Shown: in pieces, positions 1 through 64,000 of the stretch
Layout: each line of letters opens with the position of its first letter
Numbering within the stretch: position 1 is the stretch's first letter
Assembly (NCBI GenBank): GCA_965197475.1
Contig: CBDANF010000003.1
Span: 1,312,001 to 1,376,000, forward strand
Source: Candidatus Poribacteria bacterium
GTDB taxonomy: Bacteria; Poribacteria; WGA-4E; WGA-3G
Direction: 5' to 3'
DNA: 64,000 nucleotides
Made by a program: the position numbers and the translations under genes
The notes under the pieces: model-generated
The model's database searches: none
What the model was told of the DNA's origin: nothing
Seen by the model: the letters and a program-made list of their open reading frames with translations, nothing else

Positions 1-1
1 T

Positions 2-1252
2 GTAGTTATTGGAGTGATAAACGGAATTCACTACCTGTTTCCTCAGTTTCCAGAAATACCTTACATTAAACGAACTGCCGTATTCCAAAATATCTTCACT
101 GAACGTCCATGGAGTGCTATTCGTGGGACGCGTATCTCAGTCTACCCGTTTGCTGTAGGTTTAGCGTTTTTCCTACCACTGGATCTCTCATTTTCGTGCT
201 GGTTTTTCTTTGTTGTGCGTTTAGCAGAATTTGTGATTGCCGCGGCACTCGGCACGCGTCATTTTCCTGCTTTGAACGAACAAGCTTATGGTGCATGGGT
301 TGCACTTTTCATTCTCGCAGTTTGGGTAACACGTCGCCATCTGAAAGAGGTCTTAAAAAAAGCACTCGGTTTTAAATCACAACTTGATGATTCAGATGAA
401 CCGATGCCGTATCGTGCTGCCCTATTAGGCATAATCGGATCACTTATCGCGCTCGGTATTTTTGCGAACATAGCAGGGATGGCGTTATGGGTTGCCGGTG
501 TTTTCTTTGGCATCTATTTCCTACTCTCATTTGCGATAACACGTGTGCGTGCAGAACTCGGAACCCCGCATGAAATTTACTATGTCAACCCGCACGATAT
601 GTTGGCGATGGTTGGCGGCACTCGGCAGTTTGATACAAGCAGCCTCACAATTATGTCACTTTTCTATTGGTTCAATCGCGGGTATCGCAATCACCCGATG
701 CCTAATCAGATAGAAGCGTTTAAGTTGGCAGAATCAACAGGAATGGGCAACCGACGTTTGTGGGTCGCAATGTTAATCGCAATTGTAATTGGGATTATAG
801 CAACTTTTTGGGCAAATCTTGACATCACCTATCGAAACGGAGCGATCGCGAAAGCAGGCGGTTTCAAAGGATGGGTTGGAAGAGAGTCGTTTGGACGGCT
901 TCAGCGGTGGTTGCACAATCCGACAGAACCGAATCCGGTTGGCATCGGTTTTATGGGTATCGGTGCATTACTGACATTTGTAATGATGTATATGCGAATG
1001 CATTTTCTGTGGTGGCCCTTCCATCCTGCGGGTTATGCACTTGCCATCAGTTTTGCAATGGATTATTTCTGGTTCGCCTTCTTCGTTGCATGGTTCCTGA
1101 AGTTGATGATTCTACGACATGGTGGTTTACGGTTGCATCGAAAAGTAGTCCCGCTCTTTTTGGGGTTAATTTTAGGAGATTACGTTATTGGCAGCATCTG
1201 GGCAATCATCGGCCCTGTATGGGGATTACGCACTTACAAGATATTCATCTAA
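2..1252 (+). CDS. Polytopic membrane protein, DUF6785/DUF6784-like (5' partial)
   Basis: Frame is open from the window edge; many TM segments; C-terminal WWPFHPAGY...W..K..ILR.GG...P.FLGLILGD motif typical of this family. Confidence 0.7.
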   Translation, partial: VVIGVINGIHYLFPQFPEIPYIKRTAVFQNIFTERPWSAIRGTRISVYPFAVGLAFFLPLDLSFSCWFFFVVRLAEFVIAAALGTRHFPALNEQAYGAWVALFILAVWVTRRHLKEVLKKALGFKSQLDDSDEPMPYRAALLGIIGSLIALGIFANIAGMALWVAGVFFGIYFLLSFAITRVRAELGTPHEIYYVNPHDMLAMVGGTRQFDTSSLTIMSLFYWFNRGYRNHPMPNQIEAFKLAESTGMGNRRLWVAMLIAIVIGIIATFWANLDITYRNGAIAKAGGFKGWVGRESFGRLQRWLHNPTEPNPVGIGFMGIGALLTFVMMYMRMHFLWWPFHPAGYALAISFAMDYFWFAFFVAWFLKLMILRHGGLRLHRKVVPLFLGLILGDYVIGSIWAIIGPVWGLRTYKIFI

Positions 1253-3510
1253 CGTCGCTGTGTTTCAATTTTCCTTTGGAGTTTGCCAGTCTCCACATCC
1301 CACAGATGAAACGATCTTATCTCCCGATCCGTGCTAATTAGACTTGCTCCACTTGGTAAAAATGCAAAACCCTTAATAATTTGCCTTGCCGCTTTAATGG
1401 TTGCTCGGTGTGTGCCAGTTCTCAAATCCCACAAATGAAGTGTAAGACTATCTTCCTGGGTAACTAATGTTCTCCCATCAGGAGACAAAACAATCTGTGA
1501 GTATTCAATCCTACTCTTCTCAATTGTGTTGCGGAGTGTTCCTGTTTTCGTGTCCCATAGAAGAATAGTTTTGTCCCAACTTCCACTGACCAATGTATGT
1601 CCATCAGTTGTAAACTCAAGGTAGTTAATCCAGGAAGTATGTCCTAACAATGTAGCTTTGGGTTTACCGGTTTCAGTATCCCACAAACGGATAGTATCAT
1701 CCCAACTTGCACTCGCCAATGTTTTTTCATCTGGAGAAAACTTGATGAGATTAATCCGATCTGTATGTCCTTTAAATGTTGCTTTGGATTGATTGCCCAG
1801 TAATGTTGATGACAAGTCCCATAGTATTATCGTGTTGTCTCGGCTTGCACTCGCAAACAATTTTCCATCTTTAGAAAATACTATAGTATGAACACTTGCG
1901 CTATGTCCTTTGAGTGTTAACTTGTGTTTACCGATTTTCGCGTCCCACAGACGGATCGTGCTATCCCGACTACCACTCACTAAAGTTTTTCCATCTGGAG
2001 AAAAAGCAAGCGTATCAACCCAATGCGTATGTCCATTAAGGGTTGCTTTAACTTTTCCATCTCTTGTGTTCCACATGCGAATCTGATTGTTATTCCAACC
2101 GTTTCCGCTTGCGAGCGTCTTGCCATCAGGTGATAGTGCTACAGAGTAGACTTGTGCAGCTTCGTCTTTAAGTGTTACCCTATGTGTTCCTGAGTCTGCG
2201 TTCCAAAGAGCAATGTCTTTCTTACTTATGCTAACAAGTATTTTTCCGTCTCGGGAAAAATACGTTGATTTAACAGGTGATTTATAAAAGACTGGTGTTT
2301 CATGCACTTTACTGAGGCGAGAACCTGTACGTCGTATTTTCCTGATGTTGATATTACCAGATATCAGTTTATCTTTAGGCAGTTGCATGAAGACTATCAC
2401 GTATTCCCAGCCACTAAATGAATCTTGAACGATATTGGTTACTGTACTCACATCTGTGGAAAAAATAATCGGAGGGTTATTATGTCTCCAATCTTCCCCT
2501 AACGTCAACTTATGCTTACCAGTTTTTACATCCCATATTTGTATCAATGGCCAATGGTTTTCACTCATACTCGCAATCTTTTTCCCATCTGGTGAAAATG
2601 CTATAGACGTAACGCCTGCGACAAATGTATTGAGTTTTGAAAGGGTTTTAAGGAGTTGGGCTTTGCGTACGTCCCACAGCAAAATCTCTTGGTAACTGCC
2701 ACCAGCAAGCGTCCTACCGTCCGGTGAAAAAGCTATAGATTCAACACTCCCCCTATGTCCTGCAAGCGTATTTAACCTTTTCCCCGTGTGTGGATCCCAC
2801 AACAGTATTTCCTGAAACCCAGAACTTGCAAGGATCTGTCCATCAGGCGAAAATGCGACTGAATACACGAAATCTGTATGTCCTATCAGTGTTTCTCGTA
2901 GTTTGCCAGTTTGTACATCCCATAAAAATATCTCCTGATATCCTGCCGTTGCAATCGTCTTACCATCAGGTGAAAACACAAATGATGAACCTGAGTCTAT
3001 TTTGAGAATCTTTAGAAGTTGACTTGTGTGCACGTCCCATAACCGGATATTATTATCGGAGTCTTCACTTGCAAGTATTTTTCCGTCTGGAGAAAACTCA
3101 ATGGAAGTATTATACTGTGTTTGCCCCATAATTGATAACAAGTTTTCACCAGTGTTTGGATTCCAAAATTGTATCTCTTCATTTCGATTATTCACAGAAG
3201 CTAACGTCTTACCGTCTGGAGAAAACGCAACTATATCGTAGAAGCCTCCAAAACGGTGTGTATCATCTTTCAGTGTAAGCCGTTTTTCATAAGTGTGGGC
3301 ATCATATAACCAGATTTCATCATGAGCTGCTACTGCCAATCGGTTTCCATCAGGAGAATACGCGAAATCTTCTATTTTAGAACTATCAAGTATAGAAAGA
3401 GCATCAGCAATTTTAGGTAAACACAACAGCACATAAAAAAGTAAGAATATCAGGAGTAGGAGCATACCACATAAGTTGCGCGATTCAAGGTTGTTCTTAA
3501 AGTATCTCAT
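1249..3510 (-). CDS. Secreted WD40-repeat protein
   Basis: Signal peptide; many FSPDG...I.LWD repeats; AAGGAGG spacing favours ATG at 3510 over 3519. Confidence 0.9.
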   Translation of the reverse strand: MRYFKNNLESRNLCGMLLLLIFLLFYVLLCLPKIADALSILDSSKIEDFAYSPDGNRLAVAAHDEIWLYDAHTYEKRLTLKDDTHRFGGFYDIVAFSPDGKTLASVNNRNEEIQFWNPNTGENLLSIMGQTQYNTSIEFSPDGKILASEDSDNNIRLWDVHTSQLLKILKIDSGSSFVFSPDGKTIATAGYQEIFLWDVQTGKLRETLIGHTDFVYSVAFSPDGQILASSGFQEILLWDPHTGKRLNTLAGHRGSVESIAFSPDGRTLAGGSYQEILLWDVRKAQLLKTLSKLNTFVAGVTSIAFSPDGKKIASMSENHWPLIQIWDVKTGKHKLTLGEDWRHNNPPIIFSTDVSTVTNIVQDSFSGWEYVIVFMQLPKDKLISGNINIRKIRRTGSRLSKVHETPVFYKSPVKSTYFSRDGKILVSISKKDIALWNADSGTHRVTLKDEAAQVYSVALSPDGKTLASGNGWNNNQIRMWNTRDGKVKATLNGHTHWVDTLAFSPDGKTLVSGSRDSTIRLWDAKIGKHKLTLKGHSASVHTIVFSKDGKLFASASRDNTIILWDLSSTLLGNQSKATFKGHTDRINLIKFSPDEKTLASASWDDTIRLWDTETGKPKATLLGHTSWINYLEFTTDGHTLVSGSWDKTILLWDTKTGTLRNTIEKSRIEYSQIVLSPDGRTLVTQEDSLTLHLWDLRTGTHRATIKAARQIIKGFAFLPSGASLISTDREIRSFHLWDVETGKLQRKIETQRR

Positions 3511-3538
3511 TTGTCTCATTCCTCCTTAAGCAAACTAC

Positions 3539-5647
3539 TTACTTTTTAGTAGGTAGTAGGTTGGTATTATCCAATTTCCACAGCAGGATCGTACTGCCAG
3601 CACTCGCCATAGTTTTTCCATCTGGAGAGAACGCAACAGAATCAACTTGTTTAGAGTGTCTCTCAAGTGTCAACTTGGGATCCCACGTTTCTGTATCCAA
3701 AAACTCAATTGTGTTCCATATTATACTTACTAATGTTTTTCCATCTGGGAAAAAGGTAACTGGTTCATGTCCCAGCAGTGTCTTCTTGAGTTTTCCCGTC
3801 TTTGTATCCCATATCCGAGTTGTTCCAACCCAACTCGCGGTCGCTACGGTTTCACCATCTGGAAAAAAGACAATTGAAGTAATAGCTTGTGTATGCCCGA
3901 TAAGTGTTGCCTTGAGTTCATAAGTTTTAGTATGCCACAACCGAACTGTCTCATCTGAACTGGCACTTGCCAGAATACCCTCGTCCGGCGAGAATACAAT
4001 GAAATCGACATCAGAAGTATGTCCTTTCAGTGTTGCAATATGTTCACCGGTTTTGACATTCCATAATGGAATGTCTTTATTACCCAGACCGACCAACGTT
4101 TGACTATCAGAAAAAAATACTAAGGAATTAATATAGTAGGGCTCGGTATTGAGTGTCAATTTATGTTCACCTGTGACCACATCCCACAATTCATACACTT
4201 GATCACTATAATGTCTACAACTTACCAGCGTTTCGCCATCAGGAGAAACGACGAGTAGCTCCCTTCCCTCCTTTGGGTTTATGGAAAATGTTTGTTTCAG
4301 TTTACCAGTTTCTGTGTCCCACACATTAACAGCGGAAGGTTTTAGCCAATTTTTGAATCCACCTGCTACTGTTTTACCATCTAAAGATATAGCAAAAATA
4401 TCTCCTGTGAATGTTCTAATCCGTTTTCCAGTTTTTGTGTCCCACAACTGTACTGGGGTATAGTCACCCCAAGTGGCAAGTGTTTTTCCATCGTGGATGA
4501 ACACTACAGAAGAACCGGTTGATACATGCTCTTCATTGATAAAGACGTGCCTATCGCTATCAATATCCCAGATTCCCAAATCATTTGCGAGTTTTTTACC
4601 ATCGGGGGAAAACATCAACGCTCTGTATCTTGATTTATAATCTGTGATTGTTTTCACCTGTTTTCTTGTTTTCATATCCCATAACAAGATTTTGTCTTGC
4701 TCCGTACTTGCGTATAAACTCCAATCAGGGGATATGTGTAAATGTCCCTTATGCACCCGTAGCGGTTTTAACGTTTTCGCACTCAAAAATACTGTCTCGG
4801 AATTGTTATCGTCAATTCCAACGATCATCCGTTTATCCGGGGAGAATACCACAGAATAGGGAATTCTGTCAAATTCTCCTTTGCGCGTGCGATTCAGTTT
4901 TCCAGTATTTGTGTCCCATAACTGAATTGTTCCGTCATCAGTCACACTTACGAGCATACGACTATCTGGTGAAAACGCAACTGCATTCACAGAATCCCCA
5001 TAACTGACAGTGCTTGAATGTCCTTTGAGTATATGTATCTGTTTACCAGTTTTTGTGTTCCACAGTCGAACTGTCCCATCATCACTCCCACTCGCCAACA
5101 TACTATTATCTGCTGCGAAGGCAATGGAAATTACACCTTTTGTATGTCCTTTTAGGATAAACTTGTTTTTACCAGTATATGGGTTCCACAAGACAACTGT
5201 CCTATCTTCGCTTGCACTCGCAAGAGTTTGCCCATCAGAAGAAAATGCTATACGCGTAATCTTTCGCGTGTGTCCTTTCAGCGATGTTTTATATTTTCCA
5301 AGGTTGGATATTTTTGACATATCCCATAGAATTATATGATTGTTCGAATCTTTCACACCGACAAGTGTTTTGTCATCTGGAGAAAAGGCTAATATCTTGA
5401 CATGCGCGGCGTGCTCTGTTATGAGTGCAAGTTCTTTATATGTCTTGGCATCATATAACCAAATCCCAATAGAACTCGGAATTGCGATAATTGTGCTATC
5501 CGGTGAAAACACAATATCACCTGTAACACTGCCTTTGCCAATACGAGCGAAAGCCCCTTCCGGTAATTCCCATCTCGTATAGTCTTGTGCAAAACCGATT
5601 GGTAGAAATTGTAACATTGCAAATAGTAGCACAATCAGGTTTTTCAT
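3539..5647 (-). CDS. Secreted WD40-repeat protein
   Basis: Signal peptide MKNLIVLLFAML..GFA; LPEGAFARIGKG cap motif; GH...FSPD...WD repeats. Confidence 0.92.
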   Translation of the reverse strand: MKNLIVLLFAMLQFLPIGFAQDYTRWELPEGAFARIGKGSVTGDIVFSPDSTIIAIPSSIGIWLYDAKTYKELALITEHAAHVKILAFSPDDKTLVGVKDSNNHIILWDMSKISNLGKYKTSLKGHTRKITRIAFSSDGQTLASASEDRTVVLWNPYTGKNKFILKGHTKGVISIAFAADNSMLASGSDDGTVRLWNTKTGKQIHILKGHSSTVSYGDSVNAVAFSPDSRMLVSVTDDGTIQLWDTNTGKLNRTRKGEFDRIPYSVVFSPDKRMIVGIDDNNSETVFLSAKTLKPLRVHKGHLHISPDWSLYASTEQDKILLWDMKTRKQVKTITDYKSRYRALMFSPDGKKLANDLGIWDIDSDRHVFINEEHVSTGSSVVFIHDGKTLATWGDYTPVQLWDTKTGKRIRTFTGDIFAISLDGKTVAGGFKNWLKPSAVNVWDTETGKLKQTFSINPKEGRELLVVSPDGETLVSCRHYSDQVYELWDVVTGEHKLTLNTEPYYINSLVFFSDSQTLVGLGNKDIPLWNVKTGEHIATLKGHTSDVDFIVFSPDEGILASASSDETVRLWHTKTYELKATLIGHTQAITSIVFFPDGETVATASWVGTTRIWDTKTGKLKKTLLGHEPVTFFPDGKTLVSIIWNTIEFLDTETWDPKLTLERHSKQVDSVAFSPDGKTMASAGSTILLWKLDNTNLLPTKK

Positions 5648-5897
5648 GGATTTCCCTTCAGTATGAATTACTTGTAACGTCAAATATCAAATCTACAACC
5701 TTTTTTCAACACATCCCTTATCACCTATGGATTTAGAACTTGACAAACATTCCTATTCTCTGATAACCTGTGCAAAATAACCGTGATGAATGATGTGATA
5801 TAATGTTATTGAACTAACTGCAGAAGAGCTAAGCCATTTTGGATTTTATAATCCGTGTAATTCCTGTTAAGTGGATATTTATAGGAGTTGTAACCTT

Positions 5898-6910
5898 ATG
5901 AAAATTACAAACATAGAATACCGGACGGTTTCCATCCCGTTTCTTCCAGCGATACAGAAACATTCAGGAATGGTCTATCCGACTACCCTGATTTGGGTGC
6001 ACACAGATGAAGGACTAATCGGATTGGGTGAGAGCAATTCTGTAGATGGCAATATCACTGACCAAGCGGACCAGATTGCTCAAAGATATGTCGGCAAAAA
6101 TCTTTGGGATATTGATCTTGCTAACGAATCGTTTGCCTTCCAATGTGCATTTTATGATTTAGCTGGACAAGCCTTAGAGGTCCCAGTCCATAAGTTAATC
6201 GGTCAAAAATATAGGGATAGTGTTGAACTCGCTTACTGGTCACCTCCGATGCCGCCCAAAGATACTGCGGCAGAAGCAGAACGCGCTGCAGATATGGGTT
6301 TTCGCGTACATAAACTCAAAGCGCGGAGTGCAAATATCGTTGAGACAGCCCGTTTAATCACAGAAGCATGTGGACCCGATTTTCAGATTCGTGTTGACCC
6401 AAATACGGAATTTGGAGATTTGGAAACCGGTCTACGGCTCACAGAAGAATTGCGTCCATATAACATTGAAGTCTATGAAGACCCGATCCGATTTGACGAT
6501 TTATCTTGGTACCGTCAACTGCGTGAGAAAATAGATGTACCAGTGGCAAGACATGTAGGTGGTCCACATGAGATTTTAAAGAACATCGTGCAGATGCAGT
6601 AGATGCAGTGAATACGTTCGGAAATGTCGCTGGACTCCGAAAAAGTGCTGCTGTAGCTGAAGCAGCAGATTTGCCAATTTGGGTGCAGGTATTCGCATTC
6701 GGTTCATGTGTCGCTTCTACCTTTGCTGCACACATGGCATGCACAATACCAAACTGCACGCTGCCAATTGACGAACTCCCCCATATTCGTGTTGATGATC
6801 TATCAGGTGGTAGCATGAACCTTGCTAATGGAGCGATCAACTTGTCAGGCGAACCTGGATTGGGTATTCATCTGGACATGGATGCCGTTGAGCGGTATAG
6901 AATCCGTTAA
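5898..6910 (+). pseudogene. Mandelate racemase/muconate lactonizing enzyme family, frameshifted near 6588
   Basis: TDEG..G.GE, K.K, D.N and EDP motifs; the frame continues as ADAVDAVNTFG in another frame and ends ..PGLGI.LD (1-nt deletion or sequencing error). Confidence 0.8.
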
Positions 6911-7086
6911 TCAACATCTTGCTTTTTGTGGAATACCAATAAACCTAAAATTTTGATTTCAAAGTTCCCACCTGATCACCAGCGCACATACACAACATGC
7001 GTGTTTATGGTCATAGGTCAATCTTCAAACAACTTTTGAAGATTGGTGATGCCTTTTGAAACTTTTTAGCAGCGTCAAAACGTTAC

Positions 7087-7180
7087 TAATACCAAATTAA
7101 CGGGATTTATCTTACTTTTCTGGGCAGACAGCGCGCTTACAAAGCGCGCCTACCGATTGAGATCAAGTTAATTTGGTATA
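7087..7180. mobile_element. MITE with TA(A)TACCAAATTAAC TIRs containing a REP-like hairpin
   Basis: taataccaaattaac ... gttaatttggtata; relatives at 47103, 47380, 49443. Confidence 0.65.
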
Positions 7181-7363
7181 ACTACTGCATACTTATGCGC
7201 AATTTCTATGCCAATACTTATACCTCAGTATACACCGATTTCCAAATCTAAAAGGCGAAAATCTGAACAAATACGGGCAGATTTGATTTGCATTGCACAA
7301 TATGGGGCATCCTGTTTTAGGTAAAAGTTACTATCCGAAGTTTACTGCTATAGTGAGGGAGTT

Positions 7364-8149
7364 TCAACCCGCGCCCAGGTCTTTTAGGATACGACTCACT
7401 ACCTGTTTCTGTTGTCCCCGACCAGCTGGCTGCTCAAGTTCGTAGACCTCATACGAAATAAGATGTTTATGGTTCTCAATCGGAAACCTATGATGCGATC
7501 CATTATCAATATATCGGTTGAAAACAGTATAGCGGGAATATGTTTCTGTCCAACGTCTGGCACCATGATAGAGTGCTTCTGTAAAGATAACGCAATCGCC
7601 AGCATTGACTGGCACATTAATCACAGTCGGTGGACCGTCGTAAATTGAGAGATTGTCGGGTGGGTCAAAGTTACGCTTGTGGCTTCCGGGTAGGCAGACA
7701 AATCCTGTACCTTCAGGGACATCAACTAAAGATGTGCCAGCGTTGATAAAACCAGCGTGTGGTTCACCATTTTCCACGCCGTAATCCTGTCCAGATGCAT
7801 GAAATTTGATGTCATCAGAGGTTGTGGAGTTTTTGGTCAAAGCGCAATCCACAAGACAAGGTGCCGCGCGCGTCAATGCAATGATGACACGCATAATCTC
7901 TACATTAAGCACCAGCCGCTGGAAAACTGCATCACCATACTGCACATTATTTATCCAGTGTGCTATCGTTGGAGAAGAGGCACTGCTGCGGGAAGTTGAA
8001 GTGAGTGGTGGCGGTAATTCCTCTAACGTCATGTTGTGCCAACGATTGCCCAATTCAATCATTAATTGTATATCTTCGGGTGGAACGACTTGGCGCAAGA
8101 TAATGAATCCGTGATGGTCAAAGAACCATTTTTCTTCAGGTGTTAGCAT
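7364..8149 (-). CDS. Phytanoyl-CoA dioxygenase (PhyH) family protein
   Basis: FDHHGFIILRQV start, LPGSHK, AGDCVIFTEALYHG. Confidence 0.85.
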   Translation of the reverse strand: MLTPEEKWFFDHHGFIILRQVVPPEDIQLMIELGNRWHNMTLEELPPPLTSTSRSSASSPTIAHWINNVQYGDAVFQRLVLNVEIMRVIIALTRAAPCLVDCALTKNSTTSDDIKFHASGQDYGVENGEPHAGFINAGTSLVDVPEGTGFVCLPGSHKRNFDPPDNLSIYDGPPTVINVPVNAGDCVIFTEALYHGARRWTETYSRYTVFNRYIDNGSHHRFPIENHKHLISYEVYELEQPAGRGQQKQVVSRILKDLGAG

Positions 8150-8732
8150 TTGAATTCCTTTCAATCCATCTGTTGAACTCTTCTAAAGATGTAACCTTTC
8201 CCGTAACAACTGCTTGATAGACCGCCAGACTATTGTAAACATCACTCCGATAATCCGGACGTTGAGATACAGCGTGTTTAATACGTAGGATCGCGACGCG
8301 ATCTACCTGCTGAAGCTTGCTGTGCAACTTATCAAAATCAACCATGTGCGCCTGATAATCTGTTTCGCCATACCCCCACAGATCTATCTTCCACTCCCGC
8401 CCTCTGTAACGGAGCCGGATTCCCCAATAAAGCCCATGGTCATAATCAGCAAAGTTCCGGATGAAGTGGTTTGAATAAGACATCTTCGTAATTTGAAACT
8501 TTGCTGCGATTCTTTTGCCTATTTCAAAGAAAAGTTTAACATCTTGTTCATGCGGTAGTTTGATGCTAATGTCAATATCAGGCCATGTCATCATATCAAG
8601 CGTGTAACTTCCGATTACGCGAGTGGTGCCGAAGGATCTAAGCATCGGCAGTAAGCCTTCGGTATTAAGTAAATCGCTTGCTTCCTCTCGTAGCAAACGT
8701 GAATGCGCGACAATCCCTTTATCATCCATCAA
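8136..8732 (-). CDS. Hypothetical protein with Pol-beta nucleotidyltransferase-like motif
   Basis: IGSYTLDMMTWPDIDI (GS...DxD) and a later KIDLW strand. Confidence 0.6.
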   Translation of the reverse strand: MMDDKGIVAHSRLLREEASDLLNTEGLLPMLRSFGTTRVIGSYTLDMMTWPDIDISIKLPHEQDVKLFFEIGKRIAAKFQITKMSYSNHFIRNFADYDHGLYWGIRLRYRGREWKIDLWGYGETDYQAHMVDFDKLHSKLQQVDRVAILRIKHAVSQRPDYRSDVYNSLAVYQAVVTGKVTSLEEFNRWIERNSNANT

Positions 8733-8778
8733 GAATTCCTCTGGAAGTTAGCAAGCGTATCCTTTTCTGTTGTTTCGC

Positions 8779-9510
8779 TTACGCAATATACGGTTTAGGA
8801 TTCCGTTCAACCTCTGCCAGAAGAGTATCCACATACGCCTTTATGTGAAAGAGACGACAGGATGAATCCCCTACTTTACCCTGTCTCAAATTTCCGAGTG
8901 CATCCCAAAATGCGCCGAGTGCCGGACGATTTAATCCGATAAAATTAGTTTCAGTGTTGTTAGTAAGGCGTTTATTCCAATGGATTACCTCAACGAGATG
9001 AATATAGGTTGAGGTTTGATAATCAACACCGAGCATGAGGAGTTTGCCATCTGTCATGTATGCACGAAACATCGGTGAGTGTGTGCCGTAAGTCTTTCCC
9101 CAAGGTGGATGATCCCACGGGGATTGGTAGCCTTCATGTCGGAGATGATCAGCGACAAATGCTTCAGCACCTTTCCCACGCGCAGCAACAGCATGAGAAT
9201 AATGGTCGGAACGATAAGTGCCGGGCATCTGCCGAAAAAACTCCGTGAGCCACCCCACTGTGGAGGGTGCCTTATCAACATCCCACGATGCGACGCGTTC
9301 TTCAAAAGTCGCTAAAAGGTTGAATGTCGGCATCAAAATCAACCCATCTTGCCCGATGATCGCTTCCAGCACAGAGATTACTGTTCCCGCCCCACCTTTA
9401 ACGCTCCCTAAACTCTTGAAGGAGGAATGGATAAAAAGCGTATCTGCTTTTTCTACGCCGAGATCGGTAAAGTCTTGGATGAGTTTTTCGCGTGTGTAAG
9501 GTGTTTTCAT
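8779..9510 (-). CDS. AAC(3)/YokD-family N-acetyltransferase
   Basis: LFIHSSFKSLG.V.GG, LMPTF, RSDH..H, LMLGV....STYIHLVE. Confidence 0.85.
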   Translation of the reverse strand: MKTPYTREKLIQDFTDLGVEKADTLFIHSSFKSLGSVKGGAGTVISVLEAIIGQDGLILMPTFNLLATFEERVASWDVDKAPSTVGWLTEFFRQMPGTYRSDHYSHAVAARGKGAEAFVADHLRHEGYQSPWDHPPWGKTYGTHSPMFRAYMTDGKLLMLGVDYQTSTYIHLVEVIHWNKRLTNNTETNFIGLNRPALGAFWDALGNLRQGKVGDSSCRLFHIKAYVDTLLAEVERNPKPYIA

Positions 9511-9562
9511 TTTCACGTAAGTTGGGTACAACCCTCTTCCACAAGAAAGTGGTTGCGGTAAA

Positions 9563-10729
9563 CTAAACGGCACCATGTTTTTCCAACAACTCAACTACTT
9601 TTTCTGCGTCTGCTCTTTGCATCTGCTGCGCAACTTGTAGCGGTGGCAACCCTTTATTATTTTTGACATTCGGGTTTGCACCTTTAGTAAGCAACGTTTC
9701 TAAGGCAGCACGCTGCTTTTCGCGATTCTTTATCGTGGATCGGATAGCCTCAAACAACGGGGTTTCACCATTATTATCAGTGGCATCAATATTCGCACCA
9801 TTTTCTATCAACACATTGATGACTTTAAGAAACCCCGCCTTCGCAGCGCAATGCAGAGCTGTTTTTCCTTTGCTACTACGAACATGTATATCTGCACCAA
9901 GTTTTAAAAGTCTCAAAATTTTGTTCGGATGTTCCCCTTTATCACCACGGCATGCATATACAAGCGAAGGCCACCCCATATTATCCAAGGCATTTATGTC
10001 CTCAGAAGGCACACCGTGAGACTTGAGTAGCACACTCATCTCAGAATTGTCGTCTAAGATATGCGGAGCTTTGCTCGGATCCGCTCCGTTTTCGAATAGC
10101 AACTTAACGATGTCTATCCGACCTTCTGACACAGCATGATCCAGTAAGAGTCTACTATGCGGCTTGATTGTCGCCCCTTTGGAGATAAGCAGCTCTACAA
10201 TCCGTATGTTTCCACCAACGATAGCATAGCAAAGAGGGGTTGCCCACGCAGTATCTCGATGCTCAAAGGTATGCGGACCGCCTGATGGTAGCATAACAGA
10301 TTGAAGGTATCCACTATTGACAAGACTGGAGTCGTTTTCAAGAAGTGAAAGTGCCATATCGTAATCACCGAGGTAGGCAGCGGTATGAATATCAATTAAC
10401 GCACCTTGCTGCAGCAGATAATCCGCGACTTCGTCGCGTCCTTCGTGCCGAGCAACACAGTAGGGCGTGATCTCAAGTTCGTGCTGGCTAAGATGGCAAC
10501 CGGGAAGATTTATATCGGCACCACGTGCTACCAAAAATTTAACGACCTTCAACTTTCCACGATACGCAGCTCCCCACAACATCGTCCTGCCGTGCGAACC
10601 GATAGTGTGAATCCATTCAGGTTTATCATCTAAAAGTTGCCGAACAGCGTCAAGGTCACCACGACCTGCCGCAGCAACAACGATTTTAAGGAAGTCGCTC
10701 TGGTTTCCAGTGAGTTGGATTTTTGCCAA
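9563..10729 (-). CDS. Ankyrin-repeat protein
   Basis: GKTALHCAAKAG, GETPLFEA, GADIN repeats; TTG start with RBS. Confidence 0.88.
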   Translation of the reverse strand: MAKIQLTGNQSDFLKIVVAAAGRGDLDAVRQLLDDKPEWIHTIGSHGRTMLWGAAYRGKLKVVKFLVARGADINLPGCHLSQHELEITPYCVARHEGRDEVADYLLQQGALIDIHTAAYLGDYDMALSLLENDSSLVNSGYLQSVMLPSGGPHTFEHRDTAWATPLCYAIVGGNIRIVELLISKGATIKPHSRLLLDHAVSEGRIDIVKLLFENGADPSKAPHILDDNSEMSVLLKSHGVPSEDINALDNMGWPSLVYACRGDKGEHPNKILRLLKLGADIHVRSSKGKTALHCAAKAGFLKVINVLIENGANIDATDNNGETPLFEAIRSTIKNREKQRAALETLLTKGANPNVKNNKGLPPLQVAQQMQRADAEKVVELLEKHGAV

Positions 10730-10777
10730 TTCCGTGCTCCCTAATTATTGATTAAGATGGGTGGCTATATGCCATAA

Positions 10778-11512
10778 TTACTTTGTGTCTACGACTCGAG
10801 GTCTTCCACCGATGGATGGCGGCAAAAGCATCCGTTTCTGTTGCTCAGTCAAGTCGTCGTATCTGCTAATATCGTAATAATTACCTGACCACGCAGAATG
10901 TCCCGGACTGTATTTATATAGCAACGCACGACGTTGATGCTCAGCTTTCCACAGCATCGTTCCGTGAACGAGTGCTTCAGTGAAAAACAAAACGTCCCCT
11001 GCTTCAAGGGCAGGTTGAACAACATAGTGTACTGGACGCGAAAAGTTACGAACTTCTGAAGGTATATCCCTCAAAAAGTTGCTTTTGTGGCTCCCCGGAA
11101 TGCATGCAAATCCCCCTGCGCCTTCAGGTGCATCCGCAAGGTTGTATGTCATCACACATAAACCATTACGCATGACACCGTCACGATATTTGTACCAGTG
11201 ATCGCCTTCGTTGCCTCCGGGGCGGCCTCCATCCTCACCACCGTGCAGTCCACCACGTCCCTCACCACCTTTCAAAAAAATGGGGTAATCGTGATCAAGT
11301 CGAACATTTGGACCCAACATCTCTACAAGATAGGGTAAAATCTTCGGATGATCAATGAGACGCTTAAAGGGTTCACCCCATAAACTCGGAGGTCCTTGCA
11401 TTCCACCTTTGTCAATAAAGGCGTTCATTTCAGCGACTTCATCATCAGCCAAAACGTTCTTAATTATCAGATAACCCTCAAGGTCTACCTTAAATTTTTC
11501 TTCACCTGTCAT
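10778..11512 (-). CDS. PhyH-family Fe(II)/2-oxoglutarate enzyme (tandem paralog 2)
   Basis: GGFACIPGSHKSN, AGDVLFFTEALVHG; 244 aa like its neighbour. Confidence 0.88.
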   Translation of the reverse strand: MTGEEKFKVDLEGYLIIKNVLADDEVAEMNAFIDKGGMQGPPSLWGEPFKRLIDHPKILPYLVEMLGPNVRLDHDYPIFLKGGEGRGGLHGGEDGGRPGGNEGDHWYKYRDGVMRNGLCVMTYNLADAPEGAGGFACIPGSHKSNFLRDIPSEVRNFSRPVHYVVQPALEAGDVLFFTEALVHGTMLWKAEHQRRALLYKYSPGHSAWSGNYYDISRYDDLTEQQKRMLLPPSIGGRPRVVDTK

Positions 11513-11604
11513 TATAGATAATCCTTTGTTTGGTTTAGTTTTGCTTTCCTACTATGATTGGCGAGGTTGAAAACCTCACCTACCAATTAAAGAACGGAAT
11601 TCCT

Positions 11605-12339
11605 TTAATTCGGGTCCACAACGCGGGGTCGTCTGCCGATAGACGGTGGCATCATCATCCGTTTCTGTTGCTCGGTCAACCCGTAGTATTCGCTGATGTC
11701 GTAATAATTGCCTGACCAAGCCGAGTGTCCTGGGCTATACTTATAGAGTAGCGCACGTCGTTGGTGTTCCGCCTGCCAAGGCATTGTGCCATGAATGAGT
11801 GCTTCCGTGAAAAACAGCACATCGCCCGCTTCAAGCGGTGGTTGCACGACGTAGTGTGCATGGCGTTCAAAGCTACGGACTTCTCTCGGAATTTCCGGTG
11901 CGAAGTTGCTTTTATGGCTTGCTGGAATACAAGCAAACCCGCCTGCACCTTCCGGCGCATCCGCCAAATTGTAGGTCATTACACACAACCCGTTTCGTAT
12001 GATACCGTCGCGATACTTATACCAGTGATCCCCCACATTTCCGCGTGCCTGACCACCATCTTCACCACCGTGCAATCCACCACGTTTCTCCCCGTTGTTC
12101 ATAATAATCGCATAGTCGTGATCTAAACGGGCATGCGGACCCAACAGTTCAATAAGGTATGGAAGTATTTTCGGATGGTCAATCAATCTCTTGAACGGTT
12201 CTCCCCAAAGACTTGGTCGTCTATCCATCTCACCTTTGTCAATAAAAGCATTCATCTCAGCGACCTCATCGTCGGCTAAAACGTTCTTAATAACGAGATA
12301 ACCTTCAAGGTCTACCTTAAATTTCTCTTCACCTGTCAT
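11605..12339 (-). CDS. PhyH-family Fe(II)/2-oxoglutarate enzyme (tandem paralog 1)
   Basis: Collinear and highly similar to 10778-11512. Confidence 0.88.
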   Translation of the reverse strand: MTGEEKFKVDLEGYLVIKNVLADDEVAEMNAFIDKGEMDRRPSLWGEPFKRLIDHPKILPYLIELLGPHARLDHDYAIIMNNGEKRGGLHGGEDGGQARGNVGDHWYKYRDGIIRNGLCVMTYNLADAPEGAGGFACIPASHKSNFAPEIPREVRSFERHAHYVVQPPLEAGDVLFFTEALIHGTMPWQAEHQRRALLYKYSPGHSAWSGNYYDISEYYGLTEQQKRMMMPPSIGRRPRVVDPN

Positions 12340-12686
12340 ACAGAAAACTCCTTCCTTTCAGAGACTGGTGATTTTCGATCGTGTGAAAATGATAACATAT
12401 CTGCTGAACAGATGTCAACTGAGAAACTTGACGACTCTCACATGTGATTAGGGTTATCTTTTAGATTGACGACTCAAGGTAGGATTTATTATCGGTAGGG
12501 AGGTATGTATTTGTCTGAATCGTGGATTTGCGTGGATTATAGGTATGAATAAAGCACCGCAAATTAAGAGAAAATATCAAGGTATTTTAGATTTTACTAT
12601 AAATTGAGATCAGCACTCCACTTTACCTCTCGCCTAATAAAAGTTGTATGATAAAACTTGTCAGCAGTTTAAACTGCGAATAGTGT

Positions 12687-13151
12687 TTAATAAAATATAA
12701 ACCAAAATAAAAAAGCGGCAGGTATAAGAATAAAGGCGATCTCTATTAAGTAGAAAATAACAAGCGTGACAGAAAAGATAGCAGCAATCCAACTACTTTT
12801 CGGTTTATTCATGTATTTACCAATATCCATATTAAAGTCAGTATCGTCTTGGTGTCTAACCGCATCATAGTGGTGTCGAAATAGGCGGTTTTGTCGGAGA
12901 AAGAATCCATCAAGAATCCAAAATCCCAAGATGAGAAAAATAACCACCGCAGCCGCCGCAAAGAAAATAGATTCATCCACGGCGGCACCTGGATTTTGGG
13001 AATCTGTGAAAACCAAATTGACAAGTAAAACCTGTGATGTGATGACGATTACTAGACTCCCACCTTTTACCAAAAAACTGTTGAGTCCCAGACGTTTGAT
13101 AACGGCTTGGATCATCTCCAGATGCTTTATAACTTTTTCGGTACCATTCAT
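12687..13151 (-). CDS. Small multi-TM hypothetical protein
   Basis: KHLEMIQAVI.RL..NSFL.KG N-terminus, FWILDGFFLRQ.RLFR..YD.VR, three hydrophobic segments. Confidence 0.7.
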   Translation of the reverse strand: MNGTEKVIKHLEMIQAVIKRLGLNSFLVKGGSLVIVITSQVLLVNLVFTDSQNPGAAVDESIFFAAAAVVIFLILGFWILDGFFLRQNRLFRHHYDAVRHQDDTDFNMDIGKYMNKPKSSWIAAIFSVTLVIFYLIEIAFILIPAAFLFWFIFY

Positions 13152-13384
13152 GAGTTTGTCGTCCTGTATACGGTAGCGGAATAACGAACTGTGATGTTTA
13201 GTTTCCCATTAGTTAGTATGCCGCAAATTGTCTGACCACAAAAATTCAAAACCAGTGTAATCCGAGATTCAGTCGATACAAAAATCCCACCAGCACCCGA
13301 ATCACGGACGGTCATAGATATTCTCCTCGACCAATCCGTGTTCAGACGCTCAATAAGGGCGAAATAAGTTGTTACGGGTGTGCT

Positions 13385-14422
13385 TTACTCTACAACCCAC
13401 GTGTCCCCAGCATTGAGGAGTGCTTCAAGATCGCCTTCACCTTGCTTCTCTTTAGCAAATGCAATCTGGTCAGCCATCATATCCTCATAGCAGTTATGCT
13501 GAACGCTTCGGAAGATACCGATAGGGTGGGGCATTTCAGGCATATCGCTCATACGGGCAAGGAAGTTTGCCAATGTGGTGTTCTCGGCATATTGATCATG
13601 CACAATAAGATCATCTGTACCGTTTGTAACGGTAGTGACTTCAGGTTGGAAGTTTTTTAAACTAATCCCTACTTCACCTTCTTTTCCGAAGAGAAGCGGT
13701 TCTCCGTGCTCAAGCCGCACTGTATTATCTGCTTTAGTAGACTTATCCGTATAAAGTTCAAAAGCTTTCGCGTTAAAGACATAACAGTCTTGATATATTT
13801 CGATAAAAGATGTGCCTTTATGCTCAAACGCGGCTTTAATTGTGGATTGCAGATGTGCAGAATCAGTGTCAAGTGAACGCGCCACAAAGGTCGCACCCGC
13901 AGCCAATGCAAGACTAATCGGATTAAAAGGGGTTTCAAGCGAACCGAACGGACTTGACTTTGTGTTTTTTCCCTGTTCAGAAGTAGGGGAGTATTGTCCT
14001 TTTGTAAGTCCGTAGATTCGGTTGTTGAAGAGAAGAACGTTGATATCAAAGTTACGTCGCATCAAATGTATAAAATGGTTTCCGCCGATAGAGAGTGCGT
14101 CTCCATCGCCAGTGATAACCCAAACCGATAGGTCAGGGTTTGCCATTTTCACACCGGAAGCGATGGTGGGTGCTCTGCCATGGATCGTATGAAACCCGTA
14201 GGTGTTCATATAATAAGGAAACCGACTCGAACATCCGATCCCTGAGATAAACACGATGTTCTCTTTGGGAACACCCAATTCCGGCATAATTCGTCGAGTC
14301 TGGGCAAGGATGGAGTAATCGCCACAACGTGGACACCACCGTACATCCTGGTCGGATTTAAAATCATTTGCGGTGAGGGTAGGCACCCCACTCGGAATGC
14401 CTGAAGATTTTTTATTTATCAT
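13385..14422 (-). CDS. korB: 2-oxoacid:ferredoxin oxidoreductase beta subunit
   Basis: WCP.CGD, SGIGCSSR, TPP-binding GDGD...NN.IYGLTKGQ.SPT. Confidence 0.93.
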   Translation of the reverse strand: MINKKSSGIPSGVPTLTANDFKSDQDVRWCPRCGDYSILAQTRRIMPELGVPKENIVFISGIGCSSRFPYYMNTYGFHTIHGRAPTIASGVKMANPDLSVWVITGDGDALSIGGNHFIHLMRRNFDINVLLFNNRIYGLTKGQYSPTSEQGKNTKSSPFGSLETPFNPISLALAAGATFVARSLDTDSAHLQSTIKAAFEHKGTSFIEIYQDCYVFNAKAFELYTDKSTKADNTVRLEHGEPLLFGKEGEVGISLKNFQPEVTTVTNGTDDLIVHDQYAENTTLANFLARMSDMPEMPHPIGIFRSVQHNCYEDMMADQIAFAKEKQGEGDLEALLNAGDTWVVE

Positions 14423-14504
14423 AAGTGTGCCTGCCTTTTTGCACATTAACAGAGACATTTTCAATGAAACAGTCAAAATTGTTTATGTCTAATCCTGGCA
14501 TATT

Positions 14505-16340
14505 TTAACGTTTAAGGTATGTTTCGATTTCAGATTCCAGTTCAAAAACATAGAAAGGTTGACCTTGAACTTTGTTAAATCCGACTGCATCAATGAGAAA
14601 TTTGCTCCGGATTAATTGACGAAGATGACCACTGTTTAATTCAGGTATTAAAACGGTCTTGAATCGACTAAGAATCTCGCCCAAGTCATTCGGAAATGGG
14701 TTCAGGTGACGTAAGTGCACATGACCTATCGCACTACCTTCTTCAAGTCTATTTTCAACAACAGTGCGGATAACTCCAAAAGTACCGCCCCATCCGAGTA
14801 CCAGCAGCCCACCTTCCTGTGCACCAAACACCTCAGTGTCGGGTATATCCTCAGCGATGCGCTTGACTTTTTCTGCTCTAATAAACACCATTTTCTCATG
14901 ATTTTCCGGATCGTAACTCACATTTCCTGTGATGTCAGACTTTTCCAAACCACCGATGCGGTGCTCAAGTCCCGGAGTGCCTGGCTTCGCCCAGGGTCTT
15001 GCAAGTGTCTCAGTATCTCTCAGGTAAGGTTCAAAACCATCTACATCGGTACGGAAATTAGGTTCAATTTTAGGTAGATCCGCAATATCTGGAATCAGCC
15101 ACGGTTCAGCACCAAGCGCGATATACAGTTCTGATAAGAAGATTACCGGAGTACGATATTTTACTGCAATTCGGCACGCCTCATAAACGGTCTCAAAACA
15201 GTCAGTGGGGCGGCAAGCCGCAAGGATAGGGACAGGAGATTCTCCATTCCTACCGTATAACATCTGCAATAGGTCTGTTTGTTCGGTTTTTGTTGGCATC
15301 CCTGTTGAAGGACCAGCTCTTTGGATATTACAGACAACGAGGGGTAACTCAGCAATCATAGCAAGATTAATGGCTTCAGATTTTAGGGCAAGACCTGGAC
15401 CACTACTACCAGTTACACCAAGTGCACCACTAAAAGCAGCACCGATTGCCACGCCAACAGCAGCAATTTCATCCTCCATCTGCATTGTCACAATACCAAA
15501 GTTGCGATAATTTGCTAAACCGTGAAGGATGTCACTGGCAGGTGTAATCGGATAGCTGCCATAAACCAACTGTAACCCAGATTGGCGCGCGGCAGCAACG
15601 AGACCGAGAACAGTCGATGTATTACCTTCAATATTTCTGTATTTTCCGGGGGCAAATTTTGCGGATTTCACCTCATAAGAGGTTACAAATTGTTCAGTCA
15701 TATCGCAATAGTTATTCCCTGCCCGGAGTGCTAAGATATTCGGTTCCAGGAATTCCGTTTTTCTGGTAGCGAACTTAGTCTTAATCCATCTTATTGTATA
15801 TTCCATGGGGCGGTTGTATAACCAGAGGATCATGCCGAGTGCAAAAAAGTTTTTACATTTATCTTGTTCGCTGTAACTGAGACTGGTGTTTTCAAGTACT
15901 TTTCGAGTGAGGCGTGTCAATTCAACAGGAAAAACTTGATACTTGGTTAGTGATTCGTCCTCAAGTGGATTTTCGGTATAACCCGCAAGTCGTAGGTTTT
16001 TAGATGAAAAGTTGTCAGAATTGACAATGAGTATTCCGTTATTTTTTAATTTATTGAGATGGACTTTTAATGCAGCGGGATTCATCGCTACAAGCACGTC
16101 ACAGACATCACCGGGAGTGTGAATGGTTTCGCTGGAGAACTGTAATTGGAAGCCAGAGACCCCAGCAAGCGAACCAGCAGGGGCTTGAATTTCAGCGGGG
16201 TAATCGGGCAGCGTGGCGACATCGTTCCCGATAATAGCGGAGGTTTCTGTCATTTGCGTTCCGATTGTTTGGGAACCGTCGCCGGAGTCCCCAGCAAACA
16301 GAACTGTTGCCGTCTGAATTTGCTCTACTTGCTTACGCAT
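14505..16340 (-). CDS. korA: 2-oxoacid:ferredoxin oxidoreductase alpha subunit (gamma-alpha fusion)
   Basis: AGDSGDG, YPITPAS, QMEDEIAA, SSGPG.ALK.E, QRAGPSTGMPTKTEQ. Confidence 0.95.
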   Translation of the reverse strand: MRKQVEQIQTATVLFAGDSGDGSQTIGTQMTETSAIIGNDVATLPDYPAEIQAPAGSLAGVSGFQLQFSSETIHTPGDVCDVLVAMNPAALKVHLNKLKNNGILIVNSDNFSSKNLRLAGYTENPLEDESLTKYQVFPVELTRLTRKVLENTSLSYSEQDKCKNFFALGMILWLYNRPMEYTIRWIKTKFATRKTEFLEPNILALRAGNNYCDMTEQFVTSYEVKSAKFAPGKYRNIEGNTSTVLGLVAAARQSGLQLVYGSYPITPASDILHGLANYRNFGIVTMQMEDEIAAVGVAIGAAFSGALGVTGSSGPGLALKSEAINLAMIAELPLVVCNIQRAGPSTGMPTKTEQTDLLQMLYGRNGESPVPILAACRPTDCFETVYEACRIAVKYRTPVIFLSELYIALGAEPWLIPDIADLPKIEPNFRTDVDGFEPYLRDTETLARPWAKPGTPGLEHRIGGLEKSDITGNVSYDPENHEKMVFIRAEKVKRIAEDIPDTEVFGAQEGGLLVLGWGGTFGVIRTVVENRLEEGSAIGHVHLRHLNPFPNDLGEILSRFKTVLIPELNSGHLRQLIRSKFLIDAVGFNKVQGQPFYVFELESEIETYLKR

Positions 16341-16417
16341 CAGTGTTCAGCCTTTTTATATGCTATTTAGTAGGGGTGAGACCTCAGAGTCCACCTATAA
16401 AAGACCTCGTCCATGTG

Positions 16418-16957
16418 TTATGCTCCTTCTCGTGCTTTCAACGCATCTCGTATTGGGTTAGGGGGCAATGTCAATACTTCTTGTGGGAAATATTCAACGA
16501 GATAAGAGATAACATCTCGAATTGACACCATGCCAATAGGGTGCTGCTGCTCATCAACAATGGGCAAGTGTCGAAAACCGCCTCGTGCCATATACAACAC
16601 AGCTGTATCCAACATATCTTCGGGGCTTGCTGTTTGTGGGTCAGCTTTCATGAATTGCGTAACAGGAATTTGCGTTAGATCGCCTACCTGTTTGTTTAAG
16701 ACTTTGCGTAACACGTCACGTTCGCCAAAAATACCACGAAGAACCCCATCATCCACAACAGATGCAGCACCGATATGATGTTCAATTAGCAAATCGATAG
16801 CGTCCTGCGTGCTTGCTGAAACGTCAATCGTCACACAAGACCGCATCAAATGTCGAAGTGGTACCTGAATTTCACGCACTTCCAATACTTTATGAGATGC
16901 CTCCGCATTTTTATCCATATACGCTAATTCTTCATCAATTGCACTGTCGTAAAGCAT
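16418..16957 (-). CDS. CBS-domain pair protein
   Basis: GIFGERDVL, FRHLPIVD...GMVSIRD. Confidence 0.88.
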   Translation of the reverse strand: MLYDSAIDEELAYMDKNAEASHKVLEVREIQVPLRHLMRSCVTIDVSASTQDAIDLLIEHHIGAASVVDDGVLRGIFGERDVLRKVLNKQVGDLTQIPVTQFMKADPQTASPEDMLDTAVLYMARGGFRHLPIVDEQQHPIGMVSIRDVISYLVEYFPQEVLTLPPNPIRDALKAREGA

Positions 16958-16959
16958 GG

Positions 16960-17397
16960 TTATGCGCCTCCTTCCTGATTCTCAATAAATATAGCAACGT
17001 GGTCTAAAATATCTCGTGTTGAAATCAATCCGATCGGAAACTCCTGGTGCTGGTCATCCCATATACAGAGTGGAACATGTCGAAAATGTCCGAGGTGCAT
17101 TATGTTCAAAGCGAAGGCAATCGGGTCGCTGGCACGCAACGATTCGGGGTTCACCGACATTATTTCTTCAACGTGAACAGTTTCAGGGTCTAACCTTTTT
17201 CCACACACATGAACGAGCAGGTCACGCTCAGTGAGAATCCCGACTAATCGTTGTTCACTGTCAATAACAAGGATACATCCGAAGCCCTCTACTTGCATGA
17301 TGTCAATGACATCTGAGACCGGAGAACCAACTTGCACGGTGGCAGGTTGCTTGTAATCTAACGTGCTAATCGGTAGAGATAACGTTCTCGCGTCCAC
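16960..17397 (-). CDS. CBS-domain pair protein
   Basis: VGILTERDL, FRHVP, GLISTRDI; ends 2 nt before next gene. Confidence 0.88.
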   Translation of the reverse strand: MDARTLSLPISTLDYKQPATVQVGSPVSDVIDIMQVEGFGCILVIDSEQRLVGILTERDLLVHVCGKRLDPETVHVEEIMSVNPESLRASDPIAFALNIMHLGHFRHVPLCIWDDQHQEFPIGLISTRDILDHVAIFIENQEGGA

Positions 17398-17782
17398 TGT
17401 ATAGGCTCCTTGATGTTAACGTCAAAAAACGAGGTTGGGTTTCTTACTGTCCCTTTTTAAAGGATACTATATTTGGGATGAATTTGCAAGAATATTTTGC
17501 TATGGGAATTATTAATCTTGCATCTCTTTTTTGGATATGCTATACTGTTGTCAAAAAAGTTAACAGTTGCTCATGGGTGGCATGGTTTAAAGACTTGAGC
17601 AAATGTTACTCCCGTGGTCAGATTAAAAATTGAGTTGATTTCTTAATTGTGCATTTGTTATAATGTTCCAAACTTGACAAATAGTAATTTAATTTGGTGG
17701 TAATTAACCTTCGGAATAAGTAGTTTCGGACATTAGATTTCTCATTTTTTTCTCCACTTTTTTCAAAATTCCCACCTTTAAC

Positions 17783-17966
17783 TTGACATTCCCCTTCTTA
17801 AAATTGTAGAATTCTTAACAGACCAAACTATAACACCATTGGACTATGGGTATCCCATATCTAATGTAAGTTAGGTGTTATGGTTTGGTCACCAGGGATG
17901 CCCACTTCTTTTGTGGAGAAGTTGGGATTTACTGGATGACCAAACCTACAATTTAAGGGGTACAAT
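17783..17966 (+). promoter_or_regulatory. Sigma70-like promoter and structured switch-like leader of the IS passenger genes
   Basis: TTGACA-18-TAGAAT; 17821-17837 pairs with 17874-17890, or alternatively 17882-17895 pairs with 17932-17946. Confidence 0.65.
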
Positions 17967-18254
17967 ATGATAATTTTCAGTGTCTTTGTTATCATCGTAG
18001 TATTTTTTATGGTAACACATCTTCGAGCTGACAAAGAAAAGATGGATCAATCAAGCGATGAACATACTAAAAAGATGTGGAAAATGTATGTTAATGCTAT
18101 TGAAAACGAACATTTCCTGTATCCACTCACTTCAGATTTAAGAAATTGGGTTCTTTCCAATCAAGAATTCGGGTGGACTACCCTCGACACTTCAATGCCA
18201 AAAGAAATCCGACATCAGTTTGGCGTGTTTATAATCGAACATGCCAACAAATAG
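17967..18254 (+). CDS. IS passenger: hypothetical protein with N-terminal TM helix
   Basis: AAGGGG RBS; hydrophobic N-terminus; 95 aa. Confidence 0.6.
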   Translation: MIIFSVFVIIVVFFMVTHLRADKEKMDQSSDEHTKKMWKMYVNAIENEHFLYPLTSDLRNWVLSNQEFGWTTLDTSMPKEIRHQFGVFIIEHANK

Positions 18255-18265
18255 GGAAGAAAACC

Positions 18266-18550
18266 ATGAAATCCACCAGACAAGCAGCTGAGTTAATCCG
18301 ACTTAGCCTCAATGAATTCAGAACAGGTAATTTTGTTGATGCCCTCGCTTATGTAGAAACAGCATTAGAAATTAACCCCAAAGATGTCCGTGCCTTACAG
18401 ATTCGACCACTTTGTAAATGCTGTTTGATCGTTGAAAGCGGTGCAATTCCACCAAATCTCCAAACTGATATACAAAATATCATCTCAGATTTAAAAGTAT
18501 CAATAGAAACTTTAGACGATATGATTAGGGTTGCTCGGACGAACACTTAA
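18266..18550 (+). CDS. IS passenger: small TPR-like protein
   Basis: GNFVDALAYVETALEINPKD resembles a TPR helix pair; ATG 11 nt after the previous stop. Confidence 0.6.
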   Translation: MKSTRQAAELIRLSLNEFRTGNFVDALAYVETALEINPKDVRALQIRPLCKCCLIVESGAIPPNLQTDIQNIISDLKVSIETLDDMIRVARTNT

Positions 18551-18692
18551 TTTTTTCGGATATATTCCCTAAATCTTCCATTCCATATTGCTTTAATTGG
18601 TTCAATAGGTCTACCATCTGTTTTTTTTTACAGGTAGGCGGGCCTTTTTGTTTCCACATTCTTGGCAGACTTGTTTTTCTTTAGTCATTTTT

Positions 18693-19574
18693 TCACCTCA
18701 TACTTTCATTAACAAATTTCCAGAATATGCTATCCACATTCCGGTAGTTATATTTATAGCAAGCCTCAGCCACATATAGCGGGATATACCCAGTAGAGTA
18801 GTGGTGATGCTGTCCATACCATGCGCGTTTCAACAACGCCCAAAAACCTTCAATAGTGTTCGTGTGGGTATCCCCATCAGCGAACTGTTCTTTGTGATTG
18901 ATAACCCGATGTTTTATCTGCTTTCCGATCTCATTGTAAGCAGCATATTCATCGGTTATCAGTTCGGATTCATCTATTTTGACAGCATCCCGAATAAACG
19001 CCAGGATACCCCTTCCCGTTAAATCATCAGCAAGTTTAGCTACTACCTTACCTCCACGCTCAACTGCGCCAAGAATAGCGGATTTTGATGTTCCCCTTCC
19101 TCTTTTGGCGGGTTCATCGTCCTCGCGCTTGTTCTTTTTCCGAGGTTTGCCTCCTATATAAGTCTCATCTGCCTCAATAATACCCTTCAGCAGAGTTTGA
19201 CCTTTAGTAGCCATTTCAGCACGAATGCGTTGCATCATAAACCAAGCCGTCTTCTGATTCAGGTCTAAATCACGACTCAACTGATAACTGGACAAGCTCT
19301 TCTTTGCGTTTCCCATTAGTGAAATAGCCAGAAACCACTTTTGAAGTGCGATCTTAGCCCCGTGAAACACTGTGCCTTGAGTAACCTTGAAGGTTGCCTT
19401 ACAACCATTACAATTCCAACGACCAATCCGACCAGTTGCCGTCTCATTACGCCTGAAAACATCGGTAATCCCACAATGTGAGCAATGAGGCTTACCTTTC
19501 CATCGTATCTTCTCAAGATACTCAATACAGGATGACTGGTCTGGGAATCTCTCCATAACCTTGATTAAATCCAT
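18693..19574 (-). CDS. IS1595-family (ISXO2-like) transposase
   Basis: Zn ribbon CSHC/CNGC, EADETYIGG, LITDE..AY, NH, HTNTIEGFWALLKR; AGGAG RBS before ATG 19574. Confidence 0.95.
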   Translation of the reverse strand: MDLIKVMERFPDQSSCIEYLEKIRWKGKPHCSHCGITDVFRRNETATGRIGRWNCNGCKATFKVTQGTVFHGAKIALQKWFLAISLMGNAKKSLSSYQLSRDLDLNQKTAWFMMQRIRAEMATKGQTLLKGIIEADETYIGGKPRKKNKREDDEPAKRGRGTSKSAILGAVERGGKVVAKLADDLTGRGILAFIRDAVKIDESELITDEYAAYNEIGKQIKHRVINHKEQFADGDTHTNTIEGFWALLKRAWYGQHHHYSTGYIPLYVAEACYKYNYRNVDSIFWKFVNESMR

Positions 19575-19601
19575 CAGAATACTCCTATATGTCAAAAGGA
19601 G

Positions 19602-19718
19602 TTGCTTTATTCTGAAAGATTGTGCTATACTATCTTAATATGATATAGATAAGATAGAACTTAGAAAAAGCAACTCCGCTTTTTCGGTTCAATAGGGGGT
19701 GTCCGCCCCCTATTTTCT
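19602..19718 (+). ncRNA. Putative antisense RNA to the transposase leader (promoter plus ~80-nt transcript)
   Basis: TTGCTT-18-TATACT with extended -10 TG; terminator-like hairpin AATAGGGGG..CCCCCTATT followed by T-run. Confidence 0.55.
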
Positions 19719-19725
19719 TGCCTAT

Positions 19726-19754
19726 ATTATACCATTTCTTACCATTTAAATCAA
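19726..19754 (-). promoter_or_regulatory. Transposase promoter
   Basis: TTGATT-17-TATAAT with TG extension on the minus strand; conserved in copy 2. Confidence 0.7.
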
Positions 19755-19829
19755 GGAAAAAGTCAATAACCATCTACATTTACAGCACTTTTCTACTTTT
19801 TCTTGATTAACTTCCTTTTTAATGCTTTA

Positions 19830-19881
19830 ATTGTTAAGCGATTGTTAAGCGATTGTTAATCGATTGTTAAGCGATTGTTAG
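19830..19881. repeat. 11-bp tandem repeat (ATTGTTAAGCG)x4 plus a partial unit
   Basis: Read directly; five units in copy 2. Confidence 0.95.
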
Positions 19882-19919
19882 ACCACCTCTTTTAACTCAA
19901 ATAAAAGGAGGTGATAGTT

Positions 19920-20042
19920 ATGTATAACCAAAATAATCAGTTCCTGCTCAACGAAATAAAAGCAGGATAAAACGTGATAGAATCGCGTTTAATTATGATG
20001 ATTATTGAAAATTATCTACTTAAGATTAAACACAATCTATAA
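19920..20042 (+). pseudogene. 40-codon ORF inside the IS end with a premature TAA at 19968 (intact in copy 2)
   Basis: Strong AGGAGGTG SD; copy 2 has CAA at this codon. Confidence 0.5.
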
Positions 20043-20160
20043 CCAATTCCCATCAAAAGAAATGGTCTAACAATTATCTTCCTCGTCAGGAAGCCCTTAC
20101 GATGTCAGTCTATGTCTGATTTTATGCTGTTTTTCTTATGTCCAAAACTACTTATTCCGT

Positions 20161-21510
20161 AATATATTACCGCGAGTTCCAGAGTTGCAAGCCGTGTTTG
20201 AGGATCCTGCGGTTCGCGGTGCATTTACCAGTATTTTAGGGCAGAATTACGTGATGCATTCACATCGGCATCCGCATCAGAATGCACCACACAGCGGGGG
20301 GCAAGGGTTTCATAAGGATAGCTATTGGGGACATGAGAAAGTTCGGCATCACCGTCCTCGTTGGGCGATGGCGTTCTACTATCCGCAGGATACACCTGTT
20401 GAAATCGGTCCCTCAGCAATCTTATCGGGAACGCAATACTACAGTAACAGGATTACTGAGAACAACGATGGTGAAGTTGCACTTAGTGGTGAAGCGGGGA
20501 CGGTCTCACTTATCCACTTTGACCTGTGGCATCGTGCGATGGCAAACCAGACCGATAAGACTCGCTACATGATGAAGTTTCAGTTTATCCGCATGGATGA
20601 ACCACAAGAACCGGAATGGAACGTGGCTGATCCAACGTGGAACGTAGATGGACTTGACGAGAATGGCAACTCTGCTGCCAAAAGACATCAAACGACATGG
20701 CGACACGTTTGGAATTGGATGACTGGCGGATCGAACGGACATGCATCCAAGCAAGCCAACGGCAACTTGACAACGCACATTGAAGCGTTGAGCGATGCGG
20801 ATCCATCTGTACGTTCTGACGCTGTTGATGAATTAGGGTTGTTAGGTGAATCCGCTGCTGATGTTATTCCGATGTTGAGCCAAGCTTTACATGACGACTA
20901 TGAACCCGTCAGGCTCAATACTGCCTATGCATTGGGTGCAATTGGCGAACCTGCTGTGCCGACATTGATTGAAAAACTATCTGATGAAAATGGTACGGCG
21001 CGACGAATGGCTTCGTATGGATTAGCAGCAGTCGGCGCGCCTGCTGTGCCGGCACTTTGTGAGGTATTAGCACATGAAAATGATGAGGTGCGACATCAAG
21101 CGACTTACGCTTTAGCACAGATAGGACGCGCGGCGGAGCCTGCAGTTGATGCTTTGATAGATCGTTCTAAAGATAGCAAAGTTGAAGTCCGCCGATATAT
21201 TCCAGAAGTCCTCGGAGGAATTGGGGCATCTGCAGCACCAGCGGTGCCGGTGTTAACCGATATGTTGGCAAACGATGAGGATGTCCAAGTACGTTTTGAG
21301 TCAGCATTAGCGTTAGGGCAGATTGGTCCTGCTTCAAGCGATGCAATTCCTATATTGAAGGACTCGCTCTCGGATAGTAATCGCTACGTTAGAGACAACT
21401 CTATCCATGCGCTGAAACGGATCGGCACTCCTGAAGCGGAATCAGCACTCTTCGATTATTTGTTGATGGCGCGATGGTGTGCCATTACCAACAGCGAAAG
21501 CACATTCTAA
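20161..21510 (+). pseudogene. PhyH plus HEAT-repeat protein, 5'-truncated by IS1595
   Basis: Frame open to the IS junction (NILPRVPELQAVF); FHKD and WHR iron ligands; HEAT repeats (ALG.IG..AVP.L). Confidence 0.8.
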
Positions 21511-21607
21511 ATTAGTAGAGTTTACAGATTTTAAAACTATTGTAGGCGTTCTTTGTAAGCGCGCCTACAATGTGTAAGGTATTATTCCACTTTAGGAGGA
21601 AGATTTT

Positions 21608-22557
21608 ATGAACATCTTGGAACACGCAGAGGAACTAATCAACGAAATTCAAAATCGGTTGGAGGAAAACGAAAGAGCCGCTGAAGAATCGGTCAAGAGA
21701 ATTCACAATCAATTAGAGGAACATAGAAACGCTGCGGAAGAACAAATTGAGAGAATTCACAATCAGATTCACCAAGAAGCGGAATCCGATGAAGAACAGA
21801 TCCGAAAGTTGCATGATGGCTTGGAAGAACATCGCAGATGTGTTCAAGAACAGCTTCAAAAGCTTCAAGAAGAGTCGGAAGAATATGATCGTAACATTGA
21901 GGAACAGGTTGAAAGTATTCACGAGCAGATCGACCAAGCCAGAGAAAACGCCGAAGAGCAGATTGAAAGAATCCGCGAGCAGATCGAACAAAACGAGGAA
22001 GCGGCGGAAGAACAAATTGAAAGAATTCGGGAAAAAGCGGAGGAATACCGAGACAATTCGGATGAACGGGTTGAAAGAATTCGGAAACGGATTGAAGAAC
22101 TCAGAGATGCTGCTGAGAACCATTCGGAAAGAATTCATGTTGAAACCCATACATCAGTTGAACAACCCACCGAACCCAACAGAGTGCAATCACTGATAAG
22201 ACGTTTTGACGCGCAGTACAAGGATGGCACGCTGCTACCACGATTAGCCAAACTTATGTTATGAACGGTGTTGAAGTATTGAAATATAGTGGGAAGTTAC
22301 TGCCATTAAACGAAATGGATGAACGTTATCCACGTAGTGAGTGGCTTCAAACACTTCTTGATAAAAACATCACTATTGAAAACCTACATGATTATTGTCG
22401 TTATCTGAACGCACGCGATATGTTGGTGTGGATACAAAAGAAACCTGACGTTTGGACATCTGGTCTTTTCGATATTCCTCCCACAGAGAATTGGGAAACC
22501 TACCAAGAAGCGTATATTAATCAATTGACAAATCCGAACAAGGCACCACATGCCTAA
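21608..22557 (+). pseudogene. Coiled-coil (18-aa period) protein fused to a lineage-specific domain, frameshifted near 22225
   Basis: Two overlapping ORFs; the second frame is open upstream of its ATG (HAATTISQTYVMNG); joined product aligns by eye with the 33223-34695 protein. Confidence 0.6.
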
Positions 22558-22623
22558 CTTTTGACAGTGATTCACATCGCACTTATTGAAAGGAACGAAT
22601 CAAGAGGTAAATTCACCTCATTG

Positions 22624-23667
22624 TTAATCAGTTTTTTGTGCCTTGACTCTCCCCCAAGTTGTCACCAGAGAATCCGCGGGTTCAACAGGATAGGTTTGAC
22701 CTACCCAACCGAGAAATTCCACAGTTCGCTTCATTGTTATTAAAATGGGTTCAGGTTCACCACCGGATGCTGGAATCACGAAGTTTCCAATAGAACGGAA
22801 TAGTTCAAGGCTATTAATGAGGTCTGGATGTAAATAGGATTTATAGGCAATATACTGTCCATCAGGAGACCATGACTGGACATAATAACTATAATTCTCT
22901 TTGACGTGTAAAATCTCAATTTCTGAATCTGGTTGCACAGGTGCTATTGCTATCCCTGTTCCCCACCGTTCTCCATCTTTATTTACATCAGTACTGAAAG
23001 CAATGTACTGGCTGTCTGGCGAAAAAAATGCAAAGTTATAGCGTGCTTTGTGCGTAATTCGGAAGACATTTTTTGACTTAACATTTAAAATAAATAAACC
23101 TCTATTTGATACATAAGCTATGTGCTTTCCATCTGGTGCCCATTGTATATATTCAACCAGTCTCACAGCAATATCTAAAATAAGTTCAACTTTGGGTTTA
23201 CGTTTTGTGACTTCCTCATTTTTTACAAGTTGGAACCCATTTCGTGTTAAAAAAATGACATCTCCTTTTTCCGAGATGTCAGCATAAAATATACTACCAT
23301 ATTCCCCTTGTGTAATGTTTATTGCGCCTCTCTCAGGATGTCTTCTGTCCAAAATATAAACATCATCGTTTCCGGTGATTCTTTGGATATTGTTAGCAAT
23401 CTGTTCGCGCTTGATATTATCGTAAGCAGCAACAACGACATATTCTCCATCTCTTTGGAACTCAATTGATTTGATTTCATAAAATGTCTTGCGGAAGAGT
23501 TTGCGCGCTGTTGTGCCTTCCGTGTTGGAAATCCATATTTCCTCCTCGGTTAATGGATGGACAAAGATTATTTCTCCTGTGGGAGCAGCATTCACAGGTG
23601 TTAATACAAAAAACAAACTGATATAGAAAAAACACAAACGTCCGCAAGTTTGAATTAAATTATTCAT
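22624..23667 (-). CDS. Secreted TolB/PD40-like beta-propeller with C-terminal VEP...TTWGxxK motif
   Basis: Signal peptide; WAPDG, FSPDS and WSPDG repeats. Confidence 0.8.
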   Translation of the reverse strand: MNNLIQTCGRLCFFYISLFFVLTPVNAAPTGEIIFVHPLTEEEIWISNTEGTTARKLFRKTFYEIKSIEFQRDGEYVVVAAYDNIKREQIANNIQRITGNDDVYILDRRHPERGAINITQGEYGSIFYADISEKGDVIFLTRNGFQLVKNEEVTKRKPKVELILDIAVRLVEYIQWAPDGKHIAYVSNRGLFILNVKSKNVFRITHKARYNFAFFSPDSQYIAFSTDVNKDGERWGTGIAIAPVQPDSEIEILHVKENYSYYVQSWSPDGQYIAYKSYLHPDLINSLELFRSIGNFVIPASGGEPEPILITMKRTVEFLGWVGQTYPVEPADSLVTTWGRVKAQKTD

Positions 23668-24679
23668 TTTTACCTCCGTTTCCTGTTTCGCGTTTTAATT
23701 GTCCCCAGGTGGTAGCAAGTTTGGATTCGGGTTCAACTGGATAAGATTTCTGTGTCCATTCCAATGTAAAAGCACCCCCGTCAATGCTTTTTAATATTTG
23801 AACAGCTCGTTTATTTACTATTGATACAACGAAATTTGTATATTCCGTAATTGGAAACCATAATACAAACCCTTTGATTTCAATTAGTACGTAGGCAATT
23901 GACTTTCCGTCTGGTGTCCAAGTGAGATAATAGCAAAAAAGGGGGGCTTTTATCCTCTTAAGTATCTTCACATCTTGAGGATTATCAATTGGGAAAAAAC
24001 CAATTTCGCTAAATCCTTGTCGGTTATTTCCCGAAGTAGAGACGATAAAAGCTAACTTACTTCCATCTGGTGAAAAGACAGGACGATACCCATAATCTAA
24101 TAGTTGTGTGACTTCTTTTGTAAATACATCCAGGAGGAATATACCCTCGTTATTTGAAAAAGCAACTTCTCTTCCATTAGGTGCCCAGTCTACATAATTA
24201 GCAGGTCCATCATACAATTTTTCTGCATGTGGGAATATCTCATGTATCTCGTCATTTGGTATAAGATAGATACCATCAGGAAATTTGTTAAGGATTTTGT
24301 TTGCAAACACCACATCCCCATTAGATGAAATGGCAGCATCTGAAACAATACTATACCTGCCATAAGTTAAATCCTTGCGCCCTTTTTTCCAATTATTGCT
24401 GTCAAATAGATATACATCAACACCACCTTCGATTCCGCGCCCTCTACCAACACACAAGATGTATCGGTCACCTTCCTGAATTGAAAATCTATTAACAATT
24501 AAAGGTGGATTAAATAGACGACGTGCATTGTTTCCATCAATATTGCTCTGCCATATCCCTTGTTGCTTCGGTTGAAAAATTATTTCATCGGCACCAATAG
24601 CATTTACTATGAAAATACTACACAGAAGAAAAATACAGAAACACAACATTTTCCGGTAATTATCAAAAAAATGTGTCAT
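23660..24679 (-). CDS. Secreted TolB/PD40-like beta-propeller with C-terminal VEP...TTWGxxK motif
   Basis: Signal peptide; WAPNG, FSPDG and WTPDG; paralog of the downstream gene. Confidence 0.8.
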   Translation of the reverse strand: MTHFFDNYRKMLCFCIFLLCSIFIVNAIGADEIIFQPKQQGIWQSNIDGNNARRLFNPPLIVNRFSIQEGDRYILCVGRGRGIEGGVDVYLFDSNNWKKGRKDLTYGRYSIVSDAAISSNGDVVFANKILNKFPDGIYLIPNDEIHEIFPHAEKLYDGPANYVDWAPNGREVAFSNNEGIFLLDVFTKEVTQLLDYGYRPVFSPDGSKLAFIVSTSGNNRQGFSEIGFFPIDNPQDVKILKRIKAPLFCYYLTWTPDGKSIAYVLIEIKGFVLWFPITEYTNFVVSIVNKRAVQILKSIDGGAFTLEWTQKSYPVEPESKLATTWGQLKRETGNGGKNE

Positions 24680-24998
24680 AGCGTATCTCCACTTTCAGGG
24701 TTGTGTACAAAAACAAGAGATTCTGTTATCATAATTCGTAGGAGTTTGGGAAAGCTTGATTTCGTATCTAATCAATAACATTCTGATGAACAGAATAACA
24801 TTTCTCACAATCAAAATCAACAAAATTCCCAATCAAAGTCATTCTCGGTAAAAATCATGTTTTCCATGAAATACATCATGAAATTTATCTTGCAAGTGTA
24901 ACAGATATATAGCATAATTAATGCAACCTAACAATGAACATATATTTTGATGAATACACCCCAAGTGTGAACCTGCAGACCGTTCAAAAGGGTAGGGA

Positions 24999-25760
24999 AT
25001 GATGGTTAACCGCAAAGACATCCAAGCCACATGTGATGATATTGTACGTGAGTTTGCACCACTGCAAGTTATTCTATTTGGTTCTTATGCGTATGGCACG
25101 CCCTCGGAATATTCGGATGTTGATCTGTTAGTCGTGATGCCGGTAGCGAAATCTGAAGCACGCCGTCAAGAATTAGAGATTCAAAAACGCATCCCACGCA
25201 GATTCAGTATGGACCTCCTCGTGCGTTCACCAGAAGAGATCGCTTACCGTATTTCACACAACGATTGGTTTCTTCGCGAAGTCACTGAAAAAGGAGAAGT
25301 GCTTTATGAATCTAAAGATTTTTATGTTAAACCTCATAAAAAAGAGAATACTGAAATGAATCCTATTACATTGGAGTGGATTGAAATAGCCGAAGGCGAT
25401 TACGATGCTGCAATGCAAATTCAGCAAGGACCGAATCCGATATATCGTATCATCTGCTTTCATGCTCAGCAATGTGCAGAAAAATATCTAAAGGCATGGC
25501 TTCAAGAGGCGAATATCCCTGCTCCAAGGACACACAATTTAGTAGAATTATTGAGCCTGATTCTACCTTCACAACCTTCTTGGAACTCTTGGCAAGCTGA
25601 TCTTGCAGAATTATCGAAACATGCTGTGGATACACGTTATTTAGGACAATTGCCAACTGCTGCTGATGCTGAAAAAGCAATACAAATCTGTGAAATGGTG
25701 CGCCAAGCAGTTCGCGCACAGTTGAAACTACCTATTGAAGAGAATGAGAATAAACTCTAA
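24999..25760 (+). CDS. Fused minimal nucleotidyltransferase (MNT)-HEPN protein
   Basis: ILFGSYAYG....SDVDLLV followed by W...AEGD...CFHAQQCAEKYLKA...THNL...TRY. Confidence 0.88.
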   Translation: MMVNRKDIQATCDDIVREFAPLQVILFGSYAYGTPSEYSDVDLLVVMPVAKSEARRQELEIQKRIPRRFSMDLLVRSPEEIAYRISHNDWFLREVTEKGEVLYESKDFYVKPHKKENTEMNPITLEWIEIAEGDYDAAMQIQQGPNPIYRIICFHAQQCAEKYLKAWLQEANIPAPRTHNLVELLSLILPSQPSWNSWQADLAELSKHAVDTRYLGQLPTAADAEKAIQICEMVRQAVRAQLKLPIEENENKL

Positions 25761-26911
25761 TGAATTATGATCTGATTGTCAAAAACGGAACTCTGGTTGA
25801 TCCTGCGCAAGATATCCATGCCCAAAAAGATATTGCGTTCGCGAATGGTTGTGTTTCAACTGTCAGTAATGATATCCCTTCGTCTGCAGCACGAGATGTT
25901 GTGAACGCTGATGGTTGTTATGTCACACCGGGTTTAATTGATTTGCACGTGCATGTCTTCTACGGCGTTAGCCATTTCGGTATTGAACCTGATTCGACCT
26001 GTTTAGCACGTGGCGCGACGACAGTTGTTGATGCTGGGTCAGCAGGCGCAGACACTTTTCCTGGATTTCGGAAATACGTTATAGACGTAAGCGACACCCG
26101 AATCCTTGCCCAATTGAACATTTCTTCACAAGGCATGCTGACACGGGAAATTGGAGAATTAGAAAATCCGGACTATGCCGATCTTGATAAAGCATGCCGA
26201 ATGATAGAGCAGCATCGTGATATAATCCTTGGTGTCAAGGTGAGATTGACCCGCGAATCTATCGTCGGGGAACGTGCAGGTATGCAACCGTTGTATAAAG
26301 CACGTGAGGCTGCCGATGCTGCTGGACTTCCGATGATGGTCCACCCGCAAGACGCATGGTGTCAGTCCATAGATGACATATTAGCGGTAATGGGTAAGCG
26401 CGATATCCTTACGCACTGCTTCCACGATATGGCATGCGGCATTTTAGATGAAAATGGGAGAGTTCGCGATTCCGTGCACGCTGCGATTGAACGTGATGTT
26501 ATCTTTGACGTTGGGCACGGTGCTGGATCCTTCAGTTGGGATGTCGTTGAAAAAGCGATGGAACAGGGTGTTGAACCGACAACGATCTCATCGGACTTGC
26601 ATGTCTATAATATCAACGGTCCGGTTTACGATCTGGTAAATGTCGTGAATAAATTTCTTTATCTCGGCATGTCTCTTGACGATGCGTTGGCAAAAGTAAC
26701 CAGTGTCCCCGCAGACACGATATTAATGCTTGGGCAAGTTGGAACTTTGGCAGCAGGGGCGTGGGGAGATGCCGTTATATTTGAGATGCGCGAGGGTGAA
26801 TTCCAATTGGTTGATGCCTGCGGTAAGGTTAAAGTCTGTAGACAAAAACTTGAACCTATCGTTGTTATAAAAGGAGGAAAGGTATATCGGCAGAAGCATA
26901 CGCATAACTAA
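25760..26911 (+). CDS. Amidohydrolase/deacetylase-family metallohydrolase (dihydroorotase-like)
   Basis: PGLIDLHVH, GATTVVDAGSAG, G.KVR, THCFH, DVGHG.GSF, TISSDLH. Confidence 0.88.
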   Translation: MNYDLIVKNGTLVDPAQDIHAQKDIAFANGCVSTVSNDIPSSAARDVVNADGCYVTPGLIDLHVHVFYGVSHFGIEPDSTCLARGATTVVDAGSAGADTFPGFRKYVIDVSDTRILAQLNISSQGMLTREIGELENPDYADLDKACRMIEQHRDIILGVKVRLTRESIVGERAGMQPLYKAREAADAAGLPMMVHPQDAWCQSIDDILAVMGKRDILTHCFHDMACGILDENGRVRDSVHAAIERDVIFDVGHGAGSFSWDVVEKAMEQGVEPTTISSDLHVYNINGPVYDLVNVVNKFLYLGMSLDDALAKVTSVPADTILMLGQVGTLAAGAWGDAVIFEMREGEFQLVDACGKVKVCRQKLEPIVVIKGGKVYRQKHTHN

Positions 26912-26982
26912 GGATTTATTCAGAACAATACACATTCATTTTCTGTCGAAAAACCGAAATTAGTTGAATAGGAGGGTGAATC

Positions 26983-28857
26983 ATGAAATCCCAAGACATT
27001 GTTGAACAACAGTATTATGAAGCTGTCGATTCGCTTGTTGAAAAGGTGCAGGAGGATCCGTATATTCTTGCCGCAATAGTTGCTGGCAGTTTCTCTTATG
27101 CACAGGTTTGGGAAAAATCGGATTTGGACGTTGAAATTATAGGAAAAGATGGCATTCGTCCGACACAATCGTTTTTCTCATTGGTAGAAAATGGTATCAA
27201 CATCCATGCGGGTTTGTCCCCTCGCAGTTCCTTTAAGCGGTCAATAGAGAGTGCGCAACAGGGTTCCTTCATGCATTCCTATTTTTCCCACAGCACGCTC
27301 CTATTTTCAAGAGATGATTCCATCAAAGAATGGTATGATAAGAACGCGAGTCGTGATAGCATCGGTGAACGTGATAAGCAGCTGCAAGTGCTGAACGTTA
27401 TTGCTGAGACCTTGCCAACGCTAATCTATGCCGAAAAGCAGTTTTACGTCAACAATGATGTCGTAACCTGTTTTCTGTCAATCCTGCACGTTGTGGAAGG
27501 CTTAGCACGGGTAGAGGTACTTTTAAACAATCAAATCCCCGCACGCGAAGTCATCCAACCGGCCCTCAACTACAATCCTGATTTCTTCACACATGTTTAT
27601 ACCGACCTGATTAACTGCGAAAAGAACGATGCCGTTATCCAAGAAGCAATATATGCTATTAATGCATATATTGATGAACGTCAGTTTGTTTTTCAACCGA
27701 TTCTGGATTATCTCGCAGAGCAGAAAGGCGCGCGGACAAACTCAGAGATGAACGCCTATTTCCATTCAAAATTCCGTGATGCTTCTGTTGATATGATATG
27801 CCAATGGTTAACATGGAAAGGTATCATCCAGCAGGTTTCTGCCCCAATGAAACTGACTGCCAAAAGCCAAATTGCAGTAGAAGAACCGGCGTACTATTAC
27901 GATAATTTGGATCCTGAAGTGCATGAACCGCGCCTGAAATCAGATATCCATCCCGATATTGAAGATGCGGTAAAAAGGTTCGCGGACACTATTGCAGAGG
28001 ATCGTTATATTGTTGCTGCAATTCTCACCAGTAATTTGGCAGAAGACAACGTGTGGGAGAAAACAAATGTTCACATTACGCTTATTATGAGAGATGGCAC
28101 GAAATTTCAACAAAGCGAGTGTCAATTAATAGAGGATGGAATACCGATCCGCGTAAGACTCCAAAACCGAAATGCATATAAAAAGTTGATGGAAAGGAAC
28201 TTACAAGGGAGCGGAATCTTTGCTATCATGTCCCAAAGTGAAATACTTTGGACTAAAGATCCGTCTCTTGCTGATTTACATAAAGACCTTGATGTTATCG
28301 GTGAACGTGATAAAGCATCTCAGCTATTTAATGCAGCAAGCATGGTCACTACCGTACTTGACAAAACAGAAAAGTGGTTCTATGTCAAGAAAGATTACAA
28401 TTATACGTTTCTTTATTTGACCTATGCTGTAAGAGAATTAGCGCGTCTTGAAACTATCAGGCATGGTGAAACGCCAAAACGTAAAGTGATTTACCAAGCA
28501 CTCAAGCATAATCCAGAGTTTTTTAATACTATCTTTACCGATATTATCGATGTCCCCAAAAATGAGGAAAACCTTGGCAAGGCGCTGCAACTGATTGATA
28601 CATATTTAGAAGATAACGCGCAGACGTTTTTTACACCGCTACTCGATTTTTTAGAGGATGCGGGAGGTGAACAATCACTGTCTGATATTTATGATCACTT
28701 CGGTCATCGCAAACTATGGATTAATATGGCGTGTGAATGGCTTGCGCGTAAGGAGATTTTGGAGCAATTTTCTTCACCTGTCCGACTTACTAAGGATAGT
28801 AAAGTTTCGATGGAAGAGCCTGCATATTATTACGATGTTGAAAATCCGTTTTTGTAA
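26983..28857 (+). CDS. Internally duplicated nucleotidyltransferase-like protein
   Basis: Two ~300-aa homologous halves, each ending EEPAYYYD; the first has GS...SDLD. Confidence 0.75.
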   Translation: MKSQDIVEQQYYEAVDSLVEKVQEDPYILAAIVAGSFSYAQVWEKSDLDVEIIGKDGIRPTQSFFSLVENGINIHAGLSPRSSFKRSIESAQQGSFMHSYFSHSTLLFSRDDSIKEWYDKNASRDSIGERDKQLQVLNVIAETLPTLIYAEKQFYVNNDVVTCFLSILHVVEGLARVEVLLNNQIPAREVIQPALNYNPDFFTHVYTDLINCEKNDAVIQEAIYAINAYIDERQFVFQPILDYLAEQKGARTNSEMNAYFHSKFRDASVDMICQWLTWKGIIQQVSAPMKLTAKSQIAVEEPAYYYDNLDPEVHEPRLKSDIHPDIEDAVKRFADTIAEDRYIVAAILTSNLAEDNVWEKTNVHITLIMRDGTKFQQSECQLIEDGIPIRVRLQNRNAYKKLMERNLQGSGIFAIMSQSEILWTKDPSLADLHKDLDVIGERDKASQLFNAASMVTTVLDKTEKWFYVKKDYNYTFLYLTYAVRELARLETIRHGETPKRKVIYQALKHNPEFFNTIFTDIIDVPKNEENLGKALQLIDTYLEDNAQTFFTPLLDFLEDAGGEQSLSDIYDHFGHRKLWINMACEWLARKEILEQFSSPVRLTKDSKVSMEEPAYYYDVENPFL

Positions 28858-28896
28858 GAAAAATTTCTATATTTTTTTAAGATTAAGGAGTTTAAA

Positions 28897-29019
28897 ATGA
28901 CTGAAATAGGCATTCATGAGGCGAAAACACATTTGTCAAATCTTCTCAAGCGTGTTGAGAATGGGGAAAGTTTTTCAATTACGAATAAAGGAAAGGTGGT
29001 CGCAGATGAGAATTGGTAA
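28897..29019 (+). pseudogene. Truncated Phd/YefM-type antitoxin
   Basis: AAGGAG RBS; MTEIGIHEAKTHLSNLLKRVENGESFSITNKGKVVA then early stop; no toxin gene follows. Confidence 0.8.
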
Positions 29020-29061
29020 AGTTAGAATAGATTGCGCGATTACAAACGACACTCTTCCCAC

Positions 29062-29171
29062 TAGGACTTACGCATTTCCTATTTCCTCTTGAAGTCCCCC
29101 TTGATAAGGGGTTAAAACACTGAAAAAGCGACTTTTTACCCTCCTTATCAAGGGGGAATGCGTAAGTCCTG
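29062..29171. mobile_element. MITE with CAGGACTTACGCA TIRs
   Basis: (T)AGGACTTACGCA...TGCGTAAGTCCTG; interior homologous to 53425-53546 in inverse orientation. Confidence 0.8.
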
Positions 29172-29175
29172 GTAT

Positions 29176-29304
29176 TATAGTAAATTCCATAATTATTTAC
29201 ACATTTTTGCACCTCTCTAATTTCCCCTTGCAAAGATGGCATGCCAATTGGGGGATAAAGGGGGTAATCTTTTATGTGTAAACTTAATTGTGGATTCCAC
29301 TATA
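29176..29304. mobile_element. MITE with TA-flanked TIRs
   Basis: tatagtaaattccataatta..tacaca / tgtgtaaacttaattgtggattccactata. Confidence 0.65.
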
Positions 29305-29341
29305 AAAAAGATTGGAACCAAGGGAAAGTAACATTGCTGAG

Positions 29342-31822
29342 TCAGAAATCAAGTGTTAGTCCAAGGTAGACGATCAATGGCAGTTGTGGTAATTCACTTG
29401 TACCCTCCTCAAGGTAGATGTTATCAGTTCCTGTGATCTCCTGTGATTCATCAATAACGATTTTTATTTTATTTTTGCGATTATATATGTTTATTATATC
29501 AAGGAATCCGCCAATCTGTGTTCCCCATAACTTCCATTTGCGACTTATCCGTAGGTCCAACTTATGGTAAGGTTCGAGTTCAACAGTGAAGTTTTCTTCA
29601 GCGGCAGCGAGGAGTGGATTCAACCCACGAGTTATCGGATCTTGAACCAGCGTAATTGAATTGACTGGCGCTTCTGACGTTCCGCTTAGATACTGCCACT
29701 TTGCACCTATCTCAAAATTCGGTGTGAAATTATAGTTTGCCACAATGCTAACAATATGTGTCCTATCGAAGAGATGTGGTTTATAGTTCGCGTCGGGGTT
29801 TTCGCGACGCTCAGCATGTGTCCAGCTATATGAAACCCAACCGAAAAACTTATCTAAAACACGGTGCCGCACAAAAGCCTCTGCACCGCCAATATATCCC
29901 GCCCCTTGATTCAGATAATTTCCGGCACTATTCTTTGTTACTAACTTATCCGAGTTTTTGTAATAGGTGGCGAGTTTGACTTCTGTTTGTGGTGAGATTT
30001 TATGTTCAATTTCCAAAATATAGTGCTGTGCAAGGCTGGATTTCAACGCTGGATTCCCATTTTCCGCCAGTATCTGATACGGTTTCGGGCTCTGTTCATA
30101 GTGTCCATATCCGAATCGAATATTAGAGCCGATCGGCAGCTCAAAATTAACGCTGCCCCTGGGTTGAATTAAGACTTCTTCTGTCAGATCCAGATAATCA
30201 AGCCTGGCTCCAAGCGCGGCAGACATGAAGGAGAAAAGGTTATATCGTCCTTGGAGATATCCCTCAGCACGAAAAAAATCGTGTCCAAATTCATCGTGTG
30301 CCTCTTTTATGCCAGTGAACACTCTCTCCGTATGAGTCCCACCCCCTCCTTGTGTACCAGTGTCTGTGCCGGGGGGTGGATTTGGATCTTTTGTCGTTTG
30401 AGTAACTTGATACTCACTATGTATTGTAACCGACTCAAATTGTGTCTCTTTACTGTCTTCAAAGCTGATGGCGGGGCTATAAGAAAAAAGGACACCAGGT
30501 TCTATTTGGAGCCTTGGGTTTAAACGGAAAGTCACATCCTCTCGAAGTGTCCATACCGGAACATTAACTCGGACTGTGTACGAATCAAATTTTGCAGTGA
30601 GAGTTATGGGATCATCTGGAAAATGTATTATGCTACCATCCCGCCTTACATCTACAGGATTACGGAATTCAACATTGAGAAAATTGGCAGAATGGGTCAA
30701 AGAAAAATCGGAGGTAAGATTATCAGAAAAATTGGAGCGGAGATGGATGCCTTGCCCCTCAAATCCGTTTTTGAAGTACATAGAAGGACTCCATATATTA
30801 ACTTCTGCCACTTCCATATTTTCCGCTCCCGGTAAATATTCGTAGTGCTCCAATTCTTCTGCCGGCGTAATTTTTGTTACCTCTCCCACAGTGTTAAAAT
30901 GGTCCGTTGCAGCAAAGGCATTCAGCGTAAGGAGATGATTTTTACCGAAAGCTTGAACAAATTTGAACTGAGAATCTGCAAAATAAGGGAAGTCATCGTC
31001 CGTGAAAAGTCCAACGATGAGGTCTAAATAGCTTCGTCGTGCTGCGACATAAGCGTATCCTTTTTTGCCGATTCTGCATTCAAGTATTCCCTCTGAATAC
31101 AGAAAATTGAGGTTAAATTTCCCACGCCACCTTTTATCAAGCCGGTTGCGCGAGTGTATGTCTAAAACATTTTGCGAATCCAACCCAAATTGGGCACCGT
31201 ATCCGCCTGCATAGACATCAACATCGTCAATAATTTCTGAGCTGATAGTTGAAAGTAGACCGCCGCCGTGGAAAGGATAACCTAAAGGTGTTCTGTCAAA
31301 ATAGTAGAGATTGGAATCTGGTTCGCTGCCGCGGATATAGAGGATACCGAGGAGATCGTTTGGTATGCCAATGCCCGGCAGCGTCGTAAGTCCACGGAGA
31401 ATGTCGTTAGCGGCACCGGGGATACGTAGCAGCTCGCTGCCGCGAATCCGTTTTCGACTCACTGTTGGTGGAAGACGATCCCCCTTTACAACAACCGTTT
31501 CGAGTTCAACGACCTCCTTGAGAAACATTTTTACTTGAATAGTTTCGTCTGACTTTACCTCAATTTGTGTTTTTGTCCGTGTTGTATACGCCTCGTGGCT
31601 TATGGATACCGTCCAAGTTCCCGGCGCAATATCTGTAAATACAAATTTTCCACTCAAATCGGTTGTTTGCTGTTGATCAATTTCAATGATTCGGACCTCC
31701 GCACCTGATAAGGGCTCACCAGTACTTTCATGCAAAACTGTTCCCTCAATTGTTCCGGTTTGGGAAAGGGCAGCTAACGGAACTCCGAAAATCAAAAGTA
31801 AAGAAAATAGGTGTTTAATCAT
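29342..31822 (-). CDS. TonB-dependent receptor with N-terminal carboxypeptidase-regulatory-like domain
   Basis: Signal peptide, G.I.GTV...TGEPL.GA, plug (YIRGS, YAGGYGAQFG), C-terminal aromatic residue. Confidence 0.9.
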   Translation of the reverse strand: MIKHLFSLLLIFGVPLAALSQTGTIEGTVLHESTGEPLSGAEVRIIEIDQQQTTDLSGKFVFTDIAPGTWTVSISHEAYTTRTKTQIEVKSDETIQVKMFLKEVVELETVVVKGDRLPPTVSRKRIRGSELLRIPGAANDILRGLTTLPGIGIPNDLLGILYIRGSEPDSNLYYFDRTPLGYPFHGGGLLSTISSEIIDDVDVYAGGYGAQFGLDSQNVLDIHSRNRLDKRWRGKFNLNFLYSEGILECRIGKKGYAYVAARRSYLDLIVGLFTDDDFPYFADSQFKFVQAFGKNHLLTLNAFAATDHFNTVGEVTKITPAEELEHYEYLPGAENMEVAEVNIWSPSMYFKNGFEGQGIHLRSNFSDNLTSDFSLTHSANFLNVEFRNPVDVRRDGSIIHFPDDPITLTAKFDSYTVRVNVPVWTLREDVTFRLNPRLQIEPGVLFSYSPAISFEDSKETQFESVTIHSEYQVTQTTKDPNPPPGTDTGTQGGGGTHTERVFTGIKEAHDEFGHDFFRAEGYLQGRYNLFSFMSAALGARLDYLDLTEEVLIQPRGSVNFELPIGSNIRFGYGHYEQSPKPYQILAENGNPALKSSLAQHYILEIEHKISPQTEVKLATYYKNSDKLVTKNSAGNYLNQGAGYIGGAEAFVRHRVLDKFFGWVSYSWTHAERRENPDANYKPHLFDRTHIVSIVANYNFTPNFEIGAKWQYLSGTSEAPVNSITLVQDPITRGLNPLLAAAEENFTVELEPYHKLDLRISRKWKLWGTQIGGFLDIINIYNRKNKIKIVIDESQEITGTDNIYLEEGTSELPQLPLIVYLGLTLDF

Positions 31823-31863
31823 TTATTCTAATAAAAGATGTCTTGTCTAATTTTTCAGATGCA

Positions 31864-32425
31864 TTATTCAGGGTCAGAATAACGATAAATATCTCGTCCA
31901 TACGCGGATCCAAGGGTGCCCCGCGCGTAAGCGTAGGAACTTGAAGCATTATCCGCAAAAATAATGGCTGAAACAGTTGGACTCGTCCGCACTTTCAGTT
32001 TACGAAACGGCCACCAACCAGATTTGCAGACTTCTGCCCATATACTACTACTTATGCTTTCCCGATTCGTACCAGATTCTGTTGTCATACGGGCATAGCA
32101 ATAGGCTGAACCGCTGTAGAATTCCTTATTCTTTAGTTTCCCTTTAATACTACATGAAACGAGTGCTTCAGCATAATCGGCTGTAGCTCCTGCGTTGGGG
32201 TAAACTGCGGGTGCTCCGGCATCGGTGTGTTCAAAGAACATCATTAAACAGGACTTACGCAATGTCTTCTTTTGTAGCATAACCTGTTAGGTTGTGCTAC
32301 CAGAACGTCTGCGTTTTCCGAGACCCGCATCTAAACAGAACGAACTTCGCCCAAAACTGCGTAAGTCCTGATTAAAGTTAGGACCGCGATTAGCATTGCC
32401 ATGGGGGGGAAAAATAGGTTTTCAT
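31864..32425 (-). pseudogene. Small secreted Cys-containing protein, disrupted by a MITE and a C7-tract frameshift
   Basis: Removing the MITE plus one TSD restores the signal peptide MAMLIAVLTLMMFFEHTDA; GGAG RBS before ATG 32425. Confidence 0.65.
32249..32370. mobile_element. 122-bp MITE, CAGGACTTACGCA TIRs, 6-bp TSD ATTAAA
   Basis: Perfect 13-bp TIRs; ATTAAA at 32243-32248 and 32371-32376. Confidence 0.9.
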
Positions 32426-32511
32426 CGGAATACTCCTTATATTAAAATGTTACGTTTTTCAACGCAATTTAATGGTTAGTTGTTATCACAAATGTGCTAC
32501 GAAATACGAAG

Positions 32512-33132
32512 CTATCGATTATCGTTAGTGACAGAGTTATCTTGACTTATTCCGTCGTACCTACTGAAAACAGTTTGGATGTCTATTAATGTGCCAAGTT
32601 TGAAGAACCCAGGCCAATCCTCTGGATCATTTCCGAAATCCCGCTCCAATTCATCGCCTGTCGGTCTATTTCCAGGGAAAAATGTTTCATCGTAATTTCC
32701 TTCCTCAGAATTTTCATCACGGTTAAACTTGATAATTAGATGGAGCGAGCCAGTGTCTTCGCCGCTTTCAGATTCAAGTGCATTGCATTTGAGTTGGACA
32801 GAAAAGTATTGTTCATCAGGATCTACTAACGGAAATACATCAGAATCTCCCAATAAAAATGTCTGACTGAAATCTTCTGTAAAAGAGTATTTCTGTTCTT
32901 TATTGTGAACGATGAATCTGTTCCCAAGATCGTCCCTTTCTTCTCTGTAGTCGCTGGAAACAGCAAGATCAAATGCTGCACCTGCAGGGACTTCTACTGT
33001 CACAGTAACACTGTCAGGTAAATCCAGATTCGGGAATGCCATATCACTTTCGTCTTCTCCACAACCAATAAGATAAGGTAACGCAAATAGAAAGACGAGA
33101 AGAGTAAATCTAAAAAACTTATTTAATTTCAT
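32512..33132 (-). CDS. Acidic lipoprotein, hypothetical
   Basis: Signal peptide with lipobox LIGC; AAGGAG RBS. Confidence 0.8.
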   Translation of the reverse strand: MKLNKFFRFTLLVFLFALPYLIGCGEDESDMAFPNLDLPDSVTVTVEVPAGAAFDLAVSSDYREERDDLGNRFIVHNKEQKYSFTEDFSQTFLLGDSDVFPLVDPDEQYFSVQLKCNALESESGEDTGSLHLIIKFNRDENSEEGNYDETFFPGNRPTGDELERDFGNDPEDWPGFFKLGTLIDIQTVFSRYDGISQDNSVTNDNR

Positions 33133-33222
33133 TGGTCTCTCCTTTTAGACTTGATATGCACATGGATTGTCCAAACTTTGGCATATTGTAGCACAATCTA
33201 AAAATTTCGACAAGATACGCCA

Positions 33223-34695
33223 TTAGCGTGGCGTGTCTTGTTTCACATTAGTAGGATATTGTTGGGAAAGAAAAAACCGTTCAAGATGCTCCGCAACCTC
33301 TTGATCGGTTTTCCTGATCCGTTGTAGGCCTTCTTTGAAACCATACCGTTGTAAGGTAGTGAAAGCTTTCTCAAAACGTTGTGGAGCAAATTGTTTGGGA
33401 AAAGAGGCTTTGATATGATCGTCCGTTAGCAATTCTTGTAATTCGGAAGTCAATAACCTTTCAAGTTCAGCATCATCTTTTGTCAATTTTTCCCAAAATT
33501 CCATTCGTCTTTTTTCTTCCTGTTTTCTTGTCGTTCGTACTTCTTCAGTAGTATTCTGAGAAGATTCAGAAAATGTTTCTACGAAATCATCCTGAGGTGC
33601 GTAATTCTCATTGACAGGAAATCCTTCCATTGATGGGAAAGGTGTTGAAAGAGTTTGCTTCACTTGAATGTTTTGTCTCTTCCCACCTATTTCTTCACGA
33701 GTTATAGGCGGGGGCACCTCACTGAGGATAGCATCATTTCCATCAAGATAGATAATATCATATCCTTCAGGATGAATACCCTTAATCAAGAGGTCAAACT
33801 TCTGTTTTTCAGTCAGAGATTCTCCACGAAAAAATGCTCCCCTTTTAATTTTACTAACGTAGACACGTCCAGGTTTGAACGGGAGAAAGGTTCTTTGGTC
33901 AGGACCAACAAAAAATCCACCTGCCACCTCTGGATCTGCTGCCTTTACTGCTTTTAGTTGTTGATACTGCCAAATGTGTCTATCGATAAAAGAGGCTTTA
34001 AATGTTTCCCAATTTTCGGTGGGTAAATTACCGGTCTCTCCTGACTGCCAGATATCCGGGTTGTTTTCAAAGTAAACTAAATTCTGACGTACCGACAAAT
34101 AACCTGAGTAATCGGCAAAATCTTCAATAACGACACCTCTGTTAAGTAGCATCTGAACCCATTCGGACTGTGGATACTTCTCATCTATTTCGGGATATAC
34201 TAACATCTCTTCAAACGAATTGAGAAGTGCTTGGACGGTTTGAGGCCCTTCATGTTCTTTGTACTCAGTTTCTTCTTGGTTTTTAGGTAAACCGAGTTCA
34301 GAAAAGTCATATACTCTTATCGGAGGTGGTTCAGTAATACTCTTTTTCAATTCCTCTGCTTTTCGCTCAAAAGCTTCGCGTAATTCCGACTTTATCTCAT
34401 CAACTTGTGCTGTTACCGATTCAAGATAATAAGGTTTCTCCTTCTTAACTGATTCTAAAAAAGCATCCGTTTGAATTTCAACTTGTTTATCCAACCAAAC
34501 ATGCCAAACATCAACCGGTCTTTGCTGGTTGTCAGAGTTATCACGATTTAAAAAGTCGTTAGTGCCATCAGGCAATGCTACTTGTTGTGAAGTACCATTC
34601 GGTAGTCCCTGTCGCAATTGCGGATTGTTGTGAAACAGAAAAAAAGCGACAATCCCTAAAACGAACAACCATAAATACGTCTTGCTTCGATTCAT
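33223..34695 (-). CDS. Membrane-anchored hypothetical protein with DExYPxxEW domain
   Basis: N-terminal TM; AAGGAG RBS; domain shared with 22261-22557. Confidence 0.75.
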   Translation of the reverse strand: MNRSKTYLWLFVLGIVAFFLFHNNPQLRQGLPNGTSQQVALPDGTNDFLNRDNSDNQQRPVDVWHVWLDKQVEIQTDAFLESVKKEKPYYLESVTAQVDEIKSELREAFERKAEELKKSITEPPPIRVYDFSELGLPKNQEETEYKEHEGPQTVQALLNSFEEMLVYPEIDEKYPQSEWVQMLLNRGVVIEDFADYSGYLSVRQNLVYFENNPDIWQSGETGNLPTENWETFKASFIDRHIWQYQQLKAVKAADPEVAGGFFVGPDQRTFLPFKPGRVYVSKIKRGAFFRGESLTEKQKFDLLIKGIHPEGYDIIYLDGNDAILSEVPPPITREEIGGKRQNIQVKQTLSTPFPSMEGFPVNENYAPQDDFVETFSESSQNTTEEVRTTRKQEEKRRMEFWEKLTKDDAELERLLTSELQELLTDDHIKASFPKQFAPQRFEKAFTTLQRYGFKEGLQRIRKTDQEVAEHLERFFLSQQYPTNVKQDTPR

Positions 34696-34804
34696 CTTAA
34701 AATCTCCTTTACATTTTGTTTCAAACTTCAATCCTGCTAAGAACACACGCGGGGACTCTTCGTGCGTTTGATCTGATAAAGAGGGCGTTGTCTACATCCT
34801 CCGA

Positions 34805-35329
34805 ATGCTTGCAAGATGTAGACAACGGTCTAATAACTCTTCTATAGATCATAAGAAAGCGTTATTCATCACGGTTCTGACTGATATAGGTGTTCAAGAA
34901 TACTTTATCCATCAACCAGAAATGAAAAAACCAGCGGAATTTCGTGGTTGGCAGCGCAGCCCTTCTGGTGACATTATTGAAATTGAGCCTGATGAACAAG
35001 GTGGTCTGTTCAGTGAAGCGTTAAATCTCTGGTTACGTTGGGAGGACGATCAAACGACACATGTAAGGTTATTACGTCCATATCTACCTGATGGCACACC
35101 TATAACGACATCTATGGAAGAAGAACACCTCCGGAAACAAGAAAAACAACTGCGAGAACAAGAACAACACCTACGAGAAGCGGCGGAAGCGATGGCAGCC
35201 GGAGAAGCAGAACGGCGACAAGCAGCAGAGGCACTTGCTAAACAGGAAACTGAGCGGCGACAGGAGTTAGAAGCTGAGTTGGAACGACTCCGGACACAGA
35301 TCGTTAAAAGTGAAGATGGGACTCCTTAA
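34805..35329 (+). pseudogene. Uma2-family endonuclease 3' fragment
   Basis: IGVQEYFI, SEALNLWL, EAERRQ.AE coiled tail; N-terminal PD-(D/E)xK core absent. Confidence 0.65.
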
Positions 35330-35454
35330 TATATCCGAGACATAATCATAGGCGCACGGCAGATCAGAGGAGATGCGTTAACTCTGGGTTGGGATAATGT
35401 CTTTTTATTCAGAGCAGAGACACATTTTTTAAGGTGAAACTATGAAAAATTGAG

Positions 35455-36385
35455 GGTATTGGTTAAATAATGATGCAAGAATTAGCGGGATACCCTCTGA
35501 ACCGCGCTGCATCATATTTCAGTTGCGGTAATGATAACACTTATAACGAGAGTTGTCAATGAAAAAATCAGACTGATTTTCATTGACTTATATGCCTAAA
35601 ACTTGTATCCTCATTGAAACAACTCATTTCTACTCACAGGAGGATACCATGAAAGCGTGTCCAAGATGTCAACATATTCACTTCGTCAAAAACGGGTTCG
35701 TCAACGCAAAACAACGCTATAAATGTCCAAGTTGCCACTATCAATTCACACGCAAAACACCACGAGGTAAACCCCAGACACATAAAACCCTCGCTCTGCT
35801 CTTGGACTGCCACGGTATTTCAATGAATGCTATCTCAAAACTCTTCAACATTCATGTAACAACTGTTCTCAAATGGGGACGCTCCTATGCGAAAAAACAC
35901 GCCCCGAAACGGACATTTTCACCCGGATCCACCGTAGTTTTGGAGCTTGATGAAATGTGGCATTATATCGGAAAGAAGAAAAACAAACTTTGGATATGGA
36001 AAGCACTTGACAGGAACACAGGATACCTCATAGATTGGCAATGCGGCGGACGCAACACAGAAACCCTTGAAAAACTGACGCATCGCCTCAAAGCCTTGAA
36101 TGTCAAAATGTCCTACACCGACAAGTGGCAGGTGGACGAATCCATCCTACCTGCTTCAAAACATGTTCAAACGAAGGCGGAGACACATCGCATTGAACGC
36201 AACAATTACTTGATGCGGCACTGGTTCGGCCGGTTCAAACGTCCGTCCATTATTGTTTCAAAAAGTGTGGAGATGGTGAACCTAACGATTGCCTTGTTCG
36301 CACGATTTCGTGTTAATGGAGACGTGTTTGACATTTTAAAACTTGGCGGAATGGAAACCATGAATATCATTAGTTAGGCAATACC
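35455..36385 (+). mobile_element. IS1-family insertion sequence
   Basis: Imperfect TIRs GGTATTGGTTAAATAATGAT / GGTATTGCCTAACTAATGAT (inverted match extends ~10 bp further out). Confidence 0.75.
35649..36377 (+). CDS. IS1-family transposase (single InsAB frame)
   Basis: CPRC..KNG...QRYKC..C zinc finger; LELDEMW, YTDKW, T.RIER.N...RH. Confidence 0.9.
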   Translation: MKACPRCQHIHFVKNGFVNAKQRYKCPSCHYQFTRKTPRGKPQTHKTLALLLDCHGISMNAISKLFNIHVTTVLKWGRSYAKKHAPKRTFSPGSTVVLELDEMWHYIGKKKNKLWIWKALDRNTGYLIDWQCGGRNTETLEKLTHRLKALNVKMSYTDKWQVDESILPASKHVQTKAETHRIERNNYLMRHWFGRFKRPSIIVSKSVEMVNLTIALFARFRVNGDVFDILKLGGMETMNIIS

Positions 36386-36560
36386 CTCCATTTTTGTATG
36401 GTGATTTCTCTTGTAGATTCTTCACTGTTAGGTTCCCAAGTGTGCAAAGTAAAATTTGCTTATATTTTAATTATACACGCGAATTTTGCTTTTGACAAAA
36501 ATTTGTCAAAAGCAAAATTGAAAATCTTTCTTTTATCTGTCCCTGATTTGATACAACCCA

Positions 36561-38207
36561 CTAATTTTGGAATCTCCGTTTAAATATGTTCAAAATATCG
36601 TCAAACTCGGTAACTTTCAACACCTTATACATTCCTGCAAGTGCCAACACGCTGAATATGATCGGGACAAACACACTGACAATGCGGGGCATGAAGTCGT
36701 AAGTGCCGAGCCAATCTTTTTCAATAAATCCATTTGTCACCCAGCACACAACTCCCATCATCGCTGAAGCGATTAAGATTTTGAGTGCCAACGGAATAAC
36801 TGACCGAAGTCCTAATCGTCCGACCTTGCGGCGGAGCAGTAGCAATAAAACAGCACTATTCAGTGTCACAGTCAGCACGGTTGAGAACACCACTGCACGC
36901 GGGTCTAAAATCAATTCGCGGTAGATAAACAGGTAATTAAGGCAAATGTTAAGTATAACCCCGCAAAGACTGACAATAACAGGCGCGCGAATGTCTTTAT
37001 AAGCGTAAAACCCATCTGTAACGATCTTGAGAGTAGAGAACCCGCACAAACCAAATGCGTAGACGAATAAGACATCCCCCGTAGCAATTGTATCTGATTC
37101 TAAGAATGCACCACGTTCATAGAGCAACCGACAAATCGGCTCAGACAATACCATCAATCCAATTGATGCCGGTATAATCACAGTCAACATCAAGCGCAGG
37201 GCATAAGAGAGTGAGTTGCGGAATTGTTCCGTTTCACCTGCATTTGCAAACTTCGCGAGTTGTGGGAGTGCCACCGTTGAAATTGCCACGCCGAATATAC
37301 CGAGCGGAAGGTGCATAATACGGTATGCACCTTGAATCCATGCCAGCCATTCGTCACCTGAGGTAATAAACCATGTATTCGTGAGTTGATTGATAGGTAC
37401 TGCGGCAACACCCAAGATAGCAGGTCCTAGCAGGCGAAGGACTTGGCGCACCCTTGAATCACGCAAGCTCAGGAGCGGTTTATATCGAAATCCTACTCGG
37501 AACATTGATGGAACCTGAATAAAGAATTGTGCAATTCCACCTACAATGACACCAACAGCCATACCTATTATCGGATGCATACCGAATCTTGGAAACAGAT
37601 AAAAACCGCTGATACCTATCAGAAGTGAACTTAGGTTAAAAAAGGAGGATGCACACGCAGGAATAGCGAATTTTCCTTTGCTGTTCAATAATCCCATTGC
37701 AATTGCAGCAAGTGAAACAAATAACAGGTACGGAAACATCAATTGGGTAAGAAAGATTGTTAATTCAACTTTAGTATCAAACCCGTAATGTTTGCTACTA
37801 TCTAATGACTCGTCAAAATTCTCGCGTGCTAAAATATTGACGATAGTAGGAGCAAAAACAATTCCGAGTACTACAATGCCTATCAGGACGAGGCATATCA
37901 GATTGAAAATGCGATTTGCAAGATTCCACGCTGCCTCCGCTCCATCTTCGGTTTCCGTTGCGAGGAAAGTAGTGATAAATGCCTTGCTTAAGATGCCTTC
38001 CCCAAACATATCGCGAAGAAAATTGGGAATGCGGAACGCGAGGTGAAAAGCTGATGCACCAAGTTTTGTCGAGAAATACTTAAATATCACTATTTCGCGG
38101 GCAAGTCCAAGTATACGAGAGCCCATCACTGCTAAACTGACAATTCCCGCAGCACGAGTGACATTTTGATTCTGCTCCTCAGCAGATTTCGTTTCGTTTT
38201 CTTCCAT
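36561..38207 (-). CDS. murJ: Lipid II flippase MurJ
   Basis: SRILGLARE, AFRIPNFLR..FGEG.LS.AF, LPLGIFGVAISTV.LP. Confidence 0.95.
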   Translation of the reverse strand: MEENETKSAEEQNQNVTRAAGIVSLAVMGSRILGLAREIVIFKYFSTKLGASAFHLAFRIPNFLRDMFGEGILSKAFITTFLATETEDGAEAAWNLANRIFNLICLVLIGIVVLGIVFAPTIVNILARENFDESLDSSKHYGFDTKVELTIFLTQLMFPYLLFVSLAAIAMGLLNSKGKFAIPACASSFFNLSSLLIGISGFYLFPRFGMHPIIGMAVGVIVGGIAQFFIQVPSMFRVGFRYKPLLSLRDSRVRQVLRLLGPAILGVAAVPINQLTNTWFITSGDEWLAWIQGAYRIMHLPLGIFGVAISTVALPQLAKFANAGETEQFRNSLSYALRLMLTVIIPASIGLMVLSEPICRLLYERGAFLESDTIATGDVLFVYAFGLCGFSTLKIVTDGFYAYKDIRAPVIVSLCGVILNICLNYLFIYRELILDPRAVVFSTVLTVTLNSAVLLLLLRRKVGRLGLRSVIPLALKILIASAMMGVVCWVTNGFIEKDWLGTYDFMPRIVSVFVPIIFSVLALAGMYKVLKVTEFDDILNIFKRRFQN

Positions 38208-38350
38208 ATTTGGTTATGAGTCTTCGGGCGGGATAATGTTCGCCGATTGTTTGAAGTTTATCAGATGCTCTCAGGTAATTGAATTTGATGCTTGACATCT
38301 GTTCTGAATTTGTATAAAGTTAAGAAAAATATTGTAAAGGAAACCTACAA

Positions 38351-38731
38351 ATGCAGGAAAAAAGATATTTTACGGTTGAAGAAGCAAACGAATGTATTCC
38401 GGAATTGATTAGAGACATTTCGACGTTGTTAGAACTGAAAGAGGAATTGGAAAAACTGCACGCGGAACTCACACCTTTTTTTGAGGTAATTCCGACTAAC
38501 GGAGGACACAAAAAGGCTCCATTACTTATGCAAACCGGTGAACAGTTCAGGGAGATTGTTGAAAGCATTAAGCACCGAGGTTGCCATATCAAAGGACTTG
38601 ATCCTGCCTTAATTGATTTTCCACACATCCGAAATGGAAAAGAAGTTTATCTTTGCTGGCGGTATGGAGAAAAGGAGATTAAATATTGGCATGAAATCGA
38701 GAGCGGGTTTTCAGGACGACAACCTTTGTAA
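38351..38731 (+). CDS. DUF2203-family protein
   Basis: FTVEEAN, LIDFP....G.EVYLCW.YGE..I.YWH....GF.GRQP. Confidence 0.88.
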   Translation: MQEKRYFTVEEANECIPELIRDISTLLELKEELEKLHAELTPFFEVIPTNGGHKKAPLLMQTGEQFREIVESIKHRGCHIKGLDPALIDFPHIRNGKEVYLCWRYGEKEIKYWHEIESGFSGRQPL

Positions 38732-39517
38732 TTAGCTCAAAAAATAGAAATGATTTGTGGGTCCATGACCGTTGCCGATATCCAATGCATGTTTAATGGC
38801 ATTTGAAATATAGTTCTTTGCAGCACTAATCGCGTCAAATAGATCCTTTCCATGTGCAAGATGTGTTGCAATCGCAGCTGAGTAGGTACATCCTGTGCCG
38901 TGAGTGTTCTTCGTATCAATCCGTTCAGCATCAAAAAATGACCAATCACCATCGCAATACAGGACATCTGTGGCAGTCGCATCACCAAGATGTCCACCTT
39001 TTACAAGTACCGCATGACAACCAAGTTTCGCTATGGTTTTTGCCGCCGATTTAGCATCATCAATGGTTCGGATTTCATGTTGTGAAAGCAGTTCTGCTTC
39101 ATAAACGTTCGGTGTTATTACCGTTGCAATCGGAATTAATACATGTCTTAGACTATTGATGGCTTCTGCTTTCAACAGTGGAAACTTGCTTTTAGATATC
39201 ATTACAGGGTCTACCACAATTGCTTGTGGCGTATATTCACGTAGTTTTCGTGTCACCGCTTCAACAATGATTGACGATGAGAGCATCCCTGTTTTTACGC
39301 TTGCCACTTCAAAATCTGTAAAAACCGCATCCAGTTGTGCTTCAATCAGTGGAATTGGTAGATCGAAAGCGTCTGTAACTGCGACTGTATTCTGTGCTGT
39401 TACGGAGGTAATTGCAGACATTGCGAAACCCCCGTTTGCCGAAATCGCCTTGATATCTGCTTGTATTCCAGCACCCCCACCTGAATCTGATCCTGCAATT
39501 GTTAAAATTTGTTTCAT
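38732..39517 (-). CDS. thiD: Hydroxymethylpyrimidine/phosphomethylpyrimidine kinase
   Basis: LTIAGSDSGGGAGIQAD.K, KTGML, DPVM, TPN, THGTGCT. Confidence 0.96.
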   Translation of the reverse strand: MKQILTIAGSDSGGGAGIQADIKAISANGGFAMSAITSVTAQNTVAVTDAFDLPIPLIEAQLDAVFTDFEVASVKTGMLSSSIIVEAVTRKLREYTPQAIVVDPVMISKSKFPLLKAEAINSLRHVLIPIATVITPNVYEAELLSQHEIRTIDDAKSAAKTIAKLGCHAVLVKGGHLGDATATDVLYCDGDWSFFDAERIDTKNTHGTGCTYSAAIATHLAHGKDLFDAISAAKNYISNAIKHALDIGNGHGPTNHFYFLS

Positions 39518-39690
39518 GTTTTTCTCTTTAGTCAATTTCTGTTTTCTGTAATAATGACAAATTATAGCACTGTTTATTGACTTTGTGCAAGTCATAGTAA
39601 GGTTACTTTCTGGCAAGAATTTGATAAAAACTCGGATTTTCACATATAAGTATAAAATTTATTTGACGAAATTAAATATTTTGTGTATAA

Positions 39691-39922
39691 TATATCCTAC
39701 ACTCTGCACTTCTAATTTTCGATTTAGGAATTTATTTCTCAAACCTGCGTGGTCCCTACATTGAGCAAGCAATCTCAGGTGAACCAGAGAAAAAGACAAG
39801 TGGAAAATGGGATCTTAATCTACAACTCCAAATCTCCGTTATCCTGTGCGAATCCTTTTGTAACGCGGGTTTGTCCTAAAGATACCAGAATGTGTCAAAA
39901 CAAGTGCGGAGTGTAGGGTATA
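39691..39922. mobile_element. MITE with TATA(T/C)CCTACACTC(T/C)GCACT TIRs
   Basis: 20-bp inverted ends with 2 mismatches; the same end recurs at 47362-47381. Confidence 0.7.
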
Positions 39923-39924
39923 CC

Positions 39925-39974
39925 TTGTCTCTATTGATTATTATTAGGTTGAAGACCAGTATGAGAAATATCAG
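39925..39974 (-). mobile_element. Isolated end of the IS4/IS701-like element
   Basis: Nearly identical to 41925-41974. Confidence 0.8.
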
Positions 39975-40010
39975 TTATGATATTCTATTTTTTGAGGATA
40001 CCACAGAAAT

Positions 40011-40540
40011 TTGTTAAAGAAAAGCATTAGAAGAACTTACCGCGGGGCACGGTCACAGCGTAATTTTGATAGTCGTAAAACTCGTGCAATAGCAAAAGCA
40101 AAAATTCAAAAAACATTCTCAGATGAAACACAAGAACTGCAACAACGTAGAGAGAAACAGGGAAGGACAGGGTGTCAAAAAACGGAACGTGGGTGTTTTT
40201 TCGTATGCGTTTGCTTAGCCCCTTCGTATATGCATTTTCATGTTGGTTCTGTGGTGGCAGGGTTTCTTTGGTTTTTTTGGTTGGAGGTTTGTTTGTCGCT
40301 GCATACTTATTGGAAGTTCATTTGCTAAAAACAGGGCGACTAACAAAAGAAAATGAAACGAATGTAGGATGCGGTTTTACATTTATAATATGGGCTATTT
40401 TATTTGGCATGTTTTCTCTCGAATATGCCTTATATGATACTGATAATTGGGGGATAGGTTTTTTTGAAATAGGTAGCTTTGTTTTTCTGATTATGGGAAT
40501 TGGTATAATCCTTTTTAACCTTTTCAAAAGGGGAAAATAG
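40011..40540 (+). pseudogene. Fragmented membrane protein between IS ends
   Basis: Two overlapping ORFs; the second has several TM-like segments. Confidence 0.4.
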
Positions 40541-40586
40541 CAATTGGACGGGTGCGGGTTCTGCAGCGTTGTTTAGAATAATTGTT

Positions 40587-41974
40587 CTGATATTTATCAA
40601 AATTCTTCAGATATCAATGTTTATGAGTGTTTTCTTGGTATTTGTTCATGAAAATGCGCGCTGAGAGTAGACGGCATCTGTCTTTTTCCTGAAAGTTGAA
40701 GTTGTGTTTGATGAAATGTTAGACGCACTGAACGACACACATGTTGTAACAGAAGGTAGCTCACTATTTTTATACCTAAGTTCGCATAAGCACCCTGTCG
40801 TCCCTCTAAACTTATTGATGAAAGGTTCAAGTCTGTTTTCAAATCATGCAGAATACCACACGCGTATTCTACCAAAACTGTTCTATGCCGTGGTGTTGCG
40901 ACCAAATCCTGAGTATCTCACACGCCCGCAAGGGTTTGCCAAAAACCATCATTGTTTGTCCTTTTCCGCCGTCTTGAAAGAACAACAGCACAACATCTCC
41001 AAATGTCCGACTATTGCCTTTGGTGCGATAGACCGGTTTAGGACACCCCCATTGATTTGGGAGCAGTTGTCCTGACTTTTTATGTTCCGAAAGTTTTGTC
41101 TTTTCTTCACCGATAGTCATCACATAGTTGTTTTTACCATGTATCAGGATCGTCTCAAATCCCATCTTTTGCAAGATGTCAATCAGTTTGCGACTGCCGG
41201 ACCACGAATCAAAGGTGATTGGATATTTTTGAAGATCCGCCCCTTCCGCATCAAAGAAATCCAGTCCTTCTTTGAGCATAGAGACAAAACAGGAGGGTTT
41301 ATCCGTATTGCCTCTCCCTTGTTTGCTGACAAAACATATATTCAGCGGAATATTGAGTTTTCCAATCTTGATGGTGATGCCTAATATATTTTGTCCTTTC
41401 ACCGGTTGGTTCGCTTTTGTAGACCACCAGTTGTAGCAATAGGACACTTTCTCTGTGTCTCATGCGTTATGCGTATCATCCACACTTATCGTGGGACACT
41501 TTCGGGATCGTGTTGAAGCACTTTTCAACTCGGCATCCCGGATCTCCTATAGTGCAACAGAACATCCGATACGCACAAATAGGCACTGCCACTGATAAAG
41601 ACTCACTTCGTTCAGGTGCCGATATAGGCTCGCTTTCGGTATAGACAAGACAACGCATCCGACACTTGATTCGGGTTGTAGAGCCTAAATAGATGACACA
41701 ATGAAAGCAACATTATGGTTTTGACCACCCGTTCTTTCAAGGTCCGAAAACGTGAAGAAAGAAGTTGTTGAAAAAAGACTGTTGATTTGATAAGATGAGT
41801 TCGCATGAGATTTTCTCCTAATGGACTACTTGAGTTTAAATATATGTTTATTAGGATGCTATCTCATGCTATAAAAGTCAAGGAAAATGGACACAGCAAA
41901 AACGCATTTTCATGGCGTTGGACCTTGTTTCTATTGATTATTATTAGGTGCAAGACCAGTATGAGAAATATCAG
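40587..41974 (-). mobile_element. Degenerate IS4/IS701-like DDE element (transposase in several fragments)
   Basis: CTGATATTT(A/C)TCA TIRs; fragments MRTHLIK..., GQNILG, ITFDSW, W....GIEQFW. Confidence 0.75.
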
Positions 41975-43074
41975 TTGCTATAATGTTGAATAGTTCTGTG
42001 GATTTTATAGAAGCGTGGGATGTAGAAAACCGTGAAAAACTATTCGAGATATCTGTAGGTATTGGTGCTGCTGGGTTGGCTCATTGTTTAGCTACTGCAT
42101 ATACACAACAACTATCTAAAACCCCAAACACCAAACAGGATGATGGAGGAATACCGATGTACTCAATAGCACCTGACCCTGGGTTCCCGGCACCTGGACC
42201 AGAGGTGCATTGGTTGAATGATGGGATGCTTGTGAGTGATTCTACCGGAGGAATAACGATATGGGATGTTGACAAAAAATGTATCCGAGAAACATTGTTC
42301 ACAGATGACCAGATAAATGCTATCACCCTTTTGCCCTCTGGTAAACTGCTGGTAAATTATATTAATAGAAAGGATAGGAACGTGTATGTTGTCAGTATGC
42401 CCGATCAGCTGATTGCTAAGTTTCCTCTTCCCGAAAAACCAGCAGAATTGGCGTGGTGCAATGAGATTGCACCGACTGGTAAGTATCTTGCATGGGGAAG
42501 TAATGAAGGCACAGTTATTGTGTGGAATCTCGAACAACCCGAGCAGCCGATACTGCTCAAAGGACATACGGATTTTGTTAGAACACTCGCGTTTTCGCTG
42601 GATGGGAAACGACTTGTGAGTGGGGCAAAAGACGGGACTGCTCGTGTGTGGGATGTGGAATTAGGCAAAGAAATCGCCAGATTACCTATTGAGGAGCCTT
42701 GCATACCGATGGGAATTGTATTTTCACCCTGTGGTGACCTTATCGCTGGCTCTTTGAAGAATGAGGCCCGTTTATGGTGTGCTAAGCAGTTCACAAAGAT
42801 ACGTTCAATACCACACCTGGAAGGATACCGACAGACATACCCACTTGCATTTTCACCTTGTGGAAAGTATCTTGCAGGAGAAACTTCGTGGCAGGAGGAT
42901 TGGGAGAATCTGGCAATTCGGATATGGGATGTTAATTCAGGTGAACAAATTCATGCCTTCCAGGGACATGATTCACTCGTGATATCGCTTGCGTTTTCAC
43001 CGAATGGCACAATGTTAGCAAGTGGTTGTAACAATGGCACAATTTTAGTGTGGGACTTGAAACCGTATCTGTAG
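41975..43074 (+). pseudogene. WD40-repeat protein, 5'-truncated at the IS end
   Basis: Frame open up to the IS junction; GH...FS.DG...WD repeats. Confidence 0.75.
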
Positions 43075-43178
43075 AACTAATAACAAATTACCTAAAATCG
43101 TAGGGGTGGGTCTCTGTGCCCGCCCGTGTTCTCCGCAGTGAATACAAATCTCGTTAATTGGTATAAGGAGATGTTTTG

Positions 43179-43487
43179 ATGCATGACAAAAAATCAATAA
43201 TTCCCGTCCCAGTAGGGAACAACGGAGATGACGTAACTACATGGCCACTCCCCGAAGGTGCAATTGCTCGTTTAGGGCGCGGATGTGAACCAGATATCGC
43301 TTTTTCTCCAGATGGAAAATATATCGCAATAGGGAACTCATTAGGGCTTTGGTTGTACGACTATGAAACACTATCACCCATAGCACTATGGGAGACAGAA
43401 CGCGGGTTGATAGTTTGCGTTGCCTTTTCACCTAACGGGAAATGGATCGCCATCTATAATCTCAACAATATCATAAAAGTATTAGAC
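43179..43487 (+). pseudogene. WD40-repeat protein 5' fragment interrupted by IS
   Basis: AAGGAG RBS; LPEGAIARLGRG cap, FSPDG; IS end starts at 43488. Confidence 0.8.
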
Positions 43488-43761
43488 CTGATATTTCTCA
43501 GAATGGTCTTCAACCTAATAATCATCAATAGAAACAAGGTGTAACGCCATGGAAATGCGTTTTTGCTGTGTCCATTTTCCTTGACTTTTATAGCATGAGA
43601 GCCCATCCTAATTACAGTTTCAGACATAAAATGCATTAGGAGGACATCTCATGCTAACTCAGCTTATCAAATCTATAACCTTTTTTCAACTACTTCTTTC
43701 TTCACAGTTTCGCACCTTGAAACAGGGTCTTGTTCATACCTTAGTGTTTTTGTCAACCTGT
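43488..43761 (+). mobile_element. Partial second copy of the IS4/IS701-like element (inverted), cut by IS3
   Basis: Reverse-complement homolog of about 41700-41974. Confidence 0.8.
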
Positions 43762-45031
43762 TGAAGTGCCAACGCTAATTAGGGCCAAAAAATCAGTAAA
43801 GTTAAGACAAGTTTTGTTGTTCAAATTCAACAGGTGTCAAATACCCTAACGCCGAGTGAGGGCGTTTGTGATGATACACCTGTGTGATAAAATGCCCGAT
43901 GCGTGTGCTGGCATCGGTTATATCCTCATAATCATTGAGATGAACTTCTTCCTCTTTGAGAGTTCGGATGGGTCTCCTTTCAGCATACCCGTTCTCCCAC
44001 GGACACCCTCTACGCGCTAAGGAAATCTCAATGCCGTGCTGTTTCAGCGTTGAGATATAGGCACTTGAAAGGGACTGAACCCCTTGATCGCTATGGTGGC
44101 TCTCTGGGATACTTTGGCGTCCTGCCTGTTCCAAGGCTTTCAGGGTCAGAGATGTGTTCAAATGTTGGCTGACCTGCCACCCTCTTATCATGCGAGTGAA
44201 TACATCCATGAGCACCGAAACATAGACGAAGCGTCTGTGGAGACGGACATACGTTATATCGCCAACTCAGACCTGATCACATCGACAGATGTCAAGTGCT
44301 TCAAGGCGATTCACCCAAGGCTGCGCACCTTCAAGCGATCTCGTAGTTTGACTGGAAACCCCTTTGACCGAAACCGACAAGTTCTGGGATTTCATCAATC
44401 GGGCGACGCGCCGATACCCAATGGTGTATCCCATACCCAACAGCATCTGCGTGATACGCCTATACCCATATTTCGGATAACGCGCACATAACTTCTCTAT
44501 TTCCTCACCAAGCACCTCTTCAGAAGGATCCCTTTTCGGGTGATAATAGAGAAGGCTCCGGTTGAAACCCAGCGTCTCACAAATCTGGTGAACTGAATAA
44601 TCGTCCCGCAACGCCTCAACGAGGTTTCGCTTATCAGACGAGGTTTCGCTTATCAGACGAGGTAACTCAACCAAGTGGAGGCTTTTTTTGGGATGTCTAA
44701 TGCCACGGTTAACCGTCCAACGAGTTGTTCAAGGTGGGCGATCCGCTCGGCCGCCTCGCTGGATCGCTTATCCGTGGAGGCAAACAGAGATGCCGCATTT
44801 TCAACGAGTTGCTGCTTCCACTTTGAGAGCTGGTCTTCGCTGAGGTTATGGCGGCGACACACTTCTGCTTGGGAACTTTCACCGCTGAAGGCCTCAAGAA
44901 CAACCTCCGCTTTAAACTCGGGGGTGAAGCTTCTTCGTTTTCGTTTCGCCATCGGATACTCCTTATAATTAGATTGTTATTATACCAAAATCTTGGTTTA
45001 GACAGTGGCCCTAATTTCCGATGGCAGTACA
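43762..45031 (-). mobile_element. IS3-family element; orfA 44952-44653, orfB disrupted
   Basis: TG...CA ends with TG(N3)TGCCA..AATTAGGGCC TIRs; A7G slippery site near 44685; HHSDQG, WENGYAE, RPHSALGY; 19-bp tandem duplication at 44619-44656 and an in-frame stop. Confidence 0.9.
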
Positions 45032-45440
45032 GATTCGTGAAGGTGCCGCGGGTATGTACGCTAATTTTATCGTTACTGGCTTCGGAGAAGTTGGACTTGA
45101 TATCAATACACCCTCTTCACACGAGCAAGCTAAAGATGGTGGTTTGATTGTCAAAAACAGTATCTTCTTTGAGAATGGAAATGCTAACTTTGGCGATGAA
45201 AAAGATGATGATGGGTTTGATGAAGCCGCGTGGGCAAAAGGTCTTGGCAACAAGGAAAATGACCCAAATCTCGTAGATCCATTCAACAAGGATAACCCGA
45301 CCTTCACATCCGGCTCAGGTTCCTCTAGCGTGACACCAGCTACTCCAACCGATGGATACTTTGACCAAGTTACCTTCATCGGTGGCGTAGATCCTTCCAA
45401 CGATTGGACTAAGGGGTGGACAACGAGTGCGCGGAACTAA
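45032..45440 (+). pseudogene. 3' fragment of a secreted protein ending F.G......DWT.GWT
   Basis: Begins at the IS3 junction; C-terminal motif typical of beta-helix lipoproteins near TonB systems. Confidence 0.55.
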
Positions 45441-45954
45441 ACAGTGTAGTACTACAATCTCTGCTGGGTGCTACCTCTCTTACATTGCGATTGCAGTTAT
45501 ACTGTTTAGCACTAGTTTGATGGGGTGTCAGCACCAAGTATGGAAAAACAGTCTCGACTCGCCAGACCAGCTTGGTCTGGTAGTCGTTGACGCTTTAAAT
45601 CAGAAAGATATTGTCCAGTTAAACGAGTTGCGGGTGCAACGGGAGGAGTATCTTTCCTGAATTTATCCATCTTTTCCGAAAAGCAATTTTTCACCTGATT
45701 TCGCTTAGTCAAACCTGAATAAAAAATGTTACGTCGGCATGAAAAGGTGGATCAACAGATACGGTGGTCTCAACCTTAGTTTTGTAAATATAAGATTCGA
45801 TGAACCAACAGAATCTTATGACGGGTTCCAACTTTTACGTGGAACCGTTTTGACGTTACAGAATTCCGCGGGGCAAAAAGGAGAATTGAAGATTCTGGGC
45901 TCTGTTGTTATGATGGATAATCGTTACAAACTACTTAGTTACGATGATGGCTAA
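45427..45954 (+). pseudogene. Lipoprotein pseudogene with in-frame stops
   Basis: LMGC lipobox; the same frame resumes after TGA and TAG. Confidence 0.55.
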
Positions 45955-46087
45955 TTTCGGTTTTTATGTAAGTTGAATCGTTTATTAATGTGTTTTTGGT
46001 ATGATATTTATACCAAATTGAAATCCATAAATATAGGCAAATATCTTAATCTAATTGCCTTTCCAGAATCTGGGAGGACTAAACTGA

Positions 46088-47101
46088 ATGAGTTACGCAC
46101 TCTCTAATTACGCATCTGGCAAACAGAGAAGAAAGCGTCGCAAGAAAAAGATGGAATTAACTGACAGCGCGGGCGGAAAAGTCCCGAACGTCGCAAAGAG
46201 GATGGCATCTGAAAAAGCTTCCGAAGTTTCAATCACAGTTGTTGATGCGCAACGGGAAAATCGTCAGGCAACTAAAAAATGGAAAGCAAAAGCAAGAAAG
46301 TTCGCATTCGGGATGGCAATTGGTCTTCACGCCGTTGCCCTTATCGTCGTTACGTTTTGGTTTATTAAAAAGACGGTTTTGCAGATGAATGTGGACAAGG
46401 TCCAAAGCATCGTTGTGGATCAACCCAAACCTCAAACAAAACGCACCAGTGCCCCTCGTCCAACTCAGAAAACGGCAAAACCCAAAGCTGTTGAAGTTCT
46501 TGTGCCGAAGAGCGGTGCTATTACTCCGCACACTAACGTCTCATTGGGACCAGCAGATTTTACTATTCCAATGACGGAACTACCGTCTGACGACACGATG
46601 CAACTTACGGCATTAGGAGCTGGAAAAGGTATAATGGATCAATCCGGCCAAGTGAAAATTGTCTCCACTGTTCCCAAGTTTGAAATGCCTAAGTTTGAAA
46701 CAACAGGCTTAACGATGAAAATGGATATGGGAACAAGTTTAGCCTCTATGGATTTTGGTGCTTCGGCGGATATCGGTCTGTCTGCTACAGATTTTGGAGC
46801 AACAAAGCAATCATTCACAGAATTTTTGAGGCAGGTCCGTGAACGGATTAAAGAGGTACAACGCTTCCCTCCAAACGTTCAGAAATTAGATGAAGGGTCC
46901 ATTACAACAATCCGCTTTACACTTCTTAAAAATGGTACAATTCGGGATCCGAAGGTTTCAAGTTCGTCTGGTTCGCGTGTTTTGGATAACGCTGCCCTCG
47001 CGGCTGCCCAAAACGCTGAGCCTTATCCACCGTTCCCCGAAGGACAAGCAGGAACAAGTATTCGGCTTGAATTACCGGTTGTCTTTGAATTGGCTAATTA
47101 G
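46088..47101 (+). CDS. TonB-family energy transducer
   Basis: TM with His (GLHAV), Pro/Lys-rich linker, C-terminal SSG...LD.AAL.A....PYPPFP. Confidence 0.8.
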   Translation: MSYALSNYASGKQRRKRRKKKMELTDSAGGKVPNVAKRMASEKASEVSITVVDAQRENRQATKKWKAKARKFAFGMAIGLHAVALIVVTFWFIKKTVLQMNVDKVQSIVVDQPKPQTKRTSAPRPTQKTAKPKAVEVLVPKSGAITPHTNVSLGPADFTIPMTELPSDDTMQLTALGAGKGIMDQSGQVKIVSTVPKFEMPKFETTGLTMKMDMGTSLASMDFGASADIGLSATDFGATKQSFTEFLRQVRERIKEVQRFPPNVQKLDEGSITTIRFTLLKNGTIRDPKVSSSSGSRVLDNAALAAAQNAEPYPPFPEGQAGTSIRLELPVVFELAN

Positions 47102-47475
47102 TTATACCCAATTAACCCGATTTGTCCTGTGAGGTCCCCGTGCCTTGCAAGGCAAACCCTTATTAGAAAACTTCTAATCCCGTTAATTTGATATTAGATG
47201 TCTTGATAGGTTATCTATGAACACCCAATATTGATACCTACTAATACCATTTCTAAATGATGACTTTTCATTAACAAAAACGCGTTTGTCCTCGCGCAAT
47301 TCATTGCGCCTCGGACATTCAAGATGTCATAAATCTCCGTAATGCTATTTTATTCATTACAAGTGCGGAATGTAGGGTATAATACCAAATTAACTTGATT
47401 TGAAGTTTTCCGATAAAGTCAGCAGTGCAAGGCACGGGGACCTCACAGGACAAATCGGGTTAATTGGGTATAACT
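47100..47475. repeat. Stack of nested MITEs bounded by a ~50-bp perfect inverted repeat
   Basis: 47100-47149 is the reverse complement of 47426-47475; other MITE ends at 47242 and 47362. Confidence 0.8.
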
Positions 47476-49409
47476 CACTGTAAATCTATTTCCCATAGTA
47501 ACACTGTGCCATCCTCACTTCCACTTGCGAGTATTGTGCCATCGGGAGAAAACGCCAGAGATGAAACCTCGGCAGTATGTCCTATAAACGTCTTTTTGAG
47601 CATTCCGGTGTTTGCAACCCATAACAATACCTTCCCATCACTATCCCCACTTGCGAGTATTGTCCCATCAAGCGAAAACACAACAGAAGATATACGCGAA
47701 GTGTGCTCTGTAAGAGTCTGTTTCAAATTTCCTGTGCTTGCATCCCACAGATGAATTTTACGATCATTCCCACCACTGGCAAGGATAGTGCCATCTGGAG
47801 AAAATGTAAGTGAAAAGCAGTAACTTGTATGTCCTGTGAGAGTATTGGTGTGTTCTCCAGTGTTTGCGTCCCAAAAACGGATATTCCCATCACCATCTCC
47901 ACTTGCAAGTATTGCACCGTCTGGAGAAAATGCCAAAGCATAAACCTGATGTATATGCCCTTTGAGAGTTTGTTTTAATTCTCCGGTGTGTGCATTCCAC
48001 AACCGAATCTCCCTTGCGTTATTTCCGTTTGCAAGTATCGCACCGTCCGGGGAATATGCCAGAGATTGAACAGCCCCTGCGTATTGAAACGTTTGCTTTA
48101 GTTTTCCAGTATGTGCATCCCATAAATGAATTTGCTCATTTAGACCCCAACTACCACTTGCGAGTGTTGCACCATCCGGGGAATACACCAGAGATGAAAC
48201 ATTAGCACGCCCTGTGCCTGGACCCGTAATAAGAGTCTTTCTTAGTTTCCCGGTATGTGTATTCCACATCCGAATCAAACCATCGTGTCCTCCACTGGTG
48301 ACAGTGTTTCCGTCCGAGGAATATGCAACTGATGAAATTAGAGAGTAGTGTCCTAAAAATGTAAGTTTGTGTTTTCCAGATTTGGCATCCCACAATTGTA
48401 TTTCGCTGCCTGCACTGGCAAGAGTTGTGCCATCTGGAGAATATTTCAATAAATATATACCTTCATTGTGTCCCGTCCCTACAAGCCTTTGTTTTAATTT
48501 TCCAGTGCTTGCCTCCCATAGACGAATTGTTCCACTTGCATCCGCACTGGCGAGTGTATTACCATCCACGGAATATGCCAGAGATGAGATGACATTGTCA
48601 TGTCCAGTAAGAGTATGCAGTATTTTGCCTGTCCGCACGTCACACAACAGGACTGTATGATTCGATTCCTCATCAAAGTCGGTATTAACTCCATATCCGC
48701 AAGCGAGTGTATTACCGTCATTGGAATATGCCAAAGAAAGAATATAATGTGAATGTTCACTATGCATGCGTTTGAGTAGTCCGGTTTCTACATCCCATAA
48801 TTGTACTTTACCATCTCCTGCACCACTAGCAAGTGTAGTGCCATCTGGAGAATATGCTAATGCGTAGACAGGTTTAGTATGTTCTTTAAAAATGTGTTTT
48901 ATTTTCCCTGTGTTTGTGTCCCACAGCTGGATATCAGCAGTTTCAAGAACCTCACCTCTACCATACATGCCTGTTCCATACCCACTGGCAAGCGTATTGC
49001 CGTCTGGAGAATACGTTAGAGCATATACAGGTTTCGTATGTTCTATAAGTATTTCTTTGAGTTTTCTGGTCTGTGTATCCCACAACCGAATCTCTCCATT
49101 GTGATATCCACTTGCAAGTATAGATCCATCCACGGAATACGCCATAGACATGACAATACCCGGACCAGTGAGTAGAGCGTTTTCTTGATGGGTTTTTGCA
49201 TCGTAGAGCCAAATCCCGATAGAAGACCCAACTGCGATTTGCGTGTTATTAGGTGAAAAAGTTATTCTTGTTGCTACTCCCTTACCAAGGCGAGATTTCA
49301 CACCCTCAGGTAAATTCAATTGTGATAAATCTTGAGCGATGGCGAATGGAGCACATACGAGCATCACAACAGTGTAGAATGTGAGGATAGAAAATAGTTT
49401 AGTTTTCAT
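47475..49409 (-). CDS. Secreted WD40-repeat protein
   Basis: Signal peptide; LPEGVKSRLGKG cap; about 14 YS/FSPDG..LASG...WD repeats. Confidence 0.93.
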   Translation of the reverse strand: MKTKLFSILTFYTVVMLVCAPFAIAQDLSQLNLPEGVKSRLGKGVATRITFSPNNTQIAVGSSIGIWLYDAKTHQENALLTGPGIVMSMAYSVDGSILASGYHNGEIRLWDTQTRKLKEILIEHTKPVYALTYSPDGNTLASGYGTGMYGRGEVLETADIQLWDTNTGKIKHIFKEHTKPVYALAYSPDGTTLASGAGDGKVQLWDVETGLLKRMHSEHSHYILSLAYSNDGNTLACGYGVNTDFDEESNHTVLLCDVRTGKILHTLTGHDNVISSLAYSVDGNTLASADASGTIRLWEASTGKLKQRLVGTGHNEGIYLLKYSPDGTTLASAGSEIQLWDAKSGKHKLTFLGHYSLISSVAYSSDGNTVTSGGHDGLIRMWNTHTGKLRKTLITGPGTGRANVSSLVYSPDGATLASGSWGLNEQIHLWDAHTGKLKQTFQYAGAVQSLAYSPDGAILANGNNAREIRLWNAHTGELKQTLKGHIHQVYALAFSPDGAILASGDGDGNIRFWDANTGEHTNTLTGHTSYCFSLTFSPDGTILASGGNDRKIHLWDASTGNLKQTLTEHTSRISSVVFSLDGTILASGDSDGKVLLWVANTGMLKKTFIGHTAEVSSLAFSPDGTILASGSEDGTVLLWEIDLQ

Positions 49410-49442
49410 GAGAAGATATCCTTTTGAAATAAGATAGTTAAG

Positions 49443-49484
49443 TAATACCAAATTAACTTGATTCGAAGTTTTCCGATAAAGTCA
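49443..49484. repeat. Half-MITE, direct repeat of 47380-47421
   Basis: 42 bp with one mismatch. Confidence 0.85.
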
Positions 49485-49488
49485 AGCA

Positions 49489-50808
49489 TTACTCTGTTTC
49501 AAACGCGAGTTTTTCAGCTTTCGCTTTCTCCTCATTTACAAAGGCAAGTAGAATCAACCCAACGATAAAGAAAACCATTAATGAAATGATAGCGAGGCGT
49601 GCGCTACCTGTGACCTGCTTGATAACGCCAAAGGTCATTGGACCCCAAATCGACGAAAACTTGCTAAAGACAGAATAGAAACCGTAGAACTCTGCGCTTG
49701 TCCCTTCAGGAATCATCGCGCCATAGAAGGAACGACTCAATGCCTGTGTCCCGCCGAGTACAATACCAACGACTATACCCAAAATAAAAAATTCCGTTGC
49801 GGTATGGATGAAATAGCCGTAGATAACGACACCACTCCATAAAACTAAAGCGAACATCACAGAACGCCTCGCTCCAATGCGGCCTGCAAGTTGACTGAAG
49901 ATCAGCGCACCCCCTATTGCGACCACTTGGACAAGCAAGAGTGTCACCATCAGTGCTGTCGTGGAAAGTTTTAACTCTTCGGTACCGTAAATTGTCGCCA
50001 TGCTGGTAACTGTGTGGATACCATCGTTGTAGATCATATAAGCGATGAGGAAGAGGGTAAGGTGTTTAAAGCGTCCGACTTTTTTAGCGGTGGCGATTGT
50101 CCGGCTGATGCCAACGGTAAGATACGCTAAAACTTTCGGTTGATTGCGGTACTTTTCCGGAAGTTGATATGGTGTTTTTACCTCTTTTAGATATTTCATG
50201 GTCAACAATGTCCAACCTGCCCACCAGATCCCCGTCATAGCCATCCCGATGCGTGCTGCCATCGTTATACTAATACCGACTGTCTCGTGCATTGCAATAA
50301 GCCCGAGGGCGATAGCAAACTGCAGTGAACCGCCGACATATCCAAACGCATACCCTCTTGCAGAGACGGCATCCATTTTGTCCTCAGAGGCGATCTGTGG
50401 TAAAAACGCGTCGTAGAAGACATTAGCCCCAACAAAACAGACTTGAGAACCGATAAATAATAGAATTGTTAATCCTACATTGCCAGATTCTGAAAAATAG
50501 AGCAGCATTGCAAAGAGACTGCCCGTATACGCAAAACCCATGAGAAATCTCTTTTTCGCTGAAGAAAAATCAGCGATAGCACCAAGCACCGGAGCAAAGA
50601 GGAACACAAGGAATGCCGCGCCACCAAACATAAAGCCCCATAATGCTGTAGCACTCATATTCATGCCGAGGATGTCAACCCCAGCTTCACCTACAACAAC
50701 TCTCGCGAAATAATCGGGCAATATTGCGACAGCGGCGGTCGTGATGTAAGCTGAATTTGCCCAGTCGTACATACACCACCCAAAGATTGTTTTCTTATCG
50801 TTTTTCAC
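49489..50808 (-). CDS. MFS transporter, UMF1/Atg22 family
   Basis: W.MYDWANS, NVFYDAFLP, YNDG, GG.QALSRS; GTG start with AGGAG. Confidence 0.9.
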   Translation of the reverse strand: MKNDKKTIFGWCMYDWANSAYITTAAVAILPDYFARVVVGEAGVDILGMNMSATALWGFMFGGAAFLVFLFAPVLGAIADFSSAKKRFLMGFAYTGSLFAMLLYFSESGNVGLTILLFIGSQVCFVGANVFYDAFLPQIASEDKMDAVSARGYAFGYVGGSLQFAIALGLIAMHETVGISITMAARIGMAMTGIWWAGWTLLTMKYLKEVKTPYQLPEKYRNQPKVLAYLTVGISRTIATAKKVGRFKHLTLFLIAYMIYNDGIHTVTSMATIYGTEELKLSTTALMVTLLLVQVVAIGGALIFSQLAGRIGARRSVMFALVLWSGVVIYGYFIHTATEFFILGIVVGIVLGGTQALSRSFYGAMIPEGTSAEFYGFYSVFSKFSSIWGPMTFGVIKQVTGSARLAIISLMVFFIVGLILLAFVNEEKAKAEKLAFETE

Positions 50809-50974
50809 TGTTCTCCTGTCTGAAAAATGATCAGGATGGGACTTTTTCTGTATTTTCACACACTTTGGAAAGAAAATCAATAAGATTCTTTAGAGCGGGC
50901 GGCTGTCGGTATGAGTCGCGAGTAAAACTCGCTCCTACAAAAAGGATGGGAGAATGGAAGGAGGGAAGGCAGGT

Positions 50975-51023
50975 AAAATAGGGGCAGTAGGAGCGTGAGG
51001 GTTCCACGCTCCTACTGCCCCTA
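50975..51023 (-). terminator. Intrinsic terminator of katG
   Basis: 19-bp perfect stem TAGGGGCAGTAGGAGCGTG / CACGCTCCTACTGCCCCTA with T-run on the minus strand. Confidence 0.8.
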
Positions 51024-51036
51024 CCTCGCGCCGAGA

Positions 51037-53244
<2,208 letters not shown>

Positions 53245-53424
53245 CTACATTTTTTCCAGCTTATTCTTTGACATACTCCCCTCTAAGCACTTATTTGAAA
53301 AATATAAATGGATCTCTGAAAGTTGTCATTTTACGGATTGATACCCTAAAAATCGGTTGATTTTGCCTCTAAAATGACAAAAGATGACCATTTCATCTAC
53401 TTCTGAAACACGTTCTAAGTGTTA

Positions 53425-53546
53425 CAGGACTTACGCATTCCCCCTTGATAAGGGGGTTAGTGGGGTTAAATAAGCAGAATTTTGGTATTTTAACCCCCTA
53501 AATCCCCCTTATCAGGGGGACTTTAAGAGGAAATGCGTAAGTCCTG
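53425..53546. mobile_element. 122-bp MITE, CAGGACTTACGCA TIRs, 6-bp TSD GTGTTA
   Basis: Perfect TIRs; GTGTTA on both sides. Confidence 0.9.
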
Positions 53547-53647
53547 GTGTTATAAAAGGGAGACTTACATCCTATTCCTTGAATATATTATACATCAACG
53601 CTGCAAAGAATGAAAACAAAAATTTGACTTCGCTCGTACACGTCATA

Positions 53648-53848
53648 TAATACCATTTCTATGTGATTATATTTTATTATTCCGTAGGTCGGGTATCGTT
53701 TTGCGCTCTACCCATAGCCGTCAATTTAAGAAAAAAGATATGTGATGTAAAGTAGTAGGCACACTCCGTGCGCCGTAATCTTTTCGCTTGTAGACAGCAC
53801 ACGGAGCGTGCCGTCTACCTTTAAGCGTATATCTAACATCGGCTATTT
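53648..53848. repeat. Nested MITE/REP relics
   Basis: 53648-53695 matches the end of 56645-56821; GTAG-type inverted pair at 53755-53818. Confidence 0.6.
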
Positions 53849-54023
53849 ATGAACCACCCTCAACAAAATAACCTTGCTGTCCAGAACATTGTGGGGAAAG
53901 ATTGATATTCTTTGAAGAACTCTTGGAAGAATCCAGAAGATTAATGTATAATTTTAACAGATTGGGTATAATAGCAGTAATCTTTTTAACGCTGAAAATA
54001 TACTTGTCTGTAGGAGAAACTCA

Positions 54024-55142
54024 ATGAAAATAGTTGAGGTAAAAACCTATATGGTCGACGTGCCGCCTCCACATTGGGGTGGTAGGCATTGGATTTTTGT
54101 CAAATTAGTGACTGATGAAGGGATTGAAGGCGTAGGAGAATGTACCTATCATACCCGATTAAACCACGTCGTCATCGAATTGATCAAGGATTGGGGAGAA
54201 CGTTATCTCATTGGTACTGATCCGTTTCGGATTGAAAAAATCTGGTCAACACTTTATGAAGGACCTTGCGTGCGACATTCCGGTCCGCTCGTCACACCCG
54301 CGATGAGTGCAATAGAGATGGCGTGTTGGGATATTGTCGGGAAGGCAGTCAACCAACCCATTTACAATCTATTGGGTGGTATGTTCCATGAAAAATTGAG
54401 AGCCTATTCCTATCTCTTGGAATGGCGGCACGGCGATTCTCCAGAAAAAACCGGTGAACTCGCTCTTTCTTACGTTGAAAAGGGGTTTACCGCTGTCAAA
54501 TTCGATCCTGTCCATCCACATACGGCAGATAGGTTAGAAGTGCTTAACTATGCGGAGAGTGTCATCCGTGGAATTCGTGATGCTGTTGGCGATAAATGTG
54601 ATATTCTTATCGGCACACACGGGCAATTCAACACGAACAGTGCCATCCGTTTTGCAAAACGTGTAGAACCTTACGACCCGCTTTGGTTTGAAGAACCGAT
54701 CCCCCCTGAAAATATAAAAGAGATGGCACGTGTCGCACAATCTACAAGCATTCCTATAGCTACCGGTGAACGGTTGCTGACCAAATATGAGTTTGCTGAT
54801 CTGTTGGAACAGCAGGCAGCATCTATTTTGCAGATGGATTTGACAATAACCGGTGGCATCCTTGAAGCGAAGAAAATTGCATCTATGGGTGAGGCACACT
54901 ACGCGCAAATTGCTCCACACCTATACGGCGGTCCCATCGGCGGCGCAGCGAATATACAGTTAGATGTCTGTAGTCCAAACTTCCTGATTCAAGAAGGAAT
55001 CCACATGTGGGACGGATTTCACGCGGAAATTCTCAAGGAGCCAATACAGTGGGAAAATGGATACATCATTCCACCGACAAAACCTGGGCTCGGTGTTGAG
55101 CTGAACGAAGATGTTTTGGAAAAACACACAATTGAACTCTGA
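54024..55142 (+). CDS. Mandelate racemase/galactonate dehydratase-like enolase-superfamily enzyme
   Basis: TDEGIEG.GE, AIEMACWDI.GK, K.D, WFEEP, IATGER, APH, PGLG. Confidence 0.9.
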   Translation: MKIVEVKTYMVDVPPPHWGGRHWIFVKLVTDEGIEGVGECTYHTRLNHVVIELIKDWGERYLIGTDPFRIEKIWSTLYEGPCVRHSGPLVTPAMSAIEMACWDIVGKAVNQPIYNLLGGMFHEKLRAYSYLLEWRHGDSPEKTGELALSYVEKGFTAVKFDPVHPHTADRLEVLNYAESVIRGIRDAVGDKCDILIGTHGQFNTNSAIRFAKRVEPYDPLWFEEPIPPENIKEMARVAQSTSIPIATGERLLTKYEFADLLEQQAASILQMDLTITGGILEAKKIASMGEAHYAQIAPHLYGGPIGGAANIQLDVCSPNFLIQEGIHMWDGFHAEILKEPIQWENGYIIPPTKPGLGVELNEDVLEKHTIEL

Positions 55143-55260
55143 TTCTGAGGAGCATTACATTGTTTATAGTAGATTTTACAGTTAACGATACACCATTGAT
55201 TAGCGCGCAGACATCGGATATCTACATATTTTATATTCACCATAAATCACCTATCAGAAA

Positions 55261-56595
55261 ATGAAACATAAACGTTTTCACGCAGTTATCGCTTCAGTGT
55301 TAATTCACCTCATCTTTGCTGTAATCATTGGGCTGCTTTTTTCAGAACACTATTGGACATTTGATCAAGATGCAATAGATGTGAAATTTGTCAACTCCAA
55401 ACCAGCCAGGGAGACAACGCTGCGAACACATAAAACGGTATCGTTTCCCATAACCCAGAAGTCGGTGAACACGTTGCGAGTCCCACTTTCCCCAATCAGA
55501 CAACTGCCAAAAACCCACACCCCAATTGAAGAGACTATGACTACGCCGATGTACGACACGGATGTGCTAAATCCTATTGATGTGTCTGTTCCAAATCTAC
55601 AACCAAAAACATCCCAACGTGCTGTTAATACTGTTCAGGGGACTCCTATAGTTGTGCCGACTGTACCATCAGGTACAACGAAAATAAGATCGCGTCCTAC
55701 TGTTAGTATTAATCCAAAGCCAAACACCCCTACAACTGGGGGATTCGCTGAGTTTCTTGAAGGCACTTTACCTGAGGACAACTTAAAGGAAAACGTTAAT
55801 ACCACATTGCAAAATCCTGTTATGCTGCCACAAGGCGAATTGGGGGCAATCCTAAAAGGTTCAGATGACAATTTACGTGGTCATATTCGGATCATCCGAC
55901 TAAAACATTCACTTTCGGATTGGTGGCAAGACCCAACTGCAATCCCTGCACTCATCAAATGGATGGATGAAAATACCACAATCCGGGCAGATATGAGTTT
56001 TGCAGGAGGCGCATTAACCTTGACAGATCCGAGAATTTTAAACGCACCGCTCATTGTGATGACAGGCCACGACAAAGATATTACTGTTGGGCGCGGGCTC
56101 GCAAAAGATGGTCCTTTGCAGAACGGTTTCACACCTGAAGAGCGCGCTGCGCTTCGGAAATATATTGTTGATGAAGGGGGTATGCTCTTTTTCGACGACT
56201 GCGGTTTCCACGGTCTGTTCGCCCATATTGTTGCTGAGGAGTTGAATCAGATTTTTCCGGAGTATCCGCTTGAAATTCTACCGCATGAACATGAACTTTA
56301 TAGTATCCATTACCACTTGCCGAAACCACCCACGGGTGGTGATGTGTTCTGGGGAAACGAAAATAACGCACAGCCAACACAGTTCCGTTTTCAGAAAGGG
56401 ATTATTATTGACAATCGATTAGCGGTTGTTTACAATCGTAAGGATTATATGTGCACAATGGAGACTGCCGAAATTGAGAGCCGCACGATGCTAAGGCTTC
56501 GACGTTCTCCTGACGTTTTTCGGTTTATGACGAACTTGCTGATTTATGCACTGAAGTACGGTGGAAATACGGATAGAACAGGGTATAAGAAATAG
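55261..56595 (+). CDS. Membrane-anchored DUF4159-domain protein
   Basis: TM (SVLIH), Pro/Thr linker, DWWQDP.A, MTGH, LRKY...GG.LF.DDC. Confidence 0.75.
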   Translation: MKHKRFHAVIASVLIHLIFAVIIGLLFSEHYWTFDQDAIDVKFVNSKPARETTLRTHKTVSFPITQKSVNTLRVPLSPIRQLPKTHTPIEETMTTPMYDTDVLNPIDVSVPNLQPKTSQRAVNTVQGTPIVVPTVPSGTTKIRSRPTVSINPKPNTPTTGGFAEFLEGTLPEDNLKENVNTTLQNPVMLPQGELGAILKGSDDNLRGHIRIIRLKHSLSDWWQDPTAIPALIKWMDENTTIRADMSFAGGALTLTDPRILNAPLIVMTGHDKDITVGRGLAKDGPLQNGFTPEERAALRKYIVDEGGMLFFDDCGFHGLFAHIVAEELNQIFPEYPLEILPHEHELYSIHYHLPKPPTGGDVFWGNENNAQPTQFRFQKGIIIDNRLAVVYNRKDYMCTMETAEIESRTMLRLRRSPDVFRFMTNLLIYALKYGGNTDRTGYKK

Positions 56596-56644
56596 ATGTG
56601 TATTTGTCTGAACCAATGATTTTCGCGACCAGAAACACAGACCT

Positions 56645-56821
56645 TATACCATATCTAATTGACAAATTATCATATTGATTTTCTGTGTATATCATCTATA
56701 GGTCAGGTAGAGTATACGAAACACGACATGTATACCCATATCCACTCATCCTTGTCGGGTTTGGCTTGCGCTCTACCCGACCTACGAAATAATGCGATAT
56801 AATCACATAGAAATGGTATTA
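56645..56821. mobile_element. MITE (TATACCAT.TCTA TIRs) enclosing a REPIN-like inverted pair
   Basis: Inverted ends; interior taggtcaggtagag ... ctctacccgacctac. Confidence 0.65.
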
Positions 56822-56908
56822 CATTGAAAAAATATTCAAATTGGCAAACGAACGGATCAGACAATACACCGATCAAATCCGTTTGCCAGAATAAATTAAC
56901 TTCGGCTT

Positions 56909-59218
56909 TTATGTCAAAATTGTGTAAATCTTTCTTGCTTCCGTGTGAAAGTTAACAACCCACTTTGACTGAGATGACTTTACCCGTAATCCATCACATG
57001 TCACAGAAGCAGAAACAGGTTCAGAAGTTCGGATCCAACAATCTCTGCCGAGAGCAGAAAATACTCGAGCTTGTGTGAGTTTTCCATCTTTCCATTCTAT
57101 ATCCACTTCAAACCCGCCGCGAGCACGTAACCCTTTAACGTATCCAGTGTCCCATGCCTTTGGAAGTGCAGGAAGTAAGTGTATCTCGCCTGCATGGCTT
57201 TGTAGCAACATTTCAGCAATACCGGCAGTTCCGCCAAAATTACCGTCAATCTGGAAAGGCGGGTGCGTATCAAAAAGGTTTGTCAGGGTACATCTTGCGA
57301 GAAGCGTTTGGAGATGGTTGTATGCCTCTTCTCCTTCCTCAAGCCGCGCCAAGAAATTGATAAGCCATGCCCGACTCCATCCTGTGCCGCCGCCGCCGTG
57401 TGCTAAACGATGTTCCAACGATTTCTTTGCTGCCGCCGCCAACTCTGGCGTACCGCGTAATGTTATCTGACAACTCGGATGCAGCGCATACATGTGTGAC
57501 ATGTGCCGATGTCCCGGCTCCGGTTCATCGTAATCAAACACCCACTCTTGTAGTCGGCCTGTTTTCTCGCTAATCTGAAGTGGCGCGAGCAGTTCAAGCG
57601 CAGAAACCAATTCAGCACGGAAGTCGGCATCACCATCGAGAACATCAATACAAGCGAGGCAGTTTGTGAAGAGTTCATGGATAATCTCCAAGTCCATCGT
57701 TGCGGCATAAGTAAAGAGAGATCGTGTACCGTCAGATTTCAAGAAACTGTTTTCGGGTGAGTGAGACGGATTCGTGACAAGTTTACCAGCAACGGGTGTG
57801 CCTTCCGGTGCCTCAATGAGAAAATCAAGGACAAAACGGGTAGCACCTTTCATCAACGGATAGGCTTGTTCCTTAAGAAATTCCACATCACCACCGAAAA
57901 GGTAATGTTCCCATACATGCCCACACAACCATGCAGCACCCATCGGCGAGATACCCCAAATTCCATCAGCAGGCGTTGTGAATCCCCACACATCAGAGAG
58001 ATGATGGACAACCCAACCCTCAGCACTGTAATGCCGTTTTGCTGTCTGATTGCCAGGTTCAACAAGCGTGTCCATGTAATCAAAAAGCGGTTTATGACAC
58101 TCTGCAAGGTTGCAGATTTCGGGTACCCAGTAGTTCATTTGGAGATTGATATTGGTATGGAAATCGCTGTTCCATGGTGCCTTCATGTGTTCATTCCAGA
58201 TGCCTTGCAGATTTGCAGGTAGGCAACCCGGGCGTGAGCTGCCCATCAATAGATAGCGTCCGAACTGGAAGTAAAGCGCAACGAGTCCTGGATCTGACGC
58301 GCCTTCTTTTACCGCTGCCAAACGTTCATCGGTAGGTAAGTTCTCCGCATCAGTCGCGCCAAGGTCTAAATCAACCCATCTAAAGAGCGATTGATGTTCA
58401 GCAATGTGGTCCGCCCGAATCGCTACATAAGATTTTGTCTCAATACCCTTGAGATAATTTTCACAAAGTTCATGCGGGTTTCCACTCGCATCTGTCTGAT
58501 TGATATAACTTGTCGCACCAGCAAGGAGGAGTGTCACAGCATTCGCGTCGCGCACAGAGATTCGGTCACCTTCCGATTGGATCTTGCCGTTTTCAACCTG
58601 TACCTGTAGATATGCAGAAAAACGCATACCCCCATCGCTACACTGTCCGCTAAGTCTGAGTACACTATCGGAGATAGCTTCAACGGCGGCATCCTGCTCC
58701 CGTGTCATCGTCACATCAAAAGCGAGTTTTCCTGGTGTGTCACATTCAACGCTGATAACGATGAGATTGTCTACTGCTGTTGCGAATACCTCCCTGCTAA
58801 AATTGACACCTCCGCAGCAGTAGGTTGTTTTCGTGATTCCTGTGTCCAGATCAAGTTCTCTGCGATACTCGGTAACATCACCTTTATATGAGAATTCCAA
58901 GATGAGATCACCTAAAGATTGATACGATTTGACGCGAGATGGCACTCCCAGCATCGTTTCGCCTGCAAGTTTTGTCGCCTCGTCGTTTTTGTCTTCAAAA
59001 AGCAGTTGTTGCACTTTCGGGAGTGCTTCCAAAGCCTTTGGGTTGTTCGTGTCGCGAGGACCACCCTCCCAAAGCGTATCTTCGTTCAGTTGGATACGTT
59101 CACGTTCTACGCCGCCGAACACCATCGCACCGAGCCGTCCATTTCCAACGGGAAGTGCGTCTGTCCACTGTCCGGCTGGTTTGTTATACCATAAAACATA
59201 ATCATTTGTATTTTTCAT
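56909..59218 (-). CDS. GH95 alpha-L-fucosidase family
   Basis: [54 protein letters not shown]. Confidence 0.93.
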
Positions 59219-59265
59219 AATTATCCTCTGTTGCAAAAATTATGTAAAAAGATCCACTATAAGGA

Positions 59266-60645
59266 TCAAAACAGGTTATACAGATTAGATTTAAGTTGTA
59301 CATCCCAAGCACATCGGAACCCAATATTCGCCATAAAACTTGATAAATATAATGAAGTCAGGAAACTGGTGAGAATAGGTGTGCCGCCCCAACGTGCAGC
59401 AGTGTGGAAAGGTTCTGAAGAATTAAACAGCGGACCACCCCGTAATACACGATCAGTTTTATCGTCCCAGAAGTTGAATATTAATAAATCCAAATCCTTT
59501 TTCGTGTTTACACCAGCAACCGGATTCCGCAATGGTGAAGAAGCATAGAAATTCACATCATACGCATCAAGACACCACTCCCAGACGTTCCCTACCATGT
59601 CATGCAAACCGTAGTTGTTGGCTGGGTATTTCCCTATAGATATGGTACCACCAACACTCTGTTCACAATATGCCATGTTCGAATCCATAAAATTTCCCCA
59701 TGGATATTTTTGTCCAGTTAAGGCTCCGCGCGCTGCTTTCTCCCACTCAGCTTCTGTTGGCAAACGTTTACCGACCCATTTAGCATACACCATCGCCGCA
59801 TACCAACTTATGTGCGTTACAGGGTGGTCATCCTCCCCAATCGGAAAGTTGTTTCCATCCCAATGCTTTAGATAGTCTCCATCGTGATACTTGCTAGGAA
59901 TAGATAGCAGCATCTTTTTTGTCCTATTCCGCTCATTCCTTTTTAATGGCTTGCGCCATTGTAGGTTGGCATCAATGAACACTTTATATTGTGCGTTTGT
60001 CACTGGATATTTATCCATATAGAACGCATCAATATAGACTTTATGCACAGGCTTTTCGCGGTCATTTGCTTTTTCGTTATTGCTTCCCATTTGGAACTCC
60101 TCTGCGGGGATGAGCATCATATCCTCTGGCACTGAGGCACTTAAAGGTGTCCGCTCGGATGTAGCAAATTCCTCTGGTTCGGGAGTAGCAAATTCCTCTT
60201 GCGAGATAGAATCAATAGGTTGCAATATTTCAGTCTGTAATGTCGCGATGTGTTCAACCCGTTTTTGTGGATCTTTTAGAATATCCCGAGATTGATTTAA
60301 AACAGTCCGCCACTGTTCTTGTGTCCTACCGTCAGGGCGAGGGAGTCCACCCGCACGTAACGATTCACCATAGAGTTTTTCATGTGCCTCACCAACTTGA
60401 GTCGTGATCTTATCTTCACTTTGGTCCTGAAGTTCGTTGATGGAAAGTCCCAGAACTTCAAAATAGTTTGTCCTCTCACCGACAATTAATCCTGATGCTT
60501 GCAGAATTGCATCCGCTTCATCTATAGCAAGACCATACTGCTGTACTGCTTGCTGAAGGAGTCCTTTGCGCTGCTCAGGCGTAATTGACTGAGAAGCAGC
60601 TCTAAAGATGTTGATTGCTGTTATGAATTCTTCGCGTTTAGACAT
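59266..60645 (-). CDS. J-domain-like plus FGE-sulfatase (C-type-lectin fold) protein, paralog 2
   Basis: NYFEVLGL..LKDPQKR; RLPTEAEWEKAARG, GNVWEWC, RVLRGG, IGFRC. Confidence 0.85.
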   Translation of the reverse strand: MSKREEFITAINIFRAASQSITPEQRKGLLQQAVQQYGLAIDEADAILQASGLIVGERTNYFEVLGLSINELQDQSEDKITTQVGEAHEKLYGESLRAGGLPRPDGRTQEQWRTVLNQSRDILKDPQKRVEHIATLQTEILQPIDSISQEEFATPEPEEFATSERTPLSASVPEDMMLIPAEEFQMGSNNEKANDREKPVHKVYIDAFYMDKYPVTNAQYKVFIDANLQWRKPLKRNERNRTKKMLLSIPSKYHDGDYLKHWDGNNFPIGEDDHPVTHISWYAAMVYAKWVGKRLPTEAEWEKAARGALTGQKYPWGNFMDSNMAYCEQSVGGTISIGKYPANNYGLHDMVGNVWEWCLDAYDVNFYASSPLRNPVAGVNTKKDLDLLIFNFWDDKTDRVLRGGPLFNSSEPFHTAARWGGTPILTSFLTSLYLSSFMANIGFRCAWDVQLKSNLYNLF

Positions 60646-60691
60646 GTAATAGTTTGCCTTTATGAAATATCCCAATGAGGACTATAACAGA

Positions 60692-62041
60692 TTATAATGA
60701 TTTAGATTTAAGCCCTACATTCCAAGCGCATCGAAACCCGATGTTCGCAGCGAATCTTGTTGAACGTGAAATCATGAATTTTGTTGAATATACTACTTTT
60801 GTGAGAAGAGGTGAACGCCCACGACGTATAGCAATCTGGATGGGTTCTGATGAAGTAAACAGCGAACCACCCCGTAATACGCGATCAGTTGAAATGTCCA
60901 GGAAGTTGGATAGTAATAAATCTAACTCCTTTTTTGTGCTTACACCAGCAACTGGATTTTTAACAGGTTCAGAAGAATAGAAATTCGGAACATACTCATC
61001 AAGACACCACTCCCACACGTTGCCTACTATATCCTGCAAACCGTAGTTGTTTGCAGGATATTTTCCGACAGAAGTTGTCTCACCTACATTTTTTCCACAA
61101 TATACCATATTTGAATCCATGGTATTTCCCCATGGGTATTTTTGGCCTGTTAATCCGCCGCGTCCCGCCTTTTCCCATTCCGCCTCTGTCGGTAAACGCT
61201 TGCCTGCCCATTGTGAGTATGCCATCGCCGCATACCAGCTGACATGGGTCACAGGATGATCTGCTTTTCCAATCGGAAAGTTGTTCCCATCCCAATGTTT
61301 TAGATAGTCTCCATCGTGATACTTGCTAAGAATAGATAGCAGCATCTTTTTTGTCCTATTCCGCTCATTCCTTTTTAATGGCTTGCGCCATTGTGGGTTG
61401 GCATCAATGAACACTTTATATTGTGCGTTTGTCACTGGATATTTATCCATATAGAACGCGTCAACATAGACTTTATGTGCAAGCTTTTTCCTTTTGCTAT
61501 TGTTTCCTATCTGGAACTCGCCTGCTGGGATGGGCAACATATCTTCAGGGATTGAGATTTTTAAAGATGTACTTTCAGGTGTGCGGAATTCCTGTCGTGA
61601 GGTAGGATCAACAAGTTGCGATATTTCAGTCTGTAACGTTTCAATGTGTTCACTTCGTTTTTGTGGGTCTTTTAGCGTATCACGTGCTTGATTCAAAACA
61701 GTTCGCCACTGTTCTCGCGTCCTACCGTCAGGGCGAGGAAGTCCACCGGCCCGTAAAGATTCAGTATAGTATTTATTATGTGCAACATCAACCTGAGTAG
61801 CAATGGTAGCCTCACTTTGGTTTTGGAGATCTTCTACGGAAAACTCTAACACCTCAAAATAGTTCACCCTCTCACCGACAATTAATCCTGATGCATTCAG
61901 GATTTCAGATGCCTCATCAACGGAAAGACCATGTCCCTGTACCGCCTGCTGGAGTAGTCCTTTGCGCTGTTCATCGGTAATCGTCTGCGAAAGTGTTTTG
62001 AGCGTATTGATGACTGTAATAAATTCTTCGCGTTTAGACAT
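60692..62041 (-). CDS. J-domain-like plus FGE-sulfatase protein, paralog 1
   Basis: Collinear tandem paralog of 59266-60645. Confidence 0.85.
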   Translation of the reverse strand: MSKREEFITVINTLKTLSQTITDEQRKGLLQQAVQGHGLSVDEASEILNASGLIVGERVNYFEVLEFSVEDLQNQSEATIATQVDVAHNKYYTESLRAGGLPRPDGRTREQWRTVLNQARDTLKDPQKRSEHIETLQTEISQLVDPTSRQEFRTPESTSLKISIPEDMLPIPAGEFQIGNNSKRKKLAHKVYVDAFYMDKYPVTNAQYKVFIDANPQWRKPLKRNERNRTKKMLLSILSKYHDGDYLKHWDGNNFPIGKADHPVTHVSWYAAMAYSQWAGKRLPTEAEWEKAGRGGLTGQKYPWGNTMDSNMVYCGKNVGETTSVGKYPANNYGLQDIVGNVWEWCLDEYVPNFYSSEPVKNPVAGVSTKKELDLLLSNFLDISTDRVLRGGSLFTSSEPIQIAIRRGRSPLLTKVVYSTKFMISRSTRFAANIGFRCAWNVGLKSKSL

Positions 62042-62375
62042 GTGTTAAATCTGTTTTATGTTCAAGGGCGAATTTCTGAGTTTTTGTTGATTACAACGTA
62101 GCGGATTCTACAAGTGTTGACTCGCGAATTTTTCTCGTTTGAACTCGTAACGATCAGATATTGACTCTACTAATTTTACAAACCAATCGAGACAAAAGGA
62201 ATAATGATTACTTCTTGAATCAAGATGCTGCATTTGAAGCGAAACATCCGCTGACACAACCCGATACTTCGCTGCAAACTCTAAACAAGCGTTAACTCTA
62301 TATGACGAAAAACATGAAACTAAATAACCCTACATTTCAAATTTCTATGTACAAATCTTCTGTCCTTACTTGCAT

Positions 62376-62978
62376 CTACTGTGTGTTATTTTTGATATAT
62401 TTCCACCCATCAATAAGCACAGGAAATCCCCGAATAAGGCAGATTGCAACAGCAATAGTCGCAATTATGATGGATGCAGTTGAAAAGATATTGAAGATGG
62501 ATGTATCTGGATGCGTGTCCTTAAGGACAGACACAGTGGCGAGGAAGATAAAAGCAAGTGCCTTAGATAAACCGGAAAAAAATCGGGAAATGCGGGAACT
62601 TGTCAACGCACGCGTCCAAGGGATGGACATCATTTCAAAAGGTGTTTTTCCATCTGTAAGTGCGATGCTCCGGACACCATCGGTTAGAAGTCCGCGTGTC
62701 ACCACAGCAATGGGCATCCAAAGGTGAACGAGATCGTTTACTGCGAAGTAAATCCAGAAGACATTTTCAATAATCCTGTCAGCAGCAATATCAAAGACCG
62801 CACCGAATGTGGAGGTCTGGTCGCGTTTGCGAGCAACGAAACCGTCTACTGCATCAAGTAAAAAAATAAGTGCAATAGTTGCAATGCACGCAATATTTAT
62901 GTAGGTATGTTGCCCGAAGATAGCAATGACAATGAAAGTAAAAAAAAGACGATAAAGCGTTATTACGTTTGCTGTCAT
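62376..62978 (-). CDS. CDP-alcohol phosphatidyltransferase
   Basis: AN.IT..R; D..DG..AR...Q.S.FGA.FD..AD. Confidence 0.9.
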   Translation of the reverse strand: MTANVITLYRLFFTFIVIAIFGQHTYINIACIATIALIFLLDAVDGFVARKRDQTSTFGAVFDIAADRIIENVFWIYFAVNDLVHLWMPIAVVTRGLLTDGVRSIALTDGKTPFEMMSIPWTRALTSSRISRFFSGLSKALAFIFLATVSVLKDTHPDTSIFNIFSTASIIIATIAVAICLIRGFPVLIDGWKYIKNNTQ

Positions 62979-63112
62979 GTTGGCTTATTCTCCTGATTCT
63001 GTTTCAGGCGTAGGTCATATTACGGGCATTTTAGCAGAATCCGTTTTGAATATCAAGACATTTTGCAGAGATGTATGCGTAAAGTTTTGGTAAAGGTTGT
63101 CCACCTCTTATT

Positions 63113-63218
63113 GTAGGGGCGGGTCCCTGTGCCCCCCGTAGTTTAGATACATCAGACGCGGTCAAATCAACGCTCCATGCGCGTATGGTATTCGGCGAGG
63201 GACAGAGACCTGCCCTTC
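63113..63218. repeat. GTAG-type REPIN-like element
   Basis: GTAGGGGCGGGTCCCTGTGCCC ... GGGACAGAGACCTGCCC; single arm also at 43100. Confidence 0.6.
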
Positions 63219-63287
63219 AGTAGAAAAACTCTAACGCATTCTTTGTAAATTGGAGTTATGCGACAAAATATACACACCCTAAAGCAG

Positions 63288-63522
63288 CAGGGCTATTTAG
63301 TTTTCGGTTTTTCTTATGATATTTATCACAAATGTTAATATTTTATGATAAGCAGAAGTAGCGTGATTTTTTACGCTACTTCTGCTATACTTCACCTTAA
63401 AAATCTTCCCTTTTTTGAGGTGAACCATGACAAGAAAATCTTCTTGCCACTCGATGGATATGTTAGCAGAAGTTCAAGACCTACGCAACAATAAAGGCAA
63501 ACGACACAGGGTTATTTAGTTT
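63288..63522 (+). mobile_element. ISAs1-family relic (left end and first ~27 codons)
   Basis: CAGGGC end; MTRK...LAEVQDLRNNKGKRH resembles the ISAs1 transposase N-terminus; a second CAGGGTTATTTAG end at 63507. Confidence 0.6.
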
Positions 63523-64000
63523 CGGAATAAGTAGTTTTGGACATAAGAAAAACAGCATAAAATCAGACATAGACTGACATCGTAAGGGCTTCCTGACGAG
63601 GAAGATAATTGTTAGACCATTTCTTTTGATGGGAATTGGTTATAGATTGTGTTTAATCTTAAGTAGATAATTTTCAATAATCATCATAATTAAACGCGAT
63701 TCTATCACGTTTTGTCCTGCTTTTATTTCGTTGAGCAGGAACTGATTATTTTGGTTATACATAACTATCACCTCCTTTTATTTGAGTTAAAAGAGGTGGT
63801 CTAACAATCGCTTAACAATCGCTTAACAATCGCTTAACAATCGCTTAACAATCGCTTAACAATTAAAGCATTAAAAAGGAAGTTAATCAAGAAAAAGTAG
63901 AAAAGTGCTGTAAATGTAGATGGTTATTGACTTTTTCCTTGATTTAAATGGTAAGAAATGGTATAATATAGGCAAGAAAATAGGGGGCGGACACCCCCTA
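63523..64000 (+). mobile_element. IS1595-family element, copy 2 (partial, inverted relative to copy 1)
   Basis: Near-identical reverse complement of about 19693-20159. Confidence 0.95.
63640..63762 (-). CDS. 40-aa small protein in the IS1595 end (MYNQNNQFLLNEIKAGQNVIESRLIMMIIENYLLKIKHNL)
   Basis: AGGAGGTG SD well spaced from the ATG; open 41 codons. Confidence 0.5.
   Translation of the reverse strand: MYNQNNQFLLNEIKAGQNVIESRLIMMIIENYLLKIKHNL

What the first reader, a model, noticed from the sequence alone, without database searches (positions are those of the whole stretch)
19572..19756. Antisense-controlled translational switch in the IS1595 transposase leader
Seen: a minus-strand promoter (TTGATT-17-TATAAT, 19754-19726) gives a ~145-nt leader, and a plus-strand promoter (TTGCTT-18-TATACT, 19602-19631) ending at a terminator-like hairpin (19691-19716) would give a ~80-nt RNA complementary to its 5' half. 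In the mRNA, CAGAAT..ACTCCT can pair with AGGAGT-ATTCTG and bury the SD. Alternatively an upstream GGAGTTGCTTT (19677-19667) pairs perfectly over 11 bp with AAAGCAACTCC (19608-19598) and frees the SD. Inference: the antisense RNA captures the upstream arm and flips the leader to the SD-closed state without itself overlapping the SD. This is the logic of pSK41 rep translational attenuation rather than IS10 RNA-OUT; I know of no description of it in IS1595 elements.
Basis: partly seen in the sequence, partly recalled or inferred. Interest (0 to 1): 0.8.

Follow-up and report, generated by a model that had tools for sequence, protein, structure and literature searches.

The report
Two-state leader with antisense promoter
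The untranslated leader of a jumping-gene (IS1595-type) transposase in a sponge-symbiont bacterium can fold in two mutually exclusive ways that hide or expose its ribosome-binding site. A conserved promoter and terminator on the opposite strand should make a small antisense RNA that locks it shut, but no RNA data show that this RNA is made.

Summary
On this one sequence the evidence is weak: the plus-strand promoter matches only 8 of 12 consensus positions, and the window copy already prefers the closed fold. The comparative evidence is strong.

The element is a 2448-bp IS1595-family insertion sequence (17712-20159). It has 6 copies in this Candidatus Poribacteria genome, plus about 34 copies of related subfamilies. 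A covariance model of the leader hits 78 of 151 sampled genomes of the phylum.

In 60 of 60 distinct full-length leaders the antisense strand keeps TTGnnn-17/18-TAnnnT, with TGn in 55. The antisense -10 positions 1, 2 and 6 never vary. The terminator hairpin covaries.

Both alternative leader helices are supported. The A:A' helix (SD open) is paired in 94.7% of cells against 39-55% in slid controls, with G-U pairs. The anti-SD/SD plus AUG hairpin (closed) is paired in 86.8% against 47-55%.

Masking the part the antisense RNA would cover raises the computed cost of opening the ribosome site in 41 of 41 leaders (8.7 to 16.0 kcal/mol). Nascent transcripts fold open in 39 of 41.

No transcript evidence could be obtained. 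I read it as a pSK41-RNAI-like translational attenuator, a new variant in a transposon.

The parts
17712..20159 (-). Whole IS1595-family insertion sequence (2448 bp). It has 6 copies in the genome, one of them interrupted by another IS.
   Evidence: Copy boundaries come from comparing the 6 copies. Terminal inverted repeats are CGGAATAAGTAGTTTTGGACAT and ATGTCCGAAACTACTTATTCCG.
20138..20159 (-). Left terminal inverted repeat (IRL).
   Evidence: It is homologous to the IRL CGCAATRAGTAGTTTTGGACTTG of the related subfamilies.
17712..17733 (-). Right terminal inverted repeat (IRR).
18693..19574 (-). Transposase gene (293 aa).
   Evidence: ORF. Pfam DDE_Tnp_IS1595 at E 7e-35 and Zn_ribbon_IS1595 at E 1.6e-10.
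19726..19754 (-). Sense promoter, TTGATT-17-(TGG)TATAAT.
   Evidence: 10 of 12, TG. TTGnnn-17/18-TAnAAT is kept in 40 of 41 aligned leaders; the one exception, L043, is misaligned.
19575..19719 (-). Predicted 145-nt transposase leader. The start site is inferred, not measured.
   Evidence: The position follows from the -10. Fold z-score is -4.78. Covariance model R1 scores this copy at 130.7 bits.
19691..19716 (.). Hairpin H1. On the + strand it is an intrinsic-terminator-like hairpin followed by a U-rich tail (to about 19720). On the - strand it is a hairpin at the 5' end of the mRNA.
   Evidence: Covariation is 94.3% of cells paired against 62-76% slid, with 21 cells changed on both sides and 0 of 500 shuffles as high.
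19664..19685 (-). Local hairpin around arm A (GAAAAAGC / GCUUUUUC). Its complement is stem-loop 1 of the predicted antisense RNA.
   Evidence: It is helix 2, with 83.8% paired and 3 pairs changed on both sides.
19667..19677 (-). Arm A (GGAGUUGCUUU), the 5' partner of the 'open' helix.
   Evidence: (I12).
19598..19608 (-). Arm A' (AAAGCAACUCC). It pairs with A (open state) or, through ACUCCU at 19602-19597, with the SD (closed state). Its complement carries the antisense -35.
19568..19621 (-). 'Closed' hairpin. AAUCU-UCAGAAU...ACUCCU pairs with AGGAGU-AUUCUGA-GGAUU. It buries the SD (19586-19581), the AUG (19574-19572) and the next few bases of the coding sequence (GGAUU reaches into codon 3).
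   Evidence: Helices 4 and 5 are 87.7% and 83.1% paired, with 8 of 9 and 4 of 6 pairs changed on both sides.
19602..19631 (+). Antisense promoter, TTGCTT-18-(TGC)TATACT.
   Evidence: Sequence. TTGnnn-17/18-TAnnnT is kept in 41 of 41 and in 60 of 60 distinct full-length leaders, with TGn in 55 of 60. The consensus scan did not list it.
19638..19720 (+). Predicted antisense RNA of about 83 nt: a 5' tail, stem-loop 1 and the terminator stem-loop. It is not shown to be expressed.
   Evidence: Fold is -29.3 kcal/mol with z -4.51. Exactly two hairpins are predicted in 41 of 41 homologues.

Best explanation
The feature is the regulatory leader of an IS1595-family transposase in a Candidatus Poribacteria genome.

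The roughly 145-nt mRNA leader is a two-state RNA. While it is being made, arm A pairs with arm A', and in relatives the helix extends to about 16 bp. This leaves the Shine-Dalgarno sequence and the AUG free. Alternatively A' and the bases before it pair with the SD, the AUG and codons 2-3, which shuts translation.

A convergent promoter has its -35 inside A' and its -10 in the loop of the middle hairpin. It is inferred to drive an antisense RNA of about 80 nt that ends at the H1 terminator. This RNA is complementary to the first 60-95 nt of the mRNA (82 nt in the window copy), arm A included, but not to the SD. By pairing with A it releases A' to close the ribosome site. The result would be translational attenuation and copy-number-dependent self-repression.

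Shown here by computation:
- the anatomy;
- the conservation of both promoters and of the terminator;
- the covariation of both alternative helices;
- the direction of the energy shift.

Inferred:
- that the antisense RNA is made;
- that it binds;
- that translation responds.
For: 1. Family and mobility. Pfam gives IS1595 DDE and zinc-ribbon domains. The element has terminal repeats and 6 copies. Three copies of one related subfamily in the same genome show 8-bp target duplications.

2. Antisense promoter. TTGnnn-17/18-TAnnnT occurs in 41 of 41 aligned leaders and in 60 of 60 distinct full-length leaders, with TGn in 55 of 60. Per position the -10 reads T60, A60, C39/T19, A58, A57, T60. The invariant alignment columns are exactly hexamer positions 1, 2 and 6 read on the antisense strand. 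The two hairpin pairs that hold them never covary, while the pairs below them do (helix 3).

3. Terminator H1. 94.3% of cells are paired, 21 cells changed on both sides, and 0 of 500 shuffles reach this. RNAalifold also finds it de novo. The predicted antisense RNA has exactly two hairpins in 41 of 41 leaders and a U-rich end, with a median of 6 U in the last 11 nt.

4. Open helix A:A'. It is a perfect 11 bp in the window. On the MAFFT alignment 95.1% of cells are paired against 39-56% slid. On 62 distinct rows the figure is 94.7% against 39-55%, with 20 cells changed on both sides, 0 of 500 shuffles as high, and G-U/U-G cells at two pairs. RNAalifold predicts it de novo.

5. Closed hairpin. 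It forms in every distinct 3' part folded alone. 86.8% of cells are paired against 47-55% slid, and 24 of 34 pairs changed on both sides (this alignment was fitted to the structure). On the unfitted MAFFT alignment the figure is 77.4% against 35-53%.

6. Energetics.
- The two states are near-isoenergetic. Forcing A:A' costs 0.0 kcal/mol in 22 of 41 leaders and 0.1-9.8 in the other 19.
- Transcripts cut just after A' fold with A:A' in 39 of 41 leaders. Full leaders do so in 19 of 41.
- Masking the antisense target raises the opening energy of -14..+5 in 41 of 41 leaders, from a mean of 8.7 to 16.0 kcal/mol.
- Shuffling the 5' part has the same effect: 14.7 +/- 3.5 (n=328) against 8.7 +/- 2.4 for the native sequence.

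7. Breadth. Model R1 hits 78 of 151 sampled genomes of the phylum, in 4 of 22 genera.
Against: - No RNA evidence exists for either transcript. The four metatranscriptome runs found are contigs, unstranded, and do not cover 19602-19692.
- The antisense -35 matches TTGACA at only 3 of 6 positions, and the consensus scan did not list this promoter.
- Promoter rules are borrowed from sigma-70 of model bacteria. Poribacterial promoters have not been characterised.
- In the window copy, and in 18 others, the closed state is already favoured without any antisense RNA (window: 4.1 kcal/mol; MFE closed). Repression may therefore not need the antisense RNA.
- The 60 leaders are related. The model's effective sequence number is 4.66, so the shuffle controls overstate independence.
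- Three A:A' pairs never vary and say nothing either way.
- CAAC lies in the antisense loop in only 26 of 41 predicted folds, so a kissing-loop start is weakly supported.
Confidence: 0.55

Rival explanations
1. The leader is a self-contained cis-acting translational attenuator. The open state forms co-transcriptionally and decays to the closed hairpin, giving a short translation window. No antisense RNA takes part. The plus-strand promoter-like and terminator-like motifs are by-products, or they only stop stray antisense transcription from leaving the IS.
For: - The closed state is the minimum-energy fold without any partner in the window copy and in several relatives.
- Truncated transcripts fold open in 39 of 41 leaders, but full ones do so in only 19 of 41.
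- The antisense promoter is a weak consensus match.
- No transcript was seen (which has no cover at the site).
Against: - Antisense -10 positions 1, 2 and 6, the TGn and the 17/18-nt spacing are invariant in 60 of 60, 55 of 60 and 60 of 60 leaders. The neighbouring stem pairs covary. RNA structure alone would allow covariation there.
- The A-rich run 5' of H1, which forms the U-tail on the other strand, has no obvious role in the sense RNA.
Confidence: 0.15
2. The antisense RNA exists but acts mainly by another route. Candidates are cleavage of the duplex and decay of the mRNA, or transcriptional interference between the two convergent promoters about 100 bp apart. The A:A'/SD alternation would be an independent layer of control.
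For: - The geometry fits. The promoters face each other, and the antisense terminator tail overlaps the sense start and -10.
- About 80 nt of perfect complementarity would make a long duplex.
- In IS200, antisense pairing, Hfq and mRNA structure act independently (abstract of PMC4513863).
Against: - The antisense target includes arm A in all 41 leaders.
- Removing arm A from the ensemble shifts the ribosome site towards closed in 41 of 41 leaders.
- So a structural effect follows from binding whether or not decay also occurs. The two routes are not exclusive.
Confidence: 0.2
3. The inverted repeat GAGTTGC...GCAACTC is a DNA-level protein-binding site, for example for the transposase or a host factor, rather than an RNA helix.
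For: - The core GTTG/CAAC never varies.
- Arm A is itself part of a small palindrome.
Against: - G-U and U-G cells occur at two pairs of the helix (3 cells at one pair and 8 at the other). These would be mismatches in a DNA palindrome.
- The helix extends through variable A-run/U-run flanks with bulges.
- The invariance of the core is explained by the antisense -35 TTG lying in A'.
- The two arms are about 58 bp apart.
Confidence: 0.05

Closest known systems
pSK41 RNAI control of rep (staphylococcal RepA_N plasmids)
   Same: In pSK41 an antisense RNA of about 83 nt is counter-transcribed from the leader, complementary to a region about 100 nt upstream of the translation start. Its binding is proposed to induce a stem-loop that sequesters the ribosome-binding site without terminating transcription. 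RNAI has two stem-loops and an unstructured 5' tail (review PMC5703833, passages read).

Here the predicted RNA is about 83 nt. It has a 5' tail and two stem-loops, ends more than 50 nt from the SD, and should favour an SD-sequestering hairpin.
   Different: - The gene is a transposase in an insertion sequence, not a plasmid replication gene.
- The host is a Poribacteria symbiont.
- No sequence relation was found (no Rfam match).
- The -35 of the antisense promoter lies inside the switching arm.
- The closed hairpin also covers the AUG.
- Nothing here is experimentally shown.
IS10 RNA-IN/RNA-OUT
   Same: An IS-encoded antisense RNA from a convergent promoter near the transposase start gives copy-number-dependent inhibition of transposase translation. 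This is recalled, not read here.
   Different: RNA-OUT pairs across the ribosome-binding site and start codon of RNA-IN (recalled). Here the predicted antisense RNA starts at about 19638 and runs away from the SD at 19586-19581, so there is no overlap.
IS200 art200 plus 5'UTR stem-loop
   Same: The transposase is repressed both by a cis-encoded antisense sRNA opposite the 5'UTR and by mRNA secondary structure in the 5'UTR (abstract of PMC4513863).
   Different: In IS200 the two act independently, and art200 pairing blocks translation initiation directly. Here the antisense RNA is predicted to work through the structure, by removing a competing arm.
ISPpu9 Asr9/Ssr9 (IS110 family, Pseudomonas putida)
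   Same: [quoted passage not shown]
   Different: - The sign is opposite. Asr9 helps unfold the structure and raises translation.
- A second sRNA counteracts Asr9.
- The transposase family is different.
pT181 / pIP501 antisense-driven transcription attenuation
   Same: Antisense binding to the leader decides between alternative leader structures (review PMC5703833).
   Different: There the induced stem-loop is a terminator. Here the closed hairpin is followed by UAAUCAAG, not a U-run, and the scan lists no minus-strand terminator at 19568-19621.

Membership tests
IS1595 family insertion sequence | DDE transposase of the ISXO2/IS1595 type with an N-terminal zinc ribbon | tested here: met
   PF12762 at E 7e-35 (120.7 bits, cutoff 27) and PF12760 at E 1.6e-10.
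IS1595 family insertion sequence | Terminal inverted repeats bounding a multi-copy unit | tested here: met
   22-nt inverted repeats at 20159-20138 and 17712-17733. The six copies share the same ends.
IS1595 family insertion sequence | 8-bp AT-rich target-site duplication (family trait recalled, not read here) | tested here: inconclusive
   Three copies of one related subfamily (group E) in the same genome show exact 8-bp duplications: TTTTTTTA, TAAGTTTT and AAATGTAA. Other subfamilies were not checked. The window copy's flanks differ (ATATATTA against AAGGTTAA). One sister copy matches at 7 of 8, and flanks appear exchanged between copies.
IS1595 family insertion sequence | Length about 0.7-1.1 kb with one ORF (simple members; recalled) | tested here: not met
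   The element is 2448 bp. It carries about 420 bp between the IRL and the promoter and about 980 bp after the transposase gene. One related subfamily here is about 1.13 kb. Longer members with passenger DNA are described for this family (recalled).
pSK41-RNAI-type antisense translational attenuation (works-like comparison, not homology) | Counter-transcript promoter inside the leader | tested here: inconclusive
   The motif is conserved in 60 of 60 leaders, but no transcript data exist.
pSK41-RNAI-type antisense translational attenuation (works-like comparison, not homology) | The antisense RNA does not overlap the ribosome-binding site | tested here: met
   The predicted RNA spans 19638-19720 and the SD lies at 19586-19581. 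In 41 leaders the RNA covers 59-95 nt of leaders 124-151 nt long.
pSK41-RNAI-type antisense translational attenuation (works-like comparison, not homology) | Antisense binding favours a stem-loop that sequesters the SD | tested here: met
   By computation only. The opening energy rises in 41 of 41 leaders, from a mean of 8.7 to 16.0 kcal/mol. The shuffle control gives 14.7.
pSK41-RNAI-type antisense translational attenuation (works-like comparison, not homology) | Repression of translation shown in vivo or in vitro | not testable with these tools
   This needs reporter fusions, toeprinting or probing.
IS10 RNA-OUT-type control | The antisense RNA pairs across the SD and start codon | tested here: not met
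   There is no overlap. The gap between the antisense start and the SD is more than 50 nt.
Any curated Rfam family | Match to a covariance model | tested here: not met
   0 matches at E up to 1 over 17600-20300, both strands.

The most novel reading that the evidence does not exclude
One 11-25-nt segment (A' and its flank) would carry three overlapping codes: the -35 of an antisense promoter in DNA, the partner of an upstream arm that keeps the ribosome site open, and the anti-SD that closes it.

The antisense RNA made from it would be a diffusible copy-number sensor. It would switch all copies of the IS to the closed state, and possibly copies of sister subfamilies that share the GAGUUGC/GCAACUC core.

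If true, this would be the first regulatory mechanism described for the IS1595 family and the first antisense-induced translational attenuator in a transposon. It is conserved across at least four genera of sponge-symbiont Poribacteria whose genomes are crowded with these elements.
Probability: 0.5. Interest if true: 0.7.

Novelty: new variant of a known kind. Interest (0 to 1): 0.6.

Why it matters
- I found no published regulation mechanism for IS1595-family elements in the searched library.
- This genome holds about 40 copies of this IS clade and many other IS copies. The leader occurs in about half of the sampled genomes of the phylum. A copy-number-sensing brake would help explain how such IS-rich symbiont genomes stay viable.
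- The module is a compact natural riboregulator. An antisense RNA acts at a distance from the ribosome site through a three-way competition of short arms.
- It is directly testable with reporter fusions in a laboratory host.
- It extends the plasmid-type 'induced SD sequestration' logic to transposons.

Tried and rejected
1. RNA evidence. One search for sequencing runs found four sponge metatranscriptome runs held as contigs. Laid on 17600-20300, they cover parts of the IS at low depth but nothing over 19602-19692. Contigs carry no strand, no ends and possibly DNA. This is no evidence for or against either transcript. One contig of a sister subfamily runs from the transposase 5' end past the sense -35, which cannot be interpreted.

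2. Rfam gave no match.

3. The consensus scan did not list the antisense promoter. I kept the promoter only because of its conservation.

4. My first count of the H1 hairpin used the window's columns and was off by one register for most rows (60.3% paired; slide +1 gave 85.8%). I redid it on A2 with the majority register.

5. Crude counting of paired SD bases in single MFE structures was uninformative, because the added coding bases paired spuriously (last columns). I replaced it with ensemble opening energies.

6. Transcription attenuation of the pT181 type is rejected. There is no U-run after the closed hairpin and no minus-strand terminator listed there.

7. A leader peptide is rejected. 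The 47-aa ORF 19773-19630 starts upstream of the predicted start site, and the leader has no AUG before 19574.

8. A sense-strand promoter using the TTGCTT inside arm A was checked by eye only in the window copy and subfamily A, and dropped. In neither is a -10-like hexamer at 16-18 nt.

10. Selection of rows.
- Of the 80 loci (212 relatives found, best 80 kept), 73 had distinct upstream regions.
- I chose 35 by eye as carrying the long leader.
- I left out 12 short-leader copies in one genome (L046-L054, L056-L058), where the IRL carries the -35.
- I left out the distant relatives L075, L078, L082-L088, L090-L101, L103-L105 and L109.
- I left out the truncated or rearranged L044, L070, L086 and L106, and exact duplicates.
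- In-genome subfamily E was not available as a locus; L081 is nearly identical to it.
- For one search, 2 of the 62 distinct rows of A3 were dropped as truncated (window:63955-64000 and L070).
- Supplementary files of papers were not consulted and do not bear on the claims.
Full report
**What is there.** The window is G000:C3:1312001-1376000. The minus-strand ORF 19574-18693 encodes a 293-aa protein with the Pfam domains DDE_Tnp_IS1595 (E 7e-35) and Zn_ribbon_IS1595 (E 1.6e-10). Comparing genome copies shows a 2448-bp unit, 17712-20159. It is bounded by the 22-nt inverted repeats CGGAATAAGTAGTTTTGGACAT and ATGTCCGAAACTACTTATTCCG and is present six times, once interrupted. About 34 further copies belong to five or six sister subfamilies at 66-71% identity. 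Their left repeat lies about 70 bp upstream of the promoter. Three copies of subfamily E show exact 8-bp target duplications. Related loci in public genomes are almost all titled Candidatus Poribacteria, and the RNA runs that hold the sequence are labelled sponge metagenome. The host is therefore a sponge-symbiont poribacterium.

**The observation.** On the single sequence the case is weak. Promoter-like matches in this AT-rich DNA are no commoner than in shuffles (12 against 8.2 +/- 2.7). The plus-strand promoter matches only 8 of 12 positions and the scan did not list it.

**Comparative material.** Three alignments were used.
- A1 and A2 are MAFFT alignments of 41 distinct leaders: the window copy, five in-genome subfamily representatives and 35 loci from other poribacterial genomes. 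Row selection is described under Tried and rejected.
- A covariance model R1 was built on A2 with the closed structure. It found 81 instances in 97 held sources, 62 of them distinct, and these make up alignment A3.
- R1 also matched 78 of 151 sampled genomes of the phylum, own genome included, in 4 of 22 genera: g1 35/38, g2 37/56, g3 1/2, g9 4/20.

More distant IS1595 relatives, in Chloroflexota, Binatia, Trueperaceae, proteobacteria and one poribacterial subfamily, have a short leader. Their -35 (TTGACA, or TTGACT/TTGACG in a few) is part of the left repeat and none of these elements is present. The structured leader is thus an addition specific to this clade.

**Promoters and terminator.** The sense promoter TTGnnn-17/18-TAnAAT is kept in 40 of 41 leaders; the exception, L043, is misaligned. 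On the antisense strand, TTGnnn-17/18-TAnnnT is kept in 41 of 41 and in 60 of 60 distinct full-length rows of A3. An extended -10 TGn is present in 55 of 60. The -10 positions read T60, A60, C39/T19, A58, A57, T60, and the spacer is 18 nt in 48 rows and 17 nt in 12.

The three invariant columns in this region are exactly hexamer positions 1, 2 and 6 when read on the antisense strand. The two base pairs of the middle hairpin that contain them never covary (UA 59 of 61, AU 61 of 61), whereas the pairs below them do (helix 3). That is the pattern of a sequence-specific -10, not of a mere stem.

Hairpin H1 covaries. 94.3% of cells are paired against 62-76% slid. One pair reads AU 19 / GC 11 / CG 2. 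21 cells changed on both sides, and 0 of 500 shuffles reach this. On the plus strand H1 is followed by a U-rich run (median 6 U in the last 11 nt, range 4-9). The predicted antisense RNA folds into exactly two hairpins in 41 of 41 leaders. In the window copy it is an 83-nt RNA with a 19-nt 5' tail (-29.3 kcal/mol, z -4.51).

**Two alternative leader structures.**

The open helix A:A' (window: GGAGUUGCUUU with AAAGCAACUCC, 11 bp).
- On the MAFFT alignment 95.1% of cells are paired against 39-56% slid. 4 pairs and 11 cells changed on both sides, and 0 of 500 shuffles reach this.
- On A3, which was not fitted to this helix, 94.7% are paired against 39-55%. 20 cells changed on both sides, including AU to GC in 7 rows and CG to UA. 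G-U/U-G cells occur at two pairs.
- RNAalifold predicts this helix de novo.
- In relatives it extends through the U-run/A-run flanks to about 16 bp with bulges.
- The core GUUG/CAAC never varies. This is explained by CAA being the complement of the antisense -35 TTG.

The closed hairpin.
- Folded alone, the 3' part of every distinct leader forms a hairpin. In it (A)ACUCCU pairs with the SD. In most leaders CCGUCAGA-like bases also pair with UCUGAUGG, that is the AUG and the following codons.
- Examples of compensation: ACUUCU/AGGAAGU in L067, ACGCCU/AGGCGU in L134, and a 5' arm of AUUU against AUCC tracking ATGAAT against ATGGAT.
- Counts on A3: 86.8% against 47-55% slid, 24 of 34 pairs changed on both sides, 115 cells (the alignment was fitted to this structure and leans towards it).
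- Counts on the unfitted A2: 77.4% against 35-53%, 26 cells.

The two structures share A' and its 5' flank, so they exclude each other.

**Energetics and direction of the switch.**
- The window leader's minimum-energy fold is closed. The best fold containing A:A' is 4.1 kcal/mol higher.
- Across the 41 leaders, forcing A:A' costs 0.0 in 22 and 0.1-9.8 kcal/mol in 19. The states are close.
- Transcripts ending just after A', before the SD exists, fold with A:A' in 39 of 41 leaders. Complete leaders do so in 19 of 41. The open state should therefore form first during transcription.
- The free energy needed to make -14..+5 single-stranded is on average 8.7 kcal/mol in the free leader. It is 16.0 when the bases complementary to the predicted antisense RNA are made unavailable, and it rises in 41 of 41 leaders.
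- Dinucleotide-shuffling that 5' part gives 14.7 +/- 3.5 (n=328) against 8.7 +/- 2.4 for the native sequence. So the native 5' part specifically holds the ribosome site open.

Since the antisense RNA is complementary to that part and not to the SD, its binding can only push towards closed.

**Mechanism proposed, and what is inferred.** The mRNA starts near 19719. A:A' forms while the RNA is being made and permits ribosome loading. The leader then relaxes to the closed hairpin, or is driven there at once when the antisense RNA pairs with arm A. The antisense RNA is made from every copy, so repression would scale with copy number. The following are inferred and not shown: both start sites, termination at H1, RNA-RNA binding (a loop-loop start is only weakly supported, 26 of 41), and any effect on translation. 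Duplex-triggered decay or promoter interference may add to the effect or replace it (rival 2).

**Comparison with known systems.** The closest working analogue is pSK41 RNAI (review PMC5703833, passages read). It differs from three transposon cases.
- IS10 RNA-OUT overlaps the RBS (recalled).
- In IS200, antisense pairing and UTR structure act independently (abstract).
- In ISPpu9, the antisense RNA opens the structure (abstract).

It is not a pT181-type terminator switch. No Rfam family matches.

Searches of the held library found no description of antisense or leader control in this family.
- IS1595 + antisense RNA + transposase: 3 papers, generic, one checked by passages.
- Poribacteria + transposase + antisense: 0 papers.
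- IS1595 + small RNA: 16 papers, 10 listed, none on this by title or abstract start.
- Transposase + antisense RNA + ribosome binding site + alternative structure: 3 papers, none on this.

Subscription-only papers are not in that library.

**Verdict.** The interpretation passes every computational test available but lacks transcript evidence. My probabilities are:
- about 0.85 that the two-state leader is real;
- about 0.7 that the antisense promoter is functional;
- 0.55 for the full antisense-driven switch.

It is a new variant of a known kind. Interest is 0.6.

Noticed in passing
window 19830-19880 (and the same place in the five sister copies): An 11-bp tandem repeat (unit ATTGTTAAGCG on the + strand) lies about 75-125 bp upstream of the sense -35, inside the IS. 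The repeat block is 44, 55, 66, 77 or 99 bp in five copies. This accounts for most of their length differences. Its role is unknown; it could be a regulator binding array or a plain VNTR.
   Followed up: partly
window 17712-18692 and 19760-20137: The IS carries about 980 bp after the transposase gene and about 420 bp before its promoter that simple IS1595 members lack. A 134-aa ORF on the opposite strand (18146-18550) has only sub-threshold TPR hits (22.6 bits against a cutoff of 27). Sister subfamilies A-D also carry 0.5-1.1 kb of extra DNA after the transposase gene.
   Followed up: partly
window 18615-18688, minus strand: A 25-codon ORF overlaps the transposase stop (TGAGGTGAAAAAATG) and runs into an A9 homopolymer at about 18622-18630. 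One of the six IS copies has A8. A frame change there would join it to the 44-aa ORF 18659-18525. This could be a slippery or phase-variable site, or nothing.
   Followed up: partly
G000:C3:3352277-3355745 (sixth copy of the IS): In this copy the stretch corresponding to window 19658-19886, which includes arm A, H1 and the sense promoter, is replaced by a 1245-bp unrelated repeat. That repeat has at least 20 near-identical copies in the genome. A 77.5%-identical relative lies in the window at about 43762-45031.
   Followed up: partly
window 63510-64000: A second copy of the same IS starts here in the opposite orientation and runs off the window end.
   Followed up: no
window 20160-21510: The IS left end abuts a 441-aa ORF (20185-21510, TTG start) rich in HEAT-like repeats. 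Its true N-terminus may have been cut off by the insertion. The flanks of several IS copies look exchanged between copies, which suggests IS-mediated rearrangements.
   Followed up: no
L018 (G000:C3:2472118-2476148): Two sister-subfamily copies lie about 1.3 kb apart, both with intact leaders.
   Followed up: no
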